The notes: a model not told the origin generated them from the letters alone. 64,000 nt of DNA from Candidatus Saccharimonadota bacterium (GCA_046350735.1 JAXLZU010000001.1:684462-748461), one strand, 5' to 3'. Positions 1 through 64,000 are shown, counted from the first letter of the stretch. Program-made: numbers and translations.

Positions 1-3000
1 AACTGCTAATATACCCTCCTGCAAAAGATCCTGCGCCACTAGCTGTGCCGCTCCCCGTTGCAAAGGCGCCTGTATTTGTAGCACGGGCGTTATTAAAAGC
101 AGCAGAGTATGCACCAGTTGCTTGGGTACCGTTACCAAACGCAATTGCAAATTCATTACTCGCAGTAGAGTTAGATCCTCCCGCGAGCGAGCCGAGACCA
201 CTAGCCAAAATTGCCCCGTCGCGTGATGCACCAATAGCAAACGATCCCTCTCCGGTTGCACTGATTGTATAACTGCCCGATCGACCAAAAGCAAAAGATC
301 CGTTGTTGCTTGATGTTATTGCTACATTTGCGTATCCCCCAGCAAATGAATAGCCGCCACTAGAGGTAACTAGTGTCGAACCAAAAGCAGACGCCCCTGT
401 CCCACTTGCTGTTGCGTAGTTGGCAGCAAATGAGTAATCGCCAGATGTTTGGCCAGCGTTGACTGCCATAGAGGCCGTAGCATTGGCGCGAGAGCCCAAA
501 CCAAATGCTACAGAGCGGGTACCATTAACATTATTGGCGGCAACGTTATCACCAAAGGCAAATGAACCATCAGCCTGGGCAGTTACTGTACCATTTTGAG
601 CAAATCCACCCACAAACGAGCCTCGTCCACTAGCAACCAATGCCGTAACACCGCCAAAAGCACAATAGCCCATACTAAATGCTTCGTCATTACTTGCAGT
701 ACTACAACCCGCCGCAAACGAATACGCACCGGTTGCTGTACCACTATTAAATGCTGCCGATGCAATAGCATTGGTACCAGTAGTGGCACTATAACCAAAA
801 GCAATACTATAATGGGCATTCGTTCCGGTCGATGCATTATTACCACCAGCAAAAGAACCCACTCCAGCAGCAGTAATAGCACCATTGTCTGAAGATCCAA
901 ATGCTAGTGAGCCTCGGCCGCTAGCAGTAATAGGATTAACATTGTAACCCCCAGCGAACGACTCAAGTCCGCTGGCAGTACCACCACCCACTGCAAACGA
1001 ATAGTCACCACTTGCAAGAGAAGCGCCTGCTGCGGTTGAATAATTTCCACTAGCTGTGCTACCTTGCATAGCTACACCACCATTAGTACCGATGCTTATA
1101 CGGGGCGTATTGGCGGTTTTAATTGTAAGTGTGTAGTTGTCGTTGGTACCGAGTGATGCTGCCGTACCGTATGTATTACCACCATTTAAGAAACAAGTTG
1201 GGCAAGCCCCGATTACAATACTTGAAATCGCGTTATCAACATAGTTTCTGTCTACCAATGAAAATGGTTGATATGCGTAGTGTGCGGCATATTGCAATCC
1301 TGTACCGTCACCACTGGTGATAGTAGTTGTATTGTTGAGCGATATCGTTGTACTGCTGGCAGTGAGGTTGAGTGCACCGGTATTATTCTGAATTGTTTGA
1401 TTGCCTCCAGTGAGAGTAATGCCGTTATTAATAGTTGTTAGACCTGCCTGACCAACTTTAAATACTGGAGTACCAGCACTCGTTTGAGCCTGGAACAAAT
1501 CAGCCACCTGTGCAGCCTTACCTTTGAGTACACCAACCACCGCATTTACATCAGAGCTCTGAATGTTGTAGTTAGCATTTACCTGGGTAATGGTACCATT
1601 ATTAATACCGCCGCTACTAGTGCTCGTACAACCACTACTATCACACACCAACACACCATTTATACGCAGGCCAGTACTAGAATTAATATCACCAGTGACA
1701 TCGAGCGGCCAACTAGCCGAGGCAGACCCAATGGCAACCTTATTGGTAGTACTGTCTATATTAAATAGAGTGGTGCCGCCTGAGTTAATAATTTGCAACT
1801 CGTGTACCGAATCTACACTATTTTGTTGAGAAATAGTGCCGGTAAAGCTATTATTACCTGTAAATGCCTGATTGGCATTTAGTTTGGCCAAGTTGGTACC
1901 ATCGCTGAGATTAGAACTACTTATCTGCAGCCCGTTTACATAATACTTATCAGTAGTATTAAACCCACCGCCAGTATAAACTTCTGCAATCGTACTACCT
2001 CCCGAGCTTTGGAATTGCAGCAGATCAGAGCTTTGTCCACCCAACTGCTTAATAACTCCGGTTGGTAAAATCGTACTCGAAGACTGAATAAAGAAATTGG
2101 CCGCACTTTGCTGGCTCGTGGTGTTTTGAATATAGAACCCGCCACCACCACTAGCGTTACAGCCAGTACTATCACACACAATATTACCACCCACACGCAA
2201 ATGGGTTCCGGCATTAATATCTCCTGTAGCGTCAATAGCATAACCACCTGCTGCACCGTTTACTCTCAATTCAGTGGCGTTTGCAACTAAGGTTGTACCG
2301 CCAATTGTAACGGTTGTACCGTTATCGCTAATATTACTATTACCAATAGTATTGGCAGCAGTAAATTTGGGGATAGTATTAGCTGTACCGCCTGGGGTAC
2401 TCACATTACCACTGCCACCACCGCCACAGGCACCACCCGCGGTAGTACAGATAGTGTAGGTACCAGGTGTTGCCGCAGCATCAAACTGATACGTCACACT
2501 CCCTGTTGGCACACCGGTAAAACCAACTGTTGTTGTAAATCCACCGGTGGTAGATGTCCAACTAGTCGAGCCATTTCCGCGCAAGCTTAGGTTTTGCCCA
2601 GTAACGCCAATGGTCATAGCTCCGGTTGGAGTTAGGGTATTCACTGTAATTGGTTGCGTAAAGGCATTAGTACCAATAAATGTTTGGTTAGCATCAAGCA
2701 AAGCAACATTAGCAGTCAATCGAGCATCGGCCAGTGTACCACTCGTAACAAAGCTAGCGTTCAAACTTGTTAAATTTCCCCCATTGAGTGTTGGCAGATA
2801 CCCCAATGCATTTAACTGCACTAACTGATCTGCTCCGTTAAATGTGTTGCCTTGCAGGGTAACTGCACCTGGCAATCGAGCTGAATCTAAGGTGCCAGCG
2901 GTAATATTGTTTGCATCTAAATTAGTTAAGCCCGCACCATTACCAAAAAATTGAGTAGCGGTAACGGTACTAGTAAATACTGCTGAGCCTGTAGGGCTAA

Positions 3001-3838
3001 TGGTGAGCCGATTGGCTCCACTGGTGCGCAGCGAAACAGCATAATTGTCATTGGTACCCATTGATACAGGTGCACCAAAACTATCTCCGCCATTATTTAG
3101 ACATGTAATACAGCCCGATGCATTACCCCAAGTAAGATTGCCATTGCCATCATTGGTTAGAAACCCTTGTTGTTGCGACGCTGGAAAACTGTAGAGAAGA
3201 TTGCCAAAGAGCACTGCAGCGGGTAAGCTTACTTGCCCAGTAAAGGTATTATTACCGGTAAATGTTTGGTTCTTATTGAGCAGTGCTACATTTGCACTCA
3301 AGCGAGCATCATTGAGCGTACCAGAAGTAATATTATTGGCATTTAAATTAGTAAGGTCAGCACCGCTACCATTAAATGTGTTTGCTGTAACCGACCCAGC
3401 AACTTGTGTATTGCCATTTACAATAACAAGGCCATTAGCATTTGCTACTTTGTTTGTATTTAAGCCAGCCAAATCTGTCGAAGTAACGGCAAACTGACCA
3501 CTCGACTTACTACCACCCTTATTTGTAAAGAAGAGCCAGCCACCCAACAGTAACAAAAATACTAATACTGCAACACCGGTATAAAACAACATACGCACCC
3601 ATCGAGTACGTTGCCAGGCAGAATGCTGCTTAATGGCTTGCTGACTGTTAGTAGAGGTGTGAGAGGCAGTATTATTAGTAAAAACTTCCTCACTTAGTGG
3701 AGATTGCTGGATTAGTCGAGAAGAAAAAAGTTCGTTAGAAATATTCTGTGAAGTCGGCGAATTACCGGCCTTTTCTTGACCGGAATTTGCATTGGCTGCA
3801 AAGTTACTTTTTGGATTATTTTCGGGTTTCACTGCCAC
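1..3838 (-). CDS. Giant membrane-anchored surface fibre/adhesin-like repeat protein, partial: the window holds its N-terminal 1270+ aa and the C-terminus lies before position 1. It has an N-terminal cytoplasmic tail, one TM helix (LFYTGVAVLVFLLLLGGWLFF), phage-tail-fibre-like GTLxxARLxxNVALLNxNQTFTG repeats and YadA-head/Hep_Hag-like SxAxG repeats. The start is ambiguous (TTG/GTG near 3830-3841, or ATG at 3592).
   Basis: I translated the minus strand by hand from 3838 to position 1 without meeting a stop. The ORF track misses it because the ORF runs off the window edge. The N-terminal tail plus TM are homologous to the 803-aa (24055..26466) and 503-aa (10695..12206) proteins. Composition is G/T/S/N/A-rich with repeats. 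Confidence 0.6.
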   Translation of the reverse strand, partial: MAVKPENNPKSNFAANANSGQEKAGNSPTSQNISNELFSSRLIQQSPLSEEVFTNNTASHTSTNSQQAIKQHSAWQRTRWVRMLFYTGVAVLVFLLLLGGWLFFTNKGGSKSSGQFAVTSTDLAGLNTNKVANANGLVIVNGNTQVAGSVTANTFNGSGADLTNLNANNITSGTLNDARLSANVALLNKNQTFTGNNTFTGQVSLPAAVLFGNLLYSFPASQQQGFLTNDGNGNLTWGNASGCITCLNNGGDSFGAPVSMGTNDNYAVSLRTSGANRLTISPTGSAVFTSTVTATQFFGNGAGLTNLDANNITAGTLDSARLPGAVTLQGNTFNGADQLVQLNALGYLPTLNGGNLTSLNASFVTSGTLADARLTANVALLDANQTFIGTNAFTQPITVNTLTPTGAMTIGVTGQNLSLRGNGSTSWTSTTGGFTTTVGFTGVPTGSVTYQFDAAATPGTYTICTTAGGACGGGGSGNVSTPGGTANTIPKFTAANTIGNSNISDNGTTVTIGGTTLVANATELRVNGAAGGYAIDATGDINAGTHLRVGGNIVCDSTGCNASGGGGFYIQNTTSQQSAANFFIQSSSTILPTGVIKQLGGQSSDLLQFQSSGGSTIAEVYTGGGFNTTDKYYVNGLQISSSNLSDGTNLAKLNANQAFTGNNSFTGTISQQNSVDSVHELQIINSGGTTLFNIDSTTNKVAIGSASASWPLDVTGDINSSTGLRINGVLVCDSSGCTSTSSGGINNGTITQVNANYNIQSSDVNAVVGVLKGKAAQVADLFQAQTSAGTPVFKVGQAGLTTINNGITLTGGNQTIQNNTGALNLTASSTTISLNNTTTITSGDGTGLQYAAHYAYQPFSLVDRNYVDNAISSIVIGACPTCFLNGGNTYGTAASLGTNDNYTLTIKTANTPRISIGTNGGVAMQGSTASGNYSTAAGASLASGDYSFAVGGGTASGLESFAGGYNVNPITASGRGSLAFGSSDNGAITAAGVGSFAGGNNASTGTNAHYSIAFGYSATTGTNAIASAAFNSGTATGAYSFAAGCSTASNDEAFSMGYCAFGGVTALVASGRGSFVGGFAQNGTVTAQADGSFAFGDNVAANNVNGTRSVAFGLGSRANATASMAVNAGQTSGDYSFAANYATASGTGASAFGSTLVTSSGGYSFAGGYANVAITSSNNGSFAFGRSGSYTISATGEGSFAIGASRDGAILASGLGSLAGGSNSTASNEFAIAFGNGTQATGAYSAAFNNARATNTGAFATGSGTASGAGSFAGGYISS

Positions 3839-3955
3839 CAATTTTACTTAATACAAAAACATCTCTAGGCACAAGGCACCTGTTATTATTCTAATGCTTT
3901 TAACTTGTTAGCACAAGAGTTTTGTAGATTAAATACTGTAATGTTTATTACAAAA

Positions 3956-6356
<2,401 letters not shown>

Positions 6357-6359
6357 TGG

Positions 6360-7775
6360 TTATGCCACTCCATCCTTTAACGTCTTGGCGATTAACTTGG
6401 TTACCACTTCGTCACTTTGAGGTTTATGAATAGGAAGCTTTTTCTGTACTAGTCGTTTTAATTTATCAATATCGAGCTGACCAGCGCCTTTATTTCCCAA
6501 CACAACTTCTATCATTGCTCTTTGTTGCGGCAAAGAGAAGAAATCATTTGGTTCTTGGCTAAGCGACTCTGTTAGTTGTCGTCCAATCTCTATCTCTTGC
6601 TGAGCAAAATCGCTCATCTGATCACTAAACCGTGTATACTCTTCGGCACTGCGAAAATTTGATAGTTCTTGCATAACCTTAGCCGAGAGCTGTTGCATGG
6701 TCGGATTTTGACTACGACCACCAATACGACTGACAGAGAGGTTAATATTAATTGCCGGCATTATACCACGACGTAATATTTCGGTATCAAACACAATTTG
6801 TCCGTCTGTCATAGAGATTAAGCTGGTTGCCTGATACCCGGTGAGATCGTTATTGGGCGTTGCACCTGCTACTAAAATAGTCTGGCTAAACCCAGTAGCT
6901 TTTAATTTGCCAGCTCGCTCTAAAAGAGCCGATTGCACGTGGAACATATCACCTGGGTAAGCCTCACGACCAGCATTATTACGAAGTAACAGTGACATTT
7001 CTCGGTAGAGTTTGGCAAAGTTAGAAAAATCATCATATAGCACTACTACATCTTTCTTTTGATGCCAGAAATACTCAGCTACCGCACAACCAGCGTATGG
7101 TGCTAATACACCAAGAGGCAATGATTCTCCGGCAACTGTTACCACGAGAGTGATGTGTTGCATTACCCCGGCTTTTTTAAAGACCTCTACTAGTCGATTA
7201 ACTTCAATGCGACGTTTGGCTATTAATACATATACTACCGATTTACCCGACTTAGCCTGTGCAATTGCTACTTGGGTCATAAACGAGGTTTTACCCGACT
7301 TACTATCTCCCATAATTGCAATGCGTTGACCTTTTACAATAGGGAGCAAGGTGTCTACATAACTCACACCAGTAACGAGCTGTTCGTTAAGATCGTCACG
7401 TTCTTGAAAATTAGGAGCACTGCGAAAATATGGTACTTGGCTACTGGTAGCAAGATAGCCTCGGCCATCAAGCGGTTTACCAAGTGGGTCGATAACTCTG
7501 CCAACAATACCTTTGCCTACTGGTAAGCTAATGCTTTCTGATTGCAACGCTACCAGCTCACCAGCTCGTACGGGCTGATTATTTAGCAGCAATATTTCTA
7601 GGCCATCTGTGTCTATTTGCCAAACCACCCCTCTTGCTCCACCAGCAAATACCACCTCTGCAAATACTGGTGCGCCAGCCAATGGTGTGGTGAGCACAAT
7701 ACATTCTCGTACTGCCACTACCTCGGCAGTAGCTTTAGTCTTGGTAACTCGTGTTTTTGGTTCTACCTTAGGCAT
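6360..7775 (-). CDS. atpA: F1-ATPase alpha-like subunit (copy 1).
   Basis: GQRIAIMGDSKSGKTSFMTQ (alpha P-loop), YVLIAKRR, LAPYAGCAVAEYF, VLYDDFSNFAKLYREMSLLLRNNAGREAYPGDMFHVQSALLERAGKL. These are near-canonical alpha motifs, including the arginine-finger region. Confidence 0.85.
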   Translation of the reverse strand: MPKVEPKTRVTKTKATAEVVAVRECIVLTTPLAGAPVFAEVVFAGGARGVVWQIDTDGLEILLLNNQPVRAGELVALQSESISLPVGKGIVGRVIDPLGKPLDGRGYLATSSQVPYFRSAPNFQERDDLNEQLVTGVSYVDTLLPIVKGQRIAIMGDSKSGKTSFMTQVAIAQAKSGKSVVYVLIAKRRIEVNRLVEVFKKAGVMQHITLVVTVAGESLPLGVLAPYAGCAVAEYFWHQKKDVVVLYDDFSNFAKLYREMSLLLRNNAGREAYPGDMFHVQSALLERAGKLKATGFSQTILVAGATPNNDLTGYQATSLISMTDGQIVFDTEILRRGIMPAININLSVSRIGGRSQNPTMQQLSAKVMQELSNFRSAEEYTRFSDQMSDFAQQEIEIGRQLTESLSQEPNDFFSLPQQRAMIEVVLGNKGAGQLDIDKLKRLVQKKLPIHKPQSDEVVTKLIAKTLKDGVA

Positions 7776-8211
7776 GTTGCAACCTTTCTACTAACTTTTC
7801 AGAATTTGCAAACAAGTTAGATCGCAATGACAAATCGTACACCTGCCCACTGGTGCGTAGCACACAGCCAGCCAGTAAATCGCTGTTTTGTGCAATATGT
7901 ATCATAGTGTGGGGATGAATATGTGAACGAAACCAACCAGTGAGTTCGTTTAACTCCTCGCCATTTGGCATACTGGCTACCACGAGTGAAATTTGCGGAC
8001 TCGATGATAATAATGCTTTTAGATAAGATACCAATTTGGCTTGCGTGGCAATTGTTAGACTACCAATCGCATTTGTCTGAGCAAATTCTTGCAAATGAGT
8101 GGGCCATTTTTGAGGCAAGACCAAAACAGCCGGCTTAAGTTTTTCTACCTCACTGAGTAATGCTTCTATTTGCTGAGAGCTAGAGAACGAATTGGGTAGT
8201 CTATACGCCAT
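7768..8211 (-). CDS. atpH: F-ATPase delta/OSCP-like subunit (147 aa).
   Basis: Position between b and alpha. C-terminal LLAGCVLRTSGQVYDLSLRSNL resembles the delta C-terminus (IIGGvvvrvGd.viDgSvrg.L). Overlaps alpha by 8 nt. Confidence 0.45.
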   Translation of the reverse strand: MAYRLPNSFSSSQQIEALLSEVEKLKPAVLVLPQKWPTHLQEFAQTNAIGSLTIATQAKLVSYLKALLSSSPQISLVVASMPNGEELNELTGWFRSHIHPHTMIHIAQNSDLLAGCVLRTSGQVYDLSLRSNLFANSEKLVERLQHA

Positions 8212-8768
8212 TATTTTACGCTTGCCTCAATATCTTTTTTGAGTGCATCTTTGTGTGCCTCGAGAGAAGAAAATAAATAGTCTTTTTGCTGTTGATAATC
8301 TATATTACCCGCAATATCAGCCATATAACCAATCATTATCTCGGCGATTTGGGAATCGACTTTCTTTATGGCATCAGCCTTGGCTTGTGCTGTTAATGCG
8401 TTAAGCTCGTTATGCGCTAGCTTGGTAGCAGCATCATTTTCTTTGGCAGTTGCCTGCAAATCGGCAACTGTTTGCTTTAGCAAAGACTGTGTAGCTACAC
8501 TAAACTCAGACAGCTGTTTTTGAGTAACCTGCTCTAATGATGTTATAAATGCCTTACTAATTTTATCGGCATTATTTTGTAATGACTTTTCTAGGCTAGC
8601 CGACTGGTTAGCTACAATAACATCAAACTCCCGTTTGGCTTTCGCAGAAGTAAGCTCGACACTATCTTTTTGCGAAGGCTTTTCTTTTTTATCCACCAAG
8701 ATAAGCAGACCAAATATTAGAGCTACAATTGCCAGAAATACACCAATTACTAAAATTATAAGATCCAT
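8211..8768 (-). CDS. atpF: F-ATPase subunit b-like peripheral stalk (N-terminal TM followed by a long charged coiled coil).
   Basis: MDLIILVIGVFLAIVALIFGLLILV is a TM helix, followed by a roughly 150-aa charged helical region. It lies immediately upstream of delta. Confidence 0.5.
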   Translation of the reverse strand: MDLIILVIGVFLAIVALIFGLLILVDKKEKPSQKDSVELTSAKAKREFDVIVANQSASLEKSLQNNADKISKAFITSLEQVTQKQLSEFSVATQSLLKQTVADLQATAKENDAATKLAHNELNALTAQAKADAIKKVDSQIAEIMIGYMADIAGNIDYQQQKDYLFSSLEAHKDALKKDIEASVK

Positions 8769-8769
8769 T

Positions 8770-9594
8770 TTACCCTCGAATTATTATTTTAATGATAACA
8801 AACGCCACTATAAAAATCACCGCAATCATTCCTACCACTTGTAACAAACTTAAGAAAATAGCGTTCTTTGCGGTTGGGTTACGGCCTATAGAGCGAATAC
8901 TGCTTGAGGCGCTAGAGTAGAGAATAACCAGCGAAACCACCACGGCAATTAAGATAATAATGGTTACCAAAATTGTTCTCTCGGTAGATACAGTTTTGCC
9001 ACTAGCACCATTCAGTATTTGCTGTAGTGGCAATAATACAGCCGGCACAGATGGTGAGCTAGACTGGTAATCACTAACGTTCACCACTACGGGTAGTAAA
9101 CGAATATTTGCAGTTGTAGTATTACCATCTTTAGCAGTTAGGACGCGAGTTTGAGTAGTCTGGTCTTTGCCTGCAGTAGCAAAACTTTGTGCTGCCGTAC
9201 CCAATACACGGGTTGACTGTGTAGCCTTCATTACAACCCCAGCAATTGGCGAAGCAGTAAGCTGATCGCCTACTTGTATCTCGCCATTAATATCGGTTGC
9301 AGCAACTTTGGCTTGTCCGTCTGTAATAATTGGGGGGCGTGCCGTGCCGCTAACATTTATCACCACATCGCTCGACCCTACTGCAACACCATACAGATAT
9401 TGCTCATTACCGGCCACAGCGAGACTAATTGTATTGTCTTTTAGTACCACCGCAGCACCAGCCACCACGTCTGGTTGTATTTGATACGACTGAGTAGATA
9501 GGCCTTCTGCCAAAACGGCAGCCGGAGTAAATAAGATTGCCAACGCAAAAAATACGGCAACGATGCGTGTATAACTATGGTTAATCCAACTCAT
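8770..9594 (-). CDS. Signal peptide, then a roughly 165-aa extracellular domain, fused to a C-terminal c-subunit-like helical hairpin (TM1-GRNP loop-TM2) that lacks the ion-binding carboxylate (Gln in its place). It occupies the atpE/atpB position of the operon.
   Basis: N-terminal MSWINHSYTRIVAVFFALAILFTPAAVLA-EG is a signal peptide. The C-terminal ...SIRSIGRNPTAKNAIFLSLLQVVGMIAVIFIV aligns with c-subunit ...[29 protein letters not shown]: the RQP/RNP loop and the MIAV segment are shared, and Q sits where D61/E sits. There is no D/E in either TM. A paralog lies at 30446..31291. Confidence 0.5.
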   Translation of the reverse strand: MSWINHSYTRIVAVFFALAILFTPAAVLAEGLSTQSYQIQPDVVAGAAVVLKDNTISLAVAGNEQYLYGVAVGSSDVVINVSGTARPPIITDGQAKVAATDINGEIQVGDQLTASPIAGVVMKATQSTRVLGTAAQSFATAGKDQTTQTRVLTAKDGNTTTANIRLLPVVVNVSDYQSSSPSVPAVLLPLQQILNGASGKTVSTERTILVTIIILIAVVVSLVILYSSASSSIRSIGRNPTAKNAIFLSLLQVVGMIAVIFIVAFVIIKIIIRG

Positions 9595-9699
9595 GCTCAG
9601 AAAATCATCATTATTAATAATATAAAACTAATTTTACTTTATAGTTTTATTGTAACATATATTACTTATGCTTATTATTTGATACGCAAAAAAACAATC

Positions 9700-10701
9700 T
9701 TATGGTGTAACTGGAGAGGTATTTTTTAGCTGCTGAATATCTTTAGCTTGCTGCTGCACCATCTGAGTAAGCTTATCAATTTGATTCTGTTGGTCTTTGA
9801 GTTGCTGTGTATTCTCGTCTACCCGCTTCGTCAATGCCAGTAAGTCATCACTTAGGCTAGTAAGTTTAATACCTTGCTCAGAGAGTTGTTGGTTAGTTTT
9901 GTCTAAGTTACCGTTTTGTTCTTTTACTGCCTGGACAATATATGGCATTACACCCTCTTTATTTAGAGTTAGTGTTCCGTCTGGTAAAGTCGTTACCAAA
10001 TTTGGCAATACTTTGGCCACATCTTGAGCAATAAAACCAGCAACTTTATCACCTTCTGGGTTAACTTTCCAGTTGTAAGTAACTCCCTGAAGTTGATTAA
10101 TAACGTCTAGTCCATTAGAAATACTTAATATATTTGTTTTTAGTTTGGCATCTGAAACACAACTGAGCGAGCCTGCATTGGTGTCTACAGTACAAGTACC
10201 ACTCGTACCCGTAAAGCTAGCAGGTGTGTCGTCGCTCGTATCAGTAACATCAAGCTTGTTAGCGGGTGCGTTTGTACCAATACCAAATTTACCGCCAGAA
10301 ATATTCACCCAGCTATCATTACCCTTGTTATTTATTCGAGTATTTATGTTGCCAACACTATCAGAACCAATAAACGAATAGTCATATGGTCCGGCCCCAA
10401 CATCAGAAATAGTTGCACTATTACCAATAAATAATGAGTGATTTAACCCGCTAAGCGTGAGGTCTTGGCCTATTACCATACTGTAGTCTACATTAGTAAG
10501 GCTCGATGGTGTGACAGCTAGCGGATCGCTAGTGTCGACATTCAACAAATCTCGGTTGGAAGAATAGATGTTTGTCCATCGTGAATTTCCAACCAATCCT
10601 CCACTATCATGAATATCAAACCTAATATTATAGCCGGCATCACAACCAAATGGCCCCAAAGGAACATCATTATTACAGTAACCTCCATGCGTACCTACCA
10701 A
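9700..10701 (-). CDS. C-terminal part of a fibre protein carrying a Peptidase S74 / intramolecular chaperone auto-processing domain (CIMCD) and a C-terminal coiled coil. It is probably one gene with 10695..12206, disrupted by a frameshift.
   Basis: SDAKLKTNILSISNGLDVINQLQGVTYNWK matches the S74 CIMCD signature (S-D-x-x-L-K-x-N-I...L.GV.Y.W). The ORF track start is a TTG directly after the stop of the upstream ORF, in a frame offset by 1. Confidence 0.6.
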   Translation of the reverse strand: MVGTHGGYCNNDVPLGPFGCDAGYNIRFDIHDSGGLVGNSRWTNIYSSNRDLLNVDTSDPLAVTPSSLTNVDYSMVIGQDLTLSGLNHSLFIGNSATISDVGAGPYDYSFIGSDSVGNINTRINNKGNDSWVNISGGKFGIGTNAPANKLDVTDTSDDTPASFTGTSGTCTVDTNAGSLSCVSDAKLKTNILSISNGLDVINQLQGVTYNWKVNPEGDKVAGFIAQDVAKVLPNLVTTLPDGTLTLNKEGVMPYIVQAVKEQNGNLDKTNQQLSEQGIKLTSLSDDLLALTKRVDENTQQLKDQQNQIDKLTQMVQQQAKDIQQLKNTSPVTP

Positions 10702-12206
10702 TTCATTGCATTATTCACATCAGCTAGATGGATTCCACCATACAATCCACCTGAAGAATTTACAACAGATTCAACAATATTACCTGCACCGCCGTATATC
10801 CCATTAATTGAAACCGATCCCTGAAATCCTCCAGTAAAATGCGAAAGATTTTGAATAGTAGCAATACCTGCTATCGGACCATTTGCCATGATATTCGACC
10901 AACTACTATCAGTAATGTTGGTACTAAAGCCATTAATATTCGACCAGTCTACGTTGTCTAATCCTAATACAAAACCTGTTGCATTTGTATTGGTGGTATC
11001 TGAAGCCGTTACAGATACACCTGTCATAGCTGAACGAGTAGTATTGGTAATGTTTATATCACTACCAATAAATGCACTGTCTGAAACTCCGCTAAGGTTT
11101 ATGTTCGAACCGTTAGCAGTAACTCTAGATAGGTTTAACAAAGTTCCATTATTAGCCTGAATTATTGAAGTATCAACATTTGTTGCACTTCCAGCATTGA
11201 TTCTTATGAGACTATTTAGTCCAAAATTAATAGTAGAATTACCTTGTAGACCAACAATAGCATTACTACTATTAGTAATACTACTTCCTCCGTCTGCTCC
11301 ACCCAGTATATTTGAACTATCAGTAACCGTAAGGTTACCACCAAAACTACCAAATTGACCCATTAGGTTACTAGAGCCATTTACTGTAGCTCCAACAAAC
11401 TGGCCTACCATTCCGTATCCACCGGTAATATTGCTTCCAAGACTATACAATAGATTGTAGCCTGTACCATTTAGCGTTGAGTTGTGTGCCCAACCAATAT
11501 TGTAGCTAGAGTCAATAATAGTTGCCGATTCGGTTTGTAAAATATTAGCACTAGAATTAGTAAATGTTGAAGCACCTGGGGCAAAACCCCCTGTTGGAAT
11601 TACGAAATTACTATCAGATGTACCGCTAAAGCTTGATTGCCCAAAACCACCCACCGTGGCCAGTTTGTTTGGGATAATGTTTCCAAGTGCATCGATTTTT
11701 AATGAATTAGTACTAGCCGTAACTACTTGCAGATCTTGATTATCTAAAGTACCGAGCTGTGCTGTAGCTCCGTAGCTGTTACCATTTTGGCAAAAATATG
11801 TGCCAGCAACTACACATGGATCGGTCGGGCCCGATGGACCAGTTGGACCAGTAGATCCAGCTATGCCCGGCGTACCCTTAGAACCATTAGCTCCAGATGG
11901 TCCCGGTTGACTATTAACATTGAGTGGTAATGTTATAGAGTTACCACCAGAAATACTGAGCTCATTACCATTTAACGAAAGTACAGACATATTCTTAGGC
12001 TGATTGCCGCTAATAGTAGTTTCGTTACACAGCACATTGTTCAAACCTAACAAACGAATATACCACACATCAGTACAGAGACCACGCAGTATAATGAGTA
12101 TAAGTAAAAATACTACAGCAAGACCAACTAGTAGCCAAAACAACCACCAATGAGAATTGCTATTGTGCTGCTCGCCCTGAACAGAATTTTGTCCTGGTTG
12201 ATCCAT
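10695..12206 (-). CDS. N-terminal part of the fibre protein: cytoplasmic tail, TM helix, collagen-like G-x-x repeats (GPSGANGSKGTPGIAGSTGPTGPSGPTDP), and beta-helix-like N/S/T/G repeats.
   Basis: TM is HWWLFWLLVGLAVVFLLILIILRGL. It is homologous in architecture to the 803-aa protein at 24055..26466. It ends at a TAG one nucleotide out of frame with the 333-aa ORF. Confidence 0.55.
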   Translation of the reverse strand: MDQPGQNSVQGEQHNSNSHWWLFWLLVGLAVVFLLILIILRGLCTDVWYIRLLGLNNVLCNETTISGNQPKNMSVLSLNGNELSISGGNSITLPLNVNSQPGPSGANGSKGTPGIAGSTGPTGPSGPTDPCVVAGTYFCQNGNSYGATAQLGTLDNQDLQVVTASTNSLKIDALGNIIPNKLATVGGFGQSSFSGTSDSNFVIPTGGFAPGASTFTNSSANILQTESATIIDSSYNIGWAHNSTLNGTGYNLLYSLGSNITGGYGMVGQFVGATVNGSSNLMGQFGSFGGNLTVTDSSNILGGADGGSSITNSSNAIVGLQGNSTINFGLNSLIRINAGSATNVDTSIIQANNGTLLNLSRVTANGSNINLSGVSDSAFIGSDINITNTTRSAMTGVSVTASDTTNTNATGFVLGLDNVDWSNINGFSTNITDSSWSNIMANGPIAGIATIQNLSHFTGGFQGSVSINGIYGGAGNIVESVVNSSGGLYGGIHLADVNNAMNW

Positions 12207-12278
12207 ATATTACTCAAAAACTACTTATGCTTATATTGTAGCCCAGGAGAACCTACAAAGCTATAAGAATTTATTAGT

Positions 12279-12977
12279 TTAGTTAATAAAATCTTTTAGA
12301 TCTTGCCAAGAAGAGCTAGCGGCACTTTCGTTATAATTGGGCCGGCCTGGCTGAAAGTATGCATGACCAGCGCTATATTCTTTGGCCAAGTAGGACACAT
12401 TAGCGCTTTTTAGCTCTTGCTTGGTCTTATCTCTATCTTCTTCGGGAATTGACTCATCTTGCGTGCCATAAAAAGATAAGACCTTTAAAGTTGGGTCATT
12501 TTTGCGCGCATTTACCAAGACTTCTATTGGTGTTTGTGCTTGATAATAGTCTGGTGTATGTGCTCCTGCCCCATAGAACGATACAATTTTAGTTACCGCC
12601 TGTTCTGTGCCGGTTAAGTAAGCTAGGCAGCCCGCAAAACAAAAACCTATTACACAAATCTGTTTAATACTCGGATTTTCCTGACGAATAGCGTCTACGG
12701 CTTTATTAAATGCTGGCACAAAATCTTCACCACGCATTTTCTGCATTAAACTAACAGCTTCATCAATCTCTTCTGGTGAGAATTTGTTTGTAGCGCCAGT
12801 AAGTGTATAGAAGTAGTCAAACATATACACCGGCTTTTGTAGTACTTTGGCAAATTCTTGCATAGTTGCCATTGCATAATCGGTAATACCAAATATATCT
12901 GGCATTAGAATTATTGCCATACTGTTGCCAGTTAATTTGTTATTGATATCTGCCTGGTAGATAAACGGGCTGTTCAT
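12279..12977 (-). CDS. Dienelactone hydrolase family protein.
   Basis: VIGFCFAGCLAYL (DLH nucleophile Cys motif) and C-terminal GHAYF. 232 aa. Confidence 0.6.
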   Translation of the reverse strand: MNSPFIYQADINNKLTGNSMAIILMPDIFGITDYAMATMQEFAKVLQKPVYMFDYFYTLTGATNKFSPEEIDEAVSLMQKMRGEDFVPAFNKAVDAIRQENPSIKQICVIGFCFAGCLAYLTGTEQAVTKIVSFYGAGAHTPDYYQAQTPIEVLVNARKNDPTLKVLSFYGTQDESIPEEDRDKTKQELKSANVSYLAKEYSAGHAYFQPGRPNYNESAASSSWQDLKDFIN

Positions 12978-13124
12978 AGTTCTATTTTACCACGTAGCGA
13001 AATTGACATTACTAGAACACAAAAGATATACTGCAAGTGTCTAACGGGTGTAATACCCAGAGGAGGAAACTTTCGCAACTGTGTTTGGCTCGTGGTGCCC
13101 AAAAGCACCAGAGGGAGAAACGCC

Positions 13125-13436
13125 ATGTCTCGGCGGACGAAACGTCAGACCCGTACAGAGCTCTTGGAGGCAAAAGTAGCACGCCGGCTCGAGAAGGGAT
13201 ATCGGTTTCATCACGTTGCCCTCAATGGCAGCGTAATGCCTGTTTTGGCTCGGAACAGCGTAGATGCACTAAGTTTGTTTAATCTTTGGGTGGGGAAGCC
13301 CAAAAATTACGACCTTGGCTACAGCAGTGGTAATTGTGCTATCGTATGTGTTAGCGATGCTATACCCTCTCAATTCTGTATGTTTGTTGGCCGGCGCAAC
13401 CGAATGGCCTGCGTACGACAAGTTGTCTTGGTGTAG
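13125..13436 (+). CDS. Small basic hypothetical protein (R/K-rich N-terminus) in a GC-rich segment. Start placed at the ATG preceded by GAGGGA.
   Basis: The ORF track gives 13092..13436. An internal ATG at 13125 has a Shine-Dalgarno-like gaggga 8 nt upstream. A strong terminator hairpin follows the stop directly. Local GC is noticeably above the window average. Confidence 0.4.
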   Translation: MSRRTKRQTRTELLEAKVARRLEKGYRFHHVALNGSVMPVLARNSVDALSLFNLWVGKPKNYDLGYSSGNCAIVCVSDAIPSQFCMFVGRRNRMACVRQVVLV

Positions 13437-13442
13437 ATTATA

Positions 13443-13466
13443 CCTCGAGGAAACTCGAGGATTTTT
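13443..13466 (+). terminator. Rho-independent terminator: cctcgag-gaaa-ctcgagg followed by a T-run.
   Basis: Perfect 7-bp stem with a GAAA loop, followed by ATTTTTA. Confidence 0.5.
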
Positions 13467-13501
13467 ATGTCTTAGATAAATCTGTGCTATCTGGCTAATG
13501 G

Positions 13502-13530
13502 TTGAAAGAACTGCAAAAATGCGCTACAAT
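13502..13530 (+). promoter_or_regulatory. Sigma70-like promoter (TTGAAA -35, 17-nt spacer, TACAAT -10) upstream of the tRNA-Ile / tRNA-Ala pair.
   Basis: ttgaaa gaactgcaaaaatgcgc tacaat, about 30 nt upstream of the tRNA-like fragment and about 140 nt upstream of tRNA-Ile. Confidence 0.45.
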
Positions 13531-13558
13531 ATGCAAGTTACTTTTGATCAATTCAAAA

Positions 13559-13585
13559 GGGCGCGCAGCTCAGATGGCGAGAAAT
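13559..13585 (+). repeat. Degenerate copy of the first 20 nt or so of tRNA-Ile (gggcgcgCagctcagatggC...). It does not fold into a tRNA.
   Basis: It matches gggcgcgtagctcagatggt of the real tRNA-Ile 110 bp downstream. The rest diverges and no cloverleaf is possible. Confidence 0.4.
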
Positions 13586-13669
13586 GCGTAGCATTTATCC
13601 ATAAACAACAGCTGCGCTCGAATATAGCAAACTTTATAAGTCGTATAGTGTAGAAAATCCCGTAAACGC

Positions 13670-13746
13670 GGGCGCGTAGCTCAGATGGTTAGAGCGCGTC
13701 ACTGATAATGACGAGGTCCCTGGTTCAATTCCAGGCGTGCCCACCA
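13670..13746 (+). tRNA. tRNA-Ile (anticodon GAT), CCA encoded.
   Basis: Cloverleaf read by hand: acceptor GGGCGCG/CGTGCCC, D-arm GCTC-AGATGGTTA-GAGC, anticodon arm CGTCA-CTGATAA-TGACG, T-arm CCTGG-TTCAATT-CCAGG, then ACCA. Confidence 0.9.
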
Positions 13747-13764
13747 GAAAAATATTTACAATAC

Positions 13765-13841
13765 GGGGCATTAGCTCAGCTGGCTAGAGCACCTGCTTTG
13801 CAAGCAGGGGGTCCGGGGTTCGAATCCCCGATGCTCCACCA
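13765..13841 (+). tRNA. tRNA-Ala (anticodon TGC), with the G3:U70 identity pair and CCA encoded.
   Basis: GGGGCAT...GCTC-AGCTGGCTA-GAGC...CCTGC-TTTGCAA-GCAGG...CGGGG-TTCGAAT-CCCCG-ATGCTCC-A-CCA. Confidence 0.9.
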
Positions 13842-13919
13842 TGAATTTATTTGTATCTTAAAGCAACCACCATTAATGCTGGTTTGCTCCTAATTACGAC
13901 TTCGCACAGTCGCATACCC

Positions 13920-14810
13920 ATGTCAACATCCAGCTCATACCATTCAAAGGAAACCCCTGATTCAGTAATCGCATACCAAAGACTCAAGGCTATAACTGAC
14001 GCCGTCTATTCTGGGTCTAAAACAGACTATGGCAAAGATGTGCTGGCCCTCCTCAAAAGCTTCAACATTAGTCCGCGACAAGATGATGGACAGCTAAAGG
14101 CTGTAAATATCTCAATACCAAGTTCCATCTCGGATTCGATAGTGGTGGGCTTGAGGTACGTTAAGAAAGACGGGACTGACACCGAAGATCACTTCCTATT
14201 CAGGAAGGGTGAAAACTTGCGGGCGTTCTATAAAGACGGATTTGAAAAATACGCCCGTGAGTACGCCGGCGCACACAAAGAACAGACTAAAGAGAGGTCT
14301 GAGCCAGTAACCCCTGAGTACGCCGCCTGGATCTACTTGAATTTAGATCTAGCCAAGATCAGTTATGCGCTTGATTGTTACGATCAAATTTTTGAAATTG
14401 TTAATGTTCGAGATGATGCATACAACCTAGCTCTCCAAATACTTCTAGACAGCCTATCGTCCTCAATTGTTGTTGGACTTGCTAGATACTTTGAGAAGAG
14501 AAAAGACAGTTGGGGCCTAGACAAACTTGGAGTTTCAACAAAAGAAGTTTGCGAGCTCAAAGAGAAGTATGACGAATTGATGGAACTACGTCATTCACAG
14601 TTGTCACATCTCAAGAAAGGCAAAGAGTCTAAGTATCAATTCTTCTTCCTAAGCGACAGAGGCACAGAGCTCGCTAGAGAGTTGGTCCAAGAAGTCCATA
14701 AAATGTTGTCTGAAATTGGACGAACGGAATACTCTGGTCAATCCTATGCGCTTACATGGGCGGGAGCAGATACCTCTCTCGAATTGCTGATTGAAAGGCT
14801 TAAGGGATAA
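13920..14810 (+). CDS. Hypothetical protein (about 297 aa from the internal ATG) in the GC-elevated islet next to the tRNAs.
   Basis: The ORF track gives 13851..14810 with a TTG start overlapping the tRNA-Ala 3' end. The first ATG is at 13920 (MSTSSSYHSKE...). No recognisable family. Confidence 0.4.
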   Translation: MSTSSSYHSKETPDSVIAYQRLKAITDAVYSGSKTDYGKDVLALLKSFNISPRQDDGQLKAVNISIPSSISDSIVVGLRYVKKDGTDTEDHFLFRKGENLRAFYKDGFEKYAREYAGAHKEQTKERSEPVTPEYAAWIYLNLDLAKISYALDCYDQIFEIVNVRDDAYNLALQILLDSLSSSIVVGLARYFEKRKDSWGLDKLGVSTKEVCELKEKYDELMELRHSQLSHLKKGKESKYQFFFLSDRGTELARELVQEVHKMLSEIGRTEYSGQSYALTWAGADTSLELLIERLKG

Positions 14811-14858
14811 TTGCGAGCCTTGGCTTTTCCTTGCATCGGCGCGACAATAGATCGTGTA

Positions 14859-15101
14859 ATGCCAAAGTCAGACACCAAACAACCAGGCAAAGATCACTTC
14901 CGTATTCGTCGAGTACGCCAAGAGCTTTATCACGTCACTGATAATCACCACTTTGTGGAGTATCGGACGAGTGATCCCTCACTCTTTCGGCCGAGCAAGC
15001 AAGTCATCCTGAAGCCGACGTACAAGAAAGACGTTGACATGCAGCAACTAGCCGACGCCCTGCTCCGCCTCCTGGAAGACATGAATCAGGATTCTGAATA
15101 G
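14859..15101 (+). CDS. Small hypothetical protein (start uncertain; the ORF track gives 14811).
   Basis: ORF directly after the previous gene, GC about 50%. No recognisable motifs. Confidence 0.3.
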   Translation: MPKSDTKQPGKDHFRIRRVRQELYHVTDNHHFVEYRTSDPSLFRPSKQVILKPTYKKDVDMQQLADALLRLLEDMNQDSE

Positions 15102-15207
15102 AATTCAGTATTTCAAGTAATTTCATGTTTTCTTGTTATCTGTCTGTGTTTGAAAGCTGCGCGATTAGCTCCACCAAAAGAGACTCAAACATGGGTCTTT
15201 TTTTGTT

Positions 15208-15567
15208 TTATCGCTGTTTACATTCTCCAATTATCTTATCTAGGGCTAATTTTGTTTCAATAGATTGTGGATCTGCATCAAATTTTTTGGCCTGGTCGTA
15301 TGTATATTTCTGTTTTAATAGCCTATATATACAACTACAATCAGAAGATGAGCTACCCTGAGCTTGACAGCTGGTTAGGAAATTATTTTCGAACTCCTTT
15401 GTGTAGCCCGTGTCTTTATATATATCTTCTAACTTAATATCAATACCTATCGCCAAAACAAAGAAACCCACGATACAGAAAAGAATAATTGCCCACTTAA
15501 CGAGTTGGTGATTCTTCTTTAGTGTTTTAGTGCTTGGCTTATCTGCTATATCATCTGTTGTTGTCAT
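15208..15567 (-). CDS. Hypothetical membrane protein (one TM, Cys-containing C-terminal domain).
   Basis: 119-aa ORF with TM WAIILFCIVGFFVLAIGI. Confidence 0.4.
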   Translation of the reverse strand: MTTTDDIADKPSTKTLKKNHQLVKWAIILFCIVGFFVLAIGIDIKLEDIYKDTGYTKEFENNFLTSCQAQGSSSSDCSCIYRLLKQKYTYDQAKKFDADPQSIETKLALDKIIGECKQR

Positions 15568-15644
15568 ACGTCTTTACTGTAACATATCTGTCGAGTTGGA
15601 TTACAAAAAAATTTCTGATTGAAGTATGTTAGAATATTACTTAT

Positions 15645-15900
15645 GCTTGGTTCGATATTTCTTGGTCTACTTATGATAGTTATTGGTGTTGTAATTGTGG
15701 TGTTTCGACGCAATATTTATAACTTTACCGGCTACATTGACTTCGTAGAAGGTTGGTTCCCCGGGGGAACAAATACGTTTATTCTTTTTTTTGGTCTAGC
15801 CCTTATCTTAATTGGCATTTTCTTTGTTACAGGAATAGGCAACTCTATTACTGCACCAATTACCGACCAACTAAAAGCTGTATTTGGTGGCGTAAAATAA
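15645..15900 (+). CDS. Small hypothetical membrane protein (two TMs). Start is the ATG at 15645, or the TTG at 15619 as in the ORF track.
   Basis: MLGSIFLGLLMIVIGVVIVVF... is hydrophobic. A terminator hairpin follows. Confidence 0.35.
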
Positions 15901-15918
15901 TATAGACAATCTCTACAC

Positions 15919-15949
15919 AAAAAGCACTCAAATAATTCGAGTGCTTTTT
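15919..15949. terminator. Bidirectional rho-independent terminator hairpin (aaagcactc-aaataatt-gagtgcttt) between the small + strand gene and the 3' end of the minus-strand 16S rRNA.
   Basis: 9-bp perfect stem, flanked by A-runs and T-runs. Confidence 0.5.
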
Positions 15950-16127
15950 GTTATTGATCTGTAAAATGTGTCAGCAGACAGTTGTAAATTTGCCCTAACA
16001 ATAGTTAGAGATCGACCTAGAAGTAATCGCAGAATTGGCAGGAGCGACTCAATACATTGAATGCTCAACTACTTTTTCTGGCCTCGACTCTAATGTTCGA
16101 GGAATGCATTGCTGCATTGTTTCTCCC

Positions 16128-17672
<1,545 letters not shown>

Positions 17673-17714
17673 AAAAAGAAAAGTGATCAAGACCACAAAG
17701 ACAACTATTTCTTT

Positions 17715-17775
17715 TGGCGGCAAGCCGCCAGCGGTCATAATTAGTCCCTGAGCCAGGATCAACCTCTCCAAAAAA
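17715..17775 (-). repeat. Imperfect duplicate of the first 45 nt or so of the 16S rRNA (TTGGAGAGGTTGATCCTGGCTCAGGGACTAATTATGACCGCTGGCGGCTTGCCGCC), located in the rRNA leader about 45 nt upstream of the true 5' end.
   Basis: Direct comparison of 17627-17680 with 17713-17775 on the + strand. Confidence 0.4.
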
Positions 17776-18103
17776 TTGAAAAGTAAACTTTTCAAAATAG
17801 AGATCTCAGATAAATCTGAGACTCACCAAATGGTGATGTTTGAACCGAACTTTTGGTTCGTTATTGTTCAAAAGAAATTACAGGTTACCCTGTAGATTGT
17901 ACATCTACAAAGCTGCTGACACATTTTACATATCAATGATCTTGAAATCTCCCCGCAATTTACGCGCAAAAAAACAAAACTCAGTCAATTTATCTTGTGT
18001 CGTTACAAATTGACCGTTTTGTTTTTCTGATAGAGAGCTATCAATCTGGAGTAATTGTACCGTATATCTTATCTCTAAGTCAATACTTTTGTTCAGATTA
18101 GAA

Positions 18104-18940
18104 TTAGCGTTTTTTGCCGGCTTTTTTAAGCCAAGCTTCTTTTTTAAGTTCGTGTACAGGCTTTTTGTTTGATTTAACAGTTTGAACAAGTTGTATTACA
18201 CAGAAAATTACACCAGCGAGCCATACCAAACCAATAAATACAAAACTAAATAAACCATACGGATAAGAAACATTTTCATAATAAAGAAACGCTAGTATGG
18301 CAACGAGTAAGCTTGCGCCTAAATTAGTACAGAGTAAATAAAAGTTATAGCTAGTGGCTTTTTTTACCCGCTTGTATAGCGACTGAATTACAAAGAAAAC
18401 TACTACACTAATTAATGCAAAACCACCGGCTGCTATCATAATTGCTTTGGCTTGTGGAGCAGCGAGAGCAGTATTAAACACATTAAAGTAAGGAAACACT
18501 GTTTGATAACCAAACAAACAGGCAATAACAAACCCTAGAATAGAACCAATAACTACCTCGAGTGGTTTGTGGCCCAATATTTCTCGCATTTGGCTGTAGT
18601 CGTCAGCATTCTTTAACCCGCCAGTCTTAGAAAGATCGGCAATTAATTTATTAATGGTTTTGGCTTGTTCTCCAGCACTACGACGCACACCAAAGCTATC
18701 ATACATAACGATAGCGGCTAGCACTGCAGCAAACCCAAAGAGCGGATTGTTGGGGCCGCCTGCAATTAATGCCCAAGTAGCAAGACTAGTAACTACCGCC
18801 GAATGTACCGAGGGCATACCTCCACTTGCGTACAAATAACGCAAATCTACATCACCACGAACTAATGCTAAGAAAAACTTAATAGCCTGAGCCACTGCCC
18901 AAGTTACAAACGGAACTATCAAATAAAACGTTACATTCAC
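18104..18940 (-). CDS. Divergent PAP2-family (YuiD/DUF212-like) membrane phosphatase-related protein with a C-terminal extra TM region.
   Basis: Motifs GGMPSVHSA, FGVRRSAGEQA and GHKPLEVVIG fit the divergent PAP2 family. Multiple TM segments. Confidence 0.55.
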   Translation of the reverse strand: MNVTFYLIVPFVTWAVAQAIKFFLALVRGDVDLRYLYASGGMPSVHSAVVTSLATWALIAGGPNNPLFGFAAVLAAIVMYDSFGVRRSAGEQAKTINKLIADLSKTGGLKNADDYSQMREILGHKPLEVVIGSILGFVIACLFGYQTVFPYFNVFNTALAAPQAKAIMIAAGGFALISVVVFFVIQSLYKRVKKATSYNFYLLCTNLGASLLVAILAFLYYENVSYPYGLFSFVFIGLVWLAGVIFCVIQLVQTVKSNKKPVHELKKEAWLKKAGKKR

Positions 18941-19001
18941 ACTCTTCCCCTCTAACTTTTATATTAGTATAGCGAATATAGCGCTAGAAACCAAGTAAGA
19001 A

Positions 19002-21545
19002 TTAGTGCTTTGGCTCTTTGGCTTCTGACTTTTGAGTTTCTTCTGCTTCGTTAGTTTCTGCCGGTGTATCTGGTAGAACGGTTAGAGAGGCTACGCTATC
19101 GCCTTCAGCCATTCGCATAATGCGCACACCTTGGGTAGCTCGACCTATCGTTGGTATATCATTTAGGCGTAATCGGATTACCTGACCTTGCTTAGAAATA
19201 ATCAAAACGTCATCTTGAGTGTTGTGCAACACGCGCACATCGATAGCCTTGCCTGTCTTGGTAGTTGCAACACCAGCTTTAATACCTACACCACCACGAT
19301 TATGACGGGTAAACTGCTGAGTTTTGGTAATTTTGCCATACCCGTTTGCCATAACCACCAACATAATACCTTCTTCACCACTCAGTACATCCATACCAAC
19401 TACACTATCATCACTACGCAGACGAATACCTCGTACACCACGGGTAGCTCTACCCATTGGTCGGGCATCGGATTCAGAAAATCGAATTGCCTGCGCCTTG
19501 GCAGTAGAAATAATGACATCATCTTTGCCAGAAGTTTTCTTTACCCAATTGAGCTCATCACCACTATCTAATTTAATACAGATAATACCGTTGGTTCTAA
19601 TATTGGAAAAGTCGCTCACGGCAGTCTTTTTGATAACACCATTCTTGGTAGCCATAAATAAGAATTGAGCTGTATCGTCTTTACTTAGTGTTAGCATAGA
19701 CGTTACACGTTCGTCTGGGCTGAGATTAATAACCCCAGCAATAGCTTGTCCCTTTGCAGTGCGCGAGGCAGCAGGAATCTCATACACTTTTAACTTAAAT
19801 ACACGCCCCAGACTCGTAAAGAATAAGATGGTGTCGTGACTACGGCATTGTAAGACATGCATTACCACATCTTCTTCTTTGGTGCTCATACCAATTTTGC
19901 CCTTACCACCGCGGCCTTGGCTAGCATAGGTATCGGCAGGTATGCGCTTTATGTAATTACCTTTGGTAAGGCTAATAACCGAGTTCTCATCTGGAATAAG
20001 ATCTTCGTCAGAAAAGTTACCTAGTGCTTTTTTGACAATTTGAGTACGGCGCTTGTCACCATATTTTTCTTTCATTTCTTCTAGCTCTTCGCGAATAACC
20101 TTTAAAATGTTTGCTTCGCTACTAAGTATCTCTTGCAGCTCTTTAATAAGTTTTTGCAAAGCATTGTATTCATCTTCTATCTTTTTGCGCTCTAAGCCAG
20201 CTAGTGTACGGAGCTGCATAGCCAAAATAGCGTTAGCCTGTATCTCGCTCAGCTTAAATTTGGTAATAAGATTTTGACGAGCCTCATCTTGACTGTTTGA
20301 TTCGCGAATAGTCGATATAACTTTATCGATTTGATCAAGTGCAATACGCAAACCCTCTAAAATATGTGCTCTAGCTTCGGCTTTCTTTAGCTCAAACTCA
20401 GTACGTCTACGCACTACTACCTGTCGGTGTTTGAGATATTCTCGCAATACCATCTCTAAGTTGAGAACGCGAGGCTGTATGCCATCAACAAGTGCGAGCA
20501 TATTTACATGAAATGCAGTCTGCATAGAAGTCATTTTATATAGCTGGTTGAGGATCTTGTTAGAGAAAGCGTCTTTTTTGAGCTCAATAACAATACGAAC
20601 TTCTTCTTTGGCAGACTCATCTCGCAAGTCAGAGATACCAACAATTTTTTTATCCCTAACCAACTCAGCAATTTTTTCGACTAGAGTAGATTTATTGGTC
20701 TGGTACGGAACTTCGGTAATAATAATCTTTTCGCGACCATTCTTTTCTTCTTCTACACTGGCAACCGCGCGCATAGTAATGCTGCCCCGACCAGTACCGT
20801 AGGCATGGGCAATAGAGCCGTCATCAAAAATTACTCCGCCAGTTGGAAAGTCTGGACCCTTTACTATTTTAATAAGGTCGGTTACACCAGCCTCTGGATT
20901 ATCGATAAGATAAATAACAGCATCTACTACTTCAACAAGATTATGCGTAGGAATATTGGTAGCCATACCTACAGCAATACCTTGTACACCATTTAGAAGC
21001 AAGTTGGGTAGCTTAGCTGGTAACACCTTTGGTTCACGTTGGCTGCCATCGAAGTTAGGCATAAAATCAACAGTATCTTTGTCTATATCGGTAAGAATAT
21101 CTTCAGCAATTTTGGTCATTCTGGCTTCGGTATAACGGTGGGCAGCAGCTCCATCGCCATCCATACTACCAAAGTTACCCTGTCCATCTACTAATCTATA
21201 TCGCATTACCCAGTCTTGTGCCATACGCACCATAGAATCGTACACTGCTAAGTCGCCATGAGGATGATACTTACCAAGTACTTCACCAACGATAGTAGCA
21301 GACTTACGATATTTAGAGCCAGATCGAAGACCGAGATTGTTCATAGCATAGAGAATTCTCCTGTGTACCGGTTTTAGGCCGTCACGAACATCTGGGAGTG
21401 CGCGAGAAACAATTACGCTCATAGCGTAATCGAGATAGCTCTTTTCCATCTCATTTTCGATAGTACGATCTTCTAGCTTGCCGATATTAAGCAAGTCTAC
21501 TTCTTGTTCTGGCTGTTTCTTAGCTGGTTTATCTTTGGTTGCCAT
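19002..21545 (-). CDS. gyrA: DNA gyrase subunit A.
   Basis: 847 aa. Signature around [29 protein letters not shown] with the active-site Tyr region. C-terminal beta-pinwheel repeats. Confidence 0.95.
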
Positions 21546-21546
21546 A

Positions 21547-23619
<2,073 letters not shown>

Positions 23620-23715
23620 TTAAAAGCCTTTTGTAAATCAAATAAAAAGATAAGCTATTAAAGCTTATGAGGTACTTTAATTATAGGGTAGTTCCAGATA
23701 GAGTGCAAGCTATTT

Positions 23716-24036
23716 TTACTCAACTTCGGCTTTTATTCCACCAAAGCGATTGGCTACTACATTATAAAGACCAGCAATAATAATACCGGCAATAAAACCG
23801 ATAAGAATATATATACCAACAAAGATTGCACCGAGCAATAAACCACCCACTAAGCCACCAACGATGCCTAAAACTAGATTATTAGAGCTAGCTCCGGCAG
23901 CAATCGCGATAGCAAAAATAATAAAGAAATAAATTACCCCAATAATAATCCCTATAAGCCCGTAAATTGCTGCCATAATCTTACCAACACTTACTATATC
24001 GAACCGTTTAATTGTTACTTCTTTTTGCGTTGCCAT
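23716..24036 (-). CDS. Small membrane protein with glycine-zipper TM helices.
   Basis: GIVGGLVGGLLLGAIFVGIYILIGFIAGIIIAGLY. It is the first gene downstream of the second ATPase-like/fibre cluster. Confidence 0.4.
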   Translation of the reverse strand: MATQKEVTIKRFDIVSVGKIMAAIYGLIGIIIGVIYFFIIFAIAIAAGASSNNLVLGIVGGLVGGLLLGAIFVGIYILIGFIAGIIIAGLYNVVANRFGGIKAEVE

Positions 24037-24054
24037 TTCTACTCCTCTATATTA

Positions 24055-26466
24055 TTAATCAATTATAAACCAATTAAACTCTACTGTCGTCGCTTGTGTT
24101 TTTTCTAGATGAATACTAAAGCCATTAGGCCCTGAATTAGACACCCAATAATTTCCGTCTATTTGACTCAGCGGTGTTAATTGTACGTTGGGTAACCCAC
24201 TGTGTCCACCTGTGACGCCAACTTGCAGAACCGTCGCACCAGCGGCCAAAGAAGTTCTGCCGCGATTTGCACTACTGCCGGCTATTACATCGTTAAAGCT
24301 AGCAGTACCGTTAAATGTGGTATTCTTGGAAAATGTTACATCGGCTTGATGATTTACTAATGCCGCAAACGTTACATTACCCTGAAACTCAGTATCGGTC
24401 GTAACAATACCACCAGAGAACACCGCATTTGCTACTTGATTGCCATTCTTTAGTGCGTCAATTTGTGTTTGTTGCTGCTGCACAGCATTTACAAGGTAAG
24501 GCAAAATACCATCTTTATTAAGGCTTAAATTGCCATTATTGTCCGTGCTAACTAATTCTGGCAAAATTTTAGCTACCTCTTGAGCGATAAAGCCATCTTG
24601 TTGTATACCGGCAGGATCGCTCTTCCAGTTAAAGGTAACACCTCGCAATTGCGAGATAACATCGAGGCCGTTATTGACAGAGAGAATATTGGTTTTTAGT
24701 TTTTCATCAGAGCTACAACTCCAGCCGGTCCCAGTAACTACAGTACATTGCGTACCAGCCGAACCATTAAACTGAGCAACATTCGTCGTAGAAGCATCGG
24801 TTACATTCAGTCGAAAGGCACCTGGAGAGTTTGTACCTATGCCGGCACTACCATTGGCAGTAATAACGCTCTGCGCAGTACCTGTGGAGTTTTGCCATTG
24901 AGTAAGATTACCAGTTTGGCCCGCAGTGCCCTGTACTACCAGGGGTTTATCTGTGGTAACGCGAGAAGTAACTTGAATTGTAGCATTTGTATCAGCCGTG
25001 GATGGGTTATTTATAATCAGCTTATTACCTCCGGTTAGGGGCTCTAGAAAACCACATAAAACGTTCGAAGTTTCACTACCAGAGCAAATACCTATCTTCA
25101 CCTTGCCTTCAAAAAAGTTCTGACTATATGTACCTTCTGAGCTAATGTTGGCATTTACTACTGTACCCAGATTTGCAAGTGGGTTTAAGAATTGATTAAT
25201 TGGGCTTGCTGGGCTAGTGTCGAGCACCTGGATGCCAAAATATTTACTAATTGTCCCACCCTGAATAACATTAGGAAATCCTAAAAACGGTAGAAGCTGT
25301 GGATTAAAGGCATTATAGCCAACGTATGAATTAATATTACCAGCATTAATAGCTGGCATTGCTAGATTACCATTGGCACGATTAATTGTTCCTGCCCCCA
25401 AGTTAGAAACAAGCGATATATTACCTACTCCAACATCAACCGTACCTGTACCATTATGAGCATATGATGACAGAGAACCGCCATTGAGATCATAGTTAAA
25501 TGCGCCATTTGTCTGCAGGGCAGAATACGAGCCAGCAAAAAGATTGTCGTTAGTTGCAGGGTCTATGGTTGGCTCTATAAGTAACTCGTTAGCAAGCCCG
25601 GCATATATACCTTTGTTGATAGAATTCTGATACACAATCTGTTGAGTTGTAAGAGTTCTGCTAATATCTCTGCCACCAAACAATCCTCCGGCGTTTAGAA
25701 TAGTACCTTGCGGTGTAGCATTTGGTCCTACCAATAACTGGCCAGAGAAACTACCAGTACCCTCAACATCTAGATTGTAGTTAGGGGCACTACTACCGAT
25801 ACCAACAAAGTTATTTGCCGAGTCGATACTAAGTATCGGTGAGCCCGATGCATCTTGCACCTCAAATGCACCTATTGAATTACTCGTATTACGAAAAATC
25901 TGATTCGTACCGGTAAATGCCTGAAAGTTGTGGTCGAGATAAGCAATATCACTCGGTAGAGAGCTAGAGGATAATGAGCCAGTAATAAAGTTCGCATTTA
26001 AGCTACCTTGTAATGTGGTAGCACTCAAAGTACCACCAACGTTAGCATTCCCGCCAATATTAAGATCGCCAGCTCCATTTATTGTACCGAGTACAGTTAG
26101 ACTACCTGTGTTTAATTGATTGCCATTTACTGTTAGCTGACCATTGAGCGGAGTAGTAGTAACACCAGATACGTTTAAGTTGGTCGGGTTATAATTATCG
26201 GCCGCAGTAATTGTCTTACCAATACCACCACGCGAACGCACCGTAATGTATACTGCAAATGCCAGAGCTGCGAGTAATAGCAAAATAAGCACAATCCACA
26301 TTGCTCGAAACAGTATGCCTCTGCGATGAGCAGACAGCACACTTTGATTGTTTTCGAACGCCTCAGAGCTAACAGCATTTTCTTTGGCAACTTCTGCCGA
26401 AAATGTTGTAGCCGCGCTCGCCGAAACCTGTGCGTTTGGTATTTGTTGTGGGCTAGATTGTTCCAC
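24055..26466 (-). CDS. Membrane-anchored fibre protein (803 aa): cytoplasmic tail, TM, tail-fibre-like repeats, an internal Peptidase S74 intramolecular chaperone domain, and a roughly 130-aa C-terminal extension.
   Basis: TM is MWIVLILLLLAALAFAVYI. CIMCD motif CSSDEKLKTNILSVNNGLDVISQLRGVTFNWK. The N-terminus is homologous to the other fibre proteins in this window. Confidence 0.65.
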   Translation of the reverse strand: MEQSSPQQIPNAQVSASAATTFSAEVAKENAVSSEAFENNQSVLSAHRRGILFRAMWIVLILLLLAALAFAVYITVRSRGGIGKTITAADNYNPTNLNVSGVTTTPLNGQLTVNGNQLNTGSLTVLGTINGAGDLNIGGNANVGGTLSATTLQGSLNANFITGSLSSSSLPSDIAYLDHNFQAFTGTNQIFRNTSNSIGAFEVQDASGSPILSIDSANNFVGIGSSAPNYNLDVEGTGSFSGQLLVGPNATPQGTILNAGGLFGGRDISRTLTTQQIVYQNSINKGIYAGLANELLIEPTIDPATNDNLFAGSYSALQTNGAFNYDLNGGSLSSYAHNGTGTVDVGVGNISLVSNLGAGTINRANGNLAMPAINAGNINSYVGYNAFNPQLLPFLGFPNVIQGGTISKYFGIQVLDTSPASPINQFLNPLANLGTVVNANISSEGTYSQNFFEGKVKIGICSGSETSNVLCGFLEPLTGGNKLIINNPSTADTNATIQVTSRVTTDKPLVVQGTAGQTGNLTQWQNSTGTAQSVITANGSAGIGTNSPGAFRLNVTDASTTNVAQFNGSAGTQCTVVTGTGWSCSSDEKLKTNILSVNNGLDVISQLRGVTFNWKSDPAGIQQDGFIAQEVAKILPELVSTDNNGNLSLNKDGILPYLVNAVQQQQTQIDALKNGNQVANAVFSGGIVTTDTEFQGNVTFAALVNHQADVTFSKNTTFNGTASFNDVIAGSSANRGRTSLAAGATVLQVGVTGGHSGLPNVQLTPLSQIDGNYWVSNSGPNGFSIHLEKTQATTVEFNWFIID

Positions 26467-26584
26467 TATCTCCTGCTCTCTTACAATTTGGATTTAGCGT
26501 AAATAACCAAATTGGTAGCTCTTTTATTATACCGCTTACGTTTGCAGATTGGCAACAGATTGTAAAACTTTTGTTATATAGCAG

Positions 26585-26848
26585 TTAGATATTTGCAAAT
26601 ACTACTACATAATTGTTGTGTACTTTTACAACACCTCTATTAATATCGTAGCTGCGACGACCAAATGGGGTATGTATTGTTACCTTGCCCTGTTGTAATA
26701 AACCAATAAAATTAGCATGGCCATAGAGTACGTCAAAAGGGCCAGTAGCTGTGTTGGCAGATAGGCTAGCAGCCGGACCTTCGTAAAAGATTTCGAATGG
26801 TGAAAAAATCTTTATACTTAGTTGGTTTGTCTTAGTATTTGCCTGCAT
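26585..26848 (-). CDS. F1-ATPase epsilon-like subunit, beta-sandwich only (copy 2).
   Basis: 87 aa. FSPFEIFYEGPA...GPFDVLYGHANF. Paralog of 3956..4210. Confidence 0.5.
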   Translation of the reverse strand: MQANTKTNQLSIKIFSPFEIFYEGPAASLSANTATGPFDVLYGHANFIGLLQQGKVTIHTPFGRRSYDINRGVVKVHNNYVVVFANI

Positions 26849-26852
26849 TGTA

Positions 26853-28184
26853 TTACGTGCCCGCCAAAATTTCTTCTACACCCGCAAGCATATCCTCACG
26901 CGACACATACTCACCATCATTGCCAGTAAGTGGCTGCACAACAAACAAATTCTGAGCAAAGTATGCTACTAGGCGCTTAGCCTTTTGATAATCACTCCTA
27001 TCATTAAGAGAGAGCTCGCCCTCACCTATAATCGAGATAATGTTACGAAGCTCATTGTATTTGCTGAGTATTGCCTGTACCTGGGTAGCCAAAATATAAT
27101 GCCGTTCGCCAACAATCTCGGTCGTTAGCAAAGAAGACTGAGTAGCCAATAAATCAATTGCCGGAAAGATGCCTCGCTCCATTACATCACGACTAAGTAC
27201 AATTACCGAGTCGAGTTGTTGATAAATTTCTACTACTGCAGGGTCGCTAATATCATCGGCTGGGATATAGATAGATTGTACCGACGTAATTGATCCATTC
27301 TCGTTGCTATCTAGGCTGTCTTCAAATCGTACAAGATCGGTAAATAGAGTAGGCTGATAGCCACCCTCAGATGGTTGCTCACCCAGCATTATAGAGAGTT
27401 CATTACGCGCTTGTAAGAATCGGTAGATATTATCAACGAAGAAAAGTACATCTTGTTTTTGATTGTCTCGCCACCACCGTGCAGCTGCAGCGGCAGTTGG
27501 CCCTACCATACTCCTGGCGGCTGCCGACTCATTCATTTGCCCCAAATACATAACGCTTTCTTTGAGGAGATTTGCTCCCTTGAGATTTTCATAAAGCTCA
27601 TGTGCTTCGCGAATGCGCTCACCAATACCCACAAAGAATGATGCACCAGCACCAGTCTGACTTACATTGTGCATTAACTCAGTTACTAGCACTGTTTTGC
27701 CTACGCCTGCCCCACCAATAATTCCAATTTTTCTCCCTTTAACAAATGGTGCAAAGAAATCAATGGCTTTTATGCCAGTCTCAATAATCTCCCCTGAGTA
27801 TGTCTGTGCATTTTTGGGGGCTAGCGCAAACTCAACAGGAGCGGTCTGAACCTTTTTAATAGCTGCAGAATCATCGAGCGTTTCACCCAGAGAGTTAAAT
27901 ACTCGACCAAGTGTAGATTTGCCTACTGGTATTTGTAGCTGTTCTTGGTAGAGCTCGCAGAATGATCCGAGTGGTAAGGCAGCATCCCCACCAATACTTA
28001 GTACAACTGCCTTGGTAGCACCACTATAGCCTAGTATCATTAATCGCGAATGTTGGTCGTTAGCCACTCGCAAAATAGAACCAATTTTCGGTAAAATCTC
28101 ACCAAATTCTAACTCATAGGTAATACCGCGAGCGGCAATTATTTTTCCCCGGGCAGGTGATTTACTTACGTGATTATGCTTCAT
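26853..28184 (-). CDS. F1-ATPase beta-like catalytic subunit (copy 2).
   Basis: [76 protein letters not shown]. Confidence 0.85.
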   Translation of the reverse strand: MKHNHVSKSPARGKIIAARGITYELEFGEILPKIGSILRVANDQHSRLMILGYSGATKAVVLSIGGDAALPLGSFCELYQEQLQIPVGKSTLGRVFNSLGETLDDSAAIKKVQTAPVEFALAPKNAQTYSGEIIETGIKAIDFFAPFVKGRKIGIIGGAGVGKTVLVTELMHNVSQTGAGASFFVGIGERIREAHELYENLKGANLLKESVMYLGQMNESAAARSMVGPTAAAAARWWRDNQKQDVLFFVDNIYRFLQARNELSIMLGEQPSEGGYQPTLFTDLVRFEDSLDSNENGSITSVQSIYIPADDISDPAVVEIYQQLDSVIVLSRDVMERGIFPAIDLLATQSSLLTTEIVGERHYILATQVQAILSKYNELRNIISIIGEGELSLNDRSDYQKAKRLVAYFAQNLFVVQPLTGNDGEYVSREDMLAGVEEILAGT

Positions 28185-29032
28185 ATAAGCCCCTCTCTAT
28201 CTCTTACAAATACTCGTGTAGCGGCATCTCGGTTTTGGCGCTGCTGCCTACGATAACTTCTATATACATCAGATTTTAGCTCGCCCGCCGCGGTAGAAGC
28301 AGAGCTCATTGCACGAAATCTACTAGCCAGTTGAGCCAGACGCGATTCTAAGATTAATTCAGTTAGTGCGGTGGCACGCATCATACTTTCTAGATAGGTT
28401 ACTACCTCCTCAAGAGAAGGCTCAAATATATAGTCTGATGCAAAAATAAGTGTCGTATTGGTTTTATTAGCCTCGGCCTCACTAAGCCTTGCTATACCAC
28501 CCACCAATTCAAACACCTGAACTTGTTGGGTCGTTAAATTAATAAACTGCTCAAAATATACCACGCATGTCCGATAATCTTGAGTGGCTGAAATAATTGG
28601 CACAACGTTAACGGGCCTAGTGATATCTGGTAATGGATAAACTCTGGTAGGTATTACACCTTTATTGCGCAATAATTTAGCGCCTTTTTTACCAATTACA
28701 TAAAAGTCTGTGGTTTGTTCATTTACCGAACCAAGTACTTCGTCCACCAGTTCTTCGTCAATACTGCCAGACAGTGTATCTTCTGAGCTAATAAGAATAA
28801 CAGCTGTACGATTAAGACTGCGAGTAGGTAGCAAGCTAGCCACAGGCGAGTTGGCATCTACACGCAACTGTACATACATACTCCAGAGCTCGTGAAAAAA
28901 GTCGCGACTAGCAACTACACGGTCACGTATCTGACGAATCTGAATACTGGTAATACTCTCAAAAACCTTTGTAACCTCTTCGATGGTTTCTAGGTCGGTA
29001 TACTGACGGTACATTTCTTGGCTTTTACTCAT
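28181..29032 (-). CDS. F1-ATPase gamma-like subunit (copy 2).
   Basis: 283 aa between alpha-like and beta-like. Paralog of 5520..6356 with the same N-terminal pattern (TKVFESITSIQIRQIRDRV versus THIFENVASIRIRQIKEQV). Confidence 0.6.
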   Translation of the reverse strand: MSKSQEMYRQYTDLETIEEVTKVFESITSIQIRQIRDRVVASRDFFHELWSMYVQLRVDANSPVASLLPTRSLNRTAVILISSEDTLSGSIDEELVDEVLGSVNEQTTDFYVIGKKGAKLLRNKGVIPTRVYPLPDITRPVNVVPIISATQDYRTCVVYFEQFINLTTQQVQVFELVGGIARLSEAEANKTNTTLIFASDYIFEPSLEEVVTYLESMMRATALTELILESRLAQLASRFRAMSSASTAAGELKSDVYRSYRRQQRQNRDAATRVFVRDREGLI

Positions 29033-30456
29033 TGTTTTACCGCCGGCTTACTCTTTAATAGTTCTGCTGCAATCTTAACATATTGCTCTGGCTTAATTTC
29101 TTCTCCGGCCACATCATGAATAATACTCTTTAGCCAAGCAATACTGACATCTTCGGGTTTGTCTGACTGCATAAGAGCATCGAGCATAATAAATTGTTCT
29201 TTGGCAGAGTATTGTTCGCTAGGCAATTGAGTAAATAACTCATACAGTTTTTCACCACGTGCAATTTCACTTTTGACTGTTTCTGACTGGTCAGACCCAA
29301 ACCGAGCAAAATCTCGCGCTTCACGGTAATTGGCAAGCCTTGCGATAACTGCTCTAGACAGTTTCTGAAACTGCTGACTTTGAGAGCGTCCACCGACACG
29401 ACTAACTGATAGGTTAACATCAATAGCTGGGCGAATGTTACGAGCCATAGTCTCAGCATCAAAAACAATCTGCCCATCTGTCATAGAAATAAGACTAGTA
29501 GATAGATAGCCGGTGATATCGCCGGTAGGGTTAGTGCCAGCTGCCAAGACTGTCTGCGTAGCACCATTGCGCCGTAACTTGCCAGCCCGTTCTAGTAGAG
29601 AAGAGTGCATATAAAACATATCGCCAGGATAGCCATCACGGCCTGGCGGCTGCTTAAGTAGAAGTGATAGCTCTCGATACATTTTGGCATGTGCACTAAG
29701 ATCGTCATAAAACACTACTGTATCTTTGCCTTGACGCCAAAAACTCTCTGCCAATGCACAACCAACATATGGTGCAATAAAAGCCGCCGGTAGACTATCA
29801 AATGCATCAGCAATCACAAGGATGGTTTTATCTATTACTCCAGCATCAGCTAAGCGCTGCTGCAAGCGAGCAACATCATAGCGACGTTTGGCAATTGCAA
29901 CATAGACAATCACACAATCTTGATTTTTTTGATGAGCTGCAACCTGGCTCATAAAAGTTGTTTTACCAGTTTTATTATCACCAATAATGGCAATACGTTG
30001 CCCTTTAACAATCGGGAACAATGTATCTACCATTAAGACGCCGGTCTCGAGCTGTTCATTAACAATAGCGCGTTCGTGAAACGTTGGTGCCGCGCCAAAA
30101 ACTGGTAGAGGAGTACCACTAGGCTCTACTTTCTTGCCATCAATGGTTTGCAGTAATGGGTCTACACTATGACCAAGAATGTTATTATCGGCTCTCACAT
30201 AGAGGCTATTACCGGCAAGTTTTGCACTAGTACCCACCACTACTTTAGAATTACGTGCTAATAATAAGACGGTAACCGACTGCTCAGATACTTGCCATAT
30301 TAGTCCTGCTTCACCTGTGCCAAATTTCATCACGCCACCCACTGTAGCCTCAGCAATTGGTTCGGTATGCGCTATGCAATCAAAAAGAGAGATAACTTTG
30401 ACACTCTTTGCTTTATTGGATATTGTGTGATCTTCTTTCATATAGTTACCGTCCAA
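29029..30456 (-). CDS. F1-ATPase alpha-like subunit (copy 2). The start may be the internal ATG at 30441.
   Basis: GQRIAIIGDNKTGKTTFMSQ, YVAIAKRR, APYVGCALAESF, VFYDDLSAHAKMYRELSLLLKQPPGRDGYPGDMFYMHSSLLERAGKL. Confidence 0.85.
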   Translation of the reverse strand: MDGNYMKEDHTISNKAKSVKVISLFDCIAHTEPIAEATVGGVMKFGTGEAGLIWQVSEQSVTVLLLARNSKVVVGTSAKLAGNSLYVRADNNILGHSVDPLLQTIDGKKVEPSGTPLPVFGAAPTFHERAIVNEQLETGVLMVDTLFPIVKGQRIAIIGDNKTGKTTFMSQVAAHQKNQDCVIVYVAIAKRRYDVARLQQRLADAGVIDKTILVIADAFDSLPAAFIAPYVGCALAESFWRQGKDTVVFYDDLSAHAKMYRELSLLLKQPPGRDGYPGDMFYMHSSLLERAGKLRRNGATQTVLAAGTNPTGDITGYLSTSLISMTDGQIVFDAETMARNIRPAIDVNLSVSRVGGRSQSQQFQKLSRAVIARLANYREARDFARFGSDQSETVKSEIARGEKLYELFTQLPSEQYSAKEQFIMLDALMQSDKPEDVSIAWLKSIIHDVAGEEIKPEQYVKIAAELLKSKPAVKQ

Positions 30457-31291
30457 TTATTAAATATACTATTGAGAATCCAGAAAGCATAATTACCACT
30501 ACTGCAATAATTACTTGAATTAAACTTTGTAAAATAGAATGTCGACTAAGTGGATTTCGCCCTATAGAGCGTATGCTGCTTGCTACTGCGGTATAAAGAA
30601 TAAGTACTGAGATAACTACCGATATAAGCAACACCAATAACGCCAAGAGTGCCCTAGCTGTTGAAATACTCTTGCCCGTTGTACTTGTGGCCACAGCTTG
30701 CACTGCCGAAATAATTCCATTACCAGTAAGTGTTGGTTGGTTTTGATAATTACCCACTATAATGTTGGCCGAGACCTGGCCTAGAGCTACTTCACTCGTC
30801 TCGCCTTTCTTATTGGTAATACTTTGACGAGAAGTGGCATTACCTGCACTAAAACTATTCGTTGCAGTACCAACAATTTTACCCGCAGCAGTAGCTTTCA
30901 TGGCAACACCTGCTATAGGCGATGTAGTCAGCGAGTCTCCTTTGGCAATATCACCATTTATATTACTTACCAATATTACAGCATTGCCCGCAGTAACCAC
31001 TAAGGTATTGCCATTGTTAGAATTAAGATTTACTAGGCTGGCCTGAGAGGCAACTGTCACCCCCAATAAATTATCGGTGTTACTCGAGTTAGCTGGAATA
31101 ATTTGCGAGCTACTACCCTGTTGAAGCGCCACCAAAGAACCGGCTGGAATGGCAGAAGATGCAGTGTAGCTCTGACTAATAGTATCAGCTCTAGCAGCTA
31201 GTATTTGTATCGCAACAAATACTAACGACAAGACAAGACTAGCAACTGGGAGAAAATATTTTTTTAGCATACCAAAAACCATTCGCCTCAA
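30446..31291 (-). CDS. Signal peptide, extracellular domain, then a c-subunit-like hairpin with Gln at the carboxylate position (copy 2 of 8770..9594).
   Basis: ...VASSIRSIGRNPLSRHSILQSLIQVIIAVVVIM. The IRSIGRNP loop is identical to copy 1. The middle domain shares ING(D/E)I..GD.LT.SPIAGV.MKAT...GTA..SF with copy 1. No D/E in the TM helices. Confidence 0.5.
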   Translation of the reverse strand: MRRMVFGMLKKYFLPVASLVLSLVFVAIQILAARADTISQSYTASSAIPAGSLVALQQGSSSQIIPANSSNTDNLLGVTVASQASLVNLNSNNGNTLVVTAGNAVILVSNINGDIAKGDSLTTSPIAGVAMKATAAGKIVGTATNSFSAGNATSRQSITNKKGETSEVALGQVSANIIVGNYQNQPTLTGNGIISAVQAVATSTTGKSISTARALLALLVLLISVVISVLILYTAVASSIRSIGRNPLSRHSILQSLIQVIIAVVVIMLSGFSIVYLIIGR

Positions 31292-31362
31292 TAGAAGAAG
31301 CTTATGGTTACTATTTTACACCAGTTTGTGTTGCTTAGGGAGTAATTATTGTCACTAAACTC

Positions 31363-31983
31363 TTATTCAGTACGAAAACGGTTTAGGATAAGTTCGGCAG
31401 CAATTCCGAGAAGTGCACCGAGAACCAATAATATGGGTAAAAGCCAGCTGGGCATACCATAATTATAAAACCGAGCTATGGCATACACCGTTATACCGGC
31501 TGCCAACCCTACAACACTACCACCAATAAGGGCAGAGGGGCGCAAAATAGTCTTACCGGCAACATCAGAAACTTTTTCGACAGCGGGGTTATGAATAACT
31601 TTAGAGAACGTTCGGCTTCGGCGAGGCAATTGAGCCTGTACTATCTTTACTTCTTTTTTATATACTGCTGCTTTTTCTTTTTTTGTATAACTTGCAGCCG
31701 GTTTGGCTTTTGGCGGTTTTTTTTCTACTTTTTCGATTTTTTCGGCATCTTTGCGCTCACGTTCTAAATCGGCCTCGCGCTTCTTTTCGGCATCAGCCTC
31801 ACGCTTTTTTTCGGCACTTAGATTTCGCTCGGCAGCCTCATGGCGACGAGCCAAATCTTTTTCACCAGCTTCTATCTCGGCCTTACTAACCTCTGGAGCT
31901 TTCTCTTTTTCGAGTTTTTTTAGCTGGCTTACTTCGAGTTTCTCGGCGCCACTCTCTGGCTCTAGTTCGGCTCTATCTGCCAT
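31363..31983 (-). CDS. Charged coiled-coil protein with two C-terminal TM helices. Possibly a reversed-topology stator/stalk-like component of cluster 2.
   Basis: Highly charged E/K/R-rich repeats (AEKKREADAEKKREADLERERKDAEKIEK), then TM helices GGSVVGLAAGITVYAI and WLLPILLVLGALLGIAAELIL. Overlaps the upstream gene by 1 nt. Confidence 0.35.
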   Translation of the reverse strand: MADRAELEPESGAEKLEVSQLKKLEKEKAPEVSKAEIEAGEKDLARRHEAAERNLSAEKKREADAEKKREADLERERKDAEKIEKVEKKPPKAKPAASYTKKEKAAVYKKEVKIVQAQLPRRSRTFSKVIHNPAVEKVSDVAGKTILRPSALIGGSVVGLAAGITVYAIARFYNYGMPSWLLPILLVLGALLGIAAELILNRFRTE

Positions 31984-34334
31984 TAGTTTCCTCCTTCGTT
32001 ATCAGATAATGTTTCAACTAATTTTAGCTCGCGTTTGAGTAATCTATTTCGGAAGAAGAGGAATACAGAGCTTGCAGCAAAGAATGAGATAACAAAGATT
32101 GGTACACCTGCACCGGTTTGCGGTAATTTTTGAGCTGCACATTCTACTTGTTTCGCCGGAACAACACCAATTGGGGTAGTTACAATCGATCCATGGAAGT
32201 TATCTTGAATATTACAGTCATAGGCTGAAGGGTCGAGTGGCACATTTGGTTTGGTAGGAATTGGGTCTTTTACTTTAACGGTAAATGATTTAAAGTGCGC
32301 GCTAAAGTTAGCAGGGATAATATTACCAGAGCTATCTGTACACGATTGTCCATTTGGTAGCGATGCTATATCGGTAGCTGGCCAGACGAGCTTTGTCTGT
32401 CCATTAGTTACTACCTTTGTCGCTCCGCCAAGATCTGCTAAATCAGCATAGTAGAGTAGATCGGTAACATCATCTTCAAACACAAATTGATTAATAGGGG
32501 CACCATTGGCATTACACACAGCTATCTGGTAGCGCAGTGTGTCACCGGCTTTAGCAACTTGATTGTTTGCATCAGTTGGTTTACCGTCGTTTGTCAGCAA
32601 GGTCATATTGGCTACGTTTTTGGTGTATTGTACCTGGGTTGGGTTAATAATTGTCTTACAAGTCTGGGCGTTGGTAGTTGTACCCCTGTCGGTTGTTATA
32701 CTAACTGTCGCCGTATATTTACCCGGATTATTATAGTCGTGTTTTGTAGTTGCTGTGAGTTGATTACTACTAATAGTCTGCTTGGCACTCCCATCGCCAA
32801 AATCAAATTCATAAGATTTAACGGTGGCATTTTTTACAGTGGCAGTTGCTGTTAGATTAACACCTTTAAGGGGTGCTGCTCCGGTTGCAGGGTCGGCAGT
32901 TAGGCTCTTACATGCAAACTCTGCAGGTGGCGGAGTAGTAGTAAATGGTACATAACAGTTATTGGGGTTTTCTGGTGCTGTTACTCCATTCTGATCTGTA
33001 ACTCGTAATATTATCAAGAAATCACCAGGTGTAGTTTGTCTAAATTCGGTTGCAGAAAAAGCTGGACTACTAGCCGGATCAGTATAAACAGCCGGGTTAG
33101 TATTGGTATGAGTAATTCTCGTGCTACCACCACTTGGGTTACCTTCTAAATATTTAACTCCATTATATGTAATGATAGGTAAGCTCGGATTATCTGGGCC
33201 AGTATATTTTTGCAAAAGAATGTAGTCAAACTTAGACGGGTATGGCTTTGTACCAGAAACACCATCGACACCTGCGGTTCCCTTTAGACCAGGAGTAAAG
33301 GGTGTATCACCAGTCTTAGCAACAATATCGAGCTGTGCGCATTTAAGTGTCATTTGTTGGGTCACTCTAACCGTTCGAATACAATCTCCTGCTGCACTAC
33401 CAGCAGCAAATAGTTTTTGTCCGTTATTATCGTAAGCAACCAATAAGCGCAAGCTATAGTCTCCAGGCTGAGAAAAAGTAAAGCTTCTTCCAACATTATC
33501 AATAAAATTATTGTTGCTATCATGCCCCACCCCAGATGCTTGCAAAACATTTCCAGGCGAAACACCTCCAGCCAAATTATCTGTGTTGACATTATAGGCA
33601 CCATATGCCATATCAACCAATTCACCTGCACTAATATTATCTCCATGTGCATAGCCAGCAACTACAATTGGCTGACCCACCGTGGCGGTAAAGCTAGAAA
33701 CATTTAGGCTAGAGCAAGTAATAGTTTTGGGCTGTTCTTGTGGTGTTGTAGGAATAAACACCAAATTACCACAGTCATAAAGTATACCTACTTGATACCA
33801 TGCATTTGGGTCACCAGTACCTATAGTACTACCCTGTACTTTTACATTGAGTAGTTCGCCTGCAAAACAGTTTTGCAACCATCTACTACTGGCGTCTCCT
33901 ATCCATATATCATTATGGCCTGGGTATAAGAACGACCCAGGTGCTTGAGTGCGTCCCATAGAAAGCAATCCTGGTGTTCGGCAAATATTAGCATTTGCCT
34001 GTCCATTCAAAACATCCTGATCAGTTACCCCAGCCTGGTACAAGAGCTGCATTGCACCTGTACTCTTAAAAGCATTTAATACGCCTTGGTTGCTTGTATC
34101 GGCAATACCGCAGTTAATAATATCGTTTGCTGTACAGCTCGCCGCTCGTCCTGCTGATGGCGGTGCGATAAAAGTAATAAACTGAAAGACTAATAGCCCT
34201 ACAAGTAGTAGTGATGCTAGACGTCGGGCGGATGTCTCTTTGGTGAGACGCTTGGCATAGAATGAGATTTTGTTTTTTGTGATGCCGCCAATTTTAAAAT
34301 TGGTTACGACATCCCGGAAATTTACGATTTTCAT
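31983..34334 (-). CDS. LPXTG-anchored surface protein with a PKD domain (783 aa).
   Basis: N-terminal TM/signal. PKD signature YEFDFGDGSAKQ...HDYNNPGKYTATVSITTD. C-terminal sorting signal LPQTG plus a hydrophobic stretch plus RNRLLKR. Confidence 0.65.
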   Translation of the reverse strand: MKIVNFRDVVTNFKIGGITKNKISFYAKRLTKETSARRLASLLLVGLLVFQFITFIAPPSAGRAASCTANDIINCGIADTSNQGVLNAFKSTGAMQLLYQAGVTDQDVLNGQANANICRTPGLLSMGRTQAPGSFLYPGHNDIWIGDASSRWLQNCFAGELLNVKVQGSTIGTGDPNAWYQVGILYDCGNLVFIPTTPQEQPKTITCSSLNVSSFTATVGQPIVVAGYAHGDNISAGELVDMAYGAYNVNTDNLAGGVSPGNVLQASGVGHDSNNNFIDNVGRSFTFSQPGDYSLRLLVAYDNNGQKLFAAGSAAGDCIRTVRVTQQMTLKCAQLDIVAKTGDTPFTPGLKGTAGVDGVSGTKPYPSKFDYILLQKYTGPDNPSLPIITYNGVKYLEGNPSGGSTRITHTNTNPAVYTDPASSPAFSATEFRQTTPGDFLIILRVTDQNGVTAPENPNNCYVPFTTTPPPAEFACKSLTADPATGAAPLKGVNLTATATVKNATVKSYEFDFGDGSAKQTISSNQLTATTKHDYNNPGKYTATVSITTDRGTTTNAQTCKTIINPTQVQYTKNVANMTLLTNDGKPTDANNQVAKAGDTLRYQIAVCNANGAPINQFVFEDDVTDLLYYADLADLGGATKVVTNGQTKLVWPATDIASLPNGQSCTDSSGNIIPANFSAHFKSFTVKVKDPIPTKPNVPLDPSAYDCNIQDNFHGSIVTTPIGVVPAKQVECAAQKLPQTGAGVPIFVISFFAASSVFLFFRNRLLKRELKLVETLSDNEGGN

Positions 34335-34415
34335 CTTTCCCCTTTAAATATACAATTGCTTATGCTTTATTGTAGTACACACTACAATAGCTATGCAAGA
34401 CTTAAGAAGAAGTAA

Positions 34416-36920
34416 TTAATTTCCGGTCTGTTCTGTACCCATTCCGCCTGCCGCAGCAGTTCCGCCCGCAGGCTCACTTGGCAAGCTATCACTAAGGCTC
34501 TGGGCTATCTCTGCATCAACTTCGGCTTTGGGACGGCCATACTTGGCTCGTGAAAGATCGCGCATAGCGTTTTGTAGGTTGGTATTAATAACATTACCAT
34601 CCACCGGTGGGTCTCCATGCAGACTAAATGGAGTAGTTGGGATTCCATCGGCTATTATTTTGGCAGCAGCATAATGATTGGGTATATTCGCAATATCACT
34701 GGCGTCAAATTGTGGTGAGAATTGCTTGGCAATATATTCTGCATCATCATTACCTACTCGGTAAATAACCATACTTCCCACATTACCAAAAACCGCATCC
34801 CGAATTTGCTCGTCTATTTGCTCAATATACTGGTTAGCTACTATAAGATTAAAGTGATACTTTCGTGCTTCAGAGAGAATGGTTGCAAAACTATCAGTTG
34901 CAATATTCTGAAACTCATCGACATACAGAGCAAAGTCTACACGCTGATCTTCTGGTGTATCGGCTCGGCTCATAGCTGCCATTTGTAGCTTAATAACAAA
35001 TATCATACCAAGTAATTTAGCATTCAACTCACCAAGCAACCCCTTACTGAGGTTGGCTATCAAAATCTTATTAGTATCCATTATTTGGCGAAAATTAAAG
35101 GCAGAGGTTTTTTGTCCAATAATATTTCTAAGCATGGCGTTATTTGCAAAAGCACCAAACTTCGAAACAAACCATCCTAGCATCTCACTCTTAGAATGTG
35201 CATCTGTCTGGGCCATTTCGCCAGTCCAGAAATCTTGCACAGTTGGGTCGGTAACATATTTGAATTTCTTTTTTAAATACTCGTCATCAGTAAACACTTT
35301 TGGTATTTCTATAAATGTACCGCCCTCCGGATCAGCCATAACCGTTAGGGCAGCATTGCGAAACCAGTGTTCGTAGCGTGGACCAATAATACCTTGATGC
35401 TGCGGGTCGTAGAGTTTATACAGCATTGAGATGGCCTCTTGCACCAAGAAGTCACGCTGCTCTGGGTGGTTGCGATCATACTCCATAATATTAAACCCAA
35501 GAGGAAACTCCGTATCTCCTGGACTAAAATAAATAACATCTTCCGCTCGATTTGCTGGAATTCGTCCTAAAAATTTTTCGGCCTCATCACCATTAGGGTC
35601 GATAAAACAAAACCCTTTACCCGCATAGGCATCTTGCAACATCAAATTTGTCAGTAAGGTTGATTTACCGGTACCAGTCTGACCAATCGTATAAATATGT
35701 CGTCGCTTATCGTCTTGCGTAATATAGATAGGAGTATTCGTACCTCTATACTCATTTATGCCAATCCGTAATCCCTCTGTTGGTAATCCTGCCGGTGCTG
35801 GGACTTCTTTTACCGCCTTTCGCTCTAAATGGGTAGCAATACCAATTACCTCGCTTGGTAAATGAAATATCGTGGCCAACTCGACTGCATTTAATACATT
35901 TTTCTTTTTATTAGCCGGAAAAAAACGAAAGATAAAATTGGTTGCTATCTCTTGTGGAGAGTCAGCACTTTGGTATTTAAACCCATTACTACCACCTTGG
36001 CTAAGCTGTGAGAATCCAAGCTGCATATCTTGTATCATTACATGGGCCCGAGCAGGATTGTCAGAGCTAGCTATAAGACGAATACATGTTTCAAAAGCTG
36101 GTGACTTCGCCTTGTCTTCTATGGTCTCGCTCTTGCGTTGATCAATAGCAGTTGGCTGCTTATCGGGCTTCTTATCTTCGCTACCCGAACTGGGTGCCTT
36201 AAATGGCGCTCGTAATACGTCAGAACCAAAACTGAGCATTTTGTTTTCTGAACTACTTGGGTCTAAATGCTCTTTACTGCGTTTTAGAGCGTATTTTGTC
36301 CAGTCACTACCCGCTGGACGGATGAGAATTTGAATACCTATACCTTCACCCTCTCCAAGATTGGTGAGGCTCGATAATATTCCGGCTAGCGGATCGAAGT
36401 CGCTCGACTTATAGGTGTTAATTGGATAAATACTCTCTTTTGTTAATACAAGCTCACCACCCTGCACACCAGCAATTTTACTTTTATCAGAGAATATATT
36501 TGTTTCTTCGGCCTGTTCTATTTGAATGTCTGGATATCCTGCTACTAAGGCTTTTTGTACTGCACTCAGCAAACTAACAGGAACAACAATATAAAAGTGA
36601 ATCAACTTACCTTCGGCAATTATTTCGAGGCTGATATATTTTTTGCCATAATACGAAGCCTTTTCGGTGGCTATACCGCTTAATAGATTAAATACACCTT
36701 CGGCTTTGGCTATATTTTCTTTAATAAGTTCTCGACTATCTCTACTATCTTCGCTAACCTCTTGGGGAGGGAGTTTTACTAATAGTGGCACCATTTTTAG
36801 AGATCGTTCAATATCTTTGCTGTGTCGGGCGCGCTTGCGTAGCAAAAAATATGCCAATACACTTATGACGCTAGCAAATAGTACAAATAATATACTCGTA
36901 AAGATTACAAACTGATTCAT
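34416..36920 (-). CDS. Membrane-anchored P-loop ATPase of the FtsK/HerA superfamily, VirB4/VirD4 (TraG/TrbE)-like, 834 aa.
   Basis: N-terminal TM. Walker A IGQTGTGKSTLL followed by FIDPNGDE (the DPKGE-like motif of type IV secretion ATPases). Walker B ALYVDEFQNIA, then ARKYHFNLIVANQYIEQ (the R...ATQ/ANQ motif). Confidence 0.55.
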   Translation of the reverse strand: MNQFVIFTSILFVLFASVISVLAYFLLRKRARHSKDIERSLKMVPLLVKLPPQEVSEDSRDSRELIKENIAKAEGVFNLLSGIATEKASYYGKKYISLEIIAEGKLIHFYIVVPVSLLSAVQKALVAGYPDIQIEQAEETNIFSDKSKIAGVQGGELVLTKESIYPINTYKSSDFDPLAGILSSLTNLGEGEGIGIQILIRPAGSDWTKYALKRSKEHLDPSSSENKMLSFGSDVLRAPFKAPSSGSEDKKPDKQPTAIDQRKSETIEDKAKSPAFETCIRLIASSDNPARAHVMIQDMQLGFSQLSQGGSNGFKYQSADSPQEIATNFIFRFFPANKKKNVLNAVELATIFHLPSEVIGIATHLERKAVKEVPAPAGLPTEGLRIGINEYRGTNTPIYITQDDKRRHIYTIGQTGTGKSTLLTNLMLQDAYAGKGFCFIDPNGDEAEKFLGRIPANRAEDVIYFSPGDTEFPLGFNIMEYDRNHPEQRDFLVQEAISMLYKLYDPQHQGIIGPRYEHWFRNAALTVMADPEGGTFIEIPKVFTDDEYLKKKFKYVTDPTVQDFWTGEMAQTDAHSKSEMLGWFVSKFGAFANNAMLRNIIGQKTSAFNFRQIMDTNKILIANLSKGLLGELNAKLLGMIFVIKLQMAAMSRADTPEDQRVDFALYVDEFQNIATDSFATILSEARKYHFNLIVANQYIEQIDEQIRDAVFGNVGSMVIYRVGNDDAEYIAKQFSPQFDASDIANIPNHYAAAKIIADGIPTTPFSLHGDPPVDGNVINTNLQNAMRDLSRAKYGRPKAEVDAEIAQSLSDSLPSEPAGGTAAAGGMGTEQTGN

Positions 36921-36947
36921 ATAATAATTCGCTCAGACGGTTGGTTA

Positions 36948-37403
36948 TTACGAAACATCTAGATTAAACCGCTGTTTTTGATATGCCCGACTAACTATGT
37001 TGTGATCGATATCTTCTGTAAGGGGGTCGTCTTCGTCTTTTTCTATGACCTGGTCTACAGTATCGACCCATTCTTTCTCTATTAAATCATCATCACTAGC
37101 CGATAGACTTGCTAAATCTTGGGCCTGTAGGGCCCGTCCTTGTACGCTACCTGTATGAACCACTTGTGCTGGTGGTGGAGGGCTAAGAAGGCTAGAATTA
37201 ACAGCATCTGATTGTGCATTTGGATCTACTGTCGTAGTAGCGGGTGCAGGAGCAGCTTCTACCTGCCCGGTGAGACTCTCGGCAGTAGGGGGGGTAGTTG
37301 GTTGCAAATTGGGTGCACTTGCCCGCTGAGCAGCAATCTGTTCTATAGTTGGCTGCGGATTTGGCGCAACATTTGGGCTAGAGGGAGTTTGTTGGGGATC
37401 CAT
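36948..37403 (-). CDS. Pro/Ala/Gln-rich acidic hypothetical protein.
   Basis: 151-aa low-complexity ORF upstream of the ATPase gene. Confidence 0.3.
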   Translation of the reverse strand: MDPQQTPSSPNVAPNPQPTIEQIAAQRASAPNLQPTTPPTAESLTGQVEAAPAPATTTVDPNAQSDAVNSSLLSPPPPAQVVHTGSVQGRALQAQDLASLSASDDDLIEKEWVDTVDQVIEKDEDDPLTEDIDHNIVSRAYQKQRFNLDVS

Positions 37404-37446
37404 GCCCTATATTATACCAGTTATGTTTATACGAGACTATATCGAC

Positions 37447-38949
37447 TTAACTATGTACCCAAACAGGTGTGCCAACAGGTGCCCAGCCATATAAGAATGC
37501 TGCAGAACTAGCAGACATATTCACACAGCCGTGACTACCATTGTAGTAATAGTCAGATCCGCCATAACCCGAGCGCCATCTATCTGCATCGTGCAAACCA
37601 TAACCGTTATAAAACGGCATCCAGTAATCAACAAAAACATTGTAGTTATATCCATACTGCGCACCATTAAGGTATCTGCTACGTTCTTTGGCATAAATTG
37701 CAAATGTACCAGTTACGGTACCAAATCCCGCACCCGTTGCACCGCTGGTAATAGGGGCATTAAAGACAACTTGTCCATCTTGCCAGGCCCAGAGATGCTG
37801 CTGGCGCAATGATACTTCAATATATTGTGGGTAATCTAAGCCACCAATTCCTCCAAAAGCATTTGTCTGAGTCTTAAAGGCTACCGGTGAAGCATTTAGA
37901 TTAAAGCTAATGTCTTGATTAGCATTCAGCCCGGCCACTATTGCGTCAATTGCTGGCCCCTGATTAACCGCCAGACCATCAACACCTTCTTGAGTTACCG
38001 AGCTAGTGCCATTGGCTACTGTTATTATTTTGTTTTTTGGTGCAATATTTATTTGGTTTGCAACTGACTGAACATAACCCGCAACTTGCTCTGGAGATAT
38101 TTTAGCAACTAAATGTTTTTTATCATCCTGCCCATCTTGCACTTCAAAAACTATCATATGCCCAATAGCATTCTTATCGGCAATAAAACTTTTGCCGTTG
38201 TACGTCAAAACAATTTGTTTGCTCAAAAGCATCTCAGCACTAGCACGGGCTGCAGACAAATCAGCTACTTGAATATCGGCCTTTTGTACCTCTGGGCGTA
38301 ATGTAATGTTTTCGTCTTGACCATCACTCAGTGCCGACTGAATGATTTTACTTAGAGCTTTCTGGTCTATTCGCAATCCATCTTGGTCTGGCTGGTCGGT
38401 AATAACACCTTCATTTATCACTAGCGTAGCATTAATAGGGTCATGACCAACTGAATCTACCACAGAAGAAGTAAAAGCTTTTAGTTTTACCAGGTCTAGA
38501 TTGTACGCCAACCCTAACTGACCGTTTCTCTCACTGGCAAAAATACCAAAGATTGGTAAAAGTGAATTTTTACCTACGCTGTAGGCAGTATTAGCTGTAG
38601 TAATCAAATCATAATTCGACCCCAATTCTGTATCGGTGGTTGTAAACACCTTATCGCCGACCTTGAGGGTAAAGTTACGTTTGGTTTCTATTTGACGCAA
38701 ACTCTGAATGGCTTCAGCTCGGGTTTTAAAACTTAGATCGTGGCCAGCCACCGACACACCTGGGTAAATCCTGCCAGTTAATAGAGCTGCCACAATACCG
38801 TTAATACAAAGAAACGCTAATAGTGCCCCTAGTACTACGAATTGTATTCTAGCCACGGGACTTGGCTTTTGGCCAGACTTGCTTAACGACTTTGGCAGAG
38901 CAAAGCGATGTGTATAAGGTGGGGTATTAGGTTGCTGTTGTTTTGGCAT
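37447..38949 (-). CDS. L,D-transpeptidase (YkuD/ErfK family) with an N-terminal TM anchor and a large extracytoplasmic domain.
   Basis: C-terminal catalytic motif YGLHDADRWRSGYGG...YNGSHGCVNM (H...SHGC) and a TM near the N-terminus. Confidence 0.6.
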   Translation of the reverse strand: MPKQQQPNTPPYTHRFALPKSLSKSGQKPSPVARIQFVVLGALLAFLCINGIVAALLTGRIYPGVSVAGHDLSFKTRAEAIQSLRQIETKRNFTLKVGDKVFTTTDTELGSNYDLITTANTAYSVGKNSLLPIFGIFASERNGQLGLAYNLDLVKLKAFTSSVVDSVGHDPINATLVINEGVITDQPDQDGLRIDQKALSKIIQSALSDGQDENITLRPEVQKADIQVADLSAARASAEMLLSKQIVLTYNGKSFIADKNAIGHMIVFEVQDGQDDKKHLVAKISPEQVAGYVQSVANQINIAPKNKIITVANGTSSVTQEGVDGLAVNQGPAIDAIVAGLNANQDISFNLNASPVAFKTQTNAFGGIGGLDYPQYIEVSLRQQHLWAWQDGQVVFNAPITSGATGAGFGTVTGTFAIYAKERSRYLNGAQYGYNYNVFVDYWMPFYNGYGLHDADRWRSGYGGSDYYYNGSHGCVNMSASSAAFLYGWAPVGTPVWVHS

Positions 38950-39005
38950 AACTACCTGGTAATTTTAGTATTGTCTATTATTATACCTCTTATGCTTAGA
39001 AAAAG

Positions 39006-41789
39006 TCAGACTATTTTACTCTTACTTATAGTGTTGCTCGTTAACAACCCGTTTTCTATGCTGTTCATATGCTTTGCTATCTCCTTCTGACTAGGGTTAG
39101 CTCCACAATCTATCCAAATTCTCATACTTACCCGCTTCTTATTCGCGCCAGCTAGTTCTTCGCTGGTGAATTCTTGGATAAATTGTATGCGAGATACATG
39201 TTTTTGCGATTTTGTAATCAATGCAATATCTTGCCAAAGAATTTCATTAGATAATTCTAACGTAAGATCTCGACTAACAAGTTGGTAGGGGAGAGATGGT
39301 ACCGATTTTTGGGCAATTTCGGTAAAGATAGATTGATCGGGCAAAGTTAGTTCTGCAAAACTTACTTCTTCATTAATTGAGAATTTTTTTAGACAAACAG
39401 GTTTTATTTGTCCATAAACTCCTTTTACCTCGGGTATACGCTGGCTTTGCAAAATAGCAGTTCTACCAGCCAAGAAATTGTCTTCTTCACTCCGGCTATA
39501 TGTAAAGGCCAGTTGATAACGACTTTCACACATATCGAGTACACTCTTTATTCTCTCAAGCCCGTTTTGACCAACTGCAGTTATTGCCAATCGCCAACCT
39601 TCTTCTGCTAGTGTCTTCGAGCGAGGAGATTTATTATAGATTCGTGCAAGCTCAAAGAATCCATACTCTTTTTGATAAAATGTATTGTTTCGCGCTGCTG
39701 TCTGCAAATGACTACTTAAGAGTGAGTTGCGCAAATAGGCTTGTTCTTTACTCATAGGGTTTTCTATTGCCAGCACACTAGTTGGATCAATAGTAGTGTC
39801 TAGCAGATCTTGCTGACTAACAAAAGAGTATGTAGTTACTTCAAATAGTCCAGCTGCTACCAAATCTTCGCGCATACCCATTAGCCCGGGTAACATCTGA
39901 TGATCAGACGTTTCCATAGGAGGTAATTCGGGCAATTCGCTCGGCATATTTTCATAACCCACTATCTTAGCTGCCTCTTCTATCAGGTCGACTTCTTTGG
40001 TAATATCAGTACGCCACCAGGGTGCAACAACTGCAATTATATGATTAAAGCTACTAACATAACGCCGTGCTCCTTTAAAACTAGGGTTAGTAGTATAACT
40101 TTCGAGTGATGTATAGCGCACATCGGCCGTTTTGCGCTGTTTATATCTACCAGTTTTAGCATCAAACTCATATTCGCTAGCCTCTATAACTTGGTTTTTA
40201 CCCAAATACATACCAACATGCCCTATATCGCCGCGGCTTTTGGCGTCTAATTTTTCCCAGTGCCCAGAGTAAAATAGCAGATCTCCAGGCTTGAGATTAT
40301 CTTTGTCGACAGGCTTTCCAGAGTTAAATTGTTGCTGTGCAGTGTGCCCAATAGTTATACCAATTTTTGAATATATTCTCTCTACTAAATACGAGCAGTC
40401 AAAAGCGTCTTCGCCGTTTTTCTTAAAGCTAGCACCATATACATAGGGTTTACCAAGATGTTTTTTAGCCTCGCTCGAGAGAGAAAAGTGTTCTGCACTA
40501 AACCCACGCGCACGCAACCCTTCAATTATTTCTTTTTCATTCAGCTTTGTACCAAGCACCATTTCTGCCCGGCGCTGACGCAAACCAACATACGATATCC
40601 ATGGCCATGCATATAATTGATCATTTACTTCATCAAGCAACTCGGCATGACAAATTTCTTTCAATAATTGTGCAGCTCGCTCAAAAGCAAAACAGGGAAG
40701 GGGGAGTGGGAGACCTTTCTCGAATCGAGTACTTGCCTCAGAACGTAAGCCGTGACGCAGTGCACTTCTTCGAATAGTAGTTTTATTAAAGTTAGCAACT
40801 TCTAAGACAATCTCTTGTGTTTGGTTACTTACTTCGCTACTGGCTCCACCCATTACACCTGCCAGTCCAATGGCACCCGAATTATCTGCAATCACTAAGT
40901 CCTCTTTGCTTAGCTTTCTTTCTACGCCATCCAAAGTAGAGAGGGCTTCACCGGCTTTGGCAAATCGCACCTGCAAAGCACCACTAAGTTTTTTTCTATC
41001 ATAAGCATGACTTGGTTGGCCAGTTTCTAACATCACATAGTTAGTAATATCTACAACGGGGTGAATAGCACGCATCCCTGAAGCTTCTAAGTTTTCCACA
41101 ATCCAAGCCGGAGTCTCGACATTGTTATTAATACGAAATGCTGCGCTGACAAATCGCTCACACTCCCCAGTTTCCTTGACTTTCACCACTTCTCTGTTTT
41201 TATATTCAATTTTCTGTCGTTCTGGTTCTACAATCTGGTTTTTAGAAGAATTAGCAGAAATTTCGCGCGCCAAACCCAAAACCGACAATAAGTCCCACCG
41301 GTTTGCAGGCGTCTTAACATCCACAATATCGGTCATATTCTCTATGTCGCACAATGATATTCCAAGGGGGAGATCAGGGTCGAGCTCTAACAAGCCGGTA
41401 TGGTCACTACCCATGCCTAGCTCTTTTGCCGATGCCAGCATTCCGGCCGACATTTCGCCACGAATTTCTCGCTCACCAATTACAAAATCTTCCGGTAAGA
41501 CACTACCGGGCTGAGCATATGCTACCACCAAACCTTTTCGAACATTGGGCGCGCCGCAGACAACTCGACGTGTAGTGTTGCCAAACTCTATATCTACCAA
41601 GTGTAATTTATCAGCATTTGGATGGTCTATTACATTTACCACTTTGGCAATAATTACTTTTTTATCTAACTTGGGTGGCGTAATAACTTCTTCTATTTCT
41701 ACCTCGGTACGCTCTAATGCTGCCACAATCTCATCAGTAGAAAGAGATTTTTTTAGATAACGATTTAGCCATTGTATACGTACTTTCAT
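39006..41789 (-). CDS. pheT: Phenylalanine--tRNA ligase beta subunit, with a roughly 150-aa NlpC/P60-like insertion inside the B5 domain.
   Basis: N-terminal tRNA-binding domain, B3/4, B5 flanks (LRQRRAEMVLG...IIEGLRARGF / IIAVVAPWWRTDITKEVDLIEEAAKIVGYENMP), catalytic-like core and C-terminal anticodon-binding domain. 927 aa. Confidence 0.9.
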   Translation of the reverse strand: MKVRIQWLNRYLKKSLSTDEIVAALERTEVEIEEVITPPKLDKKVIIAKVVNVIDHPNADKLHLVDIEFGNTTRRVVCGAPNVRKGLVVAYAQPGSVLPEDFVIGEREIRGEMSAGMLASAKELGMGSDHTGLLELDPDLPLGISLCDIENMTDIVDVKTPANRWDLLSVLGLAREISANSSKNQIVEPERQKIEYKNREVVKVKETGECERFVSAAFRINNNVETPAWIVENLEASGMRAIHPVVDITNYVMLETGQPSHAYDRKKLSGALQVRFAKAGEALSTLDGVERKLSKEDLVIADNSGAIGLAGVMGGASSEVSNQTQEIVLEVANFNKTTIRRSALRHGLRSEASTRFEKGLPLPLPCFAFERAAQLLKEICHAELLDEVNDQLYAWPWISYVGLRQRRAEMVLGTKLNEKEIIEGLRARGFSAEHFSLSSEAKKHLGKPYVYGASFKKNGEDAFDCSYLVERIYSKIGITIGHTAQQQFNSGKPVDKDNLKPGDLLFYSGHWEKLDAKSRGDIGHVGMYLGKNQVIEASEYEFDAKTGRYKQRKTADVRYTSLESYTTNPSFKGARRYVSSFNHIIAVVAPWWRTDITKEVDLIEEAAKIVGYENMPSELPELPPMETSDHQMLPGLMGMREDLVAAGLFEVTTYSFVSQQDLLDTTIDPTSVLAIENPMSKEQAYLRNSLLSSHLQTAARNNTFYQKEYGFFELARIYNKSPRSKTLAEEGWRLAITAVGQNGLERIKSVLDMCESRYQLAFTYSRSEEDNFLAGRTAILQSQRIPEVKGVYGQIKPVCLKKFSINEEVSFAELTLPDQSIFTEIAQKSVPSLPYQLVSRDLTLELSNEILWQDIALITKSQKHVSRIQFIQEFTSEELAGANKKRVSMRIWIDCGANPSQKEIAKHMNSIENGLLTSNTISKSKIV

Positions 41790-42772
41790 ACAAATTGCTC
41801 CAAGAATTCAAAACGTGGTCGCCATAGCTCGCGTAAGTCATCAAGTCCATATTTAATTGCAGCAATTCGCTCGGCACCCCAACCAAATGCAAAACCAGTG
41901 TATTTTTCAGGATCAATACCGCCATTTTGCAATACCACTGGGTTAATCATTCCAGCTCCACCCAATTCGAGCCATTGGCCTTTATAGCGACAGTCAAGTT
42001 CTACCGAAGGCTCGGTGTACGGAAAATAACTTGGCCTAAATCGTATGTCAGCCTCTGGCCCCAAGATACCCTGTACTACATGTAAGAGTGTTCCTTTTAG
42101 TTGTGCCATCGAAACTCCCTCACCCACTACAAGCCCTTCAATCTGATGGAATGCCCAAATATGAGTTACGTCCTCGTCTTCATTTCGAAATACTCTACCT
42201 GGTACAATAATTTTAAATGGTGGCTTATTGGCCTCCATAAACCGTACTTGCATTCCAGATGTATGGGTACGAGGCAGAACATCTAACTTGCCGTTGTTTT
42301 TTATGTAAAATGTGTCTTGCATCTCACGTGCGGGGTGAGATGCCGGCATATTAAGAGCTTCAAAGTTGTACCAATCTGTTTCTATCTCGCTACTATCTAC
42401 AACTGCAAATCCTAAATCTGAAAAGATTTTGTAGGTTTCTTGTAATACTCTGCTGGCAGGATGCATATGTCCGTAAGGCTGTTCAAACCTTTCACCAGGT
42501 AGAGAGATATCTTTTATAGGAAACTGTTGCGATGCCACAAGCTGTTCACGCGCTTCTGTAATAGCGTGTTCTATTTGGTTTTTTAATACGTTTAGGTCTT
42601 TACCCTTCTTGGCTTTCTCTTCTGTACTTAAGCCAGGCAACAAACGGAGTTGCTCAGATATAAAACTATTACTACCGAGATACTTAGATTTAACCTGAGC
42701 AATGGCGTGCTCATTACTCGCCTGCTTTAAATCAGCCTCCAGGTTTTTAAGAATGTTGGTTTGAGAGGTCAT
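41786..42772 (-). CDS. pheS: Phenylalanine--tRNA ligase alpha subunit.
   Basis: Class II motifs FRPSYFPYTEPSVELD and GFAFGWGAERIAAIKYGLDDLR. Confidence 0.9.
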   Translation of the reverse strand: MTSQTNILKNLEADLKQASNEHAIAQVKSKYLGSNSFISEQLRLLPGLSTEEKAKKGKDLNVLKNQIEHAITEAREQLVASQQFPIKDISLPGERFEQPYGHMHPASRVLQETYKIFSDLGFAVVDSSEIETDWYNFEALNMPASHPAREMQDTFYIKNNGKLDVLPRTHTSGMQVRFMEANKPPFKIIVPGRVFRNEDEDVTHIWAFHQIEGLVVGEGVSMAQLKGTLLHVVQGILGPEADIRFRPSYFPYTEPSVELDCRYKGQWLELGGAGMINPVVLQNGGIDPEKYTGFAFGWGAERIAAIKYGLDDLRELWRPRFEFLEQFV

Positions 42773-43167
42773 ACTTTTTTCTTTCTGGTACGAAAATAGA
42801 TTTCGATTACCACCACTACAAGAATAAATAAGATAATATCACGAATACTCAGGCTTCTCAAACTCGAGAGCGCTAACAATATTGATACAGTAAATCCTAC
42901 CAAGAAACCTGTACGAAGTGAGCTGGTTAAGGCTTTAGTGGCAGTTAATCGATATTCTTCATGGCGCAGTTTCCATAGAAAGCCAAGCAAGGCAATTAAG
43001 CTACCAACACTTACTAATATACCAATAAACCAAAAAGTAATACCTGCTGGGCCCAATTTAGCAGGAGTATATGCTAGTAAGGCATAGATTACTCCAAGAG
43101 TGGACAATACTAGTGATGTAACCAAACCAAATATAGAAATAAGTATTACTGAGCGTTGAGAAATCAT
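42769..43167 (-). CDS. Hypothetical membrane protein (four TMs).
   Basis: 132-aa hydrophobic ORF. Its stop overlaps the pheS start by 4 nt. Confidence 0.4.
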   Translation of the reverse strand: MISQRSVILISIFGLVTSLVLSTLGVIYALLAYTPAKLGPAGITFWFIGILVSVGSLIALLGFLWKLRHEEYRLTATKALTSSLRTGFLVGFTVSILLALSSLRSLSIRDIILFILVVVVIEIYFRTRKKKV

Positions 43168-43479
43168 AGTTAGTACCTTCTATTGTACTGGTTTAGAGCA
43201 TTTCCATCAAATCGTGCTATTTGATCAAATAATATACTCAATATTGTATACATTTTTTATTTTATGATACTTATTTATACTATTGAACACTTATTTTGTA
43301 CTTATGATATTAGTCAAAATATTATATGTACACTATTTAGTTATTCGATTTGTAATAATACCCAGCGTAGCAATGTCTGTGTCACTATCAAACCAAAAAA
43401 CCGAACACATTATGCTCGACCTGTGGATATTGTGTATAAGTTGCAAAATATTTTGTCAGTGGTTATTAACAATAAATAA

Positions 43480-44751
43480 TTACATACCATTTTTAGGCAA
43501 GCCGATATCATTTCGGTACTGCATGCCACTAAATTCTATCTTTTTAATTGCACAATAAGCCTTATTTCTTGCCTCCTCAATAGAATTGCCATATGCTGTA
43601 ACGCTTAATACTCTTCCGCCGCTCGATAATAAGGTTTTTTCTTCTCGTTTAGTGCCGGCATGGAATACTACAACGTTATCCTTGTGATTTACGCTTTTTA
43701 CGCCTTTAATAGCTCTTCCTGTCTGTGTATTAACAGGGTAGCCAGCTGAAGCTAATGTTACACATATACCATAGCCATTTTTCCAGACTAGCTCAGTTTC
43801 AGACAGGTTTTCTTCTGTGCAGCGCCACAGCATATCAAAAAGGTCACTTTCTAATAATCTCATGTAGGTTTGACATTCAGGATCACCAAAACGTGCATTA
43901 TATTCAATTACCTTAATCCCCTTCTTAGTAATCATTAATCCTGGATACAAACAACCAATAAAAGGATGTCCTACTTTTGCCAACTCATCAATAATTGGCT
44001 TTACAATCTTCTGACCAATAAATGTGAGATCTTTGGCACTTAAAACATCTACAGGGGCCACAACACCCATACCGCCGGTATTTGGCCCCTTATCACCATC
44101 ATAAATAGCCTTATTGTCCTGACTAATAGGAAACAGCTCGAAATTTTTACCATCACAAATAGCATGCACCGAAAGTTCATACCCAGTCAAATACTCTTCA
44201 ATAATTACGGTATTTCCAGATTCACCAAACATATGCTCCAGCATAACCCTCTTCAACCAGTCCTGTGCTTCATTAAGTGAGTTACAAATAGATACTCCTT
44301 TGCCTAACGCTAAGCCGCTAGCTTTTAGTACTAACGGAAACTCTTGTTTCGACAAATAATCGAGCGCTTTATAATAATCGGTAAATACCCGGAAACTTGC
44401 TGTTGGAATATTTAGTCGCTGCATTAGCTCTTTTGCAAAAGATTTAGAAGATTCTATCTGGGCAGTATGTTTGTCCGGGCCAAAAATACGTAAGCCAGAC
44501 CTTCTAAATTCGTCTGTCACTCCTGCAGCCAAAGCATCATCGACACCTACCACCGTAAGGTCTATTAACTTCTCTCGAGCAAACATAACCAAGTTTTTTA
44601 TATCAGTTGGAGAGATTGCAATATTCTTGCCAAGTTCTTCTGTACCACCATTACCGGGTGCAAAAAATAATTCACTAACCTTTTTAGATTGCTTTAGTTT
44701 CCAACCTAAAGCATGTTCTCTACCTCCACCGCCAATAATTAATACCTTCAT
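43480..44751 (-). CDS. purD: Phosphoribosylamine--glycine ligase.
   Basis: MKVLIIGGGGREHALGWKL and an ATP-grasp core. The start is moved to the internal ATG at 44751; the ORF track starts 26 codons further upstream. Confidence 0.85.
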   Translation of the reverse strand: MKVLIIGGGGREHALGWKLKQSKKVSELFFAPGNGGTEELGKNIAISPTDIKNLVMFAREKLIDLTVVGVDDALAAGVTDEFRRSGLRIFGPDKHTAQIESSKSFAKELMQRLNIPTASFRVFTDYYKALDYLSKQEFPLVLKASGLALGKGVSICNSLNEAQDWLKRVMLEHMFGESGNTVIIEEYLTGYELSVHAICDGKNFELFPISQDNKAIYDGDKGPNTGGMGVVAPVDVLSAKDLTFIGQKIVKPIIDELAKVGHPFIGCLYPGLMITKKGIKVIEYNARFGDPECQTYMRLLESDLFDMLWRCTEENLSETELVWKNGYGICVTLASAGYPVNTQTGRAIKGVKSVNHKDNVVVFHAGTKREEKTLLSSGGRVLSVTAYGNSIEEARNKAYCAIKKIEFSGMQYRNDIGLPKNGM

Positions 44752-44829
44752 TACGCTTATCATAACAAAAAAAACCACCCTACTGGCAGTAAAGTGGTAA
44801 CTTTTCAACAAAATTTGGTTACGGGCCAA

Positions 44830-45180
44830 CGTATCTGCCCTTAATAGAATTAACTAAATGGCACACGCTGGCCCGAAGGCCAACTCTCAGCAGAACCGAA
44901 AGTAGCCGATGTAAGCTGTCAAGGCGCATATATGCATCAGTTACTGAAATACACGGTTGACGACTTCCCAACCATCCGTATGGCAGACCGGCCAGGATTC
45001 GCGCTCCAAAGTATTTAGAGAGCAAGTCCTAGCCGACTCCTTCGGGTGAAGATAGACAAGGTACAAAAATTTACAGAACAGCAGAAATAACTATCTTAGT
45101 TTGCCCCTCGAACAGTAGGGAAAAACTGGCTATAAAAAGCAAGGGGGCTGCCTTTTATGAGCCAGACTTCCCCTACCGTA
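44830..45180 (-). ncRNA. Candidate structured non-coding RNA of unresolved identity. It shows RNase P-like sequence islands but I could not build a convincing model. It could instead be a purD leader or riboswitch.
   Basis: A 350-nt GC-enriched region with no ORF, between trpS and purD. Many short complementary segments. A perfect sigma70 promoter (45338..45310) points into it. Minus-strand GGGGAAGUCUGGCUCAUAAAAGGCAG resembles the RNase P GGAAAGUCCGGGCUCCAUAGGGCAG region. Confidence 0.25.
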
Positions 45181-45309
45181 TTAGGTTGAAATTGGTTTAA
45201 ATAGAGATACTTTTATAGAGATCAAGTATCGTCATAGAATGCGTAAAGAATTTGTGGCATGGTTTTTGTGTTGGTTTTTATTTTTATTTGAAAGAACAAT
45301 GTTAAGACT

Positions 45310-45338
45310 ATTGTAGCAAACGCTTATGCTAATGTCAA
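45310..45338 (-). promoter_or_regulatory. Sigma70 consensus promoter on the minus strand (TTGACA, 17 nt, TACAAT) driving the ncRNA candidate / purD.
   Basis: Minus strand reads caTTGACAttagcataagcgtttgcTACAATag. The spacer contains the recurrent AGCATAAG motif. Confidence 0.5.
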
Positions 45339-45390
45339 TGGTTTTTAACGTATTTATTACATATACATCTGTTGAAATATGTAGTATATT

Positions 45391-46374
45391 TTACAATAAA
45401 CCTATTTTGTCTTTTACTTCTCGCAGCTTTTCATTCGCAATTTCGGCCGCCTTAGCACTTCCTGAATCTATTACTTTGTCTAACATAGCTTCATTATCGC
45501 GAATTTTATAAAACTCAGCTTGTAGTTTTGTTAGCTTCTCTACTACCAACTCTGCTAGCTCAGATTTAAAGTCTCCATATCCCTTACCTATAAACCGCTT
45601 TTCTATTTGAGCGATATCTTCTCCGCTAAAGCCTGCATAAATCTCTAACAGATTAGAAACTGCTGGCTTACCCTTCTTGTCATATACTATCTTATTGTCC
45701 GAATCTGTAACAGCTCGTTTAAATTTCTTACGAATATCATCTGGTGTTTCGGCCAGCATTATAAAACTTTCTGGATGATCACTCTTACTCATTTTCTTGG
45801 TTGGATCATCAAGACTCATTATTCGAGCACCAGACTTTGGAATAGTTGCTTTCGGCAGAATAAAAGTATTACCATAGAGTCGATTAAATCTCTCTGCAAT
45901 GGTACGAGCAAGTTCTAAATGCTGCCGCTGATCTTCTCCAACAGGTACTTCATCTGCACTATAAAGCAAAATATCGGCTGCCATTAAGACTGGGTAGTTA
46001 AACAACCCAACCAATTGTCCCTCGGGGCCCAGTTTTTGTGACTTATCTTTATATTCAGTCATTCTTCCAAGCTCACCCATAGTCACGTAGTTATCGAGAA
46101 TCCAACACAGTTCGGCATGTGCAGCCACCTTAGACTGTACAAGTATAATCGATTGCTTTGGGTCTAAACCTACTGTAATAAGCCAGGCTACTAGATCATA
46201 TGTGCGTTTTTTTAGCTGTTCTGGATCTTGTCGGACTGTTATAGCGTGTGCATTAGGTACGAAGAAAATAGTCCGTGCCATACCTTGTTGAGACGGCCAA
46301 TACCTCATGGCTCCAAGATAATTACCAATTGTCATATCACCAGATGGTTTTAATCCTGAAAATACCGTTTTCAT
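45391..46374 (-). CDS. trpS: Tryptophan--tRNA ligase.
   Basis: Class I enzyme of the TrpS/TyrS type with the KMSKS motif (KKMSKSD). 327 aa. Confidence 0.9.
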   Translation of the reverse strand: MKTVFSGLKPSGDMTIGNYLGAMRYWPSQQGMARTIFFVPNAHAITVRQDPEQLKKRTYDLVAWLITVGLDPKQSIILVQSKVAAHAELCWILDNYVTMGELGRMTEYKDKSQKLGPEGQLVGLFNYPVLMAADILLYSADEVPVGEDQRQHLELARTIAERFNRLYGNTFILPKATIPKSGARIMSLDDPTKKMSKSDHPESFIMLAETPDDIRKKFKRAVTDSDNKIVYDKKGKPAVSNLLEIYAGFSGEDIAQIEKRFIGKGYGDFKSELAELVVEKLTKLQAEFYKIRDNEAMLDKVIDSGSAKAAEIANEKLREVKDKIGLL

Positions 46375-46438
46375 CTTGCAGCAAATACCTTTCTACGCTA
46401 AAGCTTTTTTCTAACTAATACTGTAAATTATATCATAG

Positions 46439-47515
46439 CTAGTCTTCTAAATGAGGCTTCTCGATAACAAGCTGCTCTACAGCTTCATCGGTTGTTGCGA
46501 TTTTTACTACATCCTTATCAATTTTCTTTAATTCTTTGTGTGCAGTATTGTAGTGGTTTACCGTGGTACCAAGAGAGTTACCAAGCTTATGCATATATTC
46601 ATCATAGTTAACAAGGTGTTTACCTAGCTGACCAACCCGTTTTTGAATCTCTTTGGCCTGTTCTTCTATCTGCAGACTGCGCAACCCTTGCATCACCGTC
46701 TGTAGATATGCCATAAACGATGTTGGCGAGACAATAATGACACGCTTGTCACGAAAAGCATACTCTATAAGATCTTGTGAGCTGGTCTGAATAGTCCCTA
46801 CCTTGTTTACTAACAAATCGTAATAGATAGCCTCAGAAGGTATAAACATAAATGCAAAATCCATAGTGTACTCATCTGGGCGAATGTATTTTGAAGTTTC
46901 ATCAATTCTGCCCTTTAAGTCAGCCTTAAACTGCTTAATAAGTGCATCCCGCTTCTCTTTATCTTTTGCTTCTACTACTCTATTGTAGTTTTCCAAGCTA
47001 AACTTTGAGTCTATTGGTAACACCTTACCCTGATCTAAGAAGATGGCCGCGTCAACTATCTCACCATTTTTAAACTTATACTGTAATTGATATCTATCTG
47101 GTGGCATAGTATTTTTGAGAATCTCACCCAAATAATATTCACCTAATACACCACGTTGTTTAGGATTAGAAAGCACATTTTGTAGAGTCTTAAGCTCGTC
47201 TGCAACATCTACCACCCTTCTATTGGTCTCATCTAGTTTGGTAAGTCTAGTAGTGACTTCTTGAATAAGTCTAGATGACTCACTCATTTGCTTATGCATA
47301 CTACTCTGCATGGTTGCATTATTTCTATCTATTCGCTCATGCATTGCCTCTTGTGTCTTACTAAGGGTTTGGTTAAGCGACTCGAGGTCTTGTTTGATAT
47401 AGCCTAGGGAGGAATCATCTTTTAACCTGGCTAGTTTAGATTGAAAAGACAGATATAGACCAAGAAATCCAACTATTAATATTATTACCATTAAGAATAA
47501 TAAAAAAGTAATCAT
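46439..47515 (-). CDS. rmuC: DNA recombination protein RmuC.
   Basis: N-terminal TM, long coiled coil, then the RmuC-type domain (FAFMFIPSEAIYYDLL). Confidence 0.65.
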   Translation of the reverse strand: MITFLLFLMVIILIVGFLGLYLSFQSKLARLKDDSSLGYIKQDLESLNQTLSKTQEAMHERIDRNNATMQSSMHKQMSESSRLIQEVTTRLTKLDETNRRVVDVADELKTLQNVLSNPKQRGVLGEYYLGEILKNTMPPDRYQLQYKFKNGEIVDAAIFLDQGKVLPIDSKFSLENYNRVVEAKDKEKRDALIKQFKADLKGRIDETSKYIRPDEYTMDFAFMFIPSEAIYYDLLVNKVGTIQTSSQDLIEYAFRDKRVIIVSPTSFMAYLQTVMQGLRSLQIEEQAKEIQKRVGQLGKHLVNYDEYMHKLGNSLGTTVNHYNTAHKELKKIDKDVVKIATTDEAVEQLVIEKPHLED

Positions 47516-47567
47516 ACACTCATTATACAGACCAAATGTACGAACACAATACGAATATAGAGAAGTT

Positions 47568-47918
47568 TTATGCTATATCAGAAAAAATGCGTTTTAGAGC
47601 TTGGTAGGCAGCACTTACCAAGAATATAAAGGTAAATAGCAATAATCCTATCTGTAAATAGGTTACAAATAAGAATAGAACTCCGGTAGGAGTTTCACCA
47701 CCATTCCAAAATACACTATTCGTAAGAAATTTAATTATTTGCGTAAGGACAAAGGTAATAAGGGCAAACAATAAATACTTTCTTGCCTTGGTAACAGCAA
47801 GCTTATTTAGTCTCTCTCGGCTACGGATAGAAGCTTTTTGCTTTAATGTGTAGCCAGAGCTTTGCGCAACAATCTTGTTGCCTCCAGTAATTGATACTTT
47901 TCTCTGTTTCATAGACAT
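47568..47918 (-). CDS. Hypothetical membrane protein.
   Basis: 116-aa ORF with two TM segments. Confidence 0.35.
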   Translation of the reverse strand: MSMKQRKVSITGGNKIVAQSSGYTLKQKASIRSRERLNKLAVTKARKYLLFALITFVLTQIIKFLTNSVFWNGGETPTGVLFLFVTYLQIGLLLFTFIFLVSAAYQALKRIFSDIA

Positions 47919-48047
47919 AGTATATCATAATATAGTGTATTTTTCAATACTTTTAGCATAAGTTTTTTTGTGCTAGTTTATGGATAATTTTTTTATTTTT
48001 GCTTTTGTGACGGACTAATTTTACGAGCAAGTTGTATTTTGAACATA

Positions 48048-48548
48048 TTAACTCATCCACCATGGACCAATTTTGATGCTTATTGGTTTTGTGTTCCGTC
48101 GCACCCGATAGACTGGTTTTTGTGGTCCAAAGTACTTTTCTACTACCCCCAACCAATGTTCTTTCAGCCATTTCTGCTGCTTAAAATACATATCTTCTAG
48201 TCCTCTCTCGGCAAATTCCTTTCGAATTACACCTCCAGAGTGTGGATGACGCTGTTTCTGCTGATGTGGCGAGTTAAAGCCATGAGCATAATGTGTCATC
48301 TCATGAACTATAGTAGCTTTTACAACATACTCTGGTACGTTTTCGTCTTGGTAAAGAGGATTTATCGTAATAATAGAGGTTTCTCCATCAAGTCTGTCAA
48401 GACTAATTGAGCCCAAACGACGTTTGGCTTTTCTGCCATATTGAATCTTTACTGTGTTCGATTGCTCAACATCTAAAAAATGCTTATACCAGATATCGGC
48501 TAGCATGTTTTCTAGCCATTCTTGGTCTCTTTGTGCACTATTACTCAT
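48048..48548 (-). CDS. YgjP/DUF45 (SprT-like) HExxH zinc metallohydrolase.
   Basis: KATIVHEMTHYAHGFNSP...KQQKWLKEHW resembles YgjP HELAHL...NHS...WLK. Its stop overlaps the helicase gene start. Confidence 0.5.
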   Translation of the reverse strand: MSNSAQRDQEWLENMLADIWYKHFLDVEQSNTVKIQYGRKAKRRLGSISLDRLDGETSIITINPLYQDENVPEYVVKATIVHEMTHYAHGFNSPHQQKQRHPHSGGVIRKEFAERGLEDMYFKQQKWLKEHWLGVVEKYFGPQKPVYRVRRNTKPISIKIGPWWMS

Positions 48549-51367
48549 TCAATAAAACTTCCAAATTTTATCCTACTTTCACCACTCTGACTAAATTCTT
48601 TATTTAGTATACCATCTCGCACTTTTTCTAACTTTGCTAAAACAACATTTTTATCTACTGGTGGTTGCTTAACTAGTAGTGATTTTTCGAGATAGTTTAA
48701 ACTTAGACTATCCACAGGAGAATTATGTATTTTTTCCCAAGCCAAGGCATAGATTGCCATCTGTATACTCTCTTTTAACTTCTTCTGGGCAGCTTTTTCA
48801 TCCTTAACTTCACCAGTCTTAAAATCTGATATCTCAATCTGACCACCGCGATCAAAAACAGCATCATACCTTCCGCGGATAACCATCCCTACTTCAGCTA
48901 ATCGCAAAGTAAATGGCTTCTCTACCCATTTTGGAAAGTCTTTTTTGGCTTGCTCTTGCTTGTAAAAGCCAGAAAGAATTTCTTTACCTCGCTTGCGGCG
49001 AGATTGTTCGTGTTGAAACGACACAAACCCCTCACTCTTCCAACAATTATCAAACACCGTATATAGTTCTTCTAAGATAACCTTTTGACTCCGCATTACA
49101 CGGCTATAATAATACTCGATAGCAGCATGCATTGCCGAGCCGTAAACCAAAGAATGAAACGGCCCCTTAGGTAGCTGTAGAACATCAAAATACCAAAACT
49201 CTTTTGGCGACCTAAGATAGTCAGCAACCTGATTAGCACTCAAATGAAGCCAACCCTTGGTATCAAAATATCTCTGGGTTGGATCAAAATTTTTCATTGC
49301 CCTAACAGCTTGAGCTGGTTCAAAATCGTTAAAAACTGTTTTACCATCTTGGTGTTCTAACTTAGTAGGAACAAAATTGGTCGCCTCGCTAATAAAGCGT
49401 GATGGCTTCTTAGCTCTTTTACCACCATGATCGGCCGAACCAGTTATATAGAGCAGTTCTTTTGCCCGAGTCATAGCTACATAACAAAGCCGTCTTTCTT
49501 CGAGAAGATGCCAATTGATATCTGCTACATCTGTACTCTCCAAGAGACCTTCCGGAATTCTGATTGGTTCACTGCGTCGTGTAGCCGGAAAAGTCTGCTC
49601 TACCATATCCACCAAGAAAACAACCTTAAACTCAAGCCCTTTAGCCTTATGTACTGTTAGAATCTGTACAGCAGACTGATCGAGTGGTGCTACTTCTGAT
49701 ACAATATCTACCTCACTTTGATGCATTAGCTCAAAATATAAGTACAAACCATACAGGTTGGGAGTAGCAATTGTCCGCTCGTAGTCACGGATTAATGAAA
49801 AAAACTGAGATAAATACTGCAGTTGTAATACCGCATTATAATCAGATTCTGATTTGGTTACCAAATCTTGGATAGTATGATGGTTTTCTAAGTATGAATA
49901 GAGAATCTGTCCCCCTGTTAATGACGTGGCGCTTTGGCGCATGCTAGTAATATCATCGAGTGCACGCTTGATATCGACTGAGACATCAGTAGCTTCGCTT
50001 AGGTACTCTTCTAGACTAACTCGAGAGCGATGCGCAGCCGCACTGGCAGCCACCACATCATTAATTGGTAGACGATAAATTTCTCCAACCAATACTAGAT
50101 AAAGAGCCTGCGAATCAGCAGGATTATTAATGGCCTTTACCAGGTTAATTAACGAGCGCACCGGTTCTTGTTCGAATAATCTTTTGTTTTGGCTAAGCTC
50201 ATATGGGATAGATTTTTTCTCTAGTAAATGAGTAAATGATTCTGCTTGATTATTTTTACGCAATAAAATTGCTATCTCCTTAGGATCAGTACCACCCTCA
50301 ATAAGCTTCTCGATCTCTCCAGTTACCCACTGTGCTTCAACAGGTTGAGTGGCAAAGAACATTACTTCTGGTGCTTTTCCGGTTTTGGATGACGTTAGTT
50401 TTTTATTAATACTATTCTGACTCTCAAGCCGATATGGATTGTTATAACTAACTAAGCGGTGACTTGCATCTAGAATTTCTTGAGTAGAACGATAATTTCG
50501 AGTTAGAACAAACTGCGTGGCATCTGGAAAATCATTCATAAAGTGTAAAATATTACTAATGGCAGCACCACGAAATCCATATATAGACTGATCATCATCA
50601 CCTACAACAAACAGATTTTGATGTTTTTTTGACAACATTTTTACAATTTCGTTCTGAACATAGTTGGTATCTTGGTATTCATCTACTAGAATATACTGAT
50701 ATTGTTGTTGAAAATACTTTAATACTTCTTTTCTAGATTGAAATAGATGCAAGCAATAGACCAACAAGTCGGCATAATCTAGACAATTCTGCTCAAGTTT
50801 GGCCTTTTCAAATGCAGAAAATAACCTTGCCAATTCCTGATTCCGCTCTTTTTCTTCCCCGTCTAAGCCGCTTTGATCTACAAATTCTGCAAATTTCTGC
50901 TCGGTAATACCTTCGTCTTTTAGGTGACTGAAAAACCCTAATACAGCACTTACAAAACTATATGGATTACTCGCAGTCTTGTAATACTTAAGGTTAAGAT
51001 CGTTTATGACAGCCTGCAAAATAACTACCTGTTGGTAGGTAGAGATTATTGTAAAATCAGCGCTCAAACCTATTTCAACGCCATAACTACGCAGAACTTC
51101 AGCGCAGAAACTATGAAAAGTAGTTATCGTACTATCGACGTAACCGATAGGTGACACCTCATCTACCCTATCCTGCATTTGTGCAGCTGCCTTATCGGTA
51201 AACGTTAGTGCCAAAATTTTCTCTGGGGCAACTTTTTTAGCAGTAATTAATTGTAAAATTCTCTGTGTAATAACGGCTGTTTTACCAGTGCCTGCTCCGG
51301 CCACAACCAAAGCTGGCCCTCTGCCATGAGCTATTGCCTGCTTTTGCTCTGTATTATATTTCTCCAT
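48545..51367 (-). CDS. UvrD/PcrA/AddA-family ATP-dependent helicase with a C-terminal PD-(D/E)xK (RecB-like) nuclease domain.
   Basis: N-terminal Walker A AGAGTGKTAVITQRI and UvrD helicase motifs. C-terminal RGRYDAVFD...EISDFKTGE...QMAIYALAW (D, EXK and QxxxY nuclease motifs). Confidence 0.8.
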   Translation of the reverse strand: MEKYNTEQKQAIAHGRGPALVVAGAGTGKTAVITQRILQLITAKKVAPEKILALTFTDKAAAQMQDRVDEVSPIGYVDSTITTFHSFCAEVLRSYGVEIGLSADFTIISTYQQVVILQAVINDLNLKYYKTASNPYSFVSAVLGFFSHLKDEGITEQKFAEFVDQSGLDGEEKERNQELARLFSAFEKAKLEQNCLDYADLLVYCLHLFQSRKEVLKYFQQQYQYILVDEYQDTNYVQNEIVKMLSKKHQNLFVVGDDDQSIYGFRGAAISNILHFMNDFPDATQFVLTRNYRSTQEILDASHRLVSYNNPYRLESQNSINKKLTSSKTGKAPEVMFFATQPVEAQWVTGEIEKLIEGGTDPKEIAILLRKNNQAESFTHLLEKKSIPYELSQNKRLFEQEPVRSLINLVKAINNPADSQALYLVLVGEIYRLPINDVVAASAAAHRSRVSLEEYLSEATDVSVDIKRALDDITSMRQSATSLTGGQILYSYLENHHTIQDLVTKSESDYNAVLQLQYLSQFFSLIRDYERTIATPNLYGLYLYFELMHQSEVDIVSEVAPLDQSAVQILTVHKAKGLEFKVVFLVDMVEQTFPATRRSEPIRIPEGLLESTDVADINWHLLEERRLCYVAMTRAKELLYITGSADHGGKRAKKPSRFISEATNFVPTKLEHQDGKTVFNDFEPAQAVRAMKNFDPTQRYFDTKGWLHLSANQVADYLRSPKEFWYFDVLQLPKGPFHSLVYGSAMHAAIEYYYSRVMRSQKVILEELYTVFDNCWKSEGFVSFQHEQSRRKRGKEILSGFYKQEQAKKDFPKWVEKPFTLRLAEVGMVIRGRYDAVFDRGGQIEISDFKTGEVKDEKAAQKKLKESIQMAIYALAWEKIHNSPVDSLSLNYLEKSLLVKQPPVDKNVVLAKLEKVRDGILNKEFSQSGESRIKFGSFIE

Positions 51368-51438
51368 CTACTTTATTATACGAGAAATCTACTTGGTAAC
51401 CTATAATGAAGATGATAAGCTAGGATAAAAGGGGTTAT

Positions 51439-53400
51439 ATGGATAGAGAGTTATGCACATACAAGACAGCCTCCCCCGCAGAAGGTTTGCCTACAGCAGC
51501 TAACTTTCACATCCAAGTCATAAACAATCACTCTAACAAAAATCATTATGGTGAGACCTTTATACTCGCATTTATACCTGGCGAGATGCATCAACGAGTT
51601 TTCGAACGTGCTGTCGTAAGTTTTGAAGACCATTATTACCGAGCAGAGATTGAAGATGATAACTTCAAAAGATTTAGCCGTTCAATCCGTGCCATTAATA
51701 CTGGTATGGAAGAGATAAGACAATACTACAAAGTCCATCGACAGGCATACAATTACAGCTTTTGCATCCTCACAGTCACTGAGAGCGATTTTTTACTCTC
51801 GGCATGTGGTCTAAGTCATGTTATTGCCGAAGACACCTCAAACCGCCTCCACGAAGTGTATGTGCCAGAAGAATTTTTGGAGTTTTCTGAGATTATTACA
51901 GGATCACATCAAGATCTTAACCATCTTTTCTTGTGTCTCACTGATACAAACCACCCTCTGCTATCTTCTGTGATTGAGCAGATTGCCTATTCTATCCTTT
52001 TAGCCACCAAAGGGCGCATTCAATCTCCCTATCTCAATATGATGGTTAATTTTCAGACTACTCCTTCTACTCTGTCATCAAACAAGACAGCTGTATCAGC
52101 ACTAGGGATCTTTACTAAGACCAGCAACCACTTTAAGAAGCAATACAAAGCTGTTAAATCACGTATTCTTTCTCGGAGGAATACAAAAAACCAGACACCA
52201 AATATTCAGCAACAGAAGACAAAACCTGCAAGAAAGATATCTCATCGCATTCAAACCCTTTGGACCAAGCTTTGGAGTACCTATATCAACCCTAATCCAC
52301 TTCGAGCCTTAATTGTAGTAGGTGGTGTTGTAGCTTTACTAATTGTTGGTATTATAGCTTGGAATATTTTTGGGAGTAACAATAAAACATCAACCCAGTA
52401 CCAAAAAATACAAAGTCTCTACTCGAACGCCCAAACCAGCAAAACCAACCAAGACGTTACCAATTCTGAAACCCAATTTAAACAAGTACTCAGCGAGATT
52501 TCTCAGCTCAGCAACGCCGAGAAAACAGCCCTTAACAAATATGCTTCTAGCCACAATCAGCCTAGTCTAGAAGATATGTCCAAAAATTCTCAGATCCAAC
52601 TCGATGAAATGCACAATATATTTCGAGTAAGTGCTGCAAAAACCTTCTCGGAAACAAATTTTTCTTATTCACTTATTTCTAGCAGTGCCTCACAGCTCAA
52701 TTTATTAAATCCAAGTAATGGTAAACTTTTGGGTTACACCACTTCTAATCAAAAATCTACTAGCAAGAACCAGACGAGTCTTATTGATAGCAAATGGTTA
52801 GTTTCATCAATAGATACACCACTCACCTACGCCATTTCGCAAAAATCAGTGTTTCAGATAAAGCCAGACTTATCGGCAGTAGAAGCACGCACAAGCGCTA
52901 CCTCATGGCCAAATGCTCAAGCAGCCGCTACATATGCAGGTAATTTATATTTCTTAATGCCATCTGCCGGTCAGATTTATCGGTTTCGATCAGTTGGTAG
53001 TAACCAATTTGGCCCGCAAACCAATTATCTCAAAACAGTCGACTCTAGCCTAAATGATGCCGTAAGTTTTGTTGTAAATACTACTATATACACCACATCA
53101 AAAACAGGTAGTATTCATCAGTACAGTCAAAATTCTTTGCAGAGCTTTACTACTACTGGCCTACCAACCCTAACCGATGTTATACAAATAGCTTATCGAG
53201 CAACACCAGAATCACTCATTTTGCTCGATACCAAGCAAAATTCATTTACAATCTTAAGTGTCCAGGGTAATGCCGCAACCTTTCAAAGAGAGTTAATTGT
53301 AAATAATACTACAGATATAAGTAGCTTTACACTGGATGAGAAGAATAGCCTTCTCTATTTTGTCTCTAAGGACGGCTTGTATAGTTTGCCGCTACCTTAA
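51439..53400 (+). CDS. Hypothetical protein (653 aa) with a central TM helix. Transcribed divergently from the helicase gene.
   Basis: Long ORF. TM ALIVVGGVVALLIVGIIAWNIF at about aa 290 separates a cytoplasmic N-terminal domain from an S/T/N-rich external domain. Confidence 0.45.
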   Translation: MDRELCTYKTASPAEGLPTAANFHIQVINNHSNKNHYGETFILAFIPGEMHQRVFERAVVSFEDHYYRAEIEDDNFKRFSRSIRAINTGMEEIRQYYKVHRQAYNYSFCILTVTESDFLLSACGLSHVIAEDTSNRLHEVYVPEEFLEFSEIITGSHQDLNHLFLCLTDTNHPLLSSVIEQIAYSILLATKGRIQSPYLNMMVNFQTTPSTLSSNKTAVSALGIFTKTSNHFKKQYKAVKSRILSRRNTKNQTPNIQQQKTKPARKISHRIQTLWTKLWSTYINPNPLRALIVVGGVVALLIVGIIAWNIFGSNNKTSTQYQKIQSLYSNAQTSKTNQDVTNSETQFKQVLSEISQLSNAEKTALNKYASSHNQPSLEDMSKNSQIQLDEMHNIFRVSAAKTFSETNFSYSLISSSASQLNLLNPSNGKLLGYTTSNQKSTSKNQTSLIDSKWLVSSIDTPLTYAISQKSVFQIKPDLSAVEARTSATSWPNAQAAATYAGNLYFLMPSAGQIYRFRSVGSNQFGPQTNYLKTVDSSLNDAVSFVVNTTIYTTSKTGSIHQYSQNSLQSFTTTGLPTLTDVIQIAYRATPESLILLDTKQNSFTILSVQGNAATFQRELIVNNTTDISSFTLDEKNSLLYFVSKDGLYSLPLP

Positions 53401-53401
53401 G

Positions 53402-55006
53402 CTACATTTTTTCTAATAACGTAACACCAAGCAGCGTAAATATTGCCTCGTACACCTGACAAAATCTGTCGAGTAAGGCTAACTTATGTGCAGCATCCTC
53501 ACTGCCTACAACTTTCTCTTGCTCGTACCACTCATGGTAACATCGTGCTACCTCCAAGGTTGCATGCAGCAGAAGGTGAACTTTGTGATTTTGAGTAACA
53601 GCATGTAATATTTCTGGTATCTGACTTACTTGGCGTAATAGTTCTCGCTGTGGAGCTGAGAGCTGACTTGGGTTGAGATGTTCGGCCGGGCCAAGATTAT
53701 TTTCGTTAGCCATCACCCGTAGCGAGCAAGCCCGAGCATAGGCATACATAGCATAGTACACTGGGTTTTTTTGCGACCTATCTTTTACAAGATCGATGTC
53801 GAAATCCATATGACTATTTGTATCACGCATACCAAAGTAGAAACGTGCTGCCTCTGTAGGTACTTCTTCGAGAAAATCAGCAAGCAGAATGTAATTACCA
53901 GCTCGCTTACTCATCTTAAATTCTTTACCATCCTTTATAAGTCGAATAGTCTGGGTAGATAGCTCATTAAAGCCTGTGTGCCCAAGTGCCTCGAGGGTCT
54001 TAATGAGTCTGATAGCTTGCCCATGATGATCTGGGCCAACAATAGTAATAGTTTTTTCAAAACCTCTTACTTCTATGCGATTTAGCTGATAAGCAATATC
54101 TTTTAAGAAGTAGGTTTCTCCCTTATCATAGCTTCTTACCAAAACCTCATCTTTGTCTAGGCCAATCTTTTTGCCATTTAGCCAAATAGCGCCTTCTTTT
54201 TCTTTGAGTAACCCAGCTTCTTTTAGACGAGCCAGCGTCTCCTTGGTATCAGCAATTGTTTCTGAAAATATTGTGTCAAAATGTACACCAAGTCGCTCGA
54301 GATCGTGCTTTATATAGTGATCTAAGATAATTTCTGCTGCCCGTTTACCAATTATAGCTGGATCGGTCGCCACAACCCTACCCGATTCGCCATACTCTTC
54401 AGTAATGATTTTGGCTACTGCGTCTACATAATCACCTCTGTATAACTCTTTGGCCCGCTCTGGTGAGAATTCTTTACCAAGACTCTGTTGAATAGCCTCA
54501 CCAAGAGCAGTTATCTGGTTACCACCATCATTTAGATAATATTCGCGGTCCACCTGGTAACCCTGAGAGGCATAAATATTCGACAAAATATCACCATAAT
54601 ACCCCTGCCACGCATTAGTGAGAACAAGTGGTCCGGTTGGATTAGCACTGATAAATTCAATTTGTACTTTTTGCGGAGTTGATTTCAACTGATGGCCAAA
54701 ATTTGCAAATGTATCAGCATAACTACACCACACATCAGGAGTGAGAGTAATATTAATAAACCCAGGCCCTGCCACTTCGGCTTTCTCAATGCCCTCAACT
54801 GTGCAAATTGCTTCTACCAACATGTTGGCCACCTCTATAGGAGATTTTTTTAGTTTGGGGGCCAATTGAAGAGCAATATTTGAGGCGAAGTCACCAAATT
54901 TAGCCTCACAATAATCCAAACTTACTCCAGCTGGGAGTCGATCTTGAAATTTTTGCATATAGGCTTGTTCGATTGCCTCAGAGGCGGTCTGTTTTGGCAG
55001 TTCCAT
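53402..55006 (-). CDS. argS: Arginine--tRNA ligase, with a degenerate HIGH motif.
   Basis: FISANPTGPL..., YLNDGGNQI (the HVGDWGTQF-like motif), and a C-terminal DALR anticodon-binding region. 534 aa. Confidence 0.85.
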   Translation of the reverse strand: MELPKQTASEAIEQAYMQKFQDRLPAGVSLDYCEAKFGDFASNIALQLAPKLKKSPIEVANMLVEAICTVEGIEKAEVAGPGFINITLTPDVWCSYADTFANFGHQLKSTPQKVQIEFISANPTGPLVLTNAWQGYYGDILSNIYASQGYQVDREYYLNDGGNQITALGEAIQQSLGKEFSPERAKELYRGDYVDAVAKIITEEYGESGRVVATDPAIIGKRAAEIILDHYIKHDLERLGVHFDTIFSETIADTKETLARLKEAGLLKEKEGAIWLNGKKIGLDKDEVLVRSYDKGETYFLKDIAYQLNRIEVRGFEKTITIVGPDHHGQAIRLIKTLEALGHTGFNELSTQTIRLIKDGKEFKMSKRAGNYILLADFLEEVPTEAARFYFGMRDTNSHMDFDIDLVKDRSQKNPVYYAMYAYARACSLRVMANENNLGPAEHLNPSQLSAPQRELLRQVSQIPEILHAVTQNHKVHLLLHATLEVARCYHEWYEQEKVVGSEDAAHKLALLDRFCQVYEAIFTLLGVTLLEKM

Positions 55007-55053
55007 GTCTCTATTATATCTGATTTACTATCAAGTAGGCTATAATAAGAACT

Positions 55054-55503
55054 ATGAAAATATTAGCCAAGAACAAACGAGCCAAATTTGACTATACCAT
55101 CAGCAAGACATATCTAGCTGGCATTGTTTTGAGTGGCCAAGAAACCAAGAGTGCCCGATCTGGTGCAATTAGCCTAAAAGGCAGTTTTGTTTACTTTAGT
55201 GGCAATGAGGCTTATCTTACCAACGCTACTATCACTGCCTACAAACACGCCTCGCACACCGAGAGCTATGACCCTACCCGAAACCGCAAGCTCTTATTAC
55301 AAAAGAAAGAGCTGGTAGAGCTTCGAGAAGCCGTGCAATCTACTGGGATGACAGTACTACCCCTAGCAATGGGCTTAGAACGTAACCTTATTAAAGTAGA
55401 GATTGGCCTAGGACGGGGTAAAAAAGCTTACGACAAGCGTCAAAGCATAAAAAAGCGCGATATGTTACGCGATGCTAGCCGCGATATTAAACCTACGCGC
55501 TAA
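55054..55503 (+). CDS. smpB: SsrA-binding protein SmpB.
   Basis: KRAKFDY...SGQE.KS...ISLKGSF...KLLLQKKE matches the SmpB pattern. 149 aa. Confidence 0.85.
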   Translation: MKILAKNKRAKFDYTISKTYLAGIVLSGQETKSARSGAISLKGSFVYFSGNEAYLTNATITAYKHASHTESYDPTRNRKLLLQKKELVELREAVQSTGMTVLPLAMGLERNLIKVEIGLGRGKKAYDKRQSIKKRDMLRDASRDIKPTR

Positions 55504-55663
55504 AAAATATATTATTTTTTGTGTTCATTTGCGTTTCTTATCTGTTGAAACTAAATAATATTACATATACTTAATGCTATAGCATTAAGTATATGTGTAA
55601 AATACATGGATTTTCTTCTGTCGGCTTGAATTATCAGTGAATATTGCTTATGCTAGAAGTATT

Positions 55664-56674
55664 ATGAATTCCCTCTCTTCTATTGCAGCCCAGTTATTAA
55701 CAGACCCAAAAGGACTTTTGGCAGCTGATGAGTCGACCAAGAGTGCCAATAAGCGCTTAGCAGCATTAAATATAGAGCAGACCGAAGAAATGCGACGTAT
55801 ATATCGCCAAATGCTCTTTACTACACCCAATGTCGCACAATACATTAGCGGTGTAATACTCTATGACGAAACAATTCGTCAAACCACTGACGATGGCCGG
55901 CCCTTTGCTGATTATTTGCAAGAACAAGGCATAATTCCAGGTATAAAAGTTGATGGTGGTCTGGTAGACCTGACTAACTTCCCTGGTGAAACGGTTACAG
56001 AAGGTCTCGATGGTTTGGCAGAACGGCTGGCAGAGTATTACAAAATGGGTGCTAGGTTTACCAAATGGCGTGCAGCTTTTGGTGTAGATGAGTCGGCCAA
56101 GCTACCGAGCTCTACCGCCATACATGCCAACTTACATGGTATGGCACGGTACGCCGCCCTTGCCCAAGCGACTGGTATGGTACCAATTGTCGAACCCGAA
56201 GTTCTCTATGATGGCAGCCACAGCCAGAAGGCCTGCCAAGACACCTTAAGTAATGTCTTACGTATACTATTCGATCTCTTAACTGCTTACCGTGTAGATC
56301 TGACTGGCGTTATTCTTAAATCGAGTATGGTTCTAGCCGGCAAAGAAAATACCCAGCAAGCCGACCCGCACGCTGTCGCCAACGCTACCCTGCAAGTGTT
56401 TAATGAGCGTGTACCCAAAGAAGTGGCTGGTATTGTTTTTCTATCTGGTGGACAAAGCCCAGATATGGCAACTGCCAATCTTAACGCTATCGGCAGTGCC
56501 GGCAAGCAGCCATGGCCTATTACCTTCTCTTTCTCGCGCGCCGTGCAAGACCCTGTAATGGCCAAGTGGGATGGCAAAAGCCAAAATGTTATTGAAGCTC
56601 AAGCAATCTTTGCCCAACTTTTAGCCAATAACTCACTCGCCCGCGACGGTAAATTTGTGGCAGATAAAAATTAA
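55664..56674 (+). CDS. fba: Fructose-bisphosphate aldolase, class I.
   Basis: GLLAADESTKSANKRL, ILYDETIRQ and a Schiff-base-type fold. The start is moved to the ATG at 55664; the ORF track begins at a GTG at 55637. Confidence 0.85.
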   Translation: MNSLSSIAAQLLTDPKGLLAADESTKSANKRLAALNIEQTEEMRRIYRQMLFTTPNVAQYISGVILYDETIRQTTDDGRPFADYLQEQGIIPGIKVDGGLVDLTNFPGETVTEGLDGLAERLAEYYKMGARFTKWRAAFGVDESAKLPSSTAIHANLHGMARYAALAQATGMVPIVEPEVLYDGSHSQKACQDTLSNVLRILFDLLTAYRVDLTGVILKSSMVLAGKENTQQADPHAVANATLQVFNERVPKEVAGIVFLSGGQSPDMATANLNAIGSAGKQPWPITFSFSRAVQDPVMAKWDGKSQNVIEAQAIFAQLLANNSLARDGKFVADKN

Positions 56675-56708
56675 TTGCAAAAAAACTAAAAAAACTTTGA
56701 AAAAAGTT

Positions 56709-56738
56709 GTTGACAAGGCTTATGCTTAACCAGTATTA
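56709..56738 (+). promoter_or_regulatory. Sigma70-like promoter (TTGACA, 18 nt, TATTAT) with the recurrent GCTTATGCTT motif in its spacer.
   Basis: ttgaca aggcttatgcttaaccag tattat in the AT-rich region between fba and the surface protein gene. Confidence 0.4.
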
Positions 56739-57060
56739 TGGATTTAGTGCTGCACACTAAAATTACTCAAAACAAAAACAAAGCTCTTTTTTACAGATTG
56801 GCGGAGGCATAAAGCCCCGCCAATTTGTTTTAACAAAATAACCAACATAGACAAATTAATGTATTCGAGCCAAATTGCGGCTCGATTTTTTTTTGGCTAA
56901 ACCAAAATTCTTATACTTATATATATACTAACTCCAAAAAGTTGGTTACAATAAAAATAGATTTGATTTAAGAATCATAAGGTAAACAAAAATCAAAAAA
57001 ACAAAAAGCCAGGTAAAAGATATTTTTAATCTGCTATTTACCTACTCAATAGCAGCTCTT

Positions 57061-60000
57061 TTGGTATTTACGAGCTTTGTTACTTTGTTTGCTAACCCTC
57101 TACCTGCACACGCTGCTTCGCTTACCTGGGATGGTGGTGGTGCTGATAACAATTGGAGCACTTGTGCTAACTGGACAACTGATACTTGCCCAATTGCAGG
57201 TGATACTGTTACTTTTAATGCAACATCAACCAAGAACTCGACAATAGATGCAGGTGCACCTGCTAGTGTTGCAACACTAACTATTGCAGCTGGTTATACC
57301 GGCACAATCACCCTAGCACGGACCTTCGCAACTACCACTACATTTTCTCAAGCAACAGGCAGTTTTACTGCATCCAATTAATCCCTCACTATGGCGGCCT
57401 TTACACTCTCCGGTGGGACATTTACTGCTAGTTCTGGTACGACAACCGTTAGTGGAGCCGTGACAGTATCGGGTACACCAACGTTTAATCACAATAGTGG
57501 CACCGTCACCTTTTCGGGTGGTGCTGCAACTATAGCTTGTAACGGGATCTCACTCAATACGGCAACCTTTACCAATACGGGCCTAAAAACAATTAGCTCG
57601 GGATGTACTATTCCGATGGGGGCCAGCCCCACTATTGCTAACGCTGTAACTGTAAATGGCACTCTATCTGGCAGCGGCACACTTACTATCACTACAGGTA
57701 CTTTTTTGCTCGGTACTACCGGAAGTCTTTCGGGATTTACAGGTATATCTGCTGGGTCCAACCTAACCATAAATGGTACCCTCAACGCGAGTAGCTATTT
57801 ACCATTTTCCGTAACAGGAGCATTTGCCCTAGGTGGAACTGCTACTTTTACTGCCCCGAGTGGCACACTCTCGGCAGGAAGTCTCAATTTTACACTTGGG
57901 TCTACATTCAGTGCGAATGGCGGCACCATAGATTTTACTGGGGGTTCTTCATCATCTGTTTGTGGCAATGCAGTGTTTAATCTAGTTACGTTTCACAACA
58001 CAGCAACAAAGACCATTGGCAGTGATTGCACACTGCCATTAGGTAATAATCCTACAATTTCCAACGCTATTACTTTGAATGGCACGTTTACTGGCAGCGG
58101 TACATTAACAACCACCACTGGTGGCTTTACTATAGGAACAACTGGAGTATTGTCTGGATTTTCTGGTATCAGTACCGGCGCTGCTTTAACTATAAATGGC
58201 ACACTTAATGCGGGCAGCTATTCTACTTTTACTTCTGTAGGGGCTTTTACTCTAGGTGCAGCATCGGTCTTTACTGCTCCATCTGGTTCTATGAGCCTAC
58301 AAGGCAGTGTCACTTTTACTGCGGGTATGACATTCAATGCCAATGGTGGAACGATTAATTTAATTGGAAGCAGTGGTACCATCTCATGTGCAAATGCTAC
58401 TTTCAATCTAGTATCAATTAGTGCTGGTACGAATACCAAAACAATAAATAGTGATTGTAATCTGCCTCTCGGTAACAATCCATCAATTACTCGTGTAGTA
58501 CTAAATGGTACTCTTTCTGGAACAGGCACACTCACCCATACTACCTCAACATTTCAGTTAAATGCCGGTGCTACACTAAGCGGATTTACAGGACTGCAGG
58601 ATAATGTCTCTCTCATTATTGCAGGTGCCAACCTAGATGTAAGCACATATAGTACGTTTAATGTTGCTGCGATACAGATGACATCAGGTTCATTAACAGC
58701 ACCCCCAGGAATTATGAATGTAAGCGCTAATTTAACTTTTACAGGAGGGGTGTTTAATGCTAATGGCGGAACAACAAACTTTTATAGTTCAACTTCGGCA
58801 TCAGTAGCTTGCAATAATGCCGTTTTTAATCATGTTACTCTAAATAAAAGCAATGTTATAACAATAGGTAGTGATTGCTCATTACCGTTAGGCAATAATC
58901 CTACAATAACTAATAGTGTCAATGTGAATGGTACACTTACAGGTACAGGAACCTTAACTGCCGCCATTCTTACTCTTAATGCTGGGTCAAATCTCTCAGG
59001 TTTTACTGGCATAGAGGTAAATTACCTCACAATTTCAGGAGCAACATATGATGCAAGCACATATTCACTTTTTAATGTTTCAGGTGGATATATTCAAACT
59101 GGAGGCTTTGTTACTCTGCCTTCAGCTGGAGCTTCATTCTTTAATTTTAATTTAAATGCTGGCTCAACCTTAACTGCTTCTACGGGTGTAATCAGTATTG
59201 AGGGCAATTTTACTACAGCTGCTGGATCTATTTTTAATGCCAATGGCGGAACCATTACATTTGTCGGTACCAATAGTCAAATATTAGGTTGTTATGGAAC
59301 TGTTTTTAACTCTGTTGTAATTAATAAATTTTCTGGTGACATGTTTATTAACTCTCTATGTAATTTACCTTTGGGGAGCAATCCAACTGTATATATTGGT
59401 GGTACATTATTTTTAAACGGTCAATTATCAGGAGCTGGAACACTTAGTAATTCGTCTGGTACACTAACTATTCTGTCATCCGCTGAACTCAGTGGTTTTA
59501 CTGGTTTGAATGTTAACAATTTAACCTTAGATGAAGCTAATGCTGATTTTGGTACATATAATACGCTTGATATTAACGGGACGTTATGGGTATCAACCAA
59601 TTCGACCTTCAAGGCAACATCTGCAATTATGACAATAAGTGGCTGGTTACTACTAGATAGCGGCTCTACATTCGATGCAAACAATGGTACGGTAATTTTA
59701 GATGGCAACAATCAGCAGATCAATGGTAGCATAACGTTTTATGACCTTACTAAGCACATTGCTAGCACAGATACGCTAACTTTTTCAGCAGGCTCAACTC
59801 AAACAATTTTGGGAGCACTGAGTTTTAAAGGTGCAAATACAGATAATCTCTTAAATCTCGTATCGTCCGACCCAGGGGTTACTCCCTGGATTATAGATGC
59901 CCAGGGTAGTAGAACTCTCCAATACCTTAATGTAAGTGATAGTACTAATATTAATCCCGCAGTAATGATAGCCTATGACAGTATTAATAGTGGTAATAAT

Positions 60001-60309
60001 ACCAATTGGAGTTTTCAGAGCACGCCTGCCCCTCCCACTCCTACGCCTACTCCAGATAATCCTAGCTCTTCGACAGTAACAAATAACACGAATGGATATG
60101 TATTACATCCAGCTGATGCTATTGAAGGCAGCGTTACGATAGTTGATAGTAATAATAACAACCCAGATAACGCCGGCAGAAAACCTAACAAAAATCCTAA
60201 TCAAACCTATACATTTATCTGGTGGTCATCCATTATCGGCATACTGCTTCTTACCGCTCTTCTGGCTTATATTCTCTACGTTACAGATAAGAAAAACCAC
60301 CATACATAG
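57061..60309 (+). CDS. Large repeat surface protein: signal peptide, about seven roughly 135-aa tandem repeats, Pro/Thr linker and a C-terminal TM anchor. An in-frame TAA at 57379-57381 interrupts it. It may be a pseudogene, or there may be a sequencing error.
   Basis: ORFs 57061..57381 and 57391..60309 are in the same frame, separated only by TAA. The repeat unit carries NGGTI.F.G...C.NA.FN.V....KTIGSDC.LPLGNNPTI...LNGTL.G.GTLT. The C-terminal anchor is WWSSIIGILLLTALLAYILYV. Confidence 0.55.
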
Positions 60310-60310
60310 C

Positions 60311-60517
60311 ATGAGCAAACTAATATCAAAGATGAGTAGTAGCACCATGATAATACTGGGAACAGTTTTGGTACTTGTACTACCCCTATGTCTAATTGGC
60401 TATTTTACTACCAACAATCCAGCCCTACTGGTTATTTCTATGCTTGGCGTAGTTACCTTTCCGATTGGTATGGTTATGCTCGCTGTAGGTGTTATGACTT
60501 TCAAAAAGAATAAATAA
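60311..60517 (+). CDS. Small membrane protein (68 aa, two TMs).
   Basis: The ATG sits 1 nt after the upstream stop. MSKLISKM...ILGTVLVLVLPLCLIGYF...MLGVVTFPIGMVMLAVGV. Confidence 0.4.
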   Translation: MSKLISKMSSSTMIILGTVLVLVLPLCLIGYFTTNNPALLVISMLGVVTFPIGMVMLAVGVMTFKKNK

Positions 60518-60540
60518 AAAAGACTTACCTGAGTAAGTCT
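60516..60540. terminator. Bidirectional terminator hairpin (agacttac-ctga-gtaagtct) with a flanking A-run/T-run.
   Basis: 8-bp perfect stem between convergent genes. Confidence 0.5.
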
Positions 60541-60551
60541 ATACTGATTGT

Positions 60552-61010
60552 TTATTGTGCAAATCTCCCGGTGCCATGTAGCCAATCAATATCGTCCTGT
60601 GTGACGGCAATTGGGGGTTTAGTCTTAAAGTACCAACCATTAATCTCATAAATAAGTCTTTTCTTGCTAAGATAGCTCAGCGCTGCAGACATCTGCGGAT
60701 CTTCGAGTACAAATTCGCGCTCTTCGAGCTTTCTTGCAAGCTCAATGCCCATGATCGCCCTTGGTGGGTAATCCAAGATATCGAGAATAGCTATAGAGAG
60801 GGTATCCAGCTCTTCGAGTAACTGATGTATGGCATCGGCAAAATCAACTCCATCTTGTAGCTTCTGCCAGATCATTTCTAGCATTGGGTCGCTAGGTTTT
60901 GCAGAAGTACGAATCTTTTCTTCATCGACAAATCCGACCAGCATATCGACGACTTCCTCAAGCTCTGTCTTACTACTCTCGGACATTGCAGCTCCTTCTG
61001 TAGAGATCAA
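60552..61010 (-). CDS. Hypothetical acidic cytoplasmic protein.
   Basis: 152-aa ORF with a terminator downstream. No recognisable motifs. Confidence 0.4.
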   Translation of the reverse strand: MISTEGAAMSESSKTELEEVVDMLVGFVDEEKIRTSAKPSDPMLEMIWQKLQDGVDFADAIHQLLEELDTLSIAILDILDYPPRAIMGIELARKLEEREFVLEDPQMSAALSYLSKKRLIYEINGWYFKTKPPIAVTQDDIDWLHGTGRFAQ

Positions 61011-61098
61011 GCTGGCAATATACTACCAGATATATTAACTCTGTACAAGATAAATATAAAAACCCATACAATTGCTGTATGGGTATGTAATTATATGT

Positions 61099-61497
61099 TT
61101 AGTAAGCGGGATTCTCTCGAGCGGGAATAAGCAAGCTGACTACCAGAACAAGTAAAAATGAGATTATCAACGAAGTTGTATAACTGATAGTATCTGTTAC
61201 AAGCAGTTGGTGTGAATACAAGACTCCTACAAGTATCATTAGTACCCACGCAACGAGTGCTGTACGGATTGCCAGTGCAAGAAAAACTACCACTAATGCA
61301 GCGCTACCATAAAAAATCGCACCAAACAGCAATAGCGGTAAGCCAAGCACGCAGTTCTTTAAACCCGTTAGCGCAAACTTCCATGCTTCTTTCGTAGGGT
61401 TACGATGTGCAATATATTCGTCATAATCATCCCAAGAGGAAGCTTTAGCGCCTACATCTTCTGTATCCATTTTTTCTCTCCTGACGGACCGGTACAA
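61099..61497 (-). CDS. Hypothetical membrane protein (three to four TMs).
   Basis: 132-aa ORF with hydrophobic segments. Confidence 0.4.
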   Translation of the reverse strand: MYRSVRREKMDTEDVGAKASSWDDYDEYIAHRNPTKEAWKFALTGLKNCVLGLPLLLFGAIFYGSAALVVVFLALAIRTALVAWVLMILVGVLYSHQLLVTDTISYTTSLIISFLLVLVVSLLIPARENPAY

Positions 61498-61570
61498 AAC
61501 GGAATAATTATACTATTATTACATGTCTTTAGCAACAAAAAAGACCTTTGCATATCACGAAGGTCGCTTT

Positions 61571-61969
61571 TGGTGGAGCTGGCGGGTTCTGCCCCCGCGT
61601 CCATACGGTTTGAAAAAATATCGTCTTCAAGCATAGTCGATTCTAATGGGATTTTACAAGCCCCAAGAGTGTAAAAAACCGACAAGAGCGCTCAAGTTGC
61701 TTGCTCTCTTTATTTTTCTTAGATCTCGCCCAGAGAGGTGGTAAGACCGCATCCAGATAATCGACGCTTGTTACCCTATCTGGTGTCTAGGTAGTAAGCG
61801 GCATAGCGTATTAGGCGTATGCTGGCGCAAGGCTAGGAGCTGCAAAAGCAGCCTTTACCTTGCTAATAAGTGTATTGGCACTTAAAGTGTTTTGGAACGG
61901 CTAACGTGCATTCCAGCCCGGCTTGCGAATATTTTTCAAAGTTCCATATGTCAAAGCTAATACAGCCCC
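61571..61969 (-). ncRNA. ssrA: tmRNA (transfer-messenger RNA).
   Basis: Minus-strand 5' GGGGCUGUAUUAGCUUUGAC... compares with E. coli GGGGCUGAUUCUGGAUUCGAC. The 3' ...GGACGCGGGGGCAGAACCCGCCAGCUCCACCA compares with E. coli GGACGCGGGUUCAACUCCCGCCAGCUCCACCA. There is a 7-bp acceptor with the G3:U pair, a T-arm GCGGG/CCCGC, and an internal tag-like frame ...AAFAAPSLAPAYA-stop preceded by UAAGU-GCC. A canonical promoter lies directly upstream, and smpB is in the window. Confidence 0.75.
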
Positions 61970-61979
61970 ATAAGAAGAG

Positions 61980-62008
61980 ATTTTACTTGTTATAAGGTAA
62001 AATGTCAA
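61980..62008 (-). promoter_or_regulatory. Sigma70 promoter for tmRNA (TTGACA, 17 nt, TAAAAT) ending about 10 nt before the tmRNA 5' end.
   Basis: Minus strand reads TTGACAttttaccttataacaagTAAAATctcttcttatGGGGCUG. Confidence 0.5.
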
Positions 62009-62079
62009 GAATGCTTATGCTTGTGCTGTAGATAATTTTTTGGTATAAATATATTTCTCCGATAGACAAGGAGTGTACC

Positions 62080-62370
62080 TTGCAGCAACAAAAGACCAAG
62101 AGCAGTCAGAATCAAGACAAAGTAGAAGAAGTCGAAGAAATACCTGAAGCAACAAAGCCAGACCTAACTGATACCGAAGAGCTTTTAGACAAAATCGATG
62201 AGCTTCTCGATGAAGATACCGTTGCCGAAGCAATTGCCAAGAAGAAATTTAAAGAAAAGCTCAAGTCAATTCAATTTGTTAGGCCTACTAGAGAGGTGCC
62301 TGTCACACTGGCAGTCACCACTGTCATTGCCTGTGAGTTTCGTTGCGAGAATTGCACCTGCGGGCGCTGA
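62080..62370 (+). CDS. Small acidic protein (96 aa, TTG start with an AAGGAG Shine-Dalgarno) with a Pup-like LTDTEELLDKIDELLDE motif and a Cys-rich C-terminus.
   Basis: Shine-Dalgarno aaggag lies 7 nt upstream of the TTG. The sequence is ...PDLTDTEELLDKIDELLDEDTVAEAIAKK...TLAVTTVIACEFRCENCTCGR. Confidence 0.4.
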   Translation: MQQQKTKSSQNQDKVEEVEEIPEATKPDLTDTEELLDKIDELLDEDTVAEAIAKKKFKEKLKSIQFVRPTREVPVTLAVTTVIACEFRCENCTCGR

Positions 62371-62412
62371 GCACATAAGAACTGCACTTAGCCTCAAGTA
62401 TATAGCTTGAGG

Positions 62413-63603
62413 CTATTTTTTATACTTCTCTAATACCTCTGCATACATCTCGTCATACTTTTTCCACGTATCAGAAATGTCGTGGTGCGATATTATTTCT
62501 AAGCTTGCCCTGGAGAACTTCTGACGAAGTTTTTCGCTACTTAAAAGCTTAAACATTCTATCGGCCAGCTGATTGGAATTACCATCTGCAAAGGTAAAGC
62601 CATTGATATCATTCTGGCAAAGTTCTGGCAAAGCACCCGCTCGTACCGCTAGTACTGGCAAACCGACTGCCATGGCCTCCATAGTGACGAGGCTTTGCAG
62701 CTCTACTGGGCTAGCAATAACAAATCCATCACTGGCTGCCAAGTACTCTCGTTTGCGTTCGTGCTCGGTGACATATCCCGTAAAAATAACGTTTTTTTCT
62801 ATACCAAGCTTTTTTACTTGTCGCCGAAGCTGTTTGCGAGCATTGCCGTCACCCAAAAGTATTAATGTAGCATTAAACGTGGCGTATTCTTTAGCAAACG
62901 CGGTAATTATCACATCAATTCTCTTCTCTACCCCGAGACGACCAGCATACATCAACACATTATCTGCAGTTATACCAAGCTTCTTGCGTAGTGCTTGCTT
63001 GTCTGAAGAGATTGGCTTATTAATGCGTAAATCTATACCATTACTAATTGCTCTGGTTGGTACACTAAGTCCGTTACGTTTGAGGTAGCGAATACCTGTA
63101 TTGGTAGGACTCATTACCATGTCGGCCTGGTTGTATACTCTAGCAATGTAACGCCATCCAAATTTATTCAAACCTCGCTGCAAGCCTTTAAACCAACTAA
63201 GGCCAAAGGTAATACTTTCGGGCATTAAATGACTACCAATTACCAACGGAATACCGTGTCGCTTGGCATATTTCATGGCCGCACGGCTTAATGGAAAAAG
63301 ATTATTTGCATGAATAATGTCTGGTTGGCCAACCTGATCTATAAATTGAACAAGTTGTTTGTACGGTCGTTTACCAAAGCGTAAGTTCTTTTGTAGGTGC
63401 GGTGAGAACGATCGTAATCGTTCAACAGAATACCCATGAGGTGATTTTTCACTATAGGGCGTTGCTTTATTGGCAATAGCCGGAGCAACCACAGTAGTTT
63501 GGTAACCCACTTTAGGCAAATTAGTTGCCATAGCATCGGTCACCGTCTCGGTGCCGCCAATAGAGGGGGCAAAAAGATCTGAGACAATCAACAAATGTTT
63601 CAT
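62413..63603 (-). CDS. Glycosyltransferase family 4.
   Basis: 396 aa with a GT-B fold. The N-terminus LIVSDLFAPSIGGTE and the C-terminal EX7E-like region are typical of GT4. Confidence 0.7.
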   Translation of the reverse strand: MKHLLIVSDLFAPSIGGTETVTDAMATNLPKVGYQTTVVAPAIANKATPYSEKSPHGYSVERLRSFSPHLQKNLRFGKRPYKQLVQFIDQVGQPDIIHANNLFPLSRAAMKYAKRHGIPLVIGSHLMPESITFGLSWFKGLQRGLNKFGWRYIARVYNQADMVMSPTNTGIRYLKRNGLSVPTRAISNGIDLRINKPISSDKQALRKKLGITADNVLMYAGRLGVEKRIDVIITAFAKEYATFNATLILLGDGNARKQLRRQVKKLGIEKNVIFTGYVTEHERKREYLAASDGFVIASPVELQSLVTMEAMAVGLPVLAVRAGALPELCQNDINGFTFADGNSNQLADRMFKLLSSEKLRQKFSRASLEIISHHDISDTWKKYDEMYAEVLEKYKK

Positions 63604-64000
63604 ATAGGATAGTTCTTAACAAATTCAGCTATTTTTTCAGCTGCATGCTCGTGGCGTAACCTGGTTTTTTCGTATGCGGCCCCACCAACAGTCACATTAC
63701 CATTAAGAATATCTTGGGTAGCTCGGGTAGCTAGTGCAGCCGTTGATGCCCAAACACCCGCGTGATTGCTCACCACGTACTCTAGGTTGCCTTCTTCTTG
63801 TCCAGGCAGGAAATCATAGATAACAATAGGCAAACGGCTCACAATGGCCTCTACGATGGTCCCAGGGCCTGCTTTCGTTAATAACACATCGGCAGCATGC
63901 ATCATGTCGGCGATGTCATCCCTAAATCCATATACAATGGTTGGTTTCTTCCAGTTTCTCTTGCTGAGATTCTTCTCGAGAGTAGCATTGCGACCAGCAA
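63600..64000 (-). CDS. C-terminal part of a GT28-like (MurG/MGDG-synthase-like) glycosyltransferase, partial: the N-terminus lies beyond the window end.
   Basis: HAADVLLTKAGPGTIVEAIVSRLPIVIY resembles the MurG C-terminal domain (ADLVISRAGAGTVAE...P.ILIP). The ORF remains open to position 64000. Confidence 0.55.
   Translation of the reverse strand, partial: AGRNATLEKNLSKRNWKKPTIVYGFRDDIADMMHAADVLLTKAGPGTIVEAIVSRLPIVIYDFLPGQEEGNLEYVVSNHAGVWASTAALATRATQDILNGNVTVGGAAYEKTRLRHEHAAEKIAEFVKNYPI

Follow-up and report, generated by a model that had tools for sequence, protein, structure and literature searches.

The window, the 64-kb stretch of DNA analysed here, carries at positions 39006–41789 of the minus strand a single unbroken open reading frame of 927 amino acids. 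This is pheT, which encodes the PheRS β subunit and contains a nested domain that splits its B5 domain. Directly upstream lies pheS, whose stop codon overlaps the pheT start. The genes and the parts of the B5 region are as follows:

37447–38949, minus strand: PG_binding_4 plus YkuD L,D-transpeptidase gene, 500 amino acids, directly downstream of pheT (Pfam)
39006–41789, minus strand: pheT, nested domain included (TIGR00472, Pfam, AF2 model)
39954–40043, minus strand: C-terminal part of B5, residues 583–612 (Pfam B5; solved chains resume at residue 587)
40044–40490, minus strand: nested NlpC/P60 (C40) domain, residues 434–582, ~149 residues (Pfam, AF2, Foldseek)
40491–40607, minus strand: N-terminal part of B5, residues ~395–433 (solved PheT chains align up to residue 430)
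41786–42772, minus strand: pheS, PheRS α subunit, 328 amino acids (open reading frame; domains of relatives at the equivalent position)

Against the TIGR00472 model pheT_bact the protein scored 562 bits (cut-off 402.65), with the match split into two stretches, and it aligned with solved PheT chains at an E value of 9e-95. Pfam revealed the canonical PheT order tRNA_bind, B3_4, B5 and CLM; the FDX-ACB domain of PheT remained sub-threshold (22.8 versus 31.1 bits). The AF2 model of the full-length protein reached a pLDDT of 87.1 and a pTM of 0.57, a value at which inter-domain placement is unreliable. In relatives, the gene at the pheS position encodes Phe_tRNA-synt_N and tRNA-synt_2d domains, and the pheS–pheT synteny is kept in the related loci L081–L085. 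The encoded protein is the single, syntenic housekeeping PheRS β subunit of Saccharibacteria (TM7, Patescibacteria). Some such pheT genes are misannotated by pipelines as 'C40 family peptidase' or 'PheT-related protein'.

The L,D-transpeptidase gene adjoins pheT downstream in ~49 of 62 related loci. In deep-branching lineages the insert is present and the L,D-transpeptidase gene is absent next to pheT; the adjacency is treated as inherited gene order. A functional linkage between the two was considered and set aside, and the neighbour is treated as context only. No further NlpC/P60 genes were found within the window or beside pheT in the related loci.

Insertion site in the B5 domain

Only profile positions 37–67 of Pfam B5 were matched, at residues 582–612, and the B5 domain is therefore split. 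Solved PheT chains align with residues 1–430 and again from residue 587 onward, an interval that corresponds to only ~435 to 446 in their own numbering; ~150 residues thus stand in place of a B5 hairpin loop of ~7–10 residues. Both strands of the hairpin are kept in the full-length model (β431–435, 'GFSAE', and β584–589), and the C-terminal B5 part contains the motif 'PWWRTD...DLIEE'. At the equivalent site the insert-free relative P0112 reads GFSIEPTKAGADKILAV. The GC content of the insert (0.41–0.42) equals that of its flanks, so this measure is uninformative about a foreign origin. The initial annotation had placed the insert at 40044–40484 (residues 436–582), which was nearly exact; we refined it to 40044–40490 (residues 434–582).

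Fold and catalytic residues of the nested domain

In the whole protein, the NLPC_P60 profile (PF00877) matched residues 446–546 with 64.9 bits (cut-off 23; E = 7.6e-18), and the insert alone scored 68.7 bits (E = 4.9e-19). Several NCBIfam NlpC/P60 models also matched as partial, domain-level hits with E values of 1e-7 to 1e-15. Modelled by itself, the insert yielded a pLDDT of 91.2 and a pTM of 0.88. A Foldseek search with this model returned 64 PDB matches at E ≤ 1e-3, of which the best 50 were all NlpC/P60 domains; superposition onto solved NlpC/P60 structures gave a probability of 1.0, an rmsd of 2.0–2.5 Å and a TM score (target) of up to 0.86. The best solved sequence relatives are the DL-endopeptidase-type autolysins 8v3w, 9ubf, 7cfl, 4hpe and 3h41 (E values of 1e-10 to 1e-14). 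Three codons specify the catalytic positions:

40395–40397, minus strand: Cys465 in FDCSY, catalytic-position cysteine (motif and alignment to solved homologues)
40218–40220, minus strand: His524 in GHVGMY, catalytic-position histidine (motif and alignment to solved homologues)
40182–40184, minus strand: Glu536 in QVIEAS, at His + 12, third catalytic position (alignment)

Cys465, His524 and Glu536 align with the Cys, His and His of 8v3w, 9ubf and 7cfl. The cysteine is kept in 105 and the histidine in 106 of 121 aligned relatives (~87% of the sample). Among the 104 inserts that possess both, the third position is occupied by Gln, His, Glu or Asp in 83 and by Met or Thr in 21. Where the solved homologues have the 'PR(T)S' motif, 83 of these 104 active inserts have 'GH(T)A', a change that suggests that their specificity may differ from that of the classical DL-endopeptidases.

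The order Cys465 then His524 is the canonical, non-permuted one. The permuted C92 family matched the whole protein weakly, at 24.1 bits and below its cut-off of 27 bits; with the insert alone it reached 30.2 bits over residues 8–52 only. A permuted acyltransferase of the LRAT, H-rev107 or YaeF type was rejected, since the cysteine precedes the histidine and the C92 match is weak and partial. Pfam detected no SH3b, LysM or PG-binding domains in the protein, the N-terminus of which is the PheT B1/B2 module. Signatures of Hint/intein domains or homing endonucleases were likewise not found, whether the whole protein or the insert alone was searched. These results establish a complete, non-permuted NlpC/P60 (MEROPS C40) papain-like domain with an autonomous fold, nested at the tip of the B5 hairpin. 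With its catalytic set intact, the nested domain is apparently active. The original proposal of an NlpC/P60 domain with Cys, His and Glu inside the B5 domain of PheT is thus borne out at the level of profile, fold and individual residues, and FDCSY, GHVGMY, QVIEAS and the other motifs quoted in its support were all found. The insert could instead have been a normal, widespread B5 extension without similarity to NlpC/P60; it is indeed widespread, within Saccharibacteria only, but it is not a generic, non-NlpC/P60 extension.

The nearest known counterparts of the insert are the C40 γ-D-glutamyl-diamino-acid DL-endopeptidases, examples of which are Acd24020 (7cfl), Acd33800 (9ubf) and CwlT-like CD630_03720 (4hpe) from C. 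difficile, the diffocin hub-hydrolase (8v3w), the B. cereus YkfC-like protein BCE_2878 (3h41), LytE, CwlO, MepS and RipA. It shares with the C40 DL-endopeptidases the fold, 22–32% identity, the Cys-then-His order, a polar residue at His + 12 and the motifs 'G.PY.WG', 'DCS', 'PGD..F', 'H.G.Y.G' and C-terminal 'ARR(V/Y)'. In contrast to the C40 autolysins, it is part of a cytoplasmic aminoacyl-tRNA synthetase (aaRS) rather than of a secreted, lipoprotein-anchored or phage/ICE-borne protein; a signal peptide is missing, as are SH3b, LysM and all other wall-targeting domains. Its third catalytic residue, unlike theirs, is often Glu or Gln, or Met or Thr as noted above, and type-specific extra hairpins bring its total length to 135–190 residues.

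Distribution and selective constraint

The insert is present in 119 of the 120 top PheT relatives, and the full insert junction was recovered from at least 68 species-representative Saccharibacteria/Patescibacteria genomes. A search with an insert-free probe found all of the ~118 full-length relatives nearest to that probe to be insert-bearing, and hundreds of independent assemblies (NCBI, JGI, ENA, Logan) show the same architecture. The alignment of related PheT proteins, which the initial annotation had suggested, therefore revealed a clade-wide feature and not a one-off. A full-text literature search, Saccharibacteria, Patescibacteria and CPR included, found no published account of an NlpC/P60 domain nested in PheRS. 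The PheRS passages that it did find concerned the pheS counter-selection marker, the homology of α and β, and the B2 domain.

In the pair L021/L034, the core of the insert is 95% identical at the amino-acid level versus 77% for the PheT backbone, at equal four-fold-site saturation (0.44 versus 0.43). Several further pairs behave alike, with a more conserved core at equal synonymous saturation. The median ratio of core to backbone divergence was 0.61 for active same-type pairs, a value biased downward by pre-filtering of the pairs at a core identity above 0.6, versus 1.97 for degenerate pairs. The four-fold sites of deep same-type pairs have reached saturation (~0.25–0.45) inside and outside the insert, which indicates stronger constraint and not recent transfer. 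The insert is ancestral to a large clade, in which it is fixed and under purifying selection above the PheT average.

Catalytic loss and deletion

The catalytic state changes ~7 times, and pheT is retained throughout. In one subclade Cys and His were lost repeatedly; the divergence of the insert there is up about threefold, from which it follows that most of the constraint on the insert is tied to catalysis. One lineage, P0112, has cleanly deleted the insert and kept pheT and its synteny. Judged from these sequences, the domain is dispensable in some lineages. Degenerate inserts keep an NlpC/P60 scaffold of ~110–130 residues with conserved 'GMEVP', 'LKPGD' and 'ARRY'; hhalign gave a probability of 99.9%, and 11 of 12 match PF00877. 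That such scaffolds are kept hints at an additional, non-catalytic role.

The same observation bears on the idea that the insert is a ligand-binding, regulatory or scaffold domain, which would bind a murein fragment or a partner and couple it to PheRS, with catalysis being secondary. Besides the recognisable scaffold in lineages without Cys and His, the existence of non-catalytic NlpC/P60 proteins, one of which (RipD, 4jxb) is among the Foldseek matches, speaks for it. However, most of the sampled sequences still have Cys and His even though they are deeply diverged, loss of the two residues is followed by a tripling of divergence, and one lineage has lost the domain altogether; we consider this explanation quite unlikely.

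Exchange of cassettes by recombination

Boundaries mapped in relatives, and not in the window itself, define an exchangeable core of the insert:

40068–40415, minus strand: exchangeable cassette core, residues ~459–574

Its edges are the conserved sequences 'GKPY.WGA' and 'GARRY'. L081 and L082 share ~96% nucleotide identity over 14.8 kb and fall to 60–69% only at codons ~453–574; in this pair nothing but the cassette has been replaced. Conversely, L004 and L005 share a tract with a four-fold synonymous identity of 0.94 versus 0.53 elsewhere (Fisher p = 4e-9); it spans codons ~391–690 and is thus wider than the insert, and this pair alone gave a clean signal of recent transfer among the same-type pairs dated by synonymous sites. 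At the protein level only, P0069, with an active insert, has a backbone 93% identical to that of the degenerate P0100. Swaps recur in several unrelated pairs, cassettes that are ~50% identical to each other are found interchangeably on one backbone, and parsimony requires ~10 extra switches of insert type on the backbone tree. Insert variants move between lineages by homologous recombination.

Assembly chimeras could in principle mimic both the fusion and the swaps: the relatives come mostly from MAGs or metagenome contigs, and the swap boundaries lie in conserved sequence, where assemblers can cross over. We regard such an artefact as extremely improbable. The open reading frame in the window is continuous, in frame and of normal composition, the architecture is seen in hundreds of independent assemblies, the exact P0016 protein occurs on two contigs, the P0017 cluster comprises three member sequences, and swaps occur in several unrelated pairs.

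Exchange at a conserved position within an essential gene, together with an insert phylogeny incongruent with that of the host protein and documented cassette transfer, is also what makes the insert resemble an intein. It might then be a selfish or neutral mobile insertion, a non-splicing analogue of inteins that persists through the essential gene and recombination. Unlike inteins, however, the insert lacks a Hint or endonuclease signature (Pfam reports NLPC_P60 and weak C92), is kept in the mature protein, is fixed clade-wide and not sporadic, and is under enzyme-like constraint. At equal synonymous divergence it is more constrained than its host protein, catalytic residues included, which a non-splicing parasite would not need. 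Moreover, recombination also reaches beyond the insert, as seen for L004/L005. A selfish or neutral persistence is therefore very unlikely.

The PheRS editing site and a tRNA-directed role

In E. coli PheRS β, H265, E334, T354 and A356 belong to the B3/B4 editing site. Their equivalents here are H261, E330, S350 and A352, and across the family the histidine is kept in 121, the glutamate in 115, threonine or serine in 121 and the alanine in 115 of 121 sequences. No known aaRS editing fold was found in the insert, which matched only NlpC/P60 and the related C92. The insert is thus, as far as residue conservation can tell, not a substitute for the editing site of PheT. The suggestion of an acquired editing or trans-acylase-like module accordingly lost ground: B3/B4 is intact, the cassette is exchanged between divergent backbones, and losses occur without loss of pheT. 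The alternative suggestion of a moonlighting domain fits better.

A broader form of the first suggestion is a tRNA-directed thiol module with the ester bond of aminoacyl- or peptidyl-tRNAPhe as its target, where it could provide extra editing (D-aminoacyl, m-Tyr or N-acyl) or transfer Phe via a thioester. The location within an aaRS and the strong constraint on the catalytic residues favour such a module, and insertion as a module is classic for the editing domains of aaRSs. Compared with CP1 (Leu/Ile/ValRS), INS/YbaK (ProRS), N2 (ThrRS) and B3/B4 (PheRS), the insert is likewise a clade-conserved hydrolase-type domain in an aaRS loop; unlike them, it has an unrelated fold, is swappable and repeatedly inactivated, and accompanies an intact editing site of PheT itself. 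Backbone differences in swap pairs amount to 4.9% in the B3/B4 loops (residues 299–306 and 318–328) versus 2.5%, an enrichment that is weak, twofold and post hoc and comes from non-independent pairs; a docking surface derived from these differences was dropped because the enrichment is too weak. Against a tRNA-directed role, nearly all members keep the canonical editing residues, which leaves no gap for the insert to fill, every one of the nearest relatives is a peptidoglycan amidase or peptidase, and the Cys-then-His order differs from that of the permuted LRAT-type acyltransferases. In addition, the interchangeability of ~50%-identical cassettes argues against an intimate, co-evolved interface, and catalytic residues have been lost ~7 times and the domain once. 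We judge this role unlikely.

Proposed function

The best explanation, which we favour tentatively and at slightly less than even chances, is that the insert works in the cytoplasm as a cysteine amidase or peptidase, a passenger of PheRS that would operate outside the aminoacylation and editing cycle. An amide bond of a small substrate would be attacked by the thiolate of Cys465, with His524 to activate and Glu536 to orient it. Given the closest relatives of the insert, the bond attacked is likely the γ-D-glutamyl-diamino-acid bond of free murein peptides, in analogy to B. subtilis YkfC, and an amino-acid-auxotrophic epibiont could thereby recycle or scavenge cell-wall peptides.

YkfC and the cyanobacterial AvPCP and NpPCP (2hbw, 2evr) are intracellular NlpC/P60 enzymes that act on free murein peptides. 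They provide the nearest functional analogy, with free L-Ala-γ-D-Glu-diamino-acid peptides as substrates, and 3h41, 2hbw and 2evr are among the Foldseek matches of the insert. They are, however, separate proteins in which an N-terminal SH3b domain reads the free L-Ala N-terminus, whereas the insert lacks SH3b and lies within PheT. In E. coli glutathionylspermidine synthetase/amidase (Gss), a CHAP amidase is fused to a ligase. Gss thus sets a precedent for a cytoplasmic papain-like γ-glutamyl amidase (CHAP / NlpC-P60 superfamily) joined to an ATP-dependent ligase; there the fusion is end to end and the activities are functionally coupled, whereas the PheT domain is nested and is not known to be coupled to the synthetase activity.

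The passenger-enzyme proposal is weakest in two inferred steps, namely what the substrate would be and why the domain resides in PheT. It leaves unexplained why a murein-peptide amidase is placed there and not in a gene of its own. An unregulated cytoplasmic DL-endopeptidase could also attack UDP-MurNAc-peptide precursors. The predominance of 'GH(T)A' over 'PR(T)S' in active inserts, the retention of degenerate inserts as scaffolds and a possible proximity to the tRNA 3' end, given the unreliable inter-domain placement in the full-length model (pTM 0.57), likewise weigh against it.

A more far-reaching view, to which we assign a low probability, is that the nested thiol domain represents a new kind of aaRS-embedded catalytic or sensory module, the swaps of which would reflect selection by different hosts or substrates. 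It could be a cysteine-dependent hydrolase or transferase for acylated or misacylated tRNAPhe, or it could bind and cleave murein peptides and so link translation in epibiotic Saccharibacteria to the turnover of the cell wall or to wall peptides derived from the host.

Implications

Aminoacyl-tRNA synthetases rank with the most conserved of all proteins. A new catalytic domain nested in one of them is a rare find and usually says something about function. In the present case, an entire ultra-small, host-dependent candidate-phylum lineage keeps an apparently active cell-wall-type cysteine peptidase in its only PheRS. Constraint tighter than that on the synthetase, the trading of variants and the roughly threefold relaxation after catalytic loss all point to a genuine function. 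Near-identical backbones with active, inactivated or deleted alleles constitute a natural experiment, and Saccharibacteria are reported to be genetically tractable. The nested domain may therefore bear on how epibionts handle peptidoglycan peptides or on translational quality control, and may also bear on the nesting and exchange of domains in essential genes.

Insertion of an NlpC/P60 domain into the B5 domain of PheT

The pheT gene that carries the insert is the single housekeeping PheT (PheRS beta subunit).

Features of the pheS-pheT locus
39006-41789, minus strand: pheT, single uninterrupted ORF, 927 residues
41786-42772, minus strand: pheS, preceding pheT, its stop overlapping the pheT start
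40044-40490, minus strand: NlpC/P60 insert, residues 434-582 (boundaries placed in this analysis)
40395-40397, minus strand: Cys465 codon
40218-40220, minus strand: His524 codon
40182-40184, minus strand: Glu536 codon

The protein scored 562 bits against the NCBIfam equivalog for bacterial PheT (cut-off 402.65), with the match falling into two stretches. Pfam assigned tRNA_bind, B3_4 and catalytic-like modules together with NLPC_P60 at residues 446-546 (64.9 bits, cut-off 23; E 7.6e-18), and restricted the B5 match to the second half of its profile (positions 37-67 at residues 582-612). Solved PheT chains from seven species aligned to residues 1-430 and again from residue 587, their own numbering advancing only from ∼435 to 446. 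This gap and the split profile matches indicate that ∼150 residues stand in place of a hairpin loop of ∼10 residues. At the exact insertion site the insert-free relative P0112 carries an ancestral-type hairpin, 'RGFSIEPTKAGADKILAVEVPWWR'. The limits proposed in the initial annotation (residues 436-582) proved essentially exact, and insert and flanks have equal GC content. Every applicable test of sequence and structure placed the protein in both families; the observation of a nested domain is solid. The C-terminal anticodon-binding domain FDX-ACB (B8; residues 835-908, 39006-39290) reached 22.8 bits against a Pfam threshold of 31.1, and precomputed PF03147 matches are present in only some PheT relatives; FDX-ACB is therefore divergent in this clade.

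Fold and catalytic residues

By itself, the insert scored 68.7 bits against PF00877 and matched 30 solved NlpC/P60 chains, the best being 8v3w (C. difficile diffocin hub-hydrolase), 9ubf and 7cfl (autolysins), 4hpe (CwlT-like) and 3h41 (YkfC-like), with E values of 2e-14 to 3e-10. An AlphaFold2 model of the insert, built with an alignment of relatives, had a pLDDT of 91.2 and a pTM of 0.88. Foldseek returned 64 PDB matches to this model at E≤1e-3, the best 50 of which were all NlpC/P60 domains (probability 1.0, rmsd 2.0-2.5 Å, TM ≤0.86 on the target). Cys465 and His524 aligned with the triad Cys and His of the solved enzymes, and Glu536 with the third-position His of their Cys/His/His triad; the order Cys to His is canonical and non-permuted. 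The NlpC/P60 identity and triad initially read from the DNA are thus supported by PF00877, Foldseek and residue alignment. Modelled at full length (pLDDT 87.1), the protein has a well-ordered insert (pLDDT ∼85-94) bordered by the B5 hairpin strands β431-435 and β584-589; the pTM of 0.57 makes relative domain placement unreliable. Solved homologues carry 'PR(T)S' where the window insert and 83 of 104 active relatives (Cys and His kept) have 'GH(T)A', a region that we take to line the substrate site and treat as a lead only.

Distribution across Saccharibacteria

The best 120 PheT relatives (39-98% identity, 871-954 residues) almost all carry PF00877 and, where named, are all Candidatus Saccharibacteria. 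A species scan (one genome per species, two restrictive peptide patterns) gave 272 confirmed matches, of which the best 80 were retained; at least 68 loci among these contained the full junction of B5 and insert. These were labelled nearly without exception Saccharibacteria, Saccharimonadia, Patescibacteria or plain 'bacterium'; the matches beyond them were free-standing Bacillota NlpC/P60 genes (∼35-44% identity). One bacterial-type pheT with the full junction lies on a contig labelled 'Candidatus Nanoarchaeia archaeon' (DATIHE010000064.1; 44% identity over residues 2-195), which probably comes from Saccharibacteria and was mis-binned or mislabelled. In a library of representatives at 50% identity, 26 proteins matched the insert at E≤1e-30, and ∼35-40 PheT-length representatives carried it at residues ∼430-600. 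The sequences compared are mostly metagenomic; since the architecture recurs across independent sources, an assembly artefact is hardly credible.

With P0112 as query, which avoids bias to insert-bearing proteins, an insert was found in all ∼118 nearest full-length relatives. As the P0112 locus also shares the synteny of insert-bearing loci, its lack of an insert is a secondary, clean deletion. No further NlpC/P60 gene was found in the 64-kb window.

Exchange of the insert between PheT backbones

The PheT tree calculated without the insert (neighbour-joining, p-distance-derived distances) disagrees with insert type. Identities outside and inside the insert were 96% versus 59% for the PheT pair P0016/P0017, 87% versus 49% for P0022/P0033, and 93% versus 45% for P0069/P0100, of which one insert is active and one degenerate (Cys/His lost). 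The reverse also occurs: C/H/H inserts of 153 residues share 80-91% identity, whereas the backbones that carry them share only ∼50-65%. The DNA of loci L081 and L082 is ∼96% identical over 14.8 kb and drops to 60-69% solely across PheT codons ∼453-574, with breakpoints in the conserved domain edges 'GKPYKWGA' and 'LGARRYV'. Parsimony placed 30 insert types (60% identity) on the backbone tree with 39 changes (minimum 29; shuffled labels ∼88). These data show that the insert is interchangeable between backbones.

Two species-level genomes, L004 and L005, share a tract at codons ∼391-690 that is 93-100% identical, pheT elsewhere being 56-81% identical in nucleotides save two short blocks at 89-94% (codons ∼151-180 and ∼211-240). 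Four-fold identity was 0.94 in the insert core, inside the tract (n=50), versus 0.53 in the backbone (n=274; Fisher p 4e-9). In this pair, recombination has made a mosaic of pheT outside the insert as well; it is therefore not confined to the insert, yet it moves insert variants between lineages. In insert-swap pairs, substitutions in the B3/B4 loops at residues 299-306 and 318-328 (∼40806-40895) numbered 33/673 versus 48/1891 in same-type pairs, a ∼2-fold, post hoc excess among non-independent pairs that could hint at contact between insert and editing domain.

Constraint and decay

Cys is kept in 105 and His in 106 of 121 aligned sequences; among the 104 inserts with both, the third catalytic position holds Q/H/E/D in 83 cases and M/T in the other 21. 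In same-type species pairs, with four-fold synonymous sites equally saturated, conservation is higher in the insert core than in the remaining PheT. Amino-acid identity was 95% in the core versus 77% in the backbone for L021/L034 (four-fold identity 0.44 versus 0.43) and 95% versus 78% for L015/L021. For active same-type pairs the median core/backbone divergence ratio was 0.61 (n=199; filtered for core identity >0.6, hence biased downward). We conclude that the insert is an autonomous, strongly constrained NlpC/P60 module, catalytically equipped as judged by its residues. Such enzyme-like constraint, and fixation throughout the clade, make it very unlikely that the insert is a purely selfish element.

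Repeated loss of the Cys/His pair is seen within one subclade, with ∼7 changes of catalytic state on the tree. Degenerate inserts are shortened to ∼103-132 residues, the missing segment including the Cys-bearing stretch. Divergence in their core runs at roughly double the rate of the backbone (median ratio 1.97, n=29 pairs). They are still NlpC/P60 homologues (hhalign probability 99.9%, E 1.4e-34), and 11 of 12 match PF00877 at E≤1. The insert is thus dispensable in some lineages. Retention of degenerate scaffolds suggests a binding or regulatory role, which we consider improbable.

The initial suggestion of an editing or trans-acylase module is disfavoured, and we regard it as doubtful: the editing site of PheT itself retains its residues (H261 in 121/121, E330 in 115/121, T/S350 in 121/121, A352 in 115/121), cassettes only ∼50% identical are interchangeable on one backbone, and catalysis was lost repeatedly. 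Thr replaces the editing-site Glu (residue 330 equivalent) in P0025, P0055, P0058, P0063, P0110 and P0112, that is, the most eroded insert (P0110), the insert-free P0112 and four active-insert proteins; these six lineages may be editing-deficient.

Genomic neighbourhood

Gene order around pheT (31983-42772, minus strand) is common to the window and L081-L085: a small TM protein, pheS, pheT, a PG_binding_4+YkuD L,D-transpeptidase, a small low-complexity protein (135-152 residues, no Pfam match), a TraG/VirD4-like coupling-protein homologue (DUF8128/T4SS-DNA_transf, ∼810-834 residues) and a PKD-domain protein. Of 62 related loci, ∼49 have the YkuD gene immediately after pheT; deep-branching lineages lack it at this position.

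Other genes of the window
43480-44829, minus strand: complete purD (phosphoribosylglycinamide synthetase; GARS_N/A/C, E 1e-70)
16131-17676, minus strand: full-length bacterial 16S rRNA gene (1494 bits)
61571-61969, minus strand: tmRNA gene
13670-13838, plus strand: two adjacent tRNA genes

purD is flanked by the pheS cluster and a class Ib aaRS gene (45391-46374); at the equivalent place, L081 and L082 have ∼1 kb in which no gene was called. Finding purD here is unexpected, since accounts of this lineage usually state that de novo purine synthesis is missing.

Novelty and proposed function

Databases already annotate the Pfam NlpC/P60 domain on such PheT proteins, some of which NCBI names 'C40 family peptidase' or 'PheT-related protein'; no published description of the architecture was found in the searchable literature. 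Both families are well known. Their combination departs from known aaRS domain repertoires: it places a papain-like domain of peptidoglycan-peptidase type in the PheRS beta B5 hairpin, as a nested domain conserved across Saccharibacteria and exchanged as a cassette.

We propose that the insert works in the cytoplasm as a cysteine amidase or peptidase and does not depend on aminoacylation. The enzymes closest to it cleave γ-D-Glu-diamino-acid bonds, YkfC-type murein-peptide peptidases provide an intracellular precedent, and Saccharibacteria are amino-acid-auxotrophic epibionts; 3h41, 2hbw and 2evr are among its Foldseek matches. On the strength of this bond specificity, precedent and mode of life we favour, tentatively and at somewhat less than even odds, the reading that the insert may hydrolyse free murein peptides or a related γ-glutamyl amide.
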